Shown here: positions 1 to 64,000 of the stretch, one piece after another
How the letters are laid out: each line of letters begins with the position of its first letter
Position numbering within the stretch: position 1 is the first letter of the stretch
Assembly: GCA_964035575.1 (NCBI GenBank)
Contig: OZ037834.1
Location: forward strand, 2,170,001-2,234,000
Length of the DNA: 64,000 nt
Reading direction: 5' to 3'
From: Rhynchopus sp. YZ270_cl-10
Taxonomy: Eukaryota
The notes under the pieces: generated by a model
What the model was told of the DNA's origin: nothing
Database searches by the model: none
The model's input: the letters and a program-made list of their open reading frames with translations, nothing else
Position numbers and translations under genes: made by a program

Positions 1-298
1 AGATAAGCTCCACTGAAACGCACGTTAAGGTTGAGATCCGTCTGATTGAAGGTTCAGAAGCGAACAGTGGGTATGTCTCTCCCTCTCCTCTTCCATCCTC
101 CCGCTCGCCCCACACATTTTTTTTTTTTTCCATTTTTCCATTTTCCCACACAGCGATCTGTTGGACAAACTATTCGAAATCGTGTCTGTCACAAAGCAAG
201 ACCTTGAAGCAGATGACCAAGTATCCAGTGGTGACGACCGCCCTGTCGAGAAGAAGCCAAAACGCTCCAAAAAAAGGGACAAATCTGGAACTCATTAG
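1..298 (+). CDS. 3' end of an upstream gene (partial, 2 exons visible), product unknown
   Basis: Open frame from position 3 (ISSTETHVKVEIRLIEGSEANSG), intron 71-153 (GTATGT...CACAG), last exon 154-298 (DLLDKLFEIV...KKPKRSKKRDKSGTH*). The phases join correctly. Not in the ORF track. Confidence 0.7.
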
Positions 299-784
299 AG
301 ACACAAATGATGCAGCGAAGTGTAAATCTCTCCTTTAAAAAAAAAACCCCAACAAGACGAAGAATGGTTTCTCGAAATAGATGTACGACTGACTGGTTGG
401 GGTACACCATGGCGCGGTCACGTTTGAAGGTGAGGTAACACTGTTCCGAGACTACTTTGTATTTCAAGTCAAATATTTTGCGGCACCCTTTAGGGGGTGA
501 TTGCCCAGGTTTTATATGGTGGCCTGCTATGCGTTGCTGCGGTGTCTAATCTTAAGGTTAAGGTGACGAAGTAGAGAGAGACTTCGGGTCATCGGAGAAC
601 CTTATCTTCGAGTTATCTTTCATGATTTTCAGAATTTGCATCCGTTCAGAGGTTCTGAGACAGTTTGCATTTTTTTAAAAAGTTTTTTTTTCCCCTTTCA
701 TTTCCACAAAAAAAATAACCAAGACGTGGACCCTCTTCATACCTTTCGGTGTGGTTTTTCCGTGAGTTATCACATTTTTTTTTG

Positions 785-822
785 GTGACTAAGCACGAGA
801 GGCTTAGGTTCATTTCATGAAC
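785..822 (+). repeat. Dispersed short repeat family B, consensus GTGACTAAGCACGAGAGGCTTAGGTTCATCTTATAAAC
   Basis: Related copies at about 5934-5954, 8259-8301, 13961-13999, 36764-36797, 38019-38055, 42262-42280 and 43918-43942, all on +. Confidence 0.8.
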
Positions 823-1110
823 TTTTCCTTTTTTTTTTCCCCCCCCTTCTTTTTCATCCCCCTCCCCCGTGCACCAAGGTCACACAATAGAATCCCAGCA
901 GGGAAGGCGTATTAGATTGCCCAAAAACGGGTGGAAAAAAAAAACATAACAAAACACCCTCCTTTTTTACACATATTTTCTTGACATTTATCTTAAACAT
1001 CCTACCCCTGCATTCCCCTCTTCTATGCACTCTTGGTCATTGCACTCACGGGGTTTTTTTTTTTGTATTTTCACACCAACTTTTTTCAGAGATACACAAA
1101 ACACATTACA

Positions 1111-2823
1111 ATGGAACGGCGGGATGCGTTCTCCGAGCTTATGGTGGGGGCACGGTTCCAACGGAAACGCTTCAGCGCAGACATTGCGAAGTTCACCCCT
1201 CAGGCGAAGAGCCCCACCATCCACGCTGCAACGGCACCGCTACGGGGGCATAAGGGGGTAGACTTTTTGGAGACAGCGTCGAACAACGCACCCAGCGTCG
1301 CATCGACAGACATGGACAGCGAGGCAGGGGACGATGGTGCTCCTACAGCAAAGCCCTCCCCAGCGACACCCCTCCCAAAGCCAGGCAAACAGAAGTCCCT
1401 CGACCTCCGCAAGGAAAACCACATCAAAGCATCCGGAGCGGACCTGCCACCACCGTGCGCGAACTTCCAACAGGCCATTTCTTGGTACAACATCCACGAC
1501 CAGCTTTCCCGCAACCTTCTCTCCCGTGGGTTTGTCACCCCAACCCCGATTCAAATGCAGGGTCTGCCGTCTTTGTTGGAAAAGCGGGATTTTATTGGGG
1601 TTGCGCCTACTGGAAGCGGAAAGACACTGACCTTTTTGCTTCCTATGTTGGCAAGGCTTGCGAGCCCGAAGACGACCGGGTTGAGAGCGTTGGTTCTGTC
1701 CCATTCAAAGGAGCTGGCTGCACAAAGTGAACGCGAACTGCGGTATCTCTGCAAAGGGCGCAACTGGGGGGTGCAAACCATGACCTCAAGCAAGACGGGA
1801 GTAAACAAGAGAGACATTCTGTGTACCACCCCAGGGCGTCTGGAGTCCTTCATCAAGGAGCAGGCTCTGTCTCTGGCCGCAGTGGAGTACATCGTCTTTG
1901 ACGAGGCGGATCAACTGTTCGACATTTCGCACGACAGCTTCTTCAACGTCATGAAATCGGTTCTCGACCGCTGCACCCTCCCCACCAAACAGATTGCTGT
2001 CCTCTGCGCGACTCTCCCAGAGAAGTGCGAAGGTATCATCAGAACATTCCTTCAAAACCCTCTTAGAGTGATGATCGGAACCCGCGCGTCTGCGTCGAAG
2101 AACGTTGTGCAACGGCTGGAGTACTGTGGGAAGGAGACCGGGAAGAAGGAGGCTGTCAAGCAGATTCTGCAACGCGGCCTGGCACCCCCGGTGCTGATGT
2201 TCGTGCAAAGCATCGACCGTGCCAAGGATCTGTACGGTGAGCTCTCTTTGTTGGATCTCCGCGTCGCTGCCATTCACTCTGACCGCACTACGGAACAACG
2301 TGACCGCACGGTACGTGAATTCCGTATGGGTAAGGTGAACGTTCTCATCTGCACAGAACTGATGGCGCGTGGAGTCGACTTCAAGGGTGTCGCCACAGTA
2401 CTCAACTACGACTTCCCCACCACCATCCAATCGTACGTCCATCGTGTCGGACGTACCGGCCGTGCCGGGAGAGAAGGTCTCGCCATCACTCTCTGGACAG
2501 ACGAAGACCGCCCCTACCTCCGAGGTGTCGCGCACATCATCAAATCCTCCGGCGGCGATGTCCCAGAATGGATGCTCCTGCTCTCAAAACGTTACGGCAA
2601 AGTGAAGAAGCGGAAGTTCCGTGGCGAGGAGGGGGGTGAAGAAGGTGAGGGTGAGGGTGAAGGTGAAGGAAAGCCTGTGAAGACAGAGGAAGAGCTGGAG
2701 GCTGAGAAGGCTGCGCACCAGAAGCGGGCAGAGCAGGCGAAGATCATGCCGGTACGGAGGGAGGCGATCTCTGCAATGCGCCGGGTCAAGGATGCGGAGA
2801 ACAGGAACAAACAGTATGTGTAG
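1111..2823 (+). CDS. DDX52: DEAD-box RNA helicase, DDX52/ROK1 type (ribosome biogenesis)
   Basis: Q motif (PTPIQ), APTGSGKT, TPGRL, DEAD, ARGVDF, YVHRVGRTGRAG. The N-terminus (DAFSELMVGARFQRKRF) is ROK1-like. ATG at 1111 follows a TTTCAG acceptor. Confidence 0.85.
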   Translation: MERRDAFSELMVGARFQRKRFSADIAKFTPQAKSPTIHAATAPLRGHKGVDFLETASNNAPSVASTDMDSEAGDDGAPTAKPSPATPLPKPGKQKSLDLRKENHIKASGADLPPPCANFQQAISWYNIHDQLSRNLLSRGFVTPTPIQMQGLPSLLEKRDFIGVAPTGSGKTLTFLLPMLARLASPKTTGLRALVLSHSKELAAQSERELRYLCKGRNWGVQTMTSSKTGVNKRDILCTTPGRLESFIKEQALSLAAVEYIVFDEADQLFDISHDSFFNVMKSVLDRCTLPTKQIAVLCATLPEKCEGIIRTFLQNPLRVMIGTRASASKNVVQRLEYCGKETGKKEAVKQILQRGLAPPVLMFVQSIDRAKDLYGELSLLDLRVAAIHSDRTTEQRDRTVREFRMGKVNVLICTELMARGVDFKGVATVLNYDFPTTIQSYVHRVGRTGRAGREGLAITLWTDEDRPYLRGVAHIIKSSGGDVPEWMLLLSKRYGKVKKRKFRGEEGGEEGEGEGEGEGKPVKTEEELEAEKAAHQKRAEQAKIMPVRREAISAMRRVKDAENRNKQYV

Positions 2824-3556
2824 GTTTGCTTTCTAAGAGGCTACACCCTTTAGTGCTTACTGTTTGTGTTATAAATAGTAAGTATACGAATGTATTTCTA
2901 AGACCTGTAGAAGGCTGATTCATCTTTTCAACGTTTCTTTTCTGTGTTTATGTCCAAGTTCAACAATTTTTCATTCCCAATTAAAACAGTCACAAGAAGA
3001 GAAAGCACAACAGCGACGATAAGGACGGGAAGAAGCCGAGCGGTTCAAAAGGCCCCAAACGGCGCAGAACTGTAGAGCAGTAGCCAGATATGGGGGGGTT
3101 CCTTCAGCATAGCTTTTTTTTTTCTCTCTTCTCTGAACGGCAAAATATGGGGTGATGGGTGATGGACGTCAGACCGGTCTTCCGAAAAAACTGGCCATTT
3201 TATTTTTTGTATGCCAAAAACTGTGCCGGCACCCTAGCCTTTTATTGTGGCGAGCATCATCGCGGGTCAAACAAAAAAAACGATGCAAAGAAAAATGCAA
3301 AAACGGGTAAAACTCATGGAATCAGTCAAAAAAAACACACACACACACTCAAAGCTCTTTTCTATCGAAGAGCAAACCACGCAATATTGTTATCACAAAG
3401 AACTTCCCCCCGCCCCCTCCATAGTTTCCCCTCCCCCCAAAACCTACCCAACTTTTCCTCTTTCCTCTTACCCCTCTCTATCCAGCTTCATCACACACAA
3501 TATACCTACCTTTTTTTAGGTACCTTTTATCTTTTTAAACTTGAGTACTCTTTAAG

Positions 3557-5697
3557 ATGAGCGGGAAGGTTGCACTGTTCGCAGGGCCTACACGGGCTGC
3601 ATTCCGGAACCTTAAGGCATGCCAATCGCATCCTCAGGTGGCGGGGCTTGTTCAGCGTGCAGCTGACACGCTGAAGAACAGTGGCGCGAGTCTGGACCTG
3701 CTGAAGGAGCTAGAGAAGGAGGCGTGGACAGCGTCGGAGGAGACTGATGAGGAGGGGGCGAACTCTGTGGCGGTGAAGTTGGTGTCGCAGCTGGCGGGGT
3801 TCTTGACGCAGTACTCTTTGGAGGCTGTCCCGACCGACTTCCTTGCGACAACAGGAGACCGTCCGGGTATGTTCGCGGCCGTCCTTGTTGCCGCCTCTAA
3901 TGACACCGCTGCCCTGCTCACCCACCTCGACTCCTTCCTCAAGGCCGCCCTCATCGCGGGCGCCAAGACCGAATCCTCCGCCAAAGCGATTGCCGAGCAA
4001 TGGCACGCCAAGGGCATCAAGCTCCCCACCGCCTCCGCTCTGCGTCTCCCCGTCCTCGGCTGCGATGGGCGTGGTGATCTTCGGGCCTGCAAAGACCTGA
4101 CCACAGAGCTTGCCTCCCTCTGCCTCCACATCGACTACGAAGAGAACGCTGCAATGGAGGCAGCGCATAAGGAGGTGCGTGCCAAGATCGAGACTGTCGT
4201 GGACTTTGGATGCCCTGCAAGCAAGAACGGAAGAATCGGCCTTCCCGTGGACGGTGTGCGCGACCTCGCGACGTTGAACTACATGCTCCCGGATGTGGCG
4301 GAGATCAAGAAGGAGGTGATCAAGCGTGGCTACACCTGGGACATCTCGCTGGTGCACTCCTTCCTCTGGCTGGCGCATGACGTGGTGATCAACGCGGCGC
4401 TCATGTACCTGACATACCTCGTGCTGCCCTTCTTCTCCAACACCCTGACCTGGACCGTCCTCTGGCCTCTCTACTCCGTCGTGGTCGGTACTACCCTTAC
4501 AGGGATCTGGGTTATCGGTCACGAATGCGGCCACCGTGCTTTCGCGGGTACCGGTGCAAACTCTTGGATCAACGATGTCGTCGGTGTTATCACACACACA
4601 CCCCTCCTCGTGCCCTTCTGGGCATGGCGCTTCTCGCACCACAAGCACCACATGTTCACCAACCATCTTCTTGACGGTGAGACTCACGTTCCCGCGCATA
4701 AGAACGGTATGTAAAAAAGATGAAACATGGTTAAAAACAAACTACAGGAACCGGTCTGGACAAGGCGGCGATGAAGATCACCGGGGAAGAGGGATTCGTC
4801 TTCTGGAACATTGTGCAGCACTTGGTCTTTGGGTATGACACCATCCCCTACGCCACAAAACCCCCCCCCCCCCCCCCACCCCACCCGGAAACTGACGTCT
4901 CCACATCCCAGCGACAACACCTTTTCTCTTTTCTGCTCACTCGATACCTACATGCTAAGCATCCCCTCCTGAATGTACCTCACCTTACAAAACCCACACT
5001 CCATATCCATCACAGCTGGCCGCTGTACCTCATCAACAACGCAACGGGAGGCCGCCGCACCCCCCAGGGCAAGAAGATCGACCGCAAGAAGTCGAAGAGC
5101 CACTTCAAGCCCGGCAGCCAGGTCTTCGAGGACAACCAGCGCCCCATGATCCTCCCCGGCACCACGGCGTGCGTCGCCTGGGTCGCCGCTATGTTCTACC
5201 TGGACTACGAGCTCGGCTTCGGCACCTCCCTCTTCTGGTATGAGACCCACCCCCTCCCCTCTCCCCTCTCCCCTCTCCCCTCCATTTAATCATCCCTCAG
5301 GTTCTGGGGAGCGTACATGGTGGTCAACTCATGGCTCGTTCTGTACACATGGCTGCACCACGCTGACCCTGAGATCCCCCACTTCTCGGACGGTCAGTTC
5401 TCGTACATGCGTGGAGCGACCTGCAGCTGTGACAGAAACTACCCTGCGATCATCAACTATCTGCACCACGACATCGGGTCGACGCACGTTCTGCACCACA
5501 TCAGCTTCCAGTTGCCGTTCTACTTCGCGCAGAACGCAACAAAGGTGTTCCGTGAGCGCTACCCCCACCTCTACCGCTACGACACCCGCCCGCTTATGCA
5601 CACTATGTTCGAGGTCTCAAAGAAGTGCCACTACGTCGATGACGTGCAGGGTGTGCAGTACTACAAACCTCTCGAGCTGAAGAAGAAGTCCCAATAG
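3557..5697 (+). CDS. Delta12/omega-3-family fatty-acid desaturase with an N-terminal degenerate FAS-type acetyltransferase (AT/SAT-like) domain; 4 exons, about 617 aa
   Basis: Exons 3557-4706, 4748-4832, 5016-5237, 5301-5697 (1854 nt in total). His boxes HECGH, HHKHH and HVLHH are present, and splicing restores LVFGWPLYL. All three introns are GTATG...CAG. Confidence 0.9.
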
Positions 5698-8645
5698 ATT
5701 TATTTTTTTGGGGGGATTTGTGTTGGTTTGTTGAAAAAAAAAACTGCGAAAAAAAAAAATTGGAGCTGCCTTTCTGAAGGTATCCTTAAAAAAAATGCTT
5801 CCCATTAACTAATGTGGAGGTACGCAGTTTTTTATTATGGTTTCCACATCATGATGGACCCTCTAATCCTTTTCCCACACACAAATCCATTTTTAAATCT
5901 CTTCTTCTAGGTGATAAAAGCAGCGAAGAGAAAAGCTTGGGTTCATCTTATAAATTATTACTTTTTTTTTTTTAAATCCCCATTCAGAACGATCGAATCG
6001 AAATCTAACACAAAAACAAAACAAAAAAAAAGACGTCCTTTTTTAACCCCCTCCAATCTGGGGTCTTTTATGAATAGATCGAAGACAAAGAAAAAAAAAA
6101 AAAACAATTACTCTCCAAATGAGAAACAAAAAAAACACCGTTTTTAAAAGGAACGTAAAAGAAATGACCCTCTCCTGAGAGGGAAAAGGGTGGGGGTGGG
6201 AATAATGGAGAAAAAAGTAAAGAAGGAATGGTAAAATAAAGGAAGGAAGCACCAGGCATAGTTTCTCCCCCTTTGTCAGAAAATCTGATTTTGAAGCGAA
6301 TTTTTTGTTTTGTTTTTTTTTTTGTTTCCCCCTTTTCCAAAAGTTTTCCGCATCTTTTTCAGCTTTCTCTCCTAAACACTTGGTTCTCATTTTCACATGA
6401 ATTATGGGGATGCACATATGGATATAAGGGAGAAGAGAGTGAGAGAGAAGAAGAAAACGAGACTTGGGGTTTTAAAAAATAAAATATAACATTTTCTTCA
6501 AAATCAATTCTGTACATCATCACGAGATCCCTATACCTGTCCACTTTTTTTCCTCCCTTCTTTTGCTTTTTTTTTCCACCACGGAAACAATCGGGGGGTG
6601 TTTTCTCCTCGATTTCCGTTGGTGGGTCCGATCCTCCCCCGCCTCATTTTTTTTCGACCTTTTTTTCCCGCTTTTTTCTGTTTCTAACTGTACATTTGGT
6701 TCTAAAGAAAAAAAAAATAACAGTAAAAAGTAAAAAACGCCTTCTTTGAAGGTGGTATTGGGGAGGTAGGGGGGGAGGGCGACTTAAGCGAATGAGGCTC
6801 GCCTGTCTAAAGGTTTTTAGCCTTTTTTTTGGGGTCCTCTGATCGCTTCTGACACTTTCCCTCCCTCTCTCCCTGTTACCACCTGAAAATAAAGGTTTTT
6901 TGGTTATATCTGGGTTCACCCTCATCCCTCCCCTGCCGGTTGCTGCATGCGGCACTGAGTTCTCAAAGGGAAGGGGTTTTTTTTAAAGGGTGTGGTGTTC
7001 ATTTTATTTATACTTGAGAGGCAAACGCAATGGCGTATCGTATCGTAACGTTCTCTCTTTTGTTGTTTTCAATAATGTGCTTTCTCTCTTTTTTGAAAGT
7101 ATGAAAACTATTTTTTTTTCTTTTTTGTTTCAGCCCTTCCGTAGCATTTTGTGTGGAAACGTTCTACATCACGTCCGTTTCTTTGCACAAAAATATTTAT
7201 CAAACTTTTTTTGCCTTTTTTTTTTAAAGTCAAGTTTATTTTGACCACCTATTTTGAGCCAACCACGCCAAGTGGTCTCACAGGTTTTTTTTTTTGACTT
7301 TTTTTTTTTAAATTGCCTGTTACAGTTGAACTAATAGATAGAATGGTATCAGTGTAGCAGCTCGTGCAACTGCATCACCTGCAAATGTTTCACAGCCACT
7401 ACTCTTTTACCAGTGCAATCACAGTTCAGCTGCGCGGAGCACATCGTTTCTAGTGTGTGCCCTCCCACTTTATTCCAAAAAAAAAAAAAAAAAGAAACAG
7501 GAAAAAAAAAACAAATAATATTCCACACTGTGGCAGTACTTACCCTAGTTTTTAGCTATTGCTGCCACTTATTTCGTCATCTCTCCCTCAAAACATTCTT
7601 CCCTCCCCCCCCCGTACATCCTTGTTAAAATACGACACCAGTAATACCAGACAGGTGGTACCACAGGCGTTTGTCAAATTTTTCAAAAAAAACAAAACGT
7701 TTTTTTTTTCTCATTTTGTTTTTCTTGTCGTCAATGGTTGAGTCATCACTACACAATGATTTATTTTTTTTTAAAGGAGGCCATTTTTGTTCAGGCTTTC
7801 CTTGTTTTAAAAGCTTGCCTGAAATGGGGTGGTCTCATTTTTAATTTAAATGATCTGTGTATTTTTTCTCCTTTGCTTTTCTGTTTCTTTTTCCAGTTTT
7901 TTTTCCCCTTGAAAGATGTGTTGTGCCCCCCCCACTCCATTCTGAGGCCCCACATGCATCTTTTAAGTTTTACATCTTTTTTTTTTTATCCCCATTTTTT
8001 TTTTCTTACATTTGTTTGCGTATCTGCATTGTTTCACAGTGCGTTGCTATTCTTTGTGTCCCCTTCCCAAAACTCATCCCCCCCCTCCAGGGGAACCCAC
8101 AAAGCAAGAATATCAATGATTTCCAAAGCTATATTTAAAAGAAAAGGTGAATTAAAAAAAAAACCCCCCCACACCCCCTTTTTTCCGTTCTAAATAGAAC
8201 GTCATTTGTCGATTTCAAAGAATATGAAAACCCAATTTTTCTTCTAAAATACGTGTAGTAAGCACGAGAGGCTTAGGAGAGGCTAGGATCATCTGATAAA
8301 CTTCTCTCTCTCTCTCTCTTGTCTCAACCATCGTTCACTAAAAGTTGGGTGAAGCGAACGGAGTACCTGTACGCTCACAATCTACAGGAGGTGTATACCG
8401 CCCTCGTTCTCTTACGGTACGGGCAAGTCATTAGGTTTCCTTTTTACATCAACTGTTGTAGGCCACAAGGGCACTTGCACTAATTTTGTTTTCATCAGGA
8501 TGGCTGGCATCGTACTGTGGGTCAGTCAGAGGTACAACTACAGTTTTTTCTCTCTCTCTCAACAAATCCCCTCAGCGCTTCACCCTCCCCTCTCCCCTCA
8601 TCCTCACCCCCTCACCCTCTCCCCCTTCCACATCACCTTCCAACA

Positions 8646-9614
8646 ATGTGGCGACGGCGCATGAAACCACTGATTACACGTACCCTTGAGAACGTTGGCC
8701 TCCGTAAGAAACGCATTGTGGACACCCCTTGGCAAAGGTTCGACGGCGAACAGCGCCACACCGGGAAGGAGGGGCTGGGTGTCGGGGCCAGGCTGTTGGG
8801 GATGCTTCCTGTTGGTGTGGCGCAGTCGCTTGCTGCGGCGGAGCGGACGCGGAAGACTATGAACAATACAGCAGCGCTCGATGCGATGTTGCACAATGCG
8901 TCGCATAATGTTGTCAGGTCTCTGCAAGGCGTCGATAAATCTATCTCAAAAACACTGGAAGAAAAGGGGGGCACGGCGGCAGGTGGAATGGAAAAGGCTG
9001 AACGTGACCTTCATCAATTCATGGATAACCTCACAAAAGAGGTGACTACGACAGCAGACGTTGTCCGCCTCATGCAAAAGGCCCCAAAGAACCTTACCCC
9101 ACTTTGTCTTCCTACCCCTTGCACTGCCTTCCTTACCACTCTGCTTCAGGCACATAAACCTACCACAATTTTGGATTGTGGGAGTTATGTTGGTCTATAT
9201 TCTGCTTGCGTTATGTCAGTTGCGTTAAAGGATCATCCAATCATCGTGGCCGTAGAGAATAAGACGATTTTAGCTAATACCTGTCAAGGGATTATTAACA
9301 ACGTGAAAACGAAAAACATTGTGTGTCATTGGGGTAGCGTTGACGCCTTTGCAAAGGATAAAGCGCCCATCGTATTTGACTTTATTCTTCTAGACCACAA
9401 TCCGATTCTGTTCTTTGATGATCTGCAGACTCTCATCGCGAAGGGTAAAGTGAAGAAGGGGTGTCTCATAGCAGCGCATGTCGAGCTCAGTGGCGACGGA
9501 GGGAACCGTAGCGCGTACCATGAATACCTCACAAAGGTCGTTGCAGACAAACGATTCAAACCGATGCACTGCCCTCCTACCTCAGCTCTTCATGTCATTA
9601 GATATTTGGGATGA
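8646..9614 (+). CDS. Class I SAM-dependent O-methyltransferase-like (COMT-like) protein
   Basis: Motif I-like ILDCGSYVGLYS, post-I IVAVE, FDFILLDH. The Arg-rich N-terminus may be a targeting peptide. Confidence 0.6.
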   Translation: MWRRRMKPLITRTLENVGLRKKRIVDTPWQRFDGEQRHTGKEGLGVGARLLGMLPVGVAQSLAAAERTRKTMNNTAALDAMLHNASHNVVRSLQGVDKSISKTLEEKGGTAAGGMEKAERDLHQFMDNLTKEVTTTADVVRLMQKAPKNLTPLCLPTPCTAFLTTLLQAHKPTTILDCGSYVGLYSACVMSVALKDHPIIVAVENKTILANTCQGIINNVKTKNIVCHWGSVDAFAKDKAPIVFDFILLDHNPILFFDDLQTLIAKGKVKKGCLIAAHVELSGDGGNRSAYHEYLTKVVADKRFKPMHCPPTSALHVIRYLG

Positions 9615-9812
9615 GAGAGAGAGAGAGACGCAAAAACCAATCTTTTATAAACTCCGTCTGATGGCGTAAAAAACCCCCTCAAAAATGGGGAGGAAAAAGA
9701 ATCTGTTACCCCCCCCCTTTATTTCTCCCTCCCCCTCTCTGCATTCGCTTCTTTGCTTTTCTTAATACATTTGGATGAATTTGCCGACAGGAAGTCCCCC
9801 TCCCCCCCCATC

Positions 9813-10673
9813 ATGTCCTTCAATGGAGCCGCCATCGCGAAGAAAATTGGAATCGGTTTCGGAGGGCTGACCTCCGTGATGGTGATGGGAGTGGGGTATT
9901 TTTTTGGCAGTTCTTTTGGGATGACGGAGAAGATTGGGAGTTCCACTGAGCATACTCGGGTGCATTATGACGAGCGCACACGGATGTCGGCCTTCAACAC
10001 GATAGCACCGAAATACGATAAGGAAATTGGCATGGATGAGTTCTTCATGGGCATGCTGCTGCTCAGGAGATGGCTTCTCCGATCTGCTGTAGGAAACACC
10101 CTAGAAGTCGGTGCAGGAACCGGACGCAACCTGCCATATTATAAACGCTGCGATTCCGTCACCTTCACCGACCAATCCCGTGAAATGCTTGACCAAATTG
10201 AGGCAAAGCTTCCCCTTCCGTCGCCCCGCCTCTACGGCTCCACACCTACTGCCGAAGTAAAGCAAATGAGCACATCAAAACTCGCATTTCCTGACAATTC
10301 ATTTGACACGGTGGTATCTACCTTTGGGTTGTGTTCATATGAGGACCCGTTGGGTGCCTTGTCTGAGATGCAGAGAGTGTGCAAGCCGGAGGGGCGTATA
10401 CTATTGCTAGAGCACGGCCAAGGGACCTGGGGGTTTATCAACAGATGGCTCGCAATGGGGGCCGCAAATCACGCCAAGCATTATGGGTGTGTCTGGAACA
10501 AGCCCATCGCAGCGCTGGTTGACGAAGCGGGGCTCTCGGTGCTGCGCTCTCGTCGGTGGCATTTTGGGACGACATATTCCATTGTGGCAACCGGGCAGCC
10601 AAGGGAAGGGTACGTATCGCCCAACACTGCACCGAAGGTAGCTAAGGCAAAGCGTGGGGTTTTCACGGAGTAG
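9813..10673 (+). CDS. OMS1: SAM-dependent methyltransferase (Methyltransf_11), OMS1-like
   Basis: N-terminal TM segment, LEVGAGTGRNL, FDTVVSTFGLCS, GRILLLEHG, GCVWNK, RWHFGTTY. Confidence 0.7.
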   Translation: MSFNGAAIAKKIGIGFGGLTSVMVMGVGYFFGSSFGMTEKIGSSTEHTRVHYDERTRMSAFNTIAPKYDKEIGMDEFFMGMLLLRRWLLRSAVGNTLEVGAGTGRNLPYYKRCDSVTFTDQSREMLDQIEAKLPLPSPRLYGSTPTAEVKQMSTSKLAFPDNSFDTVVSTFGLCSYEDPLGALSEMQRVCKPEGRILLLEHGQGTWGFINRWLAMGAANHAKHYGCVWNKPIAALVDEAGLSVLRSRRWHFGTTYSIVATGQPREGYVSPNTAPKVAKAKRGVFTE

Positions 10674-10892
10674 CGGATTTTGAAGAAAAGGATCAGACAA
10701 AATTCTGGGGGAGCGGGAATGGAGACAGGTCTGATGGCCTTTAGATATTTTTTTTTTGACTTATTTTTTGGAAAGAAAAATAACCCAAACGTACCCCTTC
10801 GAATTGAACACTTTTGTCACCTCACCTCACCTCATATCTTGACGATTTTTGTCTATTCTGTACGACGCTGACATCGTACATTGGTCAGCTTC

Positions 10893-10984
10893 CGTGTCTT
10901 CCCGACTGTTTTTCCCTTTAAGGAGCTCACGCAAGAGGAGAAGACTTTAAGGCGTGATGACTCCAGGCTGGGACGAACCCATAT
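10893..10984 (+). repeat. Dispersed repeat of about 90 bp, second copy at 37606-37680
   Basis: Shared CGTGTCTTCCCGACTGTTTT...TTTAAGGAGCTCACGCAAG...GTGATGACTCCAGGCTGGGACGAACCCATAT. Confidence 0.8.
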
Positions 10985-11071
10985 CATTTGCTTGCATTTA
11001 CTTCACTTTCATTTCACTCAAAGCAATCCTAAGGGCCTGATACTTTGGAGACTTTCCCCCCCCCCCTCCCA

Positions 11072-11728
11072 ATGCCCCATACGATTTCTGCAGCGCTGAA
11101 CACCCTTCGCATTGCTACTCATGCCTGGGTGTCTCCTGCAGTCACCTTCAGCACCATCATAGGATCTGGTGCAGGTGTGATTTGCACCCACCCCGTACCG
11201 TCAGGGACAACCCTGGTGAAGGTGCACCACTCTCATGTGGTGCGCCACACAGATGGTGAAGTGGATGTGTCGCAGTTTCACAAACTGAGTCTTGCTGCAG
11301 CGTTGTTGCGGGAAGAGGTTTATTGCGATGCGCTTGGTGAGGCGCCGCACAACGGGGTGATGCTGTTGCCCAAACACTTTGAGACTGAGGAGTACAAAGT
11401 GCTGTGCAAGGGGTGGCGGGAGTTGGCAGAACAGCTGTCACATGAAACAGGCGTGTCTGTTGTACGGTCCCGCTGGGCGCTCTCGCACGTCCTCTCGAGG
11501 GCGGTGGTGCTTGACAAGGAGCCGGTACTGCTGCCACTGCTGGACCTCGCGAACCACTCCTTCACGCCAAACGCACGCTTTGCGCTCGACGGAGACGATG
11601 CCTGCCTCATAACAACGTCGCCTATAGAATCCGAAGAAGTTACAATACAATACTCAGATACAAAACCGGACACTCCAGGGGGAATCGACTTTTGGCGCTT
11701 CACTTGGGGGTTTATCCCTGAAACATAA
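11072..11728 (+). CDS. Small SET-domain protein-lysine methyltransferase (LSMT/SETD-like)
   Basis: GAGV N-SET motif, WALSHVLSRA, LLPLLDLANHS-x-PNA, EEVTIQY, TWGF. Confidence 0.75.
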   Translation: MPHTISAALNTLRIATHAWVSPAVTFSTIIGSGAGVICTHPVPSGTTLVKVHHSHVVRHTDGEVDVSQFHKLSLAAALLREEVYCDALGEAPHNGVMLLPKHFETEEYKVLCKGWRELAEQLSHETGVSVVRSRWALSHVLSRAVVLDKEPVLLPLLDLANHSFTPNARFALDGDDACLITTSPIESEEVTIQYSDTKPDTPGGIDFWRFTWGFIPET

Positions 11729-11977
11729 AAAAAAGCACCACGTTCTTTTCCACACACACAATGATCCTTTCCTCTGACCGACGAATGGAAGCGGGAGTAG
11801 CACATCAGATGCGAACCACGACATGGATGTAGAACTGCATGGTTGTCCACCCCCCCACTACACCGCTCATATACATCTACACTGTTACGATGTATTTCCC
11901 CTCCCTCCCCCCTCCCCCACTCCCCTCCACCTTATCTACCCTTTTCCCAAGAAAGACAATACACCAAAACAAAAGCA

Positions 11978-13582
11978 ATGCTACGACTCCTCTGCGTCTC
12001 CTCCTTGGCGCTGCTCTCCACTGCAGCCGCACCCGAGGTTTCTGTCGCTGGGCTGGGCACCTTCGTCGGGACAGAGCTGATCTTGACATCCAGCACAGTC
12101 GACGCCTTTCTTGGTGTGCAATACGCCTCGGCAGAGCGCTTTGAAAGCCCCATAGCGGAGGGCAGCTTCGAAGGCACGAAGCAGGCGACTCACTTCGGCG
12201 CGACCTGCCCAGGGTCGTACTGCTTCAACAGCGACAACACCACCTCCGATGCAGAGCAATGCCTCTTCCTCAACGTCTACCGCCCCTCAGGCATCCCCAG
12301 CACCGCCTCCCTTCCAGTCATGCTCTTCATCCACGGCGGAGGCTACCAATTCGGCTGCAGCAATACCTATCGGGGAGAAAATTTGGTGGATCGATCAGAC
12401 GGAACCATCTTGGTTGTGACGATCAACTACCGTTTGAACGCCTTTGGCTTCCTCGGGTCTGATAAGTTGAGGAGTAAAGATGGGGCAACGGGGACCTGGG
12501 GGTTTCAAGACCAGCGTGCGGCGATGTTGTGGGTGAATAAGTATATTAGGTCCTTTGGGGGTGATCCGGATAAGGTGACGATCTTCGGTCAGTCTGCTGG
12601 GGCGTCGTCTGTTTCGGGGCATATGACGTCTCCGAAGTCGAGGAAGTATTTTCGCAAAATGATTGCGCAAAGTGGGTTGGCGCCGACGTGGACCGTCAAC
12701 TCCTTGGCGCTGTCGGAGTCGCATTACGCAACGTTTCTTGGGTACGCGAAATGCGACGATGCGGCGTGTCTGAAGGGCCTATCCATGGAGGTGCTGCTGA
12801 ACGTTTCGTATCTCATTTCGTCGGGGTTTCAAATGGCGCATTCATTGAGCTGGGCCCCAGTCATTGATGGGGTGGAATTCACAAAGCAACCATGGCAGTC
12901 CTTCGAAGAGGGCGACTTTGCTGAAGGGATTGACATCATTTCAGGGACAAACCGGGATGAAATCGCCTTTTTTATGCTCAATATTGCGAGCGCCAATTCT
13001 TTGACATTTAACACCGTGCTTTCCACCATCATCACCAAACCGAAGTTGGCACAACTCGCCGAGCTCCGTAGTTTATACTCTACCGACAACTACTCATACC
13101 CAGAGGATATGGGGACATTCGACTATTGGTGGTGGGCCACCATGAGTGCCATGACAGATGGGATCTTTACCTGCGCAAGCAGAAGGGGGTTGAGATGGAT
13201 GAACAAGAAAAACCCGAATATGTATTCATACTTCGCAGTGCACCCGACGCAGGAGGTGACCGACATCCCCGGGGAGGGGCCAGGGAACGTTCTGGTGGGG
13301 CACTGTGCGGACCTCCCGTATGTGTTCAACTGCCCGTTGCTCCCTGGGTGCATCTGGACACAAGGGTACGAGGCGCAGCTCTCGCGGGACTACAGCGGCT
13401 TCTTCGTGAACTTCGCAAAGACAGGTGTCCCAGGAGGGAACTGGACAGAGCGGTACAATGCCACAGCAGACACGCACTTCGTCCTGGATATGCCGAAGGA
13501 GGCAGGTGGAGGTGGCTTCCGTTATGAAAGCAAAGTGCGCGCAGAGGCGTGTGACTTTTGGGATAAGAATCTCTACGCTTGA
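11978..13582 (+). CDS. Secreted type-B carboxylesterase / cholinesterase-like alpha/beta hydrolase
   Basis: Signal peptide, EQCLFLNVY, oxyanion motif HGGG, NYRL, nucleophile GQSAG, acid in TNRDE, His in GHCADL. Confidence 0.92.
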   Translation: MLRLLCVSSLALLSTAAAPEVSVAGLGTFVGTELILTSSTVDAFLGVQYASAERFESPIAEGSFEGTKQATHFGATCPGSYCFNSDNTTSDAEQCLFLNVYRPSGIPSTASLPVMLFIHGGGYQFGCSNTYRGENLVDRSDGTILVVTINYRLNAFGFLGSDKLRSKDGATGTWGFQDQRAAMLWVNKYIRSFGGDPDKVTIFGQSAGASSVSGHMTSPKSRKYFRKMIAQSGLAPTWTVNSLALSESHYATFLGYAKCDDAACLKGLSMEVLLNVSYLISSGFQMAHSLSWAPVIDGVEFTKQPWQSFEEGDFAEGIDIISGTNRDEIAFFMLNIASANSLTFNTVLSTIITKPKLAQLAELRSLYSTDNYSYPEDMGTFDYWWWATMSAMTDGIFTCASRRGLRWMNKKNPNMYSYFAVHPTQEVTDIPGEGPGNVLVGHCADLPYVFNCPLLPGCIWTQGYEAQLSRDYSGFFVNFAKTGVPGGNWTERYNATADTHFVLDMPKEAGGGGFRYESKVRAEACDFWDKNLYA

Positions 13583-14842
13583 AAAGGAAGGGAAAAAAAT
13601 GTGAATAAAACGGATAAGGAAGCTGAGAAAAAGGCATTGAAAAAACAATAGTGAAAGCCACAAAAAGAGTGAAAAAAAAAAAGTGTGTCGTTTGTTTGCA
13701 ATAGCAGAAAGAAGTGTGTCCTTTTTGTTTTTTTGGGAAAATTTAGTGTACCCTATTATACCTTCTATTCAGTAGAATAGTCAGTATATGAAACAATTTT
13801 TTGTTTTTTTCCGAGAGTCAGCGTCACGGCCTTGCAAACAACCGCAGGGGGTTGTTGTTTATGTTTCAGTGTCATCTCCTTTCCTTTTGTCTCCACACTC
13901 CACAGCTTTTGATACAAAGAAAACGTTCAAGGCATATTCATCCAAGCTTTCTACGAAGTAGTGACCAAGCACTATGAGACTTAGGTTCGTCGTACAAGCG
14001 TTGCTTCTTTCCCTTCTTCCTTCTTGCTTAGAGTCTGTTCACCGCAGGTCTAGGTATGAAGTACAGTCTAGGCTACTGATCTTGATCTGGTCAGCAACGT
14101 GAAAAAAAAAATTCCATTTTCACGCTTGGTACCCCTTTTGATCCCCAGCCCCCTCTAACCCCTCTCAAGAATTCAAGAATGGAATATTTGATAGTTTTTC
14201 ATGAAACATTGTGTGAGTGTAGCAAAAAATAAAAAGTGGAGCGCACCTTCGCTTGTCTATACTATTGCAAACCAAGTTTTCAAAGCAAAAAAAAACTACA
14301 ATTTTCCCAATTTTTCTCCAACAGAACATAAGTAACAACACATGGTGTATTTTCTCTGCTGATGTGTGTAATGCAACCCTTTAAATAAAAGATGTGCGTG
14401 ACACACCTTTGGCACACCTTTCATTTTTCATACAGAAACTTCATTTTTTCGAGGCTTTAGTGATCCAACCCCCGGGTTGAGGTAAACGAACTGTGCACAC
14501 CAGACAGTTTTTCCACCCCCCCCTTCCCCTCTCGTGTGAAGGATCGGTGACGTGTGCGTGTATTTGTTTGATAACTAATAGGGGGTAATTCTTGCACAGA
14601 ATATGGCCCCAGTGCGCGTGTATGTACAGGTTTTGGGTTATTGCGACAGTTGCACGTCCTATCTTTCTCTTCATAAGGGCCGGTAGAACAGAAATTTTTT
14701 TTTTATGCACTTTTTTTTTGTTCGAATCCCACGAAAAAAAAAATCCAAAGAGAAAAAACAACGCCAGTTTTTTTCCACACTCATTTTTTTACCCTCGAAA
14801 ATGACACTTATTTTCGCTCACTTCCTACCCTCTTGCTCCTAA

Positions 14843-15853
<1,011 letters not shown>

Positions 15854-15882
15854 ATTTTTTTTTTTGGGGGGGTATAATAATT

Positions 15883-16331
15883 CATGGATGTAGAAAGTAC
15901 TTCACGTACTTTTTTTTAAAAAAAAAAGTAAAAAAGTACGTGACGAAAAATGAAAAAAAAAAGTACTTTTTTTTTTTTGAAAAAAAAAAAGTACTTTTTT
16001 ACCCATTTGGGTGTGGGTTCATATTTCGTCAAAATTTTAGTCACTAAAATTTTGTCCATTTTTCTGTATATCCCCCACCACAGAATGGGCGGATTCCGGA
16101 AATGCAAATGCGGGTGTTTTCGGGCATTTTTATGGCCGAAAACGCTCCAATATTTTCACGTACGTTGATTTTCACGTGAAAAAAAAAGTACTTTTTTTTC
16201 GTTTTTTTTTCGAAATCACGTAAATCACGTAAAATTTTTTTTCAAAAAACGTCACGTACGTGAAGTATCACGTAACCCGATTTTTGGAAAAAAAAGTACT
16301 TTTTTTTCGTCACGTACTTTCTACATCCATG
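15883..16331. mobile_element. MITE, 449 bp, with 18-bp TIR CATGGATGTAGAAAGTAC and 6-bp TSD ATAATT
   Basis: Perfect TIRs. ATAATT at 15877-15882 and 16332-16337. Internal iterated CACGT/AAGTACTT motifs. Confidence 0.85.
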
Positions 16332-17559
16332 ATAATTGTGGTCTTTTGCAGGTTTAATGTATGGTTATCGACCCGAAATGGTGGGGTGGGAGGAAATAAT
16401 CTTTAAAATCGGGTCACTTAATTCATTCTTTCCCCCTGAAGGCGTACCCCTTAATAGGCGTGGGTTGGTGAGGGTGGGGGGTGGGACACAGCTGATAATA
16501 AGACTCGGGGACCCGGTTTATTCTCAGCCGGACTGGTACCCGGGACCGGGGACCTGGACCCAGGGACCGGGGACCCGGCTTATTCTCAGTGGGGCGGGGG
16601 GGGTGTTTACAAAAGTTTGTTTTCTTTAGGTCATAGCAGGGGTCGTAAGGTGGCAAGACGCTTGGCGTCGTTTCTCTTTTTATCTCTTTTTTTTCTTCAT
16701 CCGACGTGTAAAATCTTCAATTCCAACTATTTTCAGCATTGTTTTTGTTTTCAGAACGGTATAATCTAACAAAAAAACTTAACCGAGGGATAATTTGGGG
16801 GGTTTTTTTTGAAAGCATGGTTACGAGTCCACCCCCGGTGTTCTGGTTGACACCAAAGGTGCACAATCGTGAGAGGGCTTTGTCTTTCAAGTTTCATTTA
16901 TTGTTTGAGCTAAGTTGGTTGCAAAAATTTGCCTCTTTCCACCCTCCCCATCTAAAAATATGGAACCCTGCGCAACAGGGTGACAACAATTTTGTGGAGT
17001 TCATCCTCGGGTGTCTACACTAATACAACCAAGAACAAAAATGTAGTAAAAATAGTGGAAATGGTACCCTCTATTTTTTACCCTGTTTCCCCCAAAAAAA
17101 AGTTCCCCAATAATAACAATATAGGCAACCGACATCTAACATAACCCCCACCTTCACCCACAAAGAGCTTTGCGCAAAACATAACGGTACCATCTCCCCC
17201 CCTTTTCGTTTGCTTTTTGATGCTTTACTCAAATCACAAATACTATTTTCACCACTCTCTTTCGCACATTTTGCACCGAAGGGCACCCTCTCATGTACGA
17301 GTCATCTCTGTACAGGGCTATTTGATTTTACGAGCAAAGACAGTCCTTCAAACTTCAGAACACACTGTGCGTGTCCGTCCCCAGCAGGCGGATGTGGTGT
17401 TCCAGAGGTACCGACATAAGCTGTGAACTGTAAGGTGCTTGTATCGCCGGTCCCTCTAAAAGGAGCAACTCCTTTGGCAATGGTGTTTTGCAGGCACGTA
17501 AACCCCTCGCTTCACCACACCACTAACAGAGCTTCCCTCAGAGGCAAATACATAAAACA

Positions 17560-20500
17560 ATGTCGCGTGCATGTGTGGCGGTGCTGCTCTGCGTGAGCGT
17601 GGACGTAACCACTGCCTTGCTGCAAGCGACATCCACACTGTCGACCACAGATGCGCCACCAACGCTGGTACCGGGTATGACGTACGTCTGCCAGGAGCAC
17701 ACTGACCTGAACGATACTGTCGGGAAGGTGAGCTTCGTGAACAACATGGAAAGCGACGTCGCGTGTTGGCACATTGCGTGCGACAAGGATGTTTTTGTTA
17801 CGTTCTCAACACTCGCATTAGACACCGCCATCTTGTATCTGTACAGCTCCAGCAATGGCGTGGACTACACCCTTCGGAAACGTTTCACCTCATCAGAGCC
17901 TCTCCCCGATGACCTTGCGCTGAGCGGCTCTGTCTATGTTCAGTTCCAAGCCTTGTCCCCTGCAACGATGTCAACAGTTGATCTTGATTATGTTTGTATG
18001 AATCCAACTCCACAACCTACCACTGATGCGCCACCAACGCTGGTGCCAGGTATGGCGTACCCCTGTAAGGAGTACATTGAACTGAACGATACTGCTGGGA
18101 ACGTGACCTGGGCGCAGGGTCTGAAGGAATACTCAATCAGGTGCTGGCACATTGAGTGTGACAAGTCTGTTGTGGTGACGGTCACAAGTGCGACGTTTAT
18201 TTCCAATTTCGGTACATTAATGATGTACAACTCAACGAATGGCGTCGACTACACCCTTGCGACAAAGGTTTACGCGCCCACTAGTCTTATTGTATTGACC
18301 GGTTCTGCCATTTTGCAGTTGGAGTCTGACGGTCTTCAGCAGTCAGAATTTGCTTTGACTTACGTGTGTATGGAGCCACCCCCACTGCCGACCACTGATG
18401 CGCCACCAACACTTGTCCCGGGTATGTCGTACGTCTGCCAGGAGCACACTGACCTGAACGATACTGCTGGGAAGCTGACTTACGCGAGCGCCCCGACACT
18501 CTCCACAGCGTGCTGGTACATCGTGTGTGACAAGGAGGTTGTCGTCACGATCCTGTCCCTTGCATTGGACAACGTCGCCTCCTTCAGGCTGTACAGCTCC
18601 ACCAATGGTGTGGACTACTATGTCCGGGTGTCGTTCACCTATCAGCAGAATGGCATGCACCCCCCTCCTATTGTGCTGAACGGTTCGGTCTATGTGCAGC
18701 TCATAGAAGAGAGTAGCAATGCGAAGGTCTCATCATTTGAACTCGACTATGCGTGTGTGGGTGCAACTCCACAGCCACCCACAGAAGCGCCACCAACACT
18801 TGTACCAGGTATAGGGTTAATGTGTCAAGAGCGCACAGACCTGAACAACACTGCTGGGAACGTGACTTATGCGAACAACACGGGTGCCGTTGAGTGTTGG
18901 CACATTGCATGCGACAAGGATGTTGTGATCACGTTTGCATCCTTACAATTAGACTACCCAGTCACCTTGGACGTGTACAGCTCCAGCAATGGCGTGGACT
19001 ACACTCTCATGAGAGATTTCGGCACCTTCGATCCCCTCCCCGAATCAAGTTTACTGCTGAACGGTTCAGTCTATTTGCAGCTCACAGGATCCAGTAGCGT
19101 CACGGGAGAATTTGATCTCGACTACGTGTGTATGGACGCGACACCAGCACCAGCCACTGATGCGCCACCACCGAAACCAACACGCGCACCTGGTGTGAAA
19201 TACATCTGTCAAGACCACACAGACCTGAACAACACTGCTGGGAAGGTGACTTTTGCGAACCACACGGGTCGCGTTGAGTGTTGGCACATTGCATGCGACA
19301 AGGATGTTGTGATCACGTTTGCATCCTTAAAGTTAGACTTCCCAGTCAACTTGGACGTGTACAGCTCCAGCAATGGCGTGGACTACACTCTCAGGAGAGA
19401 TTTCGGCGCCCTTACTCCACTCCCCGAATCAAGCTTTCTGCTGTACGGTTCGGTCTATTTGCAGCTCACAGGATCCCCTAGCTTTGTGGGAGAATTTGAT
19501 CTCGACTACGTGTGTATGGACACGACACCAGCACCAGCCACTGATGCGCCACCAACTCGTGCACCAGGTGTGCAGTACATCTGTCAAGACCACACAGACC
19601 TGAACAACACTGCTGGGAAGGTGACTTACGCGAACAACACGGGTGCCGTTGAATGTTGGCACATTGCATGCAACAAGGATGTTGTGATCACGTTTGCATC
19701 CTTACAATTAGACTACCCAGTCACCTTGGACGTGTACAGCTCCAGCAATGGTGTGGACTACACTCTCATGAGAGTAATTGACGCCTCGCATCCCATATCA
19801 AGCTTACTGCTGAACGGTTCCGTCTATTTGCAGCTCAGAGGCACCGCTACGGCAGCATTTGATCTCGACTACGTGTGTATGGACGCGACACCAGCACCAG
19901 CCACTGATGCGCCACCAACACTTGTACCAGGTGTGCAGTACATCTGCGAAGACCACACAGACCTGAACGAAACTGCTGGGAGCGTCACTTACCAGACTAA
20001 CAATCGCTCCGTTGAATGTTGGCACATTGAGTGCAACGACGTGGTTGTGATCACGTTCTCACACATCAAATTGTACCTCCCTTCAACGCTGGACCTGTAC
20101 AGGTCCAGCAATGGCGTGGGTTATACTCTTGAGGACCGCTATACCTACTATGACGGTCCTGGATCAGAGCCTGTTGTGCTGAACGGGTCTGTATATGTGC
20201 AGTTGTACCCAGAGGCTAGTTGTGAGTTTTCTTTCGAATACGTGTGTGTGAGCGCGACACCAGCACCAGCCACTGATGCGCCACCAACACTTGCACCAGG
20301 TCTGAACCACATCTGTGAGCTGCACACAGACCTGAACGACACTGCTGGGAACGTGACTGTTGTTGTGGGCCTCACGAACAAGGCAGAGTGTTGGCACATT
20401 GAGTGTGACAAGGAGGTTGTGCTCACGTTCTCATCCTACTTCGAATTACAAACCCTCGCGAGCTTGGACCTGTACAGCACCATCAATGATACGGAATACA

Positions 20501-22311
20501 CTTTGCAGAGACACTGGACCCACTATGGACCCGCTGGACCACAAGAAGTTGTGCTGTGGGGTTCTGTGTATGTGCAGTTATTGATGGGGGAGGGGTCTCA
20601 TTTCTCTTTCGACTACGTATGTGTGGACGCGACACTAGCACCAACACGTGCACCAGGTGTCGACCGCGTCTGCCAGGAGTACACTGCTTTGAACGACACT
20701 GCTGGACACGTGGATTATGTGCAGAACACGGACCCTGCAGTGTGTTGGCACATTGCATGCGACAAGGAGGTTGTGGTCACGTTCACAAACGTGTCCTTTC
20801 TTGGAAATAGCATGGTGTCCTTGGACCTGTACAGCTCCAGCGATGGTGTGGACTACACTCTTGAGAAACGTATGGAGTTAAATGCTCCTGTACCAGAACA
20901 GGGTGTTAGTCTGAACGGTTCGGCCTTTTTGCAGTTTATATACGGGAAGTACTCTTACCTTTCTTTCGACTACGTGTGTGTGGACGCGACACCAGCACCA
21001 GCCACTGGTGCGCCACCAACACTTGTACCAGGTGTGCAGTACATCTGTGAAGACGACACAGACCTGAACAACACTGCTGGGAAGGTGACTTACGCGAACA
21101 ACGCCTCCGTTGAATGCTGGCACATTGAGTGCGACAAGGATGTTGTGATCACGTTCGGATCCTTCAGACTGCAATACTCCGATCTGGACCTCTACAACAC
21201 GAGCGATGGTGTGGACTACAGTTTGTACACAACTTTACACTATTTTGATGGTTTACCTGAAGATCCTATTGTGCTGCACGGATCTGCTTTGTTGCAGTTA
21301 TCAAACCCGTATGGACGTATCTCATCATTTGAACTCGACTACGCGTGTATGAGTGTAACACCGCAGCCAACCACAGAAGCGCCACCAACACTTGCACCAG
21401 GTGCGTCGTACATGTGTCAAGAGCACACTGACCTGAACGAAACTGCTGGGCACGTGGACTTTGTGAACAACATGTCCATCGTGACGTGCTGGTACATTGA
21501 GTGCGACAAGTCTGTCATGATCACGTTCACGACTCTTTCATTCGAAAACCTAGCGTTCTTGGAGCTCTTCAGCTCAGAGTCTGGGAACGGCACACACTAC
21601 ACCCTTGAGAGGATTATCTCGCATCCGGACAACACAGGTGTTGGTTTTGTGCTGAACGGTTCGGCCTTGGTGCAGTTCGTACAGAAGAATGACGTTTTTA
21701 GTGAGAACGATGATTCGAAGGTTGGGTTCAACTATGTGTGCATGGGTGCAACTCCACAGCCGGACACAGATGCGCCACCAACACTCGCACCAGGTGTGGA
21801 GTACCTCTGTCACGACCACACAGACCTGAACGACACTTCCGGGAAGGTGAGCTATGCGAGCGATGAGGCAAACACCACAGCGTGCTGGCACATTGAGTGT
21901 GACAAGTCTGTTGCGATCACCTTCTCGGACATGCAGGTCTTCGCACAGTCGTTCTTGTACCTGTACAGCTCAGGGAGCACCTCAGGGAGTGCCACACACT
22001 ACACCCTGGAGAAGGTGCTGTTCTCCTCCACTGCTGCGGGTGATCAACTGATGCTGGATGGTTCGGCCTTGGTGCAGTTCAGAAGCGGCACTCATGTGGG
22101 AAGGTCAGCATTTGATTTCGAGTACGTGTGTCAGAGTGCAGACGGCAGTGGGCGCCCCACGTGGCCGTATGTTGTTTTCCCTGTGGTGGGTGTGCTCTCC
22201 GTTGCTCTTGGCGTGGTCGCACTGCTGAAGTCAGGTGTCTTCAAGGCAAAGCTGTCGAAGTATTCTCTTCAGGACGGCGTCAACAACGATGAGAGGGCCT
22301 CACTGCTTTAA
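17560..22311 (+). CDS. Type I membrane protein with 12 tandem CUB-like domains separated by Pro/Thr linkers
   Basis: Signal peptide, then 12 units of about 120-130 aa (C-x5-LN-x-TAG...C-W-x-I-x-C...F...L-Y...GS-x-x-x-Q...F-x-x-x-Y-x-C) with TDAPPTLVPG linkers, a TM helix (WPYVVFPVVGVLSVALGVVALL) and a short tail. Confidence 0.85.
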   Translation: MSRACVAVLLCVSVDVTTALLQATSTLSTTDAPPTLVPGMTYVCQEHTDLNDTVGKVSFVNNMESDVACWHIACDKDVFVTFSTLALDTAILYLYSSSNGVDYTLRKRFTSSEPLPDDLALSGSVYVQFQALSPATMSTVDLDYVCMNPTPQPTTDAPPTLVPGMAYPCKEYIELNDTAGNVTWAQGLKEYSIRCWHIECDKSVVVTVTSATFISNFGTLMMYNSTNGVDYTLATKVYAPTSLIVLTGSAILQLESDGLQQSEFALTYVCMEPPPLPTTDAPPTLVPGMSYVCQEHTDLNDTAGKLTYASAPTLSTACWYIVCDKEVVVTILSLALDNVASFRLYSSTNGVDYYVRVSFTYQQNGMHPPPIVLNGSVYVQLIEESSNAKVSSFELDYACVGATPQPPTEAPPTLVPGIGLMCQERTDLNNTAGNVTYANNTGAVECWHIACDKDVVITFASLQLDYPVTLDVYSSSNGVDYTLMRDFGTFDPLPESSLLLNGSVYLQLTGSSSVTGEFDLDYVCMDATPAPATDAPPPKPTRAPGVKYICQDHTDLNNTAGKVTFANHTGRVECWHIACDKDVVITFASLKLDFPVNLDVYSSSNGVDYTLRRDFGALTPLPESSFLLYGSVYLQLTGSPSFVGEFDLDYVCMDTTPAPATDAPPTRAPGVQYICQDHTDLNNTAGKVTYANNTGAVECWHIACNKDVVITFASLQLDYPVTLDVYSSSNGVDYTLMRVIDASHPISSLLLNGSVYLQLRGTATAAFDLDYVCMDATPAPATDAPPTLVPGVQYICEDHTDLNETAGSVTYQTNNRSVECWHIECNDVVVITFSHIKLYLPSTLDLYRSSNGVGYTLEDRYTYYDGPGSEPVVLNGSVYVQLYPEASCEFSFEYVCVSATPAPATDAPPTLAPGLNHICELHTDLNDTAGNVTVVVGLTNKAECWHIECDKEVVLTFSSYFELQTLASLDLYSTINDTEYTLQRHWTHYGPAGPQEVVLWGSVYVQLLMGEGSHFSFDYVCVDATLAPTRAPGVDRVCQEYTALNDTAGHVDYVQNTDPAVCWHIACDKEVVVTFTNVSFLGNSMVSLDLYSSSDGVDYTLEKRMELNAPVPEQGVSLNGSAFLQFIYGKYSYLSFDYVCVDATPAPATGAPPTLVPGVQYICEDDTDLNNTAGKVTYANNASVECWHIECDKDVVITFGSFRLQYSDLDLYNTSDGVDYSLYTTLHYFDGLPEDPIVLHGSALLQLSNPYGRISSFELDYACMSVTPQPTTEAPPTLAPGASYMCQEHTDLNETAGHVDFVNNMSIVTCWYIECDKSVMITFTTLSFENLAFLELFSSESGNGTHYTLERIISHPDNTGVGFVLNGSALVQFVQKNDVFSENDDSKVGFNYVCMGATPQPDTDAPPTLAPGVEYLCHDHTDLNDTSGKVSYASDEANTTACWHIECDKSVAITFSDMQVFAQSFLYLYSSGSTSGSATHYTLEKVLFSSTAAGDQLMLDGSALVQFRSGTHVGRSAFDFEYVCQSADGSGRPTWPYVVFPVVGVLSVALGVVALLKSGVFKAKLSKYSLQDGVNNDERASLL

Positions 22312-22775
22312 GGAGTCAGCCGAGAGGAGCTGGGTATATGGAGTCGTTCCCCTTTGGAGAGTGTTCCAAGGTCGTGAGTCATTCAGGGCGGCCATCAGCG
22401 CTTTCAAGTTTTCCCTTTGTTTCACCTCCTTTTGCACCCACCTTTTTTTATTAGTATCAATTCCCTTTATTTTTTAGGACACTTTCTCGAGTTGAGAGTG
22501 TCTACGTTATCTGAGAGATTTTTGGTTTTTTTTTTTTTTTTTATGTTCTATTTTGTTGTTGTTCTTTGATAATTTGATTGTATTAGTGCTCCCACAGCTG
22601 CTCACTTCACACATTGCTGAAACGCGCAGCTCTGGAGGGGTAATAACCACATGTCTGCATAATACCAGCCCAGTCGCAAAGACGTCTGATGCAGTGTTCA
22701 TCACTTGCACTGACACAAATCTTGGATTCGGTGATGTTGTGCATTCAGGCATTCAAGATTATCACTTTTTCTTTT

Positions 22776-24212
22776 ACACCTCGTCCCGAGTTTTTGTCCG
22801 AGAATGCGATTACTAATTAGTTACTCCACTAAATAAATCGAGCAAAAATATGGTGAACTCAGCGGAGCCCGGTTTTAAAAGTGCCAAAAACGACCTTTTC
22901 GTTTTGACGCGTTGTGAGTTCCTCAAATGCAATTTTGAAGGGTAAAAAATTCGGGTTTTCTAAGCACATGCAGTGCTAAGTTAAAAAAAATCGCGAAAAA
23001 AAAATACAAAAATTTTGTGTTGGAAGCTCGGAACCCAGAAACGTCCAATGGTGAAGTTTTTTTCTGGTTTCGTTGCACCCTGTATTTTTACTTAAAAATC
23101 AAGACAAAGTGATTTTTACCTGGATTTTTGCCTGTATTTTACTAGGGATTTTCCCTTAGTAAAATACAGGGGAATTATCTAACACCTCGTCCCGAGTTTT
23201 TGTCCGAGAATGCGATTACTAATTAGTTACTCCACTAAATAAATCGAGCAAAAATATGGTGAACTCAGCGGAGCCCGGTTTTAAAAGTGCCAAAAACGAC
23301 CTTTTCGTTTTGACGCGTTGTGAGTTCCTCAAATGCAATTTTGAAGGGTAAAAAATTCGGGTTTTCTAAGCACATGCAGTGCTAAGTTAAAAAAAATCGC
23401 GAAAAAAAAATACAAAAATTTTGTGTTGGAAGCTCGGAACCCAGAAACGTCCAATGGTGAAGTTTTTTTCTGGTTTCGTTGCACCCTGTATTTTTACTTA
23501 AAAATCAAGACAAAGTGATTTTTACCTGGATTTTTGCCTGTATTTTACTAGGGATTTTCCCTTAGTAAAATACAGGGGAATTATCTAACACCTCGTCCCG
23601 AGTTTTTGTCCGAGAATGCGATTACTAATTAGTTACTCCACTAAATAAATCGAGCAAAAATATGGTGAACTCAGCGGAGCCCGGTTTTAAAAGTGCCAAA
23701 AACGACCTTTTCGTTTTGACGCGTTGTGAGTTCCTCAAATGCAATTTTGAAGGGTAAAAAATTCGGGTTTTCTAAGCACATGCAGTGCTAAGTTAAAAAA
23801 AATCGCGAAAAAAAAATACAAAAATTTTGTGTTGGAAGCTCGGAACCCAGAAACGTCCAATGGTGAAGTTTTTTTCTGGTTTCGTTGCACCCTGTATTTT
23901 TACTTAAAAATCAAGACAAAGTGATTTTTACCTGGATTTTTGCCTGTATTTTACTAGGGATTTTCCCTTAGTAAAATACAGGGGAATTATCTAACACCTC
24001 GTCCCGAGTTTTTGTCCGAGAATGCGATTACTAATTAGTTACTCCACTAAATAAATCGAGCAAAAATATGGTGAACTCAGCGGAGCCCGGTTTTAAAAGT
24101 GCCAAAAACGACCTTTTCGTTTTGACGCGTTGTGAGTTCCTCAAATGCAATTTTGAAGGGTAAAAAATTCGGGTTTTCTAAGCACATGCAGTGCTAAGTT
24201 AAAAAAAATCGC
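22776..24212. repeat. Tandem array of a 406-bp unit, about 3.5 copies
   Basis: Unit starts (ACACCTCGTCCCGAG) at 22776, 23182, 23588 and 23994. No differences between copies were noticed by eye. Confidence 0.95.
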
Positions 24213-24850
24213 TGGGGGGCTCCGCCCCCCAGACCCCCCAGTCGCTTCGCGGCGAAGCGCCTGGGGGGATGTGGTGTGTAGCATTACGAGGTGCAATGAT
24301 TGCAGTCGTGAAGTATCTGGAGTTACACCGTTGTGGGGCGTGGAACCTCACAACTTTCCTCTCGTGAGCGGCAGAGGTGTGAGTCGTTGCATCACAACAC
24401 CGTACAGGTCGTATTTGTACCTTCTTTGCGACACTCGTGACCTATCGCTATCGCGAGGGAGGCTCATTTCATTTACTGTGCGACGCTGCTGATTTCGACA
24501 CGTTGCCGAAGAAGCGATCGCGCTCTCTTCCTATTGCGCTCTCTCTGTGTGATTTTGTGTATCCCAAAAGGAGTAATTACCCGAAACATTTTGCCTAAAG
24601 GTGTGAACGTTGTGATCCTGGAGTCGATAGCAGACAGGAAAAAGAGGATGGGTAGGCAGCGTCTGCCCGACCTGTGTGAAGTGAATAAGTGATTACCTGA
24701 CAGATGTCTGGGTATCCGTGTATTCTGTGTGGGTATCCATGTCCGGAGTATGTCCCATTGTCCCCCCACCCCCACCAATTGCAAAAAACCGTGAGGGTGC
24801 ACGATGGCCCGTGGACCACCACGTCCTAGTTACCACCTATGACTAGTCAT

Positions 24851-24994
24851 ATGACAAGGTGTATGGCCAGTTACATGACAAGACTAACTAAAGACAAGAC
24901 CCCTGTATGTAATGAGTGGCGTTAGGCCTTGTCATTTGACAGGGGTCTTGTCATTATTTAATCTTGTCATGTAACTAGTCATACCCCTTGTCAT
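24851..24994. repeat. Foldback with 56-bp imperfect inverted arms (MITE remnant) and iterated GACAAG motifs
   Basis: 24851-24906 is the reverse complement of 24939-24994 with about 6 mismatches. Confidence 0.8.
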
Positions 24995-25171
24995 TGCTCA
25001 TATTCGGTTGTGGTGTAACGTACCCTTTGGGGGCACCCCAAATACACGACGGTGAAGTAAACGACATGGCATTGTGCTTTACATGTAATTTTTTTTACAT
25101 GTAAACCACATGTCATTTTATATGTAGTGATTTTTGTCTGAGGAGATTCGCCTCTGCATATTTTTGTCCAG

Positions 25172-25238
25172 CTGTACTGTACTGTACTGTACTGTACTGT
25201 ACTGTACTGTACTGTACTGTACTGTACTGTACTGTACT
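25172..25238. repeat. (CTGTA)n microsatellite, about 13 copies
   Basis: Direct reading. Confidence 0.98.
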
Positions 25239-25247
25239 CCCAATCCC

Positions 25248-25804
25248 CTGTTTATACTGTTTATACTGTGTATACTGTGTATACTGTGTATACTGTGTAT
25301 ACTGTGTATACTGTGTATACTGTGTATACTGTGTATACTGTGTATACTGTGTATACTGTGTATACTGTGTATACTGTGTATACTGTGTATACTGTGTATA
25401 CTGTGTATACTGTGTATACTGTGTATACTGTGTATACTGTGTATACTGTGTATACTGTGTATACTGTGTATACTGTGTATACTGTGTATACTGTGTATAC
25501 TGTGTATACTGTGTATACTGTGTATACTGTGTATACTGTGTATACTGTGTATACTGTGTATACTGTGTATACTGTGTATACTGTGTGTACTGTGTATACT
25601 GTGTATACTGTGTATACTGTGTATACTGTGTATACTGTGTATACTGTGTATACTGTGTATACTGTGTATACTGTGTATACTGTGTATACTGTGTATACTG
25701 TGTATACTGTGTATACTGTGTATACTGTGTATACTGTGTATACTGTGTATACTGTGTATACTGTGTATACTGTGTATACTGTGTATACTGTGTATACTGT
25801 GTAT
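25248..25804. repeat. (CTGTGTATA)n 9-bp satellite, about 62 copies
   Basis: Direct reading. The first two units are CTGTTTATA, and there is one CTGTGTGTA variant near 25581. Confidence 0.98.
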
Positions 25805-26217
25805 GCTACCTGTGTGTGACCGTACCCCAGATGGTCTGAAGAGTGATCTGACCATATTCTCCAGGTACAATATATACCCGGAGAATCCATTGGAGCAAGA
25901 ATTTTGCACTTTTGAGCACCACAGATTACATGTTGCCATTTTTGCGGTCATAATATTTTTGCAAATGGCAAAGGCAATCCTTAAGGAATTACAGGGAAAA
26001 CCACCGTTTTGGGTCTCTCTGTCTATGGGCGATTGGGTTTTAGTCACTCAACGAATCTGCTCGAATTTTTTTGTGTGTAGATAGGTTTTACCAGAAAAAT
26101 CAATTAAAGCAAGAATTTTACGGTTTTGAATAGTTGTTCTTTATTTAAAAAAATACCCAGTTTGGACAAAAACTCAGGACCAAGTGTTATTAGTATTCGT
26201 CATTTTTGGGGATGGGT

Positions 26218-26330
26218 GAGATGCAAACCACGAAAATGGATGTAGGAACTGCATGGTTGGGTGTCCACCCCGGTACAGCCGGTCAATGTACCAAGGTACA
26301 CTGTTCACGAGAGGGCTTTGTATTTCAAGT
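26218..26330 (+). repeat. Dispersed short repeat family A (fullest copy), 3' end CACTGTTCACGAGAGGGCTTTGTATTTCAAGT
   Basis: Related copies at about 380-469, 11808-11852 (5' part only), 16815-16892, 38262-38332 and 46351-46385, all on +. Confidence 0.8.
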
Positions 26331-27061
26331 TAACTTCTTTCCCAGAGAGGGGGGCTCGGTCTCTCGGATGAGGGCACCCTTATGTTCCTGGGGGAGAGGT
26401 ATGGGTTTGTTTTGTTTTTGTCGTGCGTTATCAATATTCTAGTCTGGCTTGAACTGAAATACGCGGTGGCACTGACCGCTGTCAGTTCCTGTGGAGACCA
26501 CTTAGGCTTCTCTCTTTTCTGTAATAAGAGGAGGTCTTCACCTTCGACTTCTACTGCGACTGTTAAAAACAAAGCGTCCCCACCTCTCAGTCCACACGCC
26601 TTTACAAAACTACGGAACACCTAACATTCTCCAAACCACCACTTCTCCGTCATCCTTCAAACTTACACCGAAGGGCACCCTCTCATGTACGAGCCATCTC
26701 CCCCCCTTTTCGTTTGTTTTTTGATGCTTTACTCAAATCACAAATACTATTTTCACCACTCTCTTTCGCACATTTTGCACCGAAGGGCACCCTCTCATGT
26801 ACGAGTCATCTCTGTACAGGGCTATTTGATTTTACGAGCAAAGACAGTCCTTCAAACTTCAGAACACTGTGCGTGTCCGTCCCCAGCAGACGGATGTGGT
26901 GTTCCAGAGGTACCGACATAAGCTGTGAACTGTAAGGTGCCTGTATCGCCGGTCCCTCTAAAGGGAGCAACTCCTTTGGCAATGGTGTTTTGCAGGCACG
27001 TAAACCCCTCCCTTCACCACACCACTAACAGAGCTTCCCTCAGAGGCATATACATAAAACA

Positions 27062-30000
27062 ATGTCGCGTGCATGTGTGGCGGTGCTGCTCTGCGTGAGC
27101 GTGGACGTAACCACTGCCTTGCTGCAAGCGACATCCACACTGTCGACCACAGATGCGCCACCAACGCTGGTACCGGGTATGACGTACGTCTGCCAGGAGC
27201 ACACTGACCTGAACGATACTGTCGGGAAGGTGAGCTTCGTGAACAACATGGAAAGCGACGTCGCGTGTTGGTACATTGCGTGCGACAAGGATGTTTTTGT
27301 TACGTTCTCAACACTCGCATTAGACACCGCCATCTTGTATCTGTACAGCTCCAGCAATGGCGTGGACTACACCCTTCGGAAACGTTTCACCTCCTCAGAG
27401 CCTCTCCCCGATGACCTTGCGCTGAGCGGCTCTGTCTATGTTCAGTTCCAAGCCTTGTCCCCTGCAACGATGTCAACAGTTGATCTTGATTACGTTTGTA
27501 TGAATCCAACTCCACAACCTACGCTGGTACCGGGTATGACGTACGTCTGCCAGGAGCACACTGACCTGAACGACACTTCCGGGAAGGTGAGCTTCGTGAA
27601 CAACATGGAAAGCGACGTCGCGTGTTGGCACATTGCGTGCGACAAGGATGTTTTTGTTACGTTCTCAACACTCGCATTAGACACCGCCGTCTTGTATCTG
27701 TACAACTCAACGAATAGCGTGGACTACACCCTTCGGAAACGTTTCACCTCCTCAGAGCCTCTCCCCGATGACCTTGCGCTGAGCGGCTCTGTCTATGTTC
27801 AGTTCCAAGCCTTGTCCCCTGCAACGATGTCAGCAGTTGATCTTGATTATGTTTGTATGAATCCAACTCCACAACCTGCGACACCAACACTGGTGCCAGG
27901 TTTGGAGTACATCTGTAAGGAGTACATTGAACTGAACAACACTGCTGGGCAGCTGACCTATGCCACGAGTGAGAAGGTGCACGACTGCAGGTGCTGGCAC
28001 ATTGAGTGTGACAAGTCTGTTGTGGTCACGTTCACAAATGCGACGTTTTATTACTCTAGCATGGCGCTGTACAACTCTACGAATGGCGTCGACTACACCT
28101 GGGCGAAAAGCACGAACCAGCTCCCCACTTCTATGATTATATTGACCGGTTCTGCCATTTTGCAGTTCAAGTCTGACGGTTTTCAGCAGTCAGAATTTTC
28201 TTTGAGTTACGTGTGTATGGAGCCACCCCCACTGCCGACCACTGATGCGCCACCAACACTTGTCCCAACACTCGTCCCGGGGATGATTCGTATCTGCCAG
28301 GAGCACACTGACCTGAATGACCCTGCTGGTAAGCTGACTTATGCGAGCGCCCCGACACTCTCCACAGCGTGCTGGTACATCGTATGTGACAAGGAGGTTG
28401 TCGTCACGATCCTGTCCCTTGCATTGGACAACGTCGCCTCCTTCAGGCTGTACAGCTCCACCAATGGTGTGGACTACTATGTCCGGGAGTCGTTCACCTA
28501 TCAGCAGAATGGCATGCACCCCCCTCCTATTGTGCTGAACGGTTCGGTCTATGTGCAGCTCATAGAAGAGAGTAGCAATGCGAAGGTCTCATCATTTGAA
28601 CTCGACTATGCGTGTGTGGGTGCAACTCCACAGCCAACCACAGAAGCGCCACCAACTCGTGCACCAGGTGTGAGTCGCATTTGTCAAGACCACACAGACC
28701 TGAACAACACTGCTGGGAACGTGACTTATGCGAACAACACGGGTACCGTTGAGTGTTGGCACATTGCATGCGACAAGGATGTTGTGATCACGTTTGCATC
28801 CTTACAATTAGACCACCCTGTCACCTTGGACGTGTACAGCTCCAGCAATGGTGTGGACTACACTCTCAGGAGAGATTTCGGCTCCCTTAATCCACTCCCC
28901 GAATCAAACTTACTGCTGAACGGTTCAGTCTATTTGCAGCTCACAGGATCCAGTGGCTTTGTGGGAGAATTTGATCTCGATTACGTGTGTATGGACGCGA
29001 CACCAGCACCAACCACTGATGCGCCACCAACACTGGTGCCAGGTTTGGAATACATCTGTAAGGAGTACATTGAACTGAACAACACTGCTGGGAACGTGAC
29101 TTACGCGAACAACGCCTCCGTTGAATGCTGGCACATTGAGTGCGACGAGGATGTTGTGATCACGTTCGGATCCTTCAGACTGCAACAACACTCCGATCTG
29201 TACCTCTACAACACGAGCGATGGTGTGGACTACAGTTTGTACACAACTTTTTTTGATGGTTTACCTGAAGATCCTATTGTGTTGCACGGATCTGCTTTGT
29301 TGCAGTTATCAAACCCGTATGGACGTATCTCATCATTTGAACTCGACTACGCGTGTATGAGTGTAACACCGCAGCCAACCACAGAAGCGCCACCAACACT
29401 TGCACCAGGTGCGTCGTACATGTGTCAAGAGCACACTGACCTGAACGAAACTGCTGGGCACGTGGACTTTGTGAACAACATGTCCATCGTGACGTGCTGG
29501 TACATTGAGTGCGACAAGTCTGTCATGATCACGTTCACGACTCTTTCATTCGAAAACCTAGCGTTCTTGGAGCTCTTCAGCTCAGAGTCTGGGAACGGCA
29601 CACACTACACCCTTGAGAGGATTATCTCGCATCCGGACAACACAGGTGTTGGTTTTGTGCTGAACGGTTCGGCCTTGGTGCAGTTCGTACAGAAGAATGA
29701 TGTTTTTAGTGAGAACGATGATTCGAAGGTTGGGTTCAACTATGTGTGCATGGGTGCAACTCCACAGCCGGACACAGATGCGCCACCAACACTCGCACCA
29801 GGTGTGGAGTACCTCTGTCACGACCACACAGACCTGAACGACACTTCCGGGAAGGTGAGCTATGCGAGCGATGAAGCAAACACCACAGCGTGCTGGCACA
29901 TTGAGTGTGACAAGTCTGTTGCGATCACCTTCTCGGACATGCAGGTCTTCGCACAGTCGTTCTTGTACCTGTACAGCTCAGGGAGCACCTCAGGGAGTGC

Positions 30001-30394
30001 CACACACTACACCCTGGAGAAGGTGCTGTTCTCCTCCACTGCTGCGGGTGATCAACTGATGCTGGATGGTTCGGCCTTGGTGCAGTTCAGAAGCGGCACT
30101 CATGTGGGAAGGTCAGCATTTGATTTCGAGTACGTGTGTCAGAGTGCAGACGGCAGTGGGCGCCCCACGTGGCCGTATGTTGTTTTCCCTGTGGTGGGTG
30201 TGCTCTCCGTTGCTCTTGGCGTGGTCGCACTGCTGAAGTCAGGTGTCTTCAAGGCAAAGCTGTCGAAGTATTCTCTTCAGGACGGCGTCAACAACGATGA
30301 GTGGGCCTCACTGTGTATCTCTGAAAGAAAAGTTAGTTTGAAATTACAAAAAACCTCTAACAGTGTACCTGGTGCAATGACCAAGAGTGCATAG
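27062..30394 (+). CDS. Paralogous type I membrane protein with 8 CUB-like domains and an altered C-terminal tail
   Basis: Leader, first unit, last two units and TM are nearly identical to 17560-22311. Homology begins upstream (26694 vs 17190) and breaks at 30313. Confidence 0.85.
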   Translation: MSRACVAVLLCVSVDVTTALLQATSTLSTTDAPPTLVPGMTYVCQEHTDLNDTVGKVSFVNNMESDVACWYIACDKDVFVTFSTLALDTAILYLYSSSNGVDYTLRKRFTSSEPLPDDLALSGSVYVQFQALSPATMSTVDLDYVCMNPTPQPTLVPGMTYVCQEHTDLNDTSGKVSFVNNMESDVACWHIACDKDVFVTFSTLALDTAVLYLYNSTNSVDYTLRKRFTSSEPLPDDLALSGSVYVQFQALSPATMSAVDLDYVCMNPTPQPATPTLVPGLEYICKEYIELNNTAGQLTYATSEKVHDCRCWHIECDKSVVVTFTNATFYYSSMALYNSTNGVDYTWAKSTNQLPTSMIILTGSAILQFKSDGFQQSEFSLSYVCMEPPPLPTTDAPPTLVPTLVPGMIRICQEHTDLNDPAGKLTYASAPTLSTACWYIVCDKEVVVTILSLALDNVASFRLYSSTNGVDYYVRESFTYQQNGMHPPPIVLNGSVYVQLIEESSNAKVSSFELDYACVGATPQPTTEAPPTRAPGVSRICQDHTDLNNTAGNVTYANNTGTVECWHIACDKDVVITFASLQLDHPVTLDVYSSSNGVDYTLRRDFGSLNPLPESNLLLNGSVYLQLTGSSGFVGEFDLDYVCMDATPAPTTDAPPTLVPGLEYICKEYIELNNTAGNVTYANNASVECWHIECDEDVVITFGSFRLQQHSDLYLYNTSDGVDYSLYTTFFDGLPEDPIVLHGSALLQLSNPYGRISSFELDYACMSVTPQPTTEAPPTLAPGASYMCQEHTDLNETAGHVDFVNNMSIVTCWYIECDKSVMITFTTLSFENLAFLELFSSESGNGTHYTLERIISHPDNTGVGFVLNGSALVQFVQKNDVFSENDDSKVGFNYVCMGATPQPDTDAPPTLAPGVEYLCHDHTDLNDTSGKVSYASDEANTTACWHIECDKSVAITFSDMQVFAQSFLYLYSSGSTSGSATHYTLEKVLFSSTAAGDQLMLDGSALVQFRSGTHVGRSAFDFEYVCQSADGSGRPTWPYVVFPVVGVLSVALGVVALLKSGVFKAKLSKYSLQDGVNNDEWASLCISERKVSLKLQKTSNSVPGAMTKSA

Positions 30395-31991
30395 AAGAGG
30401 GGAATGCAGGGGTAGAATGTTTTTTCACTGCTTGATTTTTTCTTCAGGAATTTGTTAGGGGAGTGAAATTAAAGTGCCCCGACGTGGAACAAATAGTTAT
30501 TTTTTTCCTCCACCCGATTTTGACTTTTTTGGGACGTTTGAGCACTCACCTCTCCATATCTTCTTCTTCTGAGATTTTTTGACAAGTAGAACGGGTCTGA
30601 ACCACTCAACAGAACTTTTTTTTCTCTTTTTTTTCTCTTTTTTTTCCCGTTTTCAAAAAGTTCTGTTGATCATCAACAGAACTTTGCTAGGTGGCGGCCC
30701 CCCTGTTCTTTGTTCCCTCCCATCCCTCCCAACCCGTGTTTATGTTTCTCAATATCTCTCAATATCTCTCAATGCTTTAAACCCTTGCTCCTACTGAGTT
30801 TGCTGCCGCAGGGTTTTGTCGAGGTGGTCTAGGAGCAGGCAGCTCGAAACCACGGAAACGAAAGTCAGCCCAGAATCTGTATTTATAATATTATGGCTAA
30901 TGCTACATTTAATACCAGGAGAGGTAGAATGTACTGGCTGTATCCTTGTCCTTTTTTTTGTACTGCCAGCCCAGATAATCTGTACCAACGAGGACAATGC
31001 TATTTTTAAGAGGTAAATTTTACTGGCTGTAATCTCACGGATTTTTATTAATGGGTACCATGGGTATTAATGGGTATCATAAGAAAAGTCGTTTTCTTGC
31101 GTGAGTCACTCATCAGAAAACGACTATTCTTAGGTGAAAACATGGTTTTGTCATCATTTTCCAACTTTGAGGAACTTTTTGTACAGAATCCCATGTGCTG
31201 CCACACAATGTCCACCAAAAGGTGCCCTGTATGTGTACCTGTTTATCGATGCTTCACGCAATGGTACGTGGGCGCCGTTTTTGTTTCGCCAGATACAAGA
31301 TAGCATGTCTTTAAAGTCTTATGTTTCTTTTACCGTGTTTCAAACAATATGGACCAGAATAATTAAGGACCCTTTAGAATTTTTTTTTAATGGACCAATT
31401 TTTCTGGTACATATTTTTTCCAAACACGGTACTTATTCCTCTAAACCCCCTCCCCTGCTCTTTGCTTTAGAAATCCTGTCATATATGTATGTGTATGAAC
31501 AGGGTCGATAAAGTTTTCTTGATATTCAAGAAGAAGTGAAACAAACGTATTGCGCACTGACCTTCGCCCATGAGAGGGTGAAAGTGATTTGTCAGATACA
31601 ATACATACTGATTTCAAACACCCTCCATTCACCACCTCGCAAGGGAGGTATCCAACCAAATTTGTTGTTGTTGTTGACGTTCGTTGCTTTTGTTTTGCTT
31701 TGCCTTTTTTTTTTCCCGTTGTTTTGTAAATCAAGGAAATAGAAACGACGGACGGTGCGTGCGTGCCCGCCAGCTTGTGTTTCCTCACTCACTGTTTCTC
31801 TCAAACACAACATCGAGGAAAAAAAAAAATGCATCAAGCTTGCGATGCGATAAACGAAAAAGTTGTTTTTCATTGTTTTCTTGGTGTGGCCCGAAACCCG
31901 GTTTTTGGGGTACATTAGAAGTACATTTGTTTTTGACTTTTGTTTTAGGGGTGATTACTGAGGGGGAGGCCGAATAAACGAGATGAAACAA

Positions 31992-32195
31992 TTCTTTGAT
32001 AATTTGATTGTATTAGTGACCCCACAGCTGCTCACTTCACACATTGCTGAAAAGCGTAGCTCTGGAGGGGTAATAACCACATGCCTGCATAATACCAGCC
32101 CAATCGCAAAGACGTCTGATGCAGTGTTCATCACTTGCACTGACACAAATCTTGGATTCGGTGATGTTGTGCATTCAGGCATTCAGGGTTATCAC
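31992..32195 (+). repeat. 204-bp direct repeat of 22562-22765 (distal part of the CUB-gene segmental duplication)
   Basis: Same length, few substitutions, and lies downstream of each CUB gene. Confidence 0.9.
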
Positions 32196-32386
32196 ATTGA
32201 AAAGAAGATCTTAATCATTTTATTAGTGTTCCTCATTTAATAAGGATTGAACCTCGTTCTTCTTTAGTAGGTCTTCACCTTCGACTTCTACTTCGACTGT
32301 TTAAAAACAAAGCGCCCCCCACCTAGCTTTCCCTCCCTTTAATGGGGTGATCAGGGGTAGTATTCTGCCACAAAATTCGATTACAT

Positions 32387-32521
32387 CTATTGGTGTGATC
32401 ACCCAAACGGATTCTCCGTGGTTCCCCCGAAGGTGCTCCGCAAATCTTAAAATAGCCCGAAAACAGTTCTCCGTGGTTCTCCCCGGAAGCGTGGGTTGTT
32501 CCGTACCCCATGAATCACACC
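32387..32521. mobile_element. About 130-bp MITE-like repeat with GGTGTGAT...ATCACACC ends; inverted second copy at 38088-38217
   Basis: The two copies are near reverse complements. Internal duplicated TTCTCCGTGGTTC. No clear TSD. Confidence 0.7.
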
Positions 32522-32672
32522 GTGATTTTGTAATCCTATTACCACCCCCTTTTTTTCCTCTTTTATTTTTCACCCCCACTCACTTTCAGACAAAAACCTT
32601 TTTACCTTTTTTTTTTAACCTCTTCTCTATCACACTACCCCTACTCCACCCACCTTCACCACCTCACCTACC

Positions 32673-33314
32673 ATGGGAGAGGCCATCGATGACGAAGCCT
32701 CAGCTGCACTGAAGATCCAATCCCTCCAACGTGGTCGCAACGCACGCAAAGAGGTGGACCACAAGAAGGAGGAGGCACAAGCCGCAAAGAAGATACAGTC
32801 GATGCAACGCGGGAAGATGGCACGCCAAGAGGTACAAGCAAAGCGCGGAGGCGAAGGCAACGTCTTCGTCCGCCCCTTTGAGGAGGAGACCGACGAGCAA
32901 GCCGTTGTTCTGGTAAATCGCAAGATCCTCCTCCGCAAATTTGCCTGCTTCGAAGAGCTCCTGAAGGAGCTGCAGGCGTGCCTCCCCCTCAAGACAGTCG
33001 ACAGCACACAGATCTATTACTCCACCACAGAACACCCGCAGAACTTCTCCAGCCGTATCACCGCCGCGAAGATGGAAGAGTACCGTGCCTGCACAGAGCT
33101 GGAGCTCACCGCAGCGCGTGTGCACGTCGAACACAAGAAGCTTCTCAAGGAAGCGGTCTCCCCCCTCAACGAAGAAGGCATCCAAAAGCCGAAGTCGCAG
33201 CTCGCAGCCGAAGAGAAGGCGCGTGAGAAACGTCTGAAGCAAGGGGCGGCAGCGATAGAGATGGTATGGGAAGGGATGTGGGGGGTTTTGTTTGACTGCT
33301 TGATTGCAATGTGA
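32673..33314 (+). CDS. IQ-motif (calmodulin-binding) protein; 3' end uncertain
   Basis: Two IQ motifs (KIQSLQRGRNAR, KIQSMQRGKMAR). A GTATGG donor at 33264 suggests the gene splices to a further exon rather than stopping at 33314. Confidence 0.7.
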   Translation: MGEAIDDEASAALKIQSLQRGRNARKEVDHKKEEAQAAKKIQSMQRGKMARQEVQAKRGGEGNVFVRPFEEETDEQAVVLVNRKILLRKFACFEELLKELQACLPLKTVDSTQIYYSTTEHPQNFSSRITAAKMEEYRACTELELTAARVHVEHKKLLKEAVSPLNEEGIQKPKSQLAAEEKAREKRLKQGAAAIEMVWEGMWGVLFDCLIAM

Positions 33315-33989
33315 GGATGTAAAAAATGTGTGGGTATACCGTAGTGTGGACAAATTGTATGCAAGGATTTTTTTGTGTGCGAGTCTTAGGATTCATCGCC
33401 TGCTCAGTGCCCTTTTTTTTTGGTGATTTTTGTTTCCGTTTTTGTGCAAAAATTGATTCGTCTTTGCATCCAATTTGCATTCAATGCTAGAGGCATCTAA
33501 GAGGCAATAAGGATGACAAAGAAATGTTCAATTTCCTTCAACACCTCTACACACTTTTTCTCTTTTTTTTATCAGAGCGCATACCACCACAAAGCAGCAA
33601 AGGCAAAACTAGTGAATTTCTTACACATTCACGGACTTAAGGTAGTATTTATCAGTGCCGAAAAGCCGTAACTCTGTGCAGAAGGGCGGCGCATATACCA
33701 GGATGTGCAAGGACCATGCAAGGAGGACAGTAACGGGGCTTCCGTCCCGTTTCTATGCCCCACTTCTTTTCCCATGGGGTGCTTAATAGCCCCTGTTTTG
33801 TAAACCTTTTTTACACGTCTCAGAAAAAGAACTGCGAAAAAGCTTCACCCACTCCATCCCCTCGTTCTCGTTTTATCCTTGGTACCGATCGGTGATAAGC
33901 AGCTTCGCTTCATCGAACGAAAACACTGTCTTTTTTAGCTTGAAGCGGGCTTCACCCCGTTATGTGTAATGAGGAAGGTGCTCGAAGTG

Positions 33990-34480
33990 TTGTTCAGAAA
34001 AAAACAGCCAAGGGATGTCTTCCGTAGAGCCTACTGGTGCTGCATGAATAGCGGCTTGCAACATACTCACCTACACGTTCTGAACCGAACAACCCTGCCA
34101 TGGAGTGTGCCAGTGAATTCTCGCGTATTGGCAGATGCAACGAATTGCTCATTTCCTCGCTCCCCGTTTCGTTCCCGCATAAGTTACAGGTCGTCACGAT
34201 GCACGTGCGGAAGTTGATCTTATCAAGTGCTTTGCCGCGTTCCCTTCGTGTCTTTGCCGCACCGGTTGTCATCCTCGAAGGTCGATAAACATTTGCGCAA
34301 GAACTGTGCAGCATCTTCATGACTCAGACGAGGGAACATCGGCGTACCGTTTGAGTGCAGCTGTGACCAGACGGAGTCGATGAATACGGTCAGATGCGGG
34401 TCCTTGAAGCCTTCAATGTTGAAGTTGTGCAAAGCACAGAACCAGCAGGTACAAACTACTGGTGCAAGACACTGGCTGCC
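33990..34480 (-). pseudogene. Frameshifted fragment of a ubiquitin-specific protease (peptidase C19)-like sequence
   Basis: CTCWFCALH...F-x4-HEDAAQFL (QEDAxEFL box), then in another frame CNLCG...E...LHLPI...SL...F-x2-E-x-VG...YSC. Confidence 0.55.
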
Positions 34481-34811
34481 TGAAAAAATACCAGAAATTA
34501 AGTTTCTGCTTCAATTTTTCAAATAAACCCATCACAGTGTGACACATACCCCATTTACGCTACGTTTTGTAGCCCTGACCAGCTGCAAAACAGCATCTTA
34601 CCTAACCTTTTACCCACAAACCCACACCATACACCAGGGGTTTTTTTTTCTTTTTCTCACACATCTGGGGTGGGGTTTGTCTCCCCCTCTACACATTTCC
34701 CCCTCCCACCCATACACCCCACACACCTACACATACCTCCCATTCTCTTGCTCTGCTCTTCTCTGCACGATTCCTTTTTTCAAGAGCAAGGAGGTCCGGG
34801 GTGCTGCGGCC

Positions 34812-35927
34812 ATGGGAGGGGGCACGGCTCCCGACGGGGGTGGCGGACGACGGATGGAAGGGAGTGGGGAATTTGCTGGGGCGATCCGCGAGGCGACTAC
34901 TGGACCGAACATACCGGATGAAGTGCCTGAACTGAGCGTTGCACTGAAGTACGTAGAACGGGCCAACACCATAGCGAACGACCTCAGCAAACACGCGGTG
35001 TTCAGAGCTGTCGGGCGGAGCAACAGAGTGTACGTCCGAGCCGAGCTTCTCGAGGCTTCGCCAAAAAACTGGACCTGGGAAGTGTTCGCTGGGGTATTAC
35101 GAAGCATGGAGGTCATGTGGAAGGAATGGATGCTCCACAGAAAGCGAGGCACCGTATACGAACCGCCGCCACGCCATGAGAACGTATTTCACCATCCGCA
35201 CAGGGATCTCTTCGGGATTGTTGAATTTACGTTGTGCGAGGTGCTTGACAAAACGGTGCTCCGCATTACGGACCTTACCTTCAACGTTCTTGGGTACGTT
35301 CAGGTGCAGGCCACTATATTAAACGATGAAGAGCAAACAGTGAAGCTAGAGGTTCTGGAAACGTCGGAATCTGTCCCGGCGCGGACCTGGGGGCATATCA
35401 AGGCTGCAGATGCGGTTCAGGTGGGGGATTACCAGCATGTCTTCATCAATTCGACGCCGCCTGATTTAGATGGCAATGCAGGGGAAGAGGCGATTACGTA
35501 CCTGGAAGGCTTTTCCGAGAACTCTGCAGTGTATCTAGAGTTGTGGACGTTGCATTCTCAGAAGGCCGCGTCGTCGGGGAAGGTCAGTGGTGGGTCAAAG
35601 ATGAACCCGCTTTGTGCAGATCCGAGCTCGCGTGCAGGGTACAGTTCTGGAAAGAAAGAAAGTTCACGAAGCAAGAAGAAGGACGACCCAGACTCGCGCC
35701 TCCGATGCGTCGTGTGCTCCCGGTCAGGGCGCAAAGGTGAGGTGCGTAAATCCGGTTTCAAATGCACAGAGTGCATCGGCATCCCCTCCTCGACAGTGCA
35801 CAAACAGTCCAAGCCGGTGTCGCATCAGTGTGTCCGCCCGATTTCCCTCTTTGTCGTTGGCGATCCTGACATAGCCCGCCAGCTGCTGGTCCCGACGCTT
35901 CCGGGGAGTGGTACGTCGACGGGGTGA
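34812..35927 (+). CDS. Hypothetical protein with a kinesin-3-stalk-like region and a C-terminal C4 zinc finger
   Basis: VERANTIANDL-x-K...F...VYVR...W...F...M pattern, and CVVC-x15-CTEC. No motor motifs. Confidence 0.6.
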   Translation: MGGGTAPDGGGGRRMEGSGEFAGAIREATTGPNIPDEVPELSVALKYVERANTIANDLSKHAVFRAVGRSNRVYVRAELLEASPKNWTWEVFAGVLRSMEVMWKEWMLHRKRGTVYEPPPRHENVFHHPHRDLFGIVEFTLCEVLDKTVLRITDLTFNVLGYVQVQATILNDEEQTVKLEVLETSESVPARTWGHIKAADAVQVGDYQHVFINSTPPDLDGNAGEEAITYLEGFSENSAVYLELWTLHSQKAASSGKVSGGSKMNPLCADPSSRAGYSSGKKESSRSKKKDDPDSRLRCVVCSRSGRKGEVRKSGFKCTECIGIPSSTVHKQSKPVSHQCVRPISLFVVGDPDIARQLLVPTLPGSGTSTG

Positions 35928-38900
35928 GATGATGAGGTGAATGAGGAGGTTGAGGGTAATGATCAGGCCAGAGGGAGAGGGGATAGGGAAATCCAACTGG
36001 TTAAAAAACTGCCCGCCCCCTGAACGCCACAATGAAGTACCAACTTGGAACTGTTACGAACAAGAGGAATCCAACTGGTTGATTAAACCACAGCAGGTCG
36101 ATTCATCACAGCGGTGGCGAGTGGCATGTGGGGGAAAAACACACATCTCTTAACAAAGGTTGAAGATACTATGGGGTTGTGAACCTCGCAGTGGGCGACG
36201 ACGTTCTGTGTTGTGGGGTTACTGGGATTGTTTGTTGTTTTGTGAGAAAAAATGAAAAAAGTAGAGCTCAATCCTTGGGTCTCCACTCTTACAAACCAGG
36301 TTTTTGAAGAAAAAAAAATTTCGGGCGTGGGGAGTGGAGTGGAGATACCCACTTTCATTCCCCCATTCGGCCGAAGGAAGAGCGGGTGGTGGTCTGCGGG
36401 GGGAGGGGAAATAACACAGTTTATAAAAAAAATATTTGGTTCGTTTATTGATATATTTTTCTGATGTTGATTTGTTCTTTTTTTTATTTTTATTTTTTGC
36501 TATTTTTCTTCCTCCCCTCCCTCACCACTTCTAACAACAGATCTGCCCTGTTTTGCTTTTTCTTGATGTGTACGCGCGAAGTATACGCATTCATCTTACA
36601 AATTTTTATTTACAGACACAGTCAGCTGTGCTATAACAATTTATGATTAAAGTGACTAATCATGAGCCCCCAAGCCTTACTTAAAACAAATTGCCACCCA
36701 CGAGTAGCAATAACACACATAAAAACAAATGACTGATGAATAAACCAAAGAATAATCTAATCAGACTAAGCATGAGGCTTAGGTCCATCTGATAAACGTT
36801 TCTTTTTATTTGAAAGTACTTGAGAGGGGTGGGGCCCTCCTCTGATGGCTAGGTTGCGAATAAAAAAAAGTGTAGTGTAGCACACTCGAGGGTGGCTGCA
36901 CTAATACAACCAAATTTTCAAAAAAAAAAAAACAAGTTCTGAAAGGTTTTCGTCTCATCAACCTTCTCTAGAGCTCTTCAAAGAAGGTTTGTCTTAATAT
37001 TTTATTGTACTGCGATCGTGATTGCCAAAAAAAAGGGGGAGTTTTTTTGTGTTATCAAGCATCGACGAATAGAAATGGAAAACGACGGATGGTGCGTGCC
37101 CGCTTTTAGCGTATTGGTTTTCCACTAACATACACATCACTCGCATTCATCAGTGAAAAACACAAACCTTTTGAAAAAGTGTTTTCTTTATTTCATTTGA
37201 CTGTCGTTGTGTGCCTGAAGCCGTTTTCTATTTTTTCGTCTGCAATAGGGTGCGAGAGAGAGTTATGAGTGAGTGAAGTGCCACTTCTGGCTTCGGCACT
37301 TTCACGGGTTTCATTCAATTGCTGTTTTTCTGGGGGGGTTTTTTTTGTAAAGATGTGCATTGCACTTGAGTTATGCAGTTGGGACAAGAAACTTTGCGTC
37401 CAAAAAACTTGTCGATCAAATATTGGCGGGTTTTTGGAGGTTTTCTTGCAATTTGACGACTTTTTTTGCTACCTTTTTTTTTTACACCGTTTTCAGAAAT
37501 TTTGTGTGTGAGAGTTTTTTTTTTTTTTTTTTGGCAGCAAAACAACTTCTACTCCACTAATCTAATCGAGTAAAAATATGGTGGACTCAGCGGAGGTCAG
37601 GCCCCGTGTCTTCCCGACTGTTTTGCCCCTTTAAGGAGCTCACGCAAGTGTGATGACTCCAGGCTGGGACGAACCCATATAGTCAGGGGTCTTGCTCCAG
37701 CGGGGGAAAACACATCACTTGTCCTACTGTATTCATATTACAACTGTTTTTTCTTTTTTCTTTTTTCTTTTTGAGGAAATACTACATGCTCCACCTCCCC
37801 TCCTACTGCAAAAAAGCTTACCCATGCTATTTTGCTCTCTTTTAAGGGTTCCTTTGAAACATCGTTGCAATAGTGGTTGCGAGATTAGTCGAAAAATCAA
37901 AACATTTTTTTTTTTTGGAGGAATTCGAAAGTTCTACTCACACTATAGTACATTGTTGTCATGCCAAAAAAGGATATTGCAGCAAGAAACAATGAGTTCT
38001 TTTCTGCTACTTCCCCCGGTGACAGTGCAGAGGGGCTTAGGATCATCTTATAAACTGTTCAGATGTGTGTGCACGAGAGGCACGTTTGGTGTGATTCAGG
38101 GGGGTACGAAACAACCCACAGGGAGAACCACGGAGAACTGTTTCGGGCTATATTAAGATTTGCGGAGCACCTTCGGGGGGAACCACGGAGAATCCGTTTG
38201 GGTGATCACACCAATAGTCATCTTTCGATTACGACCTTTCAAGTTTTTCTTTTTTGTTTGGGTCCCGGTACACCAGGTTATTGTACCAAATGAAATGGTA
38301 CACTGTTCACGAGAGGGCTTTGTATTTCAAGTCAAAACTGTTCTTTTATATTTTCTTTTTTCGGGTTTCAGTTTCTGCTTTTCTATGTTACGTTCCTAAC
38401 CAACGCAAAAAACCCCCCAGCAAGACAAAAAAAAAAAAGTACGACCACTCATGGTGTCAGAGGTTTTACGCACAAACCTTACAAAAAAAGCAGTATTTTT
38501 TCACCTCAACCATTACAAAAAAAACTTTCCGTTCAACAAAAATAAATACATGGCTTGCAGAGTACCGCGAGCAAGCCGTGAAGAAAAAAAGCCACTTATA
38601 CAAGAGGTGCTCCTTACGTTCTGACTCTTTCCAACATTCATTTTTAATCACGTTTTCTTTCAATCCTTTTAAACATACCAAAGTTGAAACATAGGTTACG
38701 AACGTGGGTTCGTGTTTTTGAGGGTGTTTTCGGACGCGCGGTTCGTTTTTATTTTTATACCTACAAGCGTAGCTTAAAGGAGAAATAGTTCCTCAGATAC
38801 GGTCGTCAATCACCCCTCCAACAGGGTAATTGAGCAATCAACAAAAAACCTTTTTTTTTTCCCCTTTTACTTTCCTATCAGAGTTACTATTTTTTTTTTT

Positions 38901-39614
38901 GTTTTTTGTTTTTTGTTTTTTTTCACGGTTTTTCAAACGCGCGTTTCACTTTTTTCCTCGCTTCTTAGTGCTGTGGTAGCTCCACGAGGAAAACCAGATA
39001 ATCCGTGATATCTGTGGTGCCGTTTTGTCTCCTTTTTTGGGTGGGGTTTCCTAATGGTGGCAGTATTGTGATGGGAGCCCAATTGAATGCGCAAAATACA
39101 TCAACAACACGTATATTGTGATGTATTTTTGATGTATTTTGCGTATTCCAATGGCTCCCGTCACAATACTGCCACCACTAGGGTTTACCCCCCTCTTTTT
39201 CTGGGTTCTTCTAACGAGGAATATTGTTACTGTTATTGTCGGGTTATTCTTTCTTATTTGTCTGTGTGTTCTTTCCCCGCGAGAGTTACACAGCATTTTT
39301 TTTTTTTATACCATTTTTTCCCCTCCAATTTTCGCACCCCCGTGTACTGGTCACGCACCAAAGTGACACAGTCATGAAAGTGCTTTGTGGATAAAAAAGG
39401 TGGCAATTTTTGCAATATAAAATAGATCTTGGAATGGATTTTAGCACGGCCTGTGTCTAAAACCTTCGGACCCAACCTTCTGCAGGATTCAGCCTCAAAA
39501 AAAAGTGCATATTTTTGCAAGTAGGTTGTGAGAATGCAAAAGAAGGAAAAAAATGGGGGAAACAATTGTGTAGGAAAATCAAGAATGGCTACCACAGAAT
39601 CAATTTCATATTTT

Positions 39615-39653
<39 letters not shown>

Positions 39654-40503
39654 AAAACAAAGGGAGAGAGAAGCAGAGGAAGAAATAATGGGGGTGGTAT
39701 GAAGGTGAAGAGAGGGGGTTCTTTTCTTTGATTGTGGTCAAGATGGCTAGCACATTGGGCTTACAGTACTCTAAATGCCAAACCTATTTGGTAGTACTGT
39801 AGGTTCATCAAGACGAGAACATAAATCAAACAATATTTCCCCCATTGGTGTGGCTGAAGAGGGCTGATTCGCTTATCTTGCGCACTTTTTTTTTTTTGTC
39901 ACCTCATGAAATGAAGGAGGAAATAGAAACAACGCATTTTGAACACACTTTTGCGGTTCTTGGGACGAACCGCGCTGCAGAGCCACGCCTCACCAAACAG
40001 GTCGAGGTGTGTGCGTTTCACCACAACCTCTCTCCTTTGGTTTTATCGTGTAATAAGTGTTACGTTTCTATTTCACCCCCATTCCGCCACACCATCTATT
40101 CTTTCTTTTTTTCGTCGTTGTTTTTCGCTGTTCCCTTTCCAGGGTTGGAGCCTAGTTTTCCAAAGGCCGGACAAAAAAAAAACATACCACCCCTTTTATT
40201 TGAAGAAAACTTTCATCTGTTGTTCCCCATCCCTAAAAGAATTTTATGATCATACATGCTATTCCATACCACGCAGTTCGATATGTGTTTTCTTTTTTTT
40301 TCTTTTTTCCTTTTTTTTCTATACCTATGCAATCAATTATTGAACGCATATGTTGAAATACATAATCTTTTCTTTTTTTTTTTTTGTCAAAAATGAGGGT
40401 AATACATGTTACGCCCTTAAACGTTTTGCTGTTTGCTAAAAGCGTATTCGAATTTGTTCATTTGTCCTACTTTCTCTTTGATCGAAAAGTATTATGAAAT
40501 TAA

Positions 40504-42108
40504 CCCTATACACCCCAAGAGCCACTTTAATGGCTTTCGAAATGACGCCATGCTATTAGACAGGTTCAACTCATTTTCGTAAAAACATTTTTTTTATGTG
40601 GAAAGAATTTGCACCGATCTTTCAAAAGAAGCAAGAGTCGAACACTTTTGTGCATCTGATATTACTTTCGGTGCTGGGGGCTGGGGTGCCACTTTCACCA
40701 AAAGTGACGTTTTTTCCCCCACACCCCAAATATGTACCTTTCACGATACCCAATGCCTCCAAGCGCTCAGTCGGGTTCTACCCATTTTCGTGAACACATA
40801 TTTTTATATATTTCGAAAGATTTTTCGCTGATCTTTCAAAAGAAGCAAGAATCGAAAACTTTTATGCATCTGATAATACTTTCGATGCTGGGGGGAGGCG
40901 GGGTGGGGGTGTGGGCACCCCTGTGACCCCCCCCATATTCTAAAATCTGTAAGACAACGTGCTCTGACATAGGTTCTACTCATTTTCGTAAAAACACTTT
41001 TTTTATGTTGAAAGAATTTGCACCGATCTTTCAAAAGAAGCAAAAATCGAAAACTTTTGTGCATCTGATATTACTTTCGATGCTGGGGGGAGTAGTACCA
41101 CTTTTCACGGCCCTTTGGGCGGGCATCCCCTATTCTGGTTCCTCAATGACACCCCATGCTCTGTATGAGGTTCTACTCGTTTTCGTTAAAATATTTTTAT
41201 ATATTTCAAAGATTTTGACACGAATCTTTCAAAAGAAACAAGAATCGAAAACTTTTACGCATCTGATTGCACTTTGGATCTGTCTACTGCTACCCACCCA
41301 AGAGGCACCCTTTCGACCCGAAGGACATGGTTATGGCTAAGGGTCATCATGATCTGATAATGGTTCTGCTTGTTTTCGTAAAAATCCTTTGGTTTATGGG
41401 GAAACTATTTGACTCAAATCTTTTAAAATAAGCAAAAATCGAAAACCTTTGTGCATCTGTTTGCCATTTGGATGCTGTGGCGAGTTGCCACCAAAACCAC
41501 AAAAACACCCCACACACACGACCTATGCAGAGCACACAGTAAGCCGAATTTTCACTGTTTTTTCGTATTTCGGGGTGCTTTTTTCATGGATTTTCGGGCC
41601 ACAGGGTCGTTCCGACCCATTCTGGGGGCTTTAACACGACCTCAGGAGATGCCCAAATTGTGAAAAATCGCCCATTTTTTACGTTTTTAGACATGTTTCA
41701 GTGTAAATCGTTAAGGAAACCAGTTTTAGACATGGCTGCTAACAGAGCTGCACTCATATAAGTTGGGTTCTACTAGGACTTTTTGCTCGATTTTTTTTTC
41801 TTTGAAAAGATTTTGTGATCAATCTTTCAAATAACGCCATTTTCGGACAACAATAATTTACGGGTTTTTCCTCGGCCGGCCGAATTAGTCAAAAACCAAA
41901 AAGTGGATTTTATGCTTACCTCATTTCGGGGATAACATTTTTTTTCGAAAAAAAACTTAAAAATATGGAATTGAAAGCCGTGTTCAAAATCTTTCAATTG
42001 CGGCCAGGTACGATCAAAAATTTGCATCTGGGGTCCCCTTACCGGTTGGAGAGCCCCAAAAACCAAAACTCAAAAGTGGCTTGAAAAAACGGCTTGGGAG
42101 GTATAGGG
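40504..42108. mobile_element. Non-autonomous piggyBac-like element, 1605 bp, with internal sub-repeats of about 200 bp
   Basis: TTAA at 40500-40503 and 42109-42112. Ends CCCTATAC.../...GTATAGGG. The repeat core ATCTTTCAAAAGAA-x-CAA recurs near 40616, 40830, 41025, 41224 and, degenerate, 41417. Confidence 0.85.
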
Positions 42109-44423
42109 TTAACAATTCATTTGAAAAGAAAAAGAGGGAAAGAGAAAAAGCACCATCTATTCTATTTCAAAGAATAGGTGCGTGTACACAGTGCACATCA
42201 CCTCTTCACGCTTTTTTTTTTGTTAAAATGTGACCAAAAAAAGTCCTCAGTGAGCGCTTTTTTGGGTTCATCTTACAAACTTTTTTATTCCTTTTACTTC
42301 CCGACATTATTATGTGTTTTTTCAATACAGCCGCCATCAACTTTTTTTTGTACAGGTTGGAAAAGACTGTGCACACTGCTTACACGTTTCCAACAGAGTA
42401 ACCAACACCGTGCACAGCAGACTCAAGCCTCCACTAAGGCTTCGATAACCTGCGAAGAAGCGTCAGTGCCCTGCGCCCCGAGGCGCTTTGCACCACCCAA
42501 CTACACCCCCCTTTTTTTTTGCTTTACTTCTTCACTTATTATTTAAGGATGTGTGCTGCAGGAGGCAAATTCATCCTGCAACTTTACGTATTTTCTTCCC
42601 CTCGGTGCCTAACGTCCGCTGAGGTGTGTTTTTTTTTTTTTTTTTTTTTTTTTTGCATTTTTTTGTCAACTTCTGTTTGGTGACAGTGTTCGAAAGACGT
42701 CTACAGTCAAGCGAGGCAGACCTTCCATGTTTCTTAGTCCTGGAGTAAGCTGTTCTTACTGAGGGGTGAGGTGTGATGTCTGTAAGGACGTCGAAGAAGA
42801 AAAAAAAAACGCTTTGTGCTTTCATCCGGGGCTGGCATCGTGGGTCAGTCGAAGTGCCTATTCAGTAACTATTTTTCTTAAAACGCTTGTAGTGTGAAGG
42901 AGTATGTGGGGAGGGGCTAACTTGTGTTATCATATATTGATGTGTGTGTTTGAAAGCAAATGTGGGTGGTTCGAAAGTGAGCACATTTTCTTGGATAAAT
43001 TGATGGAAATTGATGCAATAAAAAAAAATAAAATCTTTCCGCCTTTTTTCTTCTTCAATACAACAAAACATGTTTCGCCAATTGAACGAATTTGTAACAT
43101 AGTCACGCACTCCCGCGAAGAACGAAAAAAAAAAAAAATCTTCACCATTCCTAAATCATTGCGTATTGTGTGATAACTCGTCTCCGCCTGTGTCTCGGAA
43201 TCAAAAAAAAAATATTACCCATCCTGGGCCCATGGACGCTGGAGTCGATTATTAGGAAGCCCGGCTTCCCTTCCCTTTTTTTTCAGCAACTCCCAAAGTG
43301 CAACACTCCGGGGGTTCAAAATCCCAACTGTCGCGTGTTCAGGCACAACATTGGTGCGTCCCAAAGGCGTTGTGCATCAACTTCACTCCCCGAAATCCTA
43401 CACGGTTCCTTTTCACACCCCAGAAGGCAAAGGTTTCTTTAGAAACTTTGTTGTGAACGTTTTTTTTTGCGTACCTGATCTGAGATACTTTCTGTAAAAC
43501 AGAAAGTCTAATATTGTGAACTCACACATGCGCTGCTTTTTCTTTTCTTCTTCCTTTTTTTGACAACCCTGGGCGGGTCGGCATGGTGTAATTGGGTCAG
43601 CACTTAAAACCGGTTTCGAGTTTTATTTGCTTGACAAAAAATGTTGTTTATTTTTGGTCAGCAGGTGAACCCACGGGAGAACTATAAATTTGTTGGAATT
43701 GAAATGGAAAAATATAGTAAAAATTAGTGGGGAATTGTTTACTTAGGTTGTGAACGTGCACAACGAGGTTCAGCTTACAACGTTTCCCCCCTATTTTTCT
43801 TTCCCCACCACTCCCCCAAAAATCCCTTACGATGATGCTAAGGGTGGTCAAAAAGGTGCTAACGGTTGACTCTCCACAGACAGTGTGATTTGGGCCGATA
43901 CCCCTTTCCCCCACTCGGTGACTTAACCGCGGAGAGGCTTATCGCCCCTTCGTCTTGAAACTCCCTCACCCCCTCAGTGTGGGTGTAGTACAGCAACCCA
44001 AACGTTTAGTACAGTTTACAGTTTAGTACAGATTGGTACAGTGCAAGGGGGTGTGTGAGTGCAGTTGCTCGAGAGCTTCTCAGGACGGTGATTGCACCTT
44101 CTGTTCGCAGGAGTGTTCATGACTCCAAACATGCGGGGTTTTCTCGCGGAATTTTCTTTGGTGTGGATGCAAACTTTGAGGATTTAAAAAAAAACCCCTA
44201 GCTGAAGAAGGTGATGGGGGAACGTCTTACCGTCCTTCTTGTACTAAACCTAGTGATCTGTACCAAAGTGTAATAAAACCTAAAAATCTCAAGAGTTTTT
44301 AATACAGAGTTTTAATACAGTTTAATACAATAGCTGTTTACAACAACTTTGTACGAAAACCCTGCCAACACCCCCCTCTTTTTGTGATAATCTTATTTTG
44401 GATTAGTGTAGCGCAGTCTGCAC

Positions 44424-45617
44424 CAGGGCTGTTCCTTATTCTCGTTTTTTCCCCCAAAAATCGCTGGTTTTATTCTCGTTTTTTTCCTTTATTTTTTAAA
44501 CCCGCAGAGGCAGGTTTTTCCTGCATTTTTGCCAGATTTGAGCCAATCCCGTTCTGTGGTGGGGCATATTCGGAAAAATGGACAAAATTTTAGTGACTTA
44601 AATTTTCACAAATATGAACCCATACTCGTAAAGAAGGGTCATTTTCAGGTCTGAAAACCCAACTTCAGATGAAATTATGGTGTTGTTGACTGGGAACAGG
44701 TAGCGCCGCAGGCGCACGGTACCCAACTTTTGTCTTTTTGTCTTTTCCTTTTTCTCTGCTTTCTTTTGATTGCGCGAGCCGATTGCTCTCCACGGTGGGG
44801 TCACATGTGTGTGCAAAAACACTCTAAAGTACCCTCACTATGAACTATGAGGTTCTCTGGTTTAGTCCGGTCTGCGAAAGAATTGCACCAAGCACGCGTG
44901 GTGCACGAATTATCAGTAACCTCAGTACATTTACAAAAGAAACGGCGGTCATGGCACCCAAAGGTTCCTGGCGAAGCCACGGTACGCAACATTTCAAAAA
45001 ATGTTGACATAAAATGGCACTGTCGTTGGTAATTATCGTAAGTTTCCATAAATTTTACTTCCCTGTTTTGCTGAAACGAAAGTTTTTGGCGAAGCCACGG
45101 TACGCAACATTTCAAAAAAATGTTGCTCAAAATTGCATACTTTTACTGCCACAGAACAGCTACAACTACAGTGCACAGAATACTTTTTTTTTGCTTATTT
45201 CGCACATTTGGGAGCATGGGACCCCAACATTTTTTTCCTGGTCATTTTTTCCCAGACAGAAGTGCCTACATACCTTCCCCCTTAGGCGAAAAAAAAGTGT
45301 GGCAACCACGAAAATTCCTTCGGTGCGGCATTTCCAAAATCTAAAATCCGCATTTTGGGAGGCATATATGGGGAAAAGCCTGCGCCGCAGGCGGATTTTT
45401 TTTTTTTTTTGGGGGGGGTTTTTTTTTTTCCCCCCCACCCGAAAACCTGATCTTTGGCTTGTTTGCATACCACCCCGACCAGTGGTGTACAAAATTTTGG
45501 CTCCTAACCTAGTAGAAGCAGGCTAAAACCCAACGAAGGAAAAAAGGAAAAAAAAAAAGGAAAAAAAACTCAAAAATCAGAATCCCTTATTCTCATTCTC
45601 ACTTAGGAACAGCCCTG
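44424..45617. mobile_element. hAT-type non-autonomous element, 1194 bp
   Basis: TIR CAGGGCTGTTCCT. 8-bp TSD GTCTGCAC at 44416-44423 and 45618-45625. Confidence 0.9.
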
Positions 45618-45654
45618 GTCTGCACTGTAATTTTTTTTTTTTGAGCAACTTATG

Positions 45655-46310
45655 CAGGGTATTAGGGTGAAAATCCAAAATTCCGGAAAAAACTGGTTTT
45701 TCTGGTTTTCTCTCCTGGGTGGCGAAAACTAGTGTTTCCGGCGAAAACCTCCACCGTTGACGGACACAGTCACCTTTTTCGGGGGTGGGTCAGTGTCTTA
45801 TCTTGGAATCCAGATTTCAAGATTGGGGAGGTCAGCTTGTTTTTTGCTCAAAATATATTTCGGCGCTGCTGACCAGTGTAGGCATCGGCAACATAGGGAC
45901 TGTATTTTTTTGCGGAGCAAAAAAAATAATATAAAATGGCGCCGCAGGCGAAAAATTTTGGGGGTACGGTGTAAAAATCTAGCTTTTTACACCACAGAGC
46001 CACTCAACGAACCCTTTTTTGCGGAGCAAAAAATGAAAAATGGCGCCGCAGGCAAAAAAAAAAATCAAGGAACAGCCATTTCCCAAGGCATTCCCGTGGT
46101 TCAACCACGGTTCTACCAGGCGGGGAAAAAATGCGGGGGAAAAAATCGAGTCCGCCCTAATCTGGGGACGACATTTACAGAAAGGCCTGGTGAAAAGTGT
46201 CGGTTTTTTTTTTCCCTCCAGATTTCTCTGTTTTTTTTTTTTTTTTTGAAAACCAGTTTTTGGAAAAACTGGTTTTCAAAACCAGTTTTTTTAACCACCC
46301 TAATACCCTG
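45655..46310. mobile_element. hAT-type MITE, 656 bp
   Basis: TIR CAGGGTATTAGGGTG. 8-bp TSD AACTTATG at 45647-45654 and 46311-46318. Confidence 0.9.
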
Positions 46311-46986
46311 AACTTATGGTTCGTTAGTCTTTCCTTCTTCTTCTTTTTTAGGTGCACTGTTCACGAGAGTACTTTGTATTTCAAGCCAAAAAAATTTTCA
46401 ACCAAAAAGCCAGCAAAACCCATATTTTAAAGGTTTTGTCCCCCCTTTTTTAAAATTTCCAGTGCACTGCGTACTATGTGTTGTTGCACTCTTAATCTTT
46501 TGCTATGCCTTCATGGGCATGGGAGGTCCCTACTATTTTCTAGTATTGTCGGTCCTCCAGGACGTTTGTTGGGGGTTTTTTTTTGGGTCTTGCGGGTCAG
46601 ACACTGCGCTGTGCGCAGATGGACGAAACCCTGAAAAAAATAAAGTGCAAGAATTTCCTCACCTTGGATCCCCCCCTCCTTTTCAAAAAAGGACACTCCC
46701 CACTGCCTCCCTCAAAAAAGTCTTTCAACAATGTTGTCGAAAAGCTAAGAATTTAAAAAAATGGATTTTCTTTCTCCCCCTTTTTTTCAGTTGCCCCCCC
46801 ACCACCCCCAACCCCAACCCCATATATTTATATCATCTTCAAAACAGATTACGTCCAACAAAAAAAATTCACGAAAATTCACGAAAAAAAGCGGTTCTCT
46901 GGCACAATTCAACTAACCACCATCGTTAAAAAAAACCCCCCCTTTTACATGCCCTTTGTCGTAGTCCACAAAAAAGCAACCATACA

Positions 46987-49116
46987 ATGAGTGATACCGT
47001 TTCTCCCGATGTTGCGATTCCTAGCGATTCGTTGCCGGCATTGCTGCTGCAGGTCGAGGCGCAGCGGATGGCACTCGAAGTCATGACCGGCAAGACCTGC
47101 CAGGTCCAGCACGCCCTCCAACAGGTCCGCGACGGCCTGCTACGCGAAGTAGTAGACCTCCAACGTGCCGAGCAAAGCTTCTACAAAAGCGCCGCCCCCA
47201 ACTTCTTCGAATCACAGTACACCAAAACCTATGGGAAGGGACGCCCTGATGCCGTGGCAAAAATGCAGGAAGGGATTGCGCATATTACCGACCTTCTAAA
47301 AGAGCAGAACACCACACTACGACTGCTTGCAGCAGGGACAGTACACACAGCGCCAGCCAAGCCTCTCAAGACACTTCGAACAAACAACCACAACAACGCG
47401 CAAAAAGAACGCCTCCGGCAAGAGGTAAAACAACACACCGAAAAGCGTGAGGCTGTCCGCACCGTCGCCCTGCAGCACGCACCGCCTAAGACATTAACAG
47501 TTGAACAATTGGTAGCACTAAACCAGGCTGCAGAAGAAAAGCATCGTGGCCAATTAATCGGTCTCCAAGCTGAGATTGATGTACTCAAGAAGAGAGTTGC
47601 CGCTGTGAACACTGCAGAGGCAAGAGAAATGGTGGATGTGACGAGACAGCATTTTTTTGAGCTGCGTGAAGGGATCTTCTTTGTGAAGCATGCGGTGCAC
47701 GTCTTCCGGAAGTGGCTCTGGAAGAACCAGGTCTTTTCTCTCCTACACGACGCGGCAGTAAAACAAAGCAATAAGGTCCAGGGCCTAACGCTGATGCTCC
47801 CCTTGGTCACATCGATTGTTCACACTGCACACCGTTTCACATCCTCAGCTTTACGCCACCCACAGAACGTCCAAATCCTCAACGATGTAACATCCTGGTG
47901 GAACTCCGACACCAGCTCTCTTCCTGAAGACTTCATGACCGGGATTCCCTTTAAATTTGAGAACAAAGGCCACTTTGAACAAGAGGCCCTTATCATGCAC
48001 AAACAATACAAGCTTACCACACATCTCCTCCACACTGCAAAGTCCTCTAGGGAGACCTGCATTAAACAAGCTGAGGAAATCGAAAAACTCAAAACATCAA
48101 TAAAAGAGCTGCAAGCTGAGAAAGAATTTATGGAACAACAACAGAATATGCTGAAGATGACAATAGAAGAGATGGCGAATGATCGCCGTGCAGGGAAAAG
48201 GGGGAAACGGGTTAAAGATAAAAAGGATCTTTCCAGCAAAAAGGGGAGTTCGCGCAGTATGTACGGCGCAAAGAGTTTTATGAAGGGTCCTGGGAAGAAG
48301 AAATCTGGGTTGAAACGACACAGTTCGCGTACCTCTCAGAAGTCGTTCAAATTCCGTTCTCTGTCTCGGTCTACGTCGCCAGGTTCTGCTACCACGGCGA
48401 CTACGACTGCGTCACGTGCCTCGTTTCGTTCGATGTCATCATTCACGCCAAAAAGAGGAAAGAAAGGACGGAAGAGTATCAGGCCAGATCGCCACCATGA
48501 GTCTTCATCATCTTCGTCTTCATCACTCAAAAGCACGTCGATTCGCAAGAAAAAACACGAAGAGGAGACACACCGCACCCGAGAAGCCGAAGAAATTCAC
48601 GAAGAAAGCGAAGACAGCCTTTCCGACGGCGAAATTGAAGCGGTTGAAATGTTCACTCAGGTTATGGGCGCACGGCTGGTGGGGCAGTTCTTTGTGAAGT
48701 GGCTGAAGGTGCACTACAAAAGGGTGGGTGCGGAGTCAGTACGGCGGACTGTGGCGCAGACGTTGCACCAGACAGCAGCAGCATCGTTGAGGGGACAGCG
48801 TTTGGGTGACGTCTCACGACGGCAGGAGCGGGATGCGGTGCACAAAACGATGGAGCGGGTGACACGCCTGACCCTGCCATTGCACATTGCGCTGCCGGGG
48901 GGTGGGTCCAGTGGGGCACGCACGCAGCGAAGGGCGTTGTCTCCACAGAGGTGTGGTGGTGGTGGTAAGGAGATCTACGGTTACTTTGCCCCCCCAGCGA
49001 CAGCGGCAGGCGAGGCAGCAGTGCATATGCCGCGTCCACCAGAGGGTGGAGCAGAAGCAGGTCCAGGTCTAGGGTGGATACAGACCTGGCGAGCAGCCCT
49101 GCATGGAGACAATTGA
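46987..49116 (+). CDS. Hypothetical coiled-coil protein with a Ser/Lys/Arg-rich low-complexity region
   Basis: 709-codon ORF with coding-like composition and heptad-rich segments. No family recognised. Confidence 0.75.
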   Translation: MSDTVSPDVAIPSDSLPALLLQVEAQRMALEVMTGKTCQVQHALQQVRDGLLREVVDLQRAEQSFYKSAAPNFFESQYTKTYGKGRPDAVAKMQEGIAHITDLLKEQNTTLRLLAAGTVHTAPAKPLKTLRTNNHNNAQKERLRQEVKQHTEKREAVRTVALQHAPPKTLTVEQLVALNQAAEEKHRGQLIGLQAEIDVLKKRVAAVNTAEAREMVDVTRQHFFELREGIFFVKHAVHVFRKWLWKNQVFSLLHDAAVKQSNKVQGLTLMLPLVTSIVHTAHRFTSSALRHPQNVQILNDVTSWWNSDTSSLPEDFMTGIPFKFENKGHFEQEALIMHKQYKLTTHLLHTAKSSRETCIKQAEEIEKLKTSIKELQAEKEFMEQQQNMLKMTIEEMANDRRAGKRGKRVKDKKDLSSKKGSSRSMYGAKSFMKGPGKKKSGLKRHSSRTSQKSFKFRSLSRSTSPGSATTATTTASRASFRSMSSFTPKRGKKGRKSIRPDRHHESSSSSSSSLKSTSIRKKKHEEETHRTREAEEIHEESEDSLSDGEIEAVEMFTQVMGARLVGQFFVKWLKVHYKRVGAESVRRTVAQTLHQTAAASLRGQRLGDVSRRQERDAVHKTMERVTRLTLPLHIALPGGGSSGARTQRRALSPQRCGGGGKEIYGYFAPPATAAGEAAVHMPRPPEGGAEAGPGLGWIQTWRAALHGDN

Positions 49117-49780
49117 ATTTCTCCTCCTTTTTGGAGGTGTTTCTGCACAGTGGTATTATGCATGGTTTTTTTTGCAACAGGTTTCTCAATGGGGTAAGAA
49201 AATCATGCGCCCTTTCTTGTCTTCTGTTCTCATCAGAAAGGTTGTGCACGAATTGCCCGAATTATTTACACATTTTTTTCATTTTTGTAATTTTGTGTGG
49301 CGTGCAAACAGTCCTAAAGCACCACACCAAAATTGTAACCCATTTTTTCTAACACGAATCAAACCTTCTCTTCTCTCTTCTCTTTTCAACCCCGACGGGA
49401 CTCTCACCCTCTATGGCGCTTCATTCCAGAAGACTTACTCCTCCAACGTATGGCCCTCCCCATGGTGCCGACAAACATCTCAACCACCCCGGGGGTCATA
49501 TGACCGACATCAATCTTATCATTCATTTGCTTGACACTCTACACAAAGACCGAATAGGGGTCACGACTGCGATTTCCCAAAGGCAAGGTGTCGTTATGTG
49601 TTGTCGCATCTCAACTCCTTTTGGATTTGCCAAAAAAAGGGGGGAAATCATGAACATTTCAGGTACCCGAAATGCGAAACGATCCCGCGCACGCAACACA
49701 CATTGTCTAACAGCGTTCACCTTCTTCCACTTCCTCCTCCTCACCTCTATCACAACACTACAGAAACCCCCACCGTTGCA

Positions 49781-52643
49781 ATGCCCCCACCACCTGAGCC
49801 CCAATGGGAAGATATTACCACAGAGTTCAAGGAGCTCCATACCAAGCTGCCAAATGAGCTGATGGTCAGCGTGGCCGGCTTCGACCTGGTGCGTGTCATG
49901 CACACCGTGGAGGCGATGGACCCGAAGATGGACCCAAGCCTGGGTTACGAATCCCGCCTTACCCTCCGCGAGGTGCTTGAATCCGGCCGCGTCAACACCA
50001 CACCAAACGACGAGCAGATCCTCGCACTCATGAAATATCTGTTTAAAGCGGAGGGCTGCTTTTTGAACGGTTTCTTTTTGCCCTCAAATATGTTTACCTG
50101 CATTTACTTTCACAGAAGGGCGTTGGTGGAGGGGAACCCTCTGCTTGATGCGTACATTCGTGCCCTCGGTGTCAGCATTCATTGTATTACCCGCATTGTG
50201 CAGAAGGGTGACGTTGCGGAAGAGGAGGAGTTTGTGTCATTGCTCTTCGGGGTTGACTGTAGCGAGCTCGTCACGCCTGCGGAAGCTGCTGCAGAGCTGG
50301 AGCAGACACTCGCTGAGTTGAAACAAAGGGAACGTCTTTCCCTTGGAGACGACTTTGCGTCAGAAGAAGAGAGAGCCCTCCGTGAACGGACGGTAAGAGA
50401 TGAAATGGCGTTCTTCTTTGAGCACAGAATAAATTGGTTAAAAGCTACCGCCCACCTCGACACCAGACAGCTCAAAAAAGCGGGCAACGCCTTAAAACAA
50501 ATGCAAGAAAAGCTGAAGAAAGCCCTCAAATCGATTTTCCCCGTTTCCAAGCCCGACGATGTCGCCGCAACCTCGAAGGACCCACTGCTTCAAGGAATTG
50601 TGTTTGAGGAGGCGAAGTCGTGGTTAGTGCATTTTGTGTCGAACCCTCAGGTTTTCCCTACACTGCACGAGACGCTGCAGATATTCGATAGGGTAGCCGA
50701 CGAGCAGCGGGAGTTGTGTCTGATCGAGGAGCGGTGCAAGAACCTGACCTCGGTGCTGGAGTTCACAGAGGCGTTCAGCGCACGCAAGCCGTCCCCTCAT
50801 GTGGTCTCGCGGTCCCGCCTTATGGTCCTCCTCTACGAGAACCACCTCATCCTCAAGAAATACGACATGCAAGATCTCATCGTGCGACACCTGAGTGAGG
50901 AGCTCGGTGCGCCACTCTATGCACAGCTGATTGCAGACCCGTTGACGGTCACAAACTATGCGGGGATGGAGATCGTTGATGCCAAAGGGAAGGATGCGTA
51001 CACTGGTATGGTCTATTTTCTTTTTGTCTGAGGAAACATGTGGTTTTGAAGAACACTGTAGATTTGCCAGTTATTGACAATGAAGTTTATTTTTTTGTGG
51101 TGATTTTGAACAAACGCAAAAAAAAAAAATAACACCGAAAAAAAAAACACAGGAGCGACCCCCGTTGGCGGGCCTGTACCGCACAGAGACCAGCTTGTGA
51201 GCTTCCTGCATGTGTTGCAGAACAACCTGCTTTCGTACCTGTACGCGCTTGTGCATAACCGTGCGCGCATGAGACGCCGGGTGAGCAACCTGCTTGGTGA
51301 GTGGGCCTATGCACAGAGCGTGGCGTGGGACTGTGACAAGGCGTGCTTCGACGGTGCGCTCATCCTCGACAAGAACGTGCCGGAGGAGGTGGGCCAGCGC
51401 ACCATCGTCCTCAGCTCCATGGTGTACGACCTTGTGCTCAAGCTCATGGAGACGTACATCTCTCTGGGCTTCGAGCTCGAGCTCTTCTCGAACACAAGCA
51501 CCGAAATCAAAGACATGCTGTGGTACGTCGAGTACATCGGTATGCACACACAGCCCCTCATGGCAGCTTGCCAACCCCTCCAAATTCTTCAAACACCACA
51601 CACACAGGTCTGCTCTCCTCCGAGAACCTGAAGATTTTGATGAAGACAAACGGTCTTGAGCCCAAAGCCATGCAAGGACTGAAGAAGTATAAGAACATCA
51701 AATCGTCAGACCCTGCGAGGGTGCTCCCACCTGTGTACAGCACGCGTACACCGTGCAGACCACCGGAGTTTATGCTTGCACCTGGCGAGCTTGTGAAGAA
51801 GGGCCTTCTGCGCATCTGTGTGGCGCTTGCCGAGACGAACATCCTACGTGACACAGGGTCCCGCGCCAAGCGAGAAAAGTACCTCTCCAAAGCTACCCGC
51901 TTCAACAGAAGGCTGGCCCCGTTCCTGCAGCTCATGAAGCCGCAGTTCATTGGGTATGTGATGTGTCCCCCCCTTTTTTTCTCTCCAAAATATTACAATC
52001 ACAGATACGACACCTACATCACTCATACAAGCGCAAAGCGGCCGGCGCTGGATCTGCTGGAAGATGTATGTCATTTTGCAGGAAAACATTCCTCAGAATG
52101 CTACGTGGACACCGATCTAACTATCACATAACCCCCCAAACAGGCACGCCAAAACTTCGAGAAGGCAGAAGGGTACATAGCGTTCCTGGAGAACCGCGTG
52201 AAGACATTCACACCCAAGGAGCGTGCGGAGTTTGACACTGTCAAGAAGGTATTATTTTTACTCTCTTTCTAAAAGGTCGAATTTATGATTTTCATGAAAA
52301 CCGAAGGTACTTTAGGGTCTCTTGTCGACAATAAATAGACTGTCTAGGCAGCGATAGCACCAGATGAAAATATGAAAACCATTTTTTTCTCTGGTGCTTG
52401 GAAATCGGTCAATGGCTTGTCAATATCAATGGCCCCTCCCGGAGCACCACAATCTCTTTTTTTTTACAGGTTGCAAAGGCGAACCAGGTGTCCCTCAAGC
52501 TTGGCATCAAGGCTGCCGTCGAGGGCGCTGTGCAGCTGATGGAGGCCTCTGACGCACCTGAGGATGTTGTACCGGCACCGCGCGCGTACTTCGACTTCTG
52601 CTATTCCAACCTGCTCCCGGTTGTGAAGTTGAAAAAGGCCTGA
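49781..52643 (+). CDS. NAA35: N-alpha-acetyltransferase 35, NatC auxiliary subunit (MAK10); 6 exons, about 765 aa
   Basis: WEDIT...FDL...M-x2-VE-x-MDPKMD, FTCIY, EEEEF, NRARMRR, LGFELELF, VAKAN. Exons 49781-51005, 51153-51539, 51608-51953, 52005-52065, 52144-52248, 52470-52643 (2298 nt, in frame). Confidence 0.9.
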
Positions 52644-52872
52644 AGGTCTAAGGGTTCGTGAAGGGTAAAGTGGGGGGAAGGTGGTGGGAATAGAATGGTG
52701 ACAGCATCCAAACCAGCTGCGTTGGATAAGAAATACAATCAAAAGGGTTGCGAGAGAGAGAAAGAGTTAAGAGCGAGGAATAATCTCATAAGGTAGGTTG
52801 GGGGGGAAGATAGAAACAGAGGCCAAACGTTTTAAAAGCGTGTGTTTTTTTTTTTTTTTTTTGAGTTTAAAT

Positions 52873-53170
52873 CAGGCTCTCCGCTAGGATTTCCGATTTT
52901 GAAAATATTCTGTTGATGGTCCACGTTGGTGGGGTACATGCTTGCGCCGCAGGCGCACGGTGCGCAACTTTTTTTTTTACCAACACCCGATTTTGACTTT
53001 TTTGGGACGTTTGAGCACTCACCTCTCCATATCTTCTTCTCCTGAGCTTTTTTGACAGGTAGAACGGGTCTGAACCACTTAGCAGAACTTTTTTTTTTTT
53101 TCTTTTTTTCCCCATTTTCAAAAAGTTCTGTTGACAATCAACAGAACTTTAGTACCTAGCGGAGTGCCTG
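52873..53170. mobile_element. hAT-type MITE, 298 bp
   Basis: TIR CAGGCTCTCCGCTAGG (15/16 match). 8-bp TSD GTTTAAAT at 52865-52872 and 53171-53178. Confidence 0.9.
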
Positions 53171-53541
53171 GTTTAAATACAAGGCCCCCCTAAGTACAAG
53201 CCCCCCTTCAAGGGTTCCCCCCCTTTGAGAATTGGGTCTGGGAACTCCCGAAAAATAAAAAAAAATCTTTCTTTTTGCATTTACCTCCAAGACACATGAG
53301 TGTATCAAGTTTATCGGTCAAAGTCTAGCTTCCGCGAGCCGCAAAGATGATACAAATCAGCTTTGTGTCTGGGTTTGTTCTCCAAAATGAACCTGGCGGG
53401 GCACTTCGAGGAGCCTCTTGTTGTTCCTTTGTTCCTTACCTCACAACCATCCAACTGAGTTTATAAACAGAAAACCAAAATGTATTTTCACCCCTCACAT
53501 CAGCCTCCAGGAAAAAAAAAAATACTCAAAAACTCCATAAA

Positions 53542-54900
53542 ATGAAGTCCCAGGTGAGACTCATGCTTTTTGTGGTGTTTTTGGACATCACAGGCATTGC
53601 TTTGGTGGCCCCACTACTTCCCTCTATCGGCACGGAGCTGGGGTTGACGCACACACAGTTTGGGTTTGTGGGGAGTCTCTACGGGGTTGCTCAGGCGTTC
53701 AGCAGCCCGGTCATGGGCGCCATCAGCGATGCGCGCGGCAGGAAGGGGGTCTTCCTCATCTCTTTGGCAGGCGCAACTCTTGCCTATGTGCTTCTTGGTG
53801 TGGGTCTCGCGTACAAGGTGGTGTGGCTGTTGGGTGTGTCGCGCATTACCGTGGGCCTGGTGAAGCAGACTATGACGATTGCGATTTCGTTCATCACAGA
53901 TGAAACGCTGGCCGCAGAGCGTACCCCCGCTATTGCCACCCTCTTTTCCATCACAAACGTTGCCTTCATCATCGGCGCCCCGCTAGGCGGTATTCTATCC
54001 GGAAAATTCGGTCTTATGACTCCGGTTGTTCTGTCAAGCGTGCTGTATGCCGCCGCATTTGCGCTGTGCAAATGGCTGATCGAAGATAAAGGGGGTTCTC
54101 TTGGCACCAAACAGGTCTGCCCTTCCCTCGCAGCCCAAGGGTTGAAGCCGTCTGAATATTCGAACAAAAAGGCGCCACATCCTATCAAGGAGGAGGAGTC
54201 TGTGGAGCGTGGCCCCATCTTTGCGACCGTTCTGCAAGAATTTAAGGGCCTGACAACGGATATGATTAACAACCATTCGGTGCGGAAGGTGGCGATTGCG
54301 TCGTTTCTGTCGACGCTTGCTGTGGTTACGGTGCAAAGCTCCTTCACGTCGGTGGCGGTGGGGAAATACAATTTTACGACCCGCGAGGCGTCGTACCTCA
54401 TCTCGTACAAAGCGCTGCTTGGGGCGTTCTGGATGATGTGTATGTCTGAGAAGGTGGAAAAGAGGCTGCGCGCTTTTGGGTCGGACAACATCTTTCCTGC
54501 CTCTGCGCTTCTCAGTGGAGTTGCCTTGGTGTGTCAGGCACGCGCTTCGACTGTGTATGGCATGATGACGTGCATGCTGTTTGGCTCGTTAGGGGATGCC
54601 TTGTTTAAGGTGTTCCTCTCCTCGTTGTTTACAAAGCTGTATGAGGCGGAGATCGGCGCTGCGCAAGGTATTTTTGGGAATATCGAGTCGCTCTGCCGTG
54701 TGGCAGCCCCAGCACTGTCAGGGCTTCTGCTTGATGTAGGAGGGCTCGCGATGCCGTGGACATTCGCAGGTGCATTGAATATCATTGTTGCCTCCTACTG
54801 CCATTCAGCGTTTTCTGCATTGGACGACCCAGCTAACGCAGACCTCGGCCTGCAAGCAGTCGAGCCTGAAAAATCTGCGGAAGATAAGAAAAAGGATTAG
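53542..54900 (+). CDS. MFS transporter, DHA1/TetA/SLC22A18-like
   Basis: About 12 hydrophobic segments, motif A GAISDARGRK, FLD in TM1, GAPLGG (motif C-like). Confidence 0.9.
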   Translation: MKSQVRLMLFVVFLDITGIALVAPLLPSIGTELGLTHTQFGFVGSLYGVAQAFSSPVMGAISDARGRKGVFLISLAGATLAYVLLGVGLAYKVVWLLGVSRITVGLVKQTMTIAISFITDETLAAERTPAIATLFSITNVAFIIGAPLGGILSGKFGLMTPVVLSSVLYAAAFALCKWLIEDKGGSLGTKQVCPSLAAQGLKPSEYSNKKAPHPIKEEESVERGPIFATVLQEFKGLTTDMINNHSVRKVAIASFLSTLAVVTVQSSFTSVAVGKYNFTTREASYLISYKALLGAFWMMCMSEKVEKRLRAFGSDNIFPASALLSGVALVCQARASTVYGMMTCMLFGSLGDALFKVFLSSLFTKLYEAEIGAAQGIFGNIESLCRVAAPALSGLLLDVGGLAMPWTFAGALNIIVASYCHSAFSALDDPANADLGLQAVEPEKSAEDKKKD

Positions 54901-56694
54901 GTTTGTTGTGTGGAGGTTATACAAAGTATTTTTTTTTTCTTTCGTGGGAAAAAGAGAAGAGAAAAAAAAGGAAAAAGAAAAAAAATGAGGGGTTGGTCGG
55001 GAGGGGTGAGGGAAGGGGGGGATAAAATTTCTTCCCTTGGCGGTGAAAAAGCTCTTTTTTATTTTTGTTGCAAAATACGTTGGGTGGGATTGCTAAAATA
55101 ACAGAAAAAAGAAGACAAATAATGAAGCTGGCGTAAAAAAAAAAAGATAAGTTGCTCATTTGCCAAAAAGGGTTTCCTGAGTGTATACCCAAAACATGGT
55201 ATTTTTTCTTCTCTGTTCTTTCTTTTTTTTGCGTGCGGGGTTTTACAGTGAGGGGATAAAATGATCTAAAAAAACGGCCAATTTCTATGTTTTTCCTTTT
55301 TTCCTGTGCCTCGACGAGCCTCTTGATGCTTTAGCAGTGGAGGTTGCCTAAACTCCTTGCGTACATACTAGGACCTCCTCGTTACAAAGCCCAGCTTCTC
55401 TCAGCACAGGGTGTGGTCTTTCTTGGTGGTGGTTTTCCAGCTTTTGCCTCTTTCACTTCGCACCTGCCCTCTAGTAGGTGCTGCAGGAACGGGGTTTTGA
55501 GCTGTTGGTGAAGTCATCATATCATATCATATGATGTGACCCGACCCCGTACGCGCTGTACACCAAGGTACGCGTTTGAGGTGATACATGAACTGCCACA
55601 TGGACTGACGGTTCTAAGTGGAGATGTATTAGGAGACCTGAGACATCACTCCGAACCCAACGCCGACGCCTGTCCCTCTGGTCGTCACCAAGAGGTACGC
55701 GTTGGGTGACAGATGAACTGGGGTAGGTGATGCGGGTGTTGCCATCGTTGCCGCGCACTCCTTCACACACAGAGCACAATGTGGTGGTGTTGTTGAAGCA
55801 AAACCCACGAGAGACTGCCGTAGGTCCCTCGCAGCAGGTGTGTATCCAGTGTTTGCTGAACCGGCGCATTCAGCACGTTCACCTGACCCTGAGGGCACGT
55901 CGACAGACTGCAGAGAAGGAGGAGAAGTCGCCGGTGACGCGGTTTTGTGCTTCAGGAGGGAGTAATGGCAATCCCACGCTGTTGAATGAGAAGACAGCAC
56001 AACAGCAAGTACCGTTGAACCTTTGAACCAACAGCACCCGTTTGTCGCACGCCACTGCCGGTACCTCGATTCTGCGTCAGTGACGTAATAGACCTGCCTG
56101 ACGAACCCGTTTTTGGTGTGAAGAAGGGAGAGCAAAGGTTGTCCCGCGACTCCCTTGAAATTGTCCCTGGCGGCAAAATACCGGTTTTTGGGGGGACAAT
56201 TTCACGGGGGAGGGTCGGTAGGAAAGAAAGAACGTGAAAAGAAGGGTACAAATGGCTTATCCCTACCCGCTTTAATAAAACAGACTAATAATGCAAAGAA
56301 CAAAAAGAGCGTGAATACCAAGCTTCCCAAGCAGGACGCACTGGACCGTTCGGCGGGTGCAGTGGTATAACAAAAAAGGAATTTTTCCTTTCGCGAAAAA
56401 AGAAAAGCATGCTTTTGTTTCCTGTTCAATGCCGTTTCTAGCAAAACAAAATGGGCGTAACAATAGCGACAACCCACCTCCCCAAAGTCTTATTTTGCAA
56501 CTTCTTTTCCACCCCATAGCCAAAACACTTGTTTGCTGACCTGACATCACATCTGGGCCGCGCATTCTCGTGTGTTGCTTGAAGTTTGTCTCACACTTTT
56601 CAGTGTTTTTAGTGCCTGCGTCTGCCGCTGTAGCGTCTCCATTCCACACTCAACACCACACCTATCCCCACAGAACAGATACCTCGCACTGAAC

Positions 56695-57777
56695 ATGGAC
56701 ATCACAGGACACTTCGAGTCTGCAAGCTGTGTGATAGAAGTGGACAGGAGCGCCACCCTTGCACAGGTGAAGGGGAAGCTTGTTGCGGAGCTTGGCGTGC
56801 CACGTGCTCGACATGTTGGTGTGCGGATGAGAGACGGTGGCGACATCGGCAACGACGACTTGCGCATCTGCGACACGGCGATGGATGAGGGATGTGCCGT
56901 TGAGCTGTACTACACTGGTGCCAACATCACTCCTGGGGTGATACCACGTTCGAATGGCACATTCTCGCTCACACTCTCCCCGTGTGACAGGTACCTTGCA
57001 GTAATGTGTTACGCGAATGTGTCTATCTTCGACACGGAAACACATAAGTGTCTGTGCAGCTTCCCTGCAGACCAGGCCTACAATCCATCCTTTTCACCGT
57101 GCAGTCAGCGGATCTCATGCGTGAACAAGGACACGGAGTGTGCTGAAGTTCATGACGTGAAGACAGGTGCATTGAAGCACTCCTTTGGAGATGAAGGTGA
57201 TTGGGGGCGTACCACGGCATGGGCACCCTGTGGAACAAAGCTGTTGTCGTGCTGCAAGAACAAGGGTTTGCAGGTGTGGGACATTGCAACAGGTGTTCTT
57301 GTGCATGAATGGAGCCACATTGTGGAACACTACTTCATGCTCGTGACAGGCGACAGGGTGGCGATGTTTGGACACAACAGCAAGGATGTCACCATCTGGG
57401 ACTACACGACAGGGGTGGAGGTGCTTGTTCTCACCTGCCCTGAGAATGTTAATTCTGTAGCACTGTCACCAAATGAGCGTTTCATTGCAGCATGTTTCCC
57501 GTACTGTGTGCGTGTCTGGAACATCGAAACAGGTGAATGTGTATTTGAAGACGTCTCAGAAAAGGAATGGACTGATGTTGCTGTGTCGAACGACATTGTT
57601 GTTGTCTACTCTTCTGAGACGTTGTGCGTGTGGTCTATCTCAACAGGGAAACAACTGTTGTGTCGTGACTTTGATACCTGCGATTCTTGCGGTCTTGCGA
57701 TCAGCAGCTGTGGTGGTGTGGTGATGTACGGCAGGGATGAGGGTGTCGAGATTGTTGAAATCTCACACCTGTCTTGA
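56695..57777 (+). CDS. Ubiquitin-like domain + WD40 beta-propeller protein, copy A
   Basis: N-terminal UBL pattern (IEVD-x2-ATLAQVKGKL...DD-x-RI-x-D...EG-x2-VEL), then WD repeats (VSIFD, LQVWD, VTIWD, VRVWN). Confidence 0.85.
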   Translation: MDITGHFESASCVIEVDRSATLAQVKGKLVAELGVPRARHVGVRMRDGGDIGNDDLRICDTAMDEGCAVELYYTGANITPGVIPRSNGTFSLTLSPCDRYLAVMCYANVSIFDTETHKCLCSFPADQAYNPSFSPCSQRISCVNKDTECAEVHDVKTGALKHSFGDEGDWGRTTAWAPCGTKLLSCCKNKGLQVWDIATGVLVHEWSHIVEHYFMLVTGDRVAMFGHNSKDVTIWDYTTGVEVLVLTCPENVNSVALSPNERFIAACFPYCVRVWNIETGECVFEDVSEKEWTDVAVSNDIVVVYSSETLCVWSISTGKQLLCRDFDTCDSCGLAISSCGGVVMYGRDEGVEIVEISHLS

Positions 57778-57982
57778 ACCCATTTCCACAAATCAATGCC
57801 CTACCACCCGTCACGGTGTGGGATTCACTGGGAAGGTGGGAGGACCTCTAGAAGAGGTTGTAAAGGGAACAAGATGTGTTTGTGTCATTTGCAAAACAAA
57901 AGAGATAACTCCTCGCCCACCCCTCTTCTTCCTGCCCTCCCCACACACCTCTCCCCACAGAACAGAGTTCCACCCCCTGAAC

Positions 57983-59071
57983 ATGGACATCACAGGACAC
58001 TTCGAGTCTGCAAGCTGTGTGATAGAAGTGGACGGGAGCGCCACCCTTGCACAGGTGAAGGGGAAGCTTGTTGCGGAGCTTGGCGTGCCACGTGCTCGAC
58101 ATGTTGGTGTGCGGATGAGAGGCGGTGGCGACATCGGCAACGACGACTTGCGCATCTGCGACACGGCGATGGATGAGGGATGTGCTGTTGAGCTGTACTG
58201 CACTGGTGCCAACATCACTCCTGGAGACATACAAAATTTGGAGAAGACGGACTCGCTCACACTCTCCCCGTGTGACAGGTACCTTGCAGTAATGTGTTAC
58301 GCGAATGTGTCTATCTTCGACACGGAAACACATGAGCGTCTGTGCAGCTTCCCTTGCGACTATTCTGTGAAACCCGCATTCTCACCTTGCAGTGAGTGGG
58401 TCTCAGTCATACACGAGAACGAGGCCTGTGCTGAAGTTCATGACGTGAAGACAGGTGCATTGAAGCACTCCTTTGGAGATGAAGGTAATTGCAGGTGGGC
58501 AACGGCATGGGCACCCTGTGGAACAAAGCTGTTGTCGTGGTGCACGTACAAGGGTTTACAGGTGTGGGACATTGCAACAGGTGTTGTTGTGCATGAATGG
58601 AGCCACATTGTGAAGTGCAAGTACGTCATGGTTGTGACAGGCGACAGGGTGGCGATGTTTGGCTACAAGAGCAAATATGTCACCATCTGGGACTACACGA
58701 CAGGGGTGGAGGTGCTTGTTCTGACATGCCCTTTTGATGTTGATTTTATGTCACTGTCGCCAAACCAGCGTTTCATTGCAGCGTGTTACACTAATTGTGT
58801 GCGTGTCTGGAACATCGAAACAGGTGAATGTGTATTTGAAGACGTCTCAGAAAAGGACTGGGCTGAAGTTGCTGTGTCGAACGACATTGTTGCTTCCCAC
58901 ACTTCTGAAATATTGTGCATGTGGTCCATCTCAACAGGGAAGCAACTCTTGCATCGTGAACTTGAATGGACGGACAATTCTTACGGTCTTGCGATCAGCA
59001 GCTGTGGTGGTGTGGTGATGTACAGCACAGATGATGGTGTTGAGATTGTTGACATATCACACCTGTCTTGA
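57983..59071 (+). CDS. Ubiquitin-like domain + WD40 beta-propeller protein, copy B (tandem duplicate)
   Basis: Colinear with copy A. ATG-to-ATG distance 1288 bp. Shared CCCCACAGAACAGA leader. Confidence 0.85.
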   Translation: MDITGHFESASCVIEVDGSATLAQVKGKLVAELGVPRARHVGVRMRGGGDIGNDDLRICDTAMDEGCAVELYCTGANITPGDIQNLEKTDSLTLSPCDRYLAVMCYANVSIFDTETHERLCSFPCDYSVKPAFSPCSEWVSVIHENEACAEVHDVKTGALKHSFGDEGNCRWATAWAPCGTKLLSWCTYKGLQVWDIATGVVVHEWSHIVKCKYVMVVTGDRVAMFGYKSKYVTIWDYTTGVEVLVLTCPFDVDFMSLSPNQRFIAACYTNCVRVWNIETGECVFEDVSEKDWAEVAVSNDIVASHTSEILCMWSISTGKQLLHRELEWTDNSYGLAISSCGGVVMYSTDDGVEIVDISHLS

Positions 59072-59639
59072 ACAGGGGACTAGCTTGGCCGGGTCAGCGG
59101 GTCAGCTGACCCACTTCCTGTACTAAAAAAAAAAAAAGTGGGTCAGCCGAAAAAAAAAAAAAAAAATTGGATTTTACACGGTACCAGAAAGTTCTTAAAG
59201 AAGATTTTTTTTTTTTCACGGACTCACACGGTGGAGTCTACCCGGGGGGGAGTTACTCTTTTGGGGTGTCGGATTAGGGGGACTCCATAGTCCCCCTAGG
59301 TGGACTCTTTTGGTGGGTTCTTGTGGGTAGTGGGGGCTGGTGCTGACAGGTATGTACACACCAGGGGGGTGGTGAGGGTCCCAGATGGGGCCCGGGGAGG
59401 TAAAAGGTCATGTTATGCATATCATTGCACAGTTTATACAGTGCAAACTGTTGTTTGTCATTAGATGCGATACAATGACAGAGTCTTGTTGCTTATTTCC
59501 TTTCAGTCCTCAGTTCACTATGTATTTTATTATTTTTGCTACCTATTTGTATGTCTCTAGCATTTCATGAACTATGAAAATGCCTGGTTTAGTTTGTTAA
59601 ACACAGCATGCCCAAGCGAGCCGGGCAGTCCTACAAACT

Positions 59640-60335
59640 TCTCGTAGTCGTTGGTGGTACGCTGTGGTCTGCGGTGCCTCCCACAACACGTCCTGACCGT
59701 GCGACATGTCACCTTTGCTGCCTTCCGGTGGAGCACGAGGGTGGCTCGTCCTAAGCTGAGTGGAGGTTGTTCACTGAAGAGTCTGGCTGGCTCATCAGTT
59801 GGTGCATGCGTCGCCTCACCAGTTTCTCCATCACCTTCGACACACTGCCGGTAAGGGAGATCGGGCGGTACGACGAGGGTCAGTCATGTCTTTCCCTTTT
59901 TTGTGCAGTGGCATAGCGTCGTGTAGTGCAGTGTGCCCAGGATCGGTGGTGCGCGTTCACGTCCCCGCAACCACCACCTTCCCTTGTGTGGGCAGTTCTG
60001 AAACGTTGCCGTCGGCACGTAGTGTGTCATTTTTGTGCAGGCCTGCCGCACTTGGCCTGTGCATATTGCAGAATCGCACACCTTCCACTTCGAAGGCGAG
60101 TCTCTCCGTCACGCTGCTCTCTGGAGAAGTGAAGATGTGTTTGTATGTGCGTGTGGTGCGGACGTAGATGCCGCCTCCCGATGCCGTCGCACCCTTCGCA
60201 CGCTTTTGGATACGCATGCGTTTGTATACGTATCCATATCCGCATAATGTATACGTCGAAGCCAATGTCGCCTGTCTGGCTCGCTTTGAGTTCCTTAAGG
60301 CAGACAACGTCGTACTCTTTTTGGGCGAGCAGTAG
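59640..60335 (-). pseudogene. Internally deleted, frameshifted non-LTR retrotransposon remnant (APE endonuclease + start of RT region)
   Basis: YDVVCLKELK...GGGIYVR...NMHRP...VVVAG/DVNAHHRSW, joined to PLHKKGKD-x2-DP/SYRPISLTGSVSKVMEKLVRRR. Confidence 0.85.
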
Positions 60336-60340
60336 AGTAA

Positions 60341-60804
60341 CACACTCTTCGTGCGAGAGAGAGCAGAGCAACGTCAGGTCTTCGTCATACACAGAGACGC
60401 CGTCTTTGCCATACGAGACAACAACACTGCCACAGGAGAACAAGGTCCACGAAGCGCAGTCGACTTTGCGGACCACCTCCCCACCCGGAAGTGCAACCTT
60501 GAGAAGGCAATCCCCACAAGGCAGGTAGCAGCGTGTCTTGCACTGAGAGATGGCAGGCGCACCGTATACATAATTGTCCGCATCAATCAAATGAGAAGAC
60601 AGGCTCGTAGGTTTCTGTGTCGAAGCCGCCAACATGCCCACGCCTGCTACTATAGATGCAGAGCGTTCCACAACGCGACAGTGACCCGTTGTCTCCCGTA
60701 TGCGTTACACTGTACTGAGCAGGACACTTGATGTCGGCAAAGCGGCGGGCAAGCACAACCTGCACCCCTGCATCAAACGCCGTGTCCTGCAGACGGCACG
60801 TCAG
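60341..60804 (-). pseudogene. Captured fragment of a divergent UBL-WD40 family member
   Basis: RLQDTAFDAGVQVVL-x3-ADI...SLSRCG...FDTETYEPVFSF/...PAISQC aligns with RICDTAMDEGCAVEL-x4-ANI...TLSPCD...FDTETHKCLCSF...PSFSPC in the adjacent genes. Contains a frameshift. Confidence 0.75.
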
Positions 60805-62504
60805 CTTCTGCTCGTGTCGTTTGTGTCAATCCGTTGATGTTGTCGGAGAGACACTTGAGGGGTTTGGGTCCGGGGTTAGGGAGCGTGGAGTGCATCCCAG
60901 TTGTGGAGGTGGCAGAGACCTCTTGAGAAGGGGTCTTTGCTGTCATCGCAGTGTCTTGGTTGGTGGTGACGGTGAGCTGTGCCGTCACGCTATCTGCTGC
61001 TTCAGTTCCACCAGCTGTCGCAGAAGGTCGAGGTTCTGCCTCTGCAGCTCCTCCCTCGACTCCTCTCCCTCGGCTGCAGTGGTCGTGTTGCTGCTATTTT
61101 GTTTGTGCAATGAACGAAGCAACTTTACTTACCTACCGATCCTACTATTTCTTTTGACCCCTTTTTTTCGGCTTGCATTGCCGTTTCGCCTCAGGCTTGG
61201 CGCTGTCGGGTGTGGCCGGGCCCGCCCTCTTCCTGCTTCTGAATCGGTGACCAGGCTGGGCCTGGCAAGCCATCACCGGCTTCCCTTGATGACACATGCG
61301 TCTTTGGGGACGGGTGTCATGATGTTAACTTAACGCACCAGGTCTTCCCAGTGCTCGGCACGGTCTGCGTTGCGCACGCGAGGCCGCTGTTGTTAAGTGC
61401 GGCGACAAAGTCCGCGGTTGGGTGGTCTTTGGCCCGCATGAGGAGCGACTTCTGGCGGCGCATGCGCTGCGTTCCTGGACGGGGCGTACGACAAGCCCAA
61501 AATATTTGGGTGAGGCGATCATCACCCTCCCGTGATGCAGCAATGCTGCTTCACGAGCCTTGAGGCTGTGCTCCGGCTTCAGCCACACCACCCTCTCGCG
61601 TGAGGCTTGCCTGCGGCCTCATCCTCAGCACGCCGTCGATGCCCGATACGCGACGGAGGTCGGTGTCGGGGTGCACCTCCACGAGCAGTCGCATCAGCAG
61701 GCGGGTGTTCTTGCAATCGCGTGCTGCAGTCACGGAGGTATCCACGATGTGCTTTCGCAAGCCATTTGCGTGCGGTCTTCTCGGGGGGTCTTCTGCCAGG
61801 CGGGGTGGTCGCTAGCGTCCTTTAACACCGCTCGCATCATCTGTGGTGTAGCCACCCAGGTGCATCGACCTGAGTATGTTGGAGTGGAGTGCGGAGAGCG
61901 ACTGTATATATGGCGATGTAGGTGCCTGCCTGGCGCACATGATGAAGGTGCTGGTGGGGGGAGGCCCAGGAGGGGCTGCTGTCGTAGAGGGACTCCATCA
62001 TCACGACAGCGACCGAGGGTCCATCCCTGGAGTTGGGGTGGGTCTGGATGGTTGTAGGCCGTCGCCTTATCCAGTATGGCGACGGCTCCTTCTCTCGGCA
62101 CGTCTCCCGTGCGCAGCTGCTCTCATAGCTATACATTTCAAACATGCAAACCACATCAGGCGTTAACAACTGAGGACTGAAAGGAAATAAGCAACAAGAC
62201 TCTGTCATTGTATCGCATCTAATGACAAACAACAGTTTGCACTGTATAAACTGTGCAATGATATGCATAACATGACCTTTTACCTCCCCGGGCCCCATCT
62301 GGGACCCTCACCACCCCCCTGGTGTGTACATACCTGTCAGCACCAGCCCCCACAACCCACAAGAACCCACCAAAAGAGTCCACCTAGGGGGACTATAGTC
62401 CCCCTAGGTGGACTACATAGTCCCCCTAGGGGGACTCTTTGAGTCCCCCTTTAAGTCCCCCCCAAAGAGTAACTCCCCCCCGGGTAGACTCCACCGTGCA
62501 AATC

Positions 62505-63340
62505 CAGGGTTTTATATAGGAATTTTTTCCTTCACAAACAGGGGCAAAAACTGAGGATTCATTTTTTCTCACCCACCCGCCCAAAATCAAAGCTGTTTTT
62601 TCGGCTGGGGCCAGTTGTGGTGTGCCTTGAACCCCCTTGGCTGTAAACCCAATTGATAGCAATTCGTGCACCAGGCGCACGTGGTACACGAATTGTAAGT
62701 AGCCAGTACATTTATAACAAAGAAAGGGCGGTCATGGCACCCAAAGGTTCCTGGCGAAGCCACGGTACGCAACATTTCAAAAAATTGCGCTTATAATCGC
62801 ACATTTTTACAGCCAAACTATGTCAGGGAAGGGTGGGTTGCAATCTTGCGCCGCAGGCGCACGGTACGCTACTTTTATAATTTCGCCATGATACATGCTT
62901 CCTTTTCCTTCGGCGTTTGACCAATTGAGTCGCGTTCTGGCTGTGACGGGGGTGTGGGTAACCCTTGAGATAGACGTGTGTGTTTTCTTTACTGACTTTG
63001 TTGTTTTCTGTCAACAGAGCTTCGTTTCGGCGACTGACTACCCCGGGCTGCACCCTGAGGCTACACCCCCCGGAGTGGGGTGGGGCAGCCCACCCCAGAA
63101 AAGTTAAAACCCGGGGAAAACCCAGGCTTAAGCCCGGGCTTGCTCTGCGCAAAATTAATTAAGCCCGGGTTTTCCCGGGCTTACTGCCCAAGATTTTCAC
63201 CGCTGGTCACGAGTCGTGTTCTAAGCCAGTAAAACGCCAAAAAAAATTTTTTTTTCTTTTAGGTCCGAAAAGGGGATTTTTTTTTTTTTTTTCAATAACC
63301 GAGGATTGCCCTCAGTTCTGACCCCCTATATAAAAGTCTG
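62505..63340. mobile_element. hAT-type non-autonomous element, 836 bp
   Basis: TIR CAGGGTTTTATATAGG vs CCTATATAAAAGTCTG (2 mismatches). TSD CTCAAATC is intact at 63341-63348; the left copy is restored when the 59227-62498 element and one CA are removed. Confidence 0.85.
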
Positions 63341-63509
63341 CTCAAATCTTCTTCTTCCTGATCAAGATCCTGACAATTTGTGTTTTTTTTCTCTCCTGCT
63401 TAGAACTTGCTTAGAAACGCCGGCATTTGCATTTCCGGAATCCGTCCGGCCAGTGGTGGGGTCAATTTGCCGAAATGGACAAGTTCTCGTTTTTTGGTCA
63501 ATTTCCGCA

Positions 63510-63657
63510 CAGTACAGTACAGTACAGTACAGTACAGTACAGTACAGTACAGTACAGTACAGTACAGTACAGTACAGTACAGTACAGTACAGTACAGTAC
63601 AGTACAGTACAGTACAGTACAGTACAGTACAGTACAGTACAGTACAGTACAGTACAG
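63510..63657. repeat. (CAGTA)n microsatellite, about 29 copies
   Basis: Direct reading. Confidence 0.98.
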
Positions 63658-64000
63658 CAGGCCAAAAAAAAGGTCGAAAACCACTTTTTTTGTCAGTTTC
63701 GTGACATCCCAGCCAGTTGCGGCCCCGGTCTGTAAAATCTGTACCTCTGTATGCCTACAACATAGAGAAGCCCCCTGGTAAAAAAAAAAAAAACACACAA
63801 ATTGTCAGGATCTTGAAAAATCCTGAAGAAAAAAAACACAAAGTGTCAGGATTTCCAGGAATCCTGAAAAAACACAAAAATCTTCCTTAAGATCTTTATG
63901 GTACCGTGATTTTAGATTTTAGAAATTTTTTTTTGGGAGCTCGACTATAGGGAACTCCCCCCGAGCCTGTTCAGGCCTGACGCTAACCATCATCCATCAT

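Follow-up and report, generated by a model that had tools for sequence, protein, structure and literature searches.

A membrane fatty-acid desaturase of diplonemids carries a degenerate domain derived from the acetyltransferase of fungal-type FAS-I

Within a 64,000-nucleotide stretch of Rhynchopus sp. YZ270_cl-10 DNA (hereafter, the window), we observe a four-exon gene at positions 3557-5697 of the forward strand whose 617-aa product joins two parts of separate origin. The first 238 residues have their origin in a fungal-type FAS-I acetyltransferase (AT), while the remainder is a membrane fatty-acid desaturase, identified by a match to Pfam FA_desaturase (PF00487) and three His boxes. The architecture is real, conserved, built of known parts and apparently undescribed. 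Its features are collected in Table 1.

Table 1. Features of the desaturase fusion gene, in window coordinates, and the basis of each assignment
Feature	Position	Strand	Basis or remark
Candidate spliced-leader acceptor (polypyrimidine tract + AG)	3454..3485	+	Upstream of start codon; putative site, pyrimidine fraction 0.93
Exons	3557-4706, 4748-4832, 5016-5237, 5301-5697	+	Three GT-AG introns
N-terminal AT/SAT-like putative pseudoenzyme domain, aa 1-238 (structurally aligned core aa 1-194)	3557..4270	+	Pfam SAT, PDB profile matches, Foldseek + VIA-align, ESM Atlas
First strand and oxyanion-loop position, LFAGP	3575..3589	+	Pro11 at column of P. pastoris AT Q171; alignment to 7bc4_B
Degenerate nucleophile elbow GDRPG	3854..3868	+	Arg102 (3860-3862) at catalytic Ser position (S282 of P. 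pastoris, GHSQG)
Rest of exon 1, desaturase N-terminal part	4271..4706	+	Pfam FA_desaturase E 1.3e-9
His box 1 HECGH	4520-4534	+	Residue 322, exon 1
His box 2 HHKHH	4637-4651	+	Residue 361, exon 1
Intron 1, 41 nt, GT-AG	4707..4747	+	Absent from X2 contig
Exon 2	4748..4832	+	Gene model + X2 contig
Intron 2, 183 nt, GT-AG	4833..5015	+	Absent from X2 contig
Exon 3	5016..5237	+	Gene model + X2 contig
Intron 3, 63 nt, GT-AG, inferred	5238..5300	+	Splice signals; frame open once removed; orthologue alignment (P0004, desaturase part 75% identical)
Exon 4, including stop and His box 3 HVLHH (5485-5499, residue 548)	5301..5697	+	Pfam, gene model

The initial annotation placed about 235 aa ahead of the desaturase core within exon 1, uninterrupted by a stop or an intron, and the gene model agrees: the N-terminal part is 238 aa long and the frame that begins at the ATG at 3557 is open (3557-4706) up to the intron 1 donor at 4707. 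The other two forward frames contain 7 and 8 stops within 3557-4270. A contig from run X2, whose status as RNA is a guess, spans 4633-5145 and leaves out the first two introns at their GT-AG ends. The junction between the AT-like and desaturase parts is crossed with zero differences by the X5 contig (3930-4533), which comes from a different study than X3, X4 and X6, and the X3 and X4 contigs, possibly from the source sample itself, span the whole of exon 1. Because contigs cross the junction and orthologues have the same fusion, an assembly artefact is ruled out. A continuous chain across the junction is seen at the protein level, in orthologues from transcriptome assemblies only. Internal trans-splicing that would skip the AT-like domain is unlikely, as the best acceptor-like site precedes the ATG and the orthologue proteins are full length. 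This candidate acceptor has a pyrimidine fraction of 0.93, the highest among all AGs in 3300-4420, and is followed by further AGs at 3519, 3545 and 3556; the best internal AG (3943) has a fraction of 0.80 and lies within C-rich coding DNA.

The origin of the N-terminal domain can be read from both sequence and structure, and its resemblance to AT/SAT domains exceeds chance. Pfam SAT (PF16073) matches 5/5 homologous domains (best E 4e-14); taken alone, the window protein scores just below the 22.8-bit cut-off (22.3 bits, E 1.2e-4), and the homologues P0005 and P0006 score over it (36.8 and 51.3 bits, respectively). When a profile of the five domains is compared with the PDB, FAS-beta chains come first (7bc4 at E 3.9e-6, 6u5v at 1.1e-5, 4v58 at 1e-4 and yeast at 4e-4), and the SAT domains of polyketide synthases (PKSs) come next, at E 0.004-0.01. 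A match of aa 169-235 to ribosomal protein S13 (E 0.16 or worse) is attributed to chance, and a homodimer prediction for the domain, made without use of the alignment, gave an uninformative score of 0.00. By ESM Atlas features, the SAT and FAS_AT clusters stand at 0.91, second to an unnamed bacterial cluster at 0.93. This 359-aa cluster of 87 members, the top one for both P0001 and P0006 (0.93 and 0.84), is commonest in Acidobacteriota and has no common Pfam family, and its members may be AT-like proteins that stand alone.

The fold model, built template-free from the five diplonemid sequences only, has a mean pLDDT of 59.7, with a helical core mostly at 70-86 and residues 164-238 mostly below 50. 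SAT and FAS-beta domains fill the top Foldseek rows obtained with this model, with a best E of 0.066 and none under 0.001. We ranked structures by a VIA-align re-alignment of 568 of Foldseek's own candidates, in which FAS-beta chains take ranks 1-14 (Z 12.9-14.2), PKS SAT domains reach Z 10.4-11.4 and no other acyltransferase exceeds 10.9; all 50 rows listed are synthases or acyltransferases with an alpha/beta-hydrolase-like AT core fold. The alignment to yeast FAS-beta 154-487 covers 186 residues at an rmsd of 2.9 Å and Z 14.2, a value that mostly helical models may reach by chance. Because sequence and structure agree, we assign the domain to a single family, and the model places its nearest fold in the fungal FAS-beta AT rather than in the PKS SAT. 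The initial annotation had named the domain as FAS-I AT/SAT-derived and expected SAT or FAS-beta AT matches from a structure search, and the Pfam, profile and structural results all point the same way, with the Foldseek E values themselves not significant. It had also paired six motifs with those of yeast Fas1, and HMMER alignments to FAS-beta chains bring all six pairs into register; the last two pairs, however, fall in a second alignment stretch that is weak alone (E 3 to 190 in the alignments that show it) and colinear in three chains, and the TVVDFG pair is recovered via P0006 only.

When compared to the fungal FAS-I beta AT (S. cerevisiae Fas1, PDB 9d49/2uv8; P. pastoris, 7bc4; T. lanuginosus, 4v58; PF16073), the window domain shares the fold, the motif order and the position of the elbow, but it is only 14-18% identical, has Asp in place of the elbow His, and is joined to a membrane desaturase instead of belonging to a synthase. 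The SAT domains of fungal non-reducing PKSs (PksA, 8cg4; CTB1, 6fij; CazM, 4ro5) are of the same fold family and match less well, and unlike the window domain they are N-terminal synthase units.

A further difference from these enzymes is the loss of the catalytic features. In P. pastoris FAS, S282 is the active Ser of the AT and Q171 contributes to the oxyanion hole, according to the sections available of PMC8105331. The Arg of GDRxG aligns to S282 of 7bc4, such that GHSQG is replaced by GDRxG, and the G-D-R-x-G pattern is invariant in 5/5 homologues, with 0/5 domains having a GxSxG or His-Ser-type motif. The column of the oxyanion Gln (FGGQG) instead holds Pro, His or Lys. Furthermore, about 125 residues are missing relative to the FAS-beta AT: the alignment to 7bc4 jumps from FAS-beta 317 to 444 and that to 6u5v from 294 to 424, in each case across 2-3 query positions, and the 186 residues aligned by VIA span 334 of yeast FAS-beta. 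In mammalian MAT, substrates bind in a cleft that the hydrolase and ferredoxin-like subdomains form between them, and the dyad His lies at the hinge (PMC6954729, in the part available). From this description, we infer that the missing residues correspond to the ferredoxin-like subdomain and include the dyad His of its hinge. Their loss would leave neither acyl transfer nor an intact acyl-CoA cleft, and the AT-like domain is predicted to be dead, acyl transfer not being plausible from its sequence. The initial annotation had claimed both that the catalytic Ser is lost, which the alignments show outright, and that the inserted subdomain is absent, which they show as gaps whose identity is our interpretation. 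The domain would thereby offer a clean example of a pseudoenzyme formed by excision of a whole subdomain.

We next turn to relatives, among which the initial annotation had proposed to look for the fusion; proteins derived from transcripts show that Rhynchopus euleeides and Flectonema neradi indeed have it. The nearest protein is P0004 (632 aa), from the R. euleeides transcriptome, which is 56% identical over the N-terminal domain and 75% over the desaturase and has one PF00487 stretch. P0005 clusters with P0008, a 614-aa protein from the F. neradi transcriptome with the same fusion, while P0006 is Diplonema papillatum DIPPA_29628 (KAJ9460102.1), named 'hypothetical protein', in which an extra stretch and a unit annotated as delta-9 come after the AT-like domain with GDRxG. 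The N-terminal domain was searched against 1.84 billion representatives and had four matches at E <=0.001, namely P0005, P0006, the protein of the window itself and P0007; the last, a repeat protein (E 4e-4), is a chance match and was kept out of all alignments. The domain of P0006 scores 41 bits with phmmer, compared with a maximum of 5.4 among 1000 shuffles. Word-index searches of proteins up to 2000 aa, a range that full FAS chains exceed, returned P0004, either alone or beside the window's own protein, and no other protein. A pattern search for the domain gave none in metagenome or prokaryote genome contigs, one chance match in plasmids and one match in viral contigs, to a plain desaturase. 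No second copy of the gene is present within the 64-kb window.

Across Rhynchopus, Flectonema and Diplonema, the AT-like domain is 28-56% identical with 29 invariant columns, and the desaturase is 68-75% identical. From this identity and these columns, the AT-like domain is under constraint, though evolving faster than the desaturase. The invariant core residues are G100, D101, R102, G104, E147, W149, G153, R163, P165, D174 and R176. In total, four species retain the domain, and the desaturase proteins that bear it are of two different kinds.

The C-terminal part resembles a methyl-end desaturase of the FAD2/FAD3 type and is putatively delta-12-type; we take this class (delta-12/omega-3) from the His-box pattern, and the tree described below holds no characterised enzyme. 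Pfam scans detect no cytochrome b5 domain, consistent with the methyl-end assignment. As in methyl-end desaturases (PF00487), the three His boxes occur in the usual order. The stretch before the first box, however, is far longer, with 315-327 residues in the fusions compared with at most 149 in 61 of 63 closed metagenomic relatives in which the Met was counted. These relatives were drawn from the best 80 of 213 metagenomic desaturase loci, which are 26-47% identical to the window desaturase; the His-box-1 motif is found in 78/80, and 65 are closed by an upstream stop. A profile of the AT-like domain matches 0/80 of these loci (best E 0.99), in keeping with the earlier claim that delta-12/omega-3 desaturases normally lack such a domain.

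We placed 77 of the 80 loci and three proteins from diplonemids in a quick tree. The diplonemid enzymes group as a single clade (support 100) nested in a 10-row group (95), which has long branches and of which we are unsure. This group also holds L002 and L007, which have the two longest N-termini and two PF00487 stretches each. L002:1258-3894 is a single ORF of 878 aa with what we take, from their motifs, to be an ELO elongase, a delta-9-like and a delta-12-like unit; by eye, its neighbours are Erv1-type thiol oxidase-like and patatin-like genes, a neighbourhood that suggests a giant virus. L007:3-3197 is an intronless, GC-rich ORF, no shorter than 1064 aa, in which two units that are delta-9-like and delta-12-like by the same criterion stand in tandem, and is perhaps a protist transcript.

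The D. papillatum protein differs from the other fusions in what follows the AT-like domain. The stretch after it resembles an acyl carrier motif, judged by eye, and gives no Pfam, PDB or Atlas match in whole-protein scans. The gene model of P0006 is truncated, and its last part matches delta-9 units weakly (E 0.08 with L002, no match with L007); its delta-9 identity therefore rests on published annotation. In the rows available of the PMC12697944 supplement, transcript TR35208 (DIPPA_29628 + DIPPA_22941) is listed as SCD/delta-9 with '2 x PF00487' and assigned to the ER/Golgi, and the rows for DIPPA_29628 make no mention of an AT-like domain. As the model ends early and the transcript has two PF00487 matches, the full DIPPA_29628/TR35208 protein may be AT-carrier-delta-9-delta-12. 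Among the rows shown in the same supplement, two fungal-type FAS I proteins are classed with the cytosolic proteasome cluster, and there is no delta-12/FAD2 row. D. papillatum FAS-I is described elsewhere as cytosolic, and Table S1 of that paper gives a single chain of 4122 residues with GHSQG intact (PMC8611851, in the part available); we compared its AT with the AT-like domain by eye over the first 400 residues. The presence of this FAS-I, a partner that the initial annotation had suggested seeking in relatives, makes a FAS partner possible.

Our preferred explanation, held tentatively and with slightly less than even confidence, is that the dead AT domain works as a docking module, not as a catalyst, and couples the delta-12-type enzyme with the delta-9 reaction. 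The retained alpha/beta-hydrolase core, with its invariant residues, would form a cytosolic protein-binding surface, the partner of which would be the delta-9 enzyme or its carrier arm, and oleoyl chains would be handed over between the two desaturases at the ER. This partner is suggested because the same tag is found on the delta-9-annotated D. papillatum protein and is followed there by the carrier-like stretch seen by eye. The likely history would start from a multidomain ancestor of the form AT-carrier-delta-9(-delta-12), whose transferase activity was lost and which was split or shortened.

Several observations are consistent with such coupling: the conservation of the domain in three genera with its 29 invariant columns, its occurrence on P0006, whose transcript is annotated as SCD/delta-9 and ER/Golgi, and the delta-9/delta-12 tandems of L002 and L007 among the nearest desaturase relatives. 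There are also precedents, as plant FAD2 and FAD3 are reported to associate and channel substrate (the available text of PMC4606734, citing Lou et al. 2014), and AT and SAT domains act as ACP docking stations in FAS and PKS, going by the titles of PDB 8psf and 8cg6. Against coupling, the carrier-like stretch of P0006 is without a profile match, P0006 is truncated with a weak delta-9 match, and the quick tree places the enzymes in a 10-row group with long branches. Moreover, methyl-end desaturases usually act on acyl-lipids, not on carrier-bound chains. A bolder version is, in our estimate, improbable: carrier-tethered assembly-line desaturation at the ER of diplonemids, in which delta-9 and delta-12 enzymes tagged with the dead AT would dock an acyl-carrier arm and pass the chain on, the system descending from an AT-ACP-delta-9-delta-12 megaenzyme made of FAS-I parts.

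The alternative that survives best, unlikely but deserving serious consideration, is that the domain is a structural relic of an ancestral multidomain protein: its sole remaining role would be in the folding, stability or turnover of the desaturase, and it would have no specific partner. The faster evolution of the domain (30-56% versus 68-75% identity), the loss of every catalytic feature and the fact that most relatives function without it (0/80 loci) are what one would predict for a relic, but G-D-R-x-G and several charged or aromatic invariants persist at a background identity of 28-35%, and the domain is retained on two different proteins in different genera. It is distinctly unlikely that the dead AT core instead senses a ligand, binding acyl-CoA, CoA or a phosphopantetheine arm via the invariant Arg and regulating or feeding the desaturase. 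The ancestor was a CoA-ester-binding enzyme and the Arg at the former Ser position is invariant, yet the transferase pocket is the hydrolase/ferredoxin-like cleft (the part available of PMC6954729), and the second of these subdomains appears to be deleted.

Direct docking on the fungal-type FAS-I barrel, as put forward in the initial annotation, would have new chains desaturated at once, for example by mimicry of an AT contact. The nearest fold is the FAS-beta AT and D. papillatum has the single-chain FAS-I described above, but the ACP and most active sites lie inside the FAS cage (PMC8105331, in the sections available), and the FAS of D. papillatum falls with the proteasome cluster on fractionation, whereas the delta-9 product with the AT-like domain is assigned to the ER/Golgi. 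The occurrence of the domain on a delta-9-annotated protein shifts the likely partner from FAS to another desaturase. In addition, saturated FAS products are not delta-12 substrates, as they need delta-9 desaturation first. We consider FAS docking quite improbable and weaker than delta-9/delta-12 coupling. Finally, despite the invariance of Asp101 and Arg102, it is hardly credible that the domain is still enzymatic with Asp101 or another residue replacing Ser, given that GxSxG and His-Ser-type motifs are missing from 5/5 domains, the oxyanion Gln is lost and the lid subdomain is missing.

A dead FAS transferase domain on a membrane desaturase is a new architecture, in a family for which cytochrome b5 fusions have already been discussed. 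The latter are the fusions treated in the available part of a family survey restricted to proteins of 350-550 aa (PMC5037126). A full-text literature search, with subscription journals and bioRxiv supplements outside its scope, found no description of a desaturase/AT fusion in the text it covered, and to that extent the initial claim of novelty stands. The word 'desaturase' is absent from the main text of the D. papillatum genome paper, DIPPA_29628 and DIPPA_22941 are absent from its supplements, and the supplements of PMC12699882 contain no match. Polyunsaturated fatty acid synthesis is barely described in diplonemids, which are among the most abundant marine protists. The occurrence of the domain on delta-12-type and delta-9-annotated enzymes makes the long-standing question of acyl hand-over between synthesis and successive desaturases testable, and D. 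papillatum is genetically tractable. If the domain is truly a portable coupling tag, it would be of use to PUFA engineering.

The gene's neighbourhood offers some further observations. Directly upstream lies an intronless DEAD-box RNA helicase ORF (window 1114-2823, forward strand; Pfam DEAD, Helicase_C) with no evident link to lipid metabolism. Downstream on the same strand, we observe by eye two methyltransferase-like ORFs (8484-9614 and 9651-10673), a SET-like ORF (11033-11728) and a carboxylesterase-like ORF (11801-13582). Just past the helicase stop, about 55 bases at 2842-2899 are single-copy in the window and have no Rfam match, but the summed depth of contigs there is several hundred times that of the flanks, and this segment is likely a high-copy repeat element.
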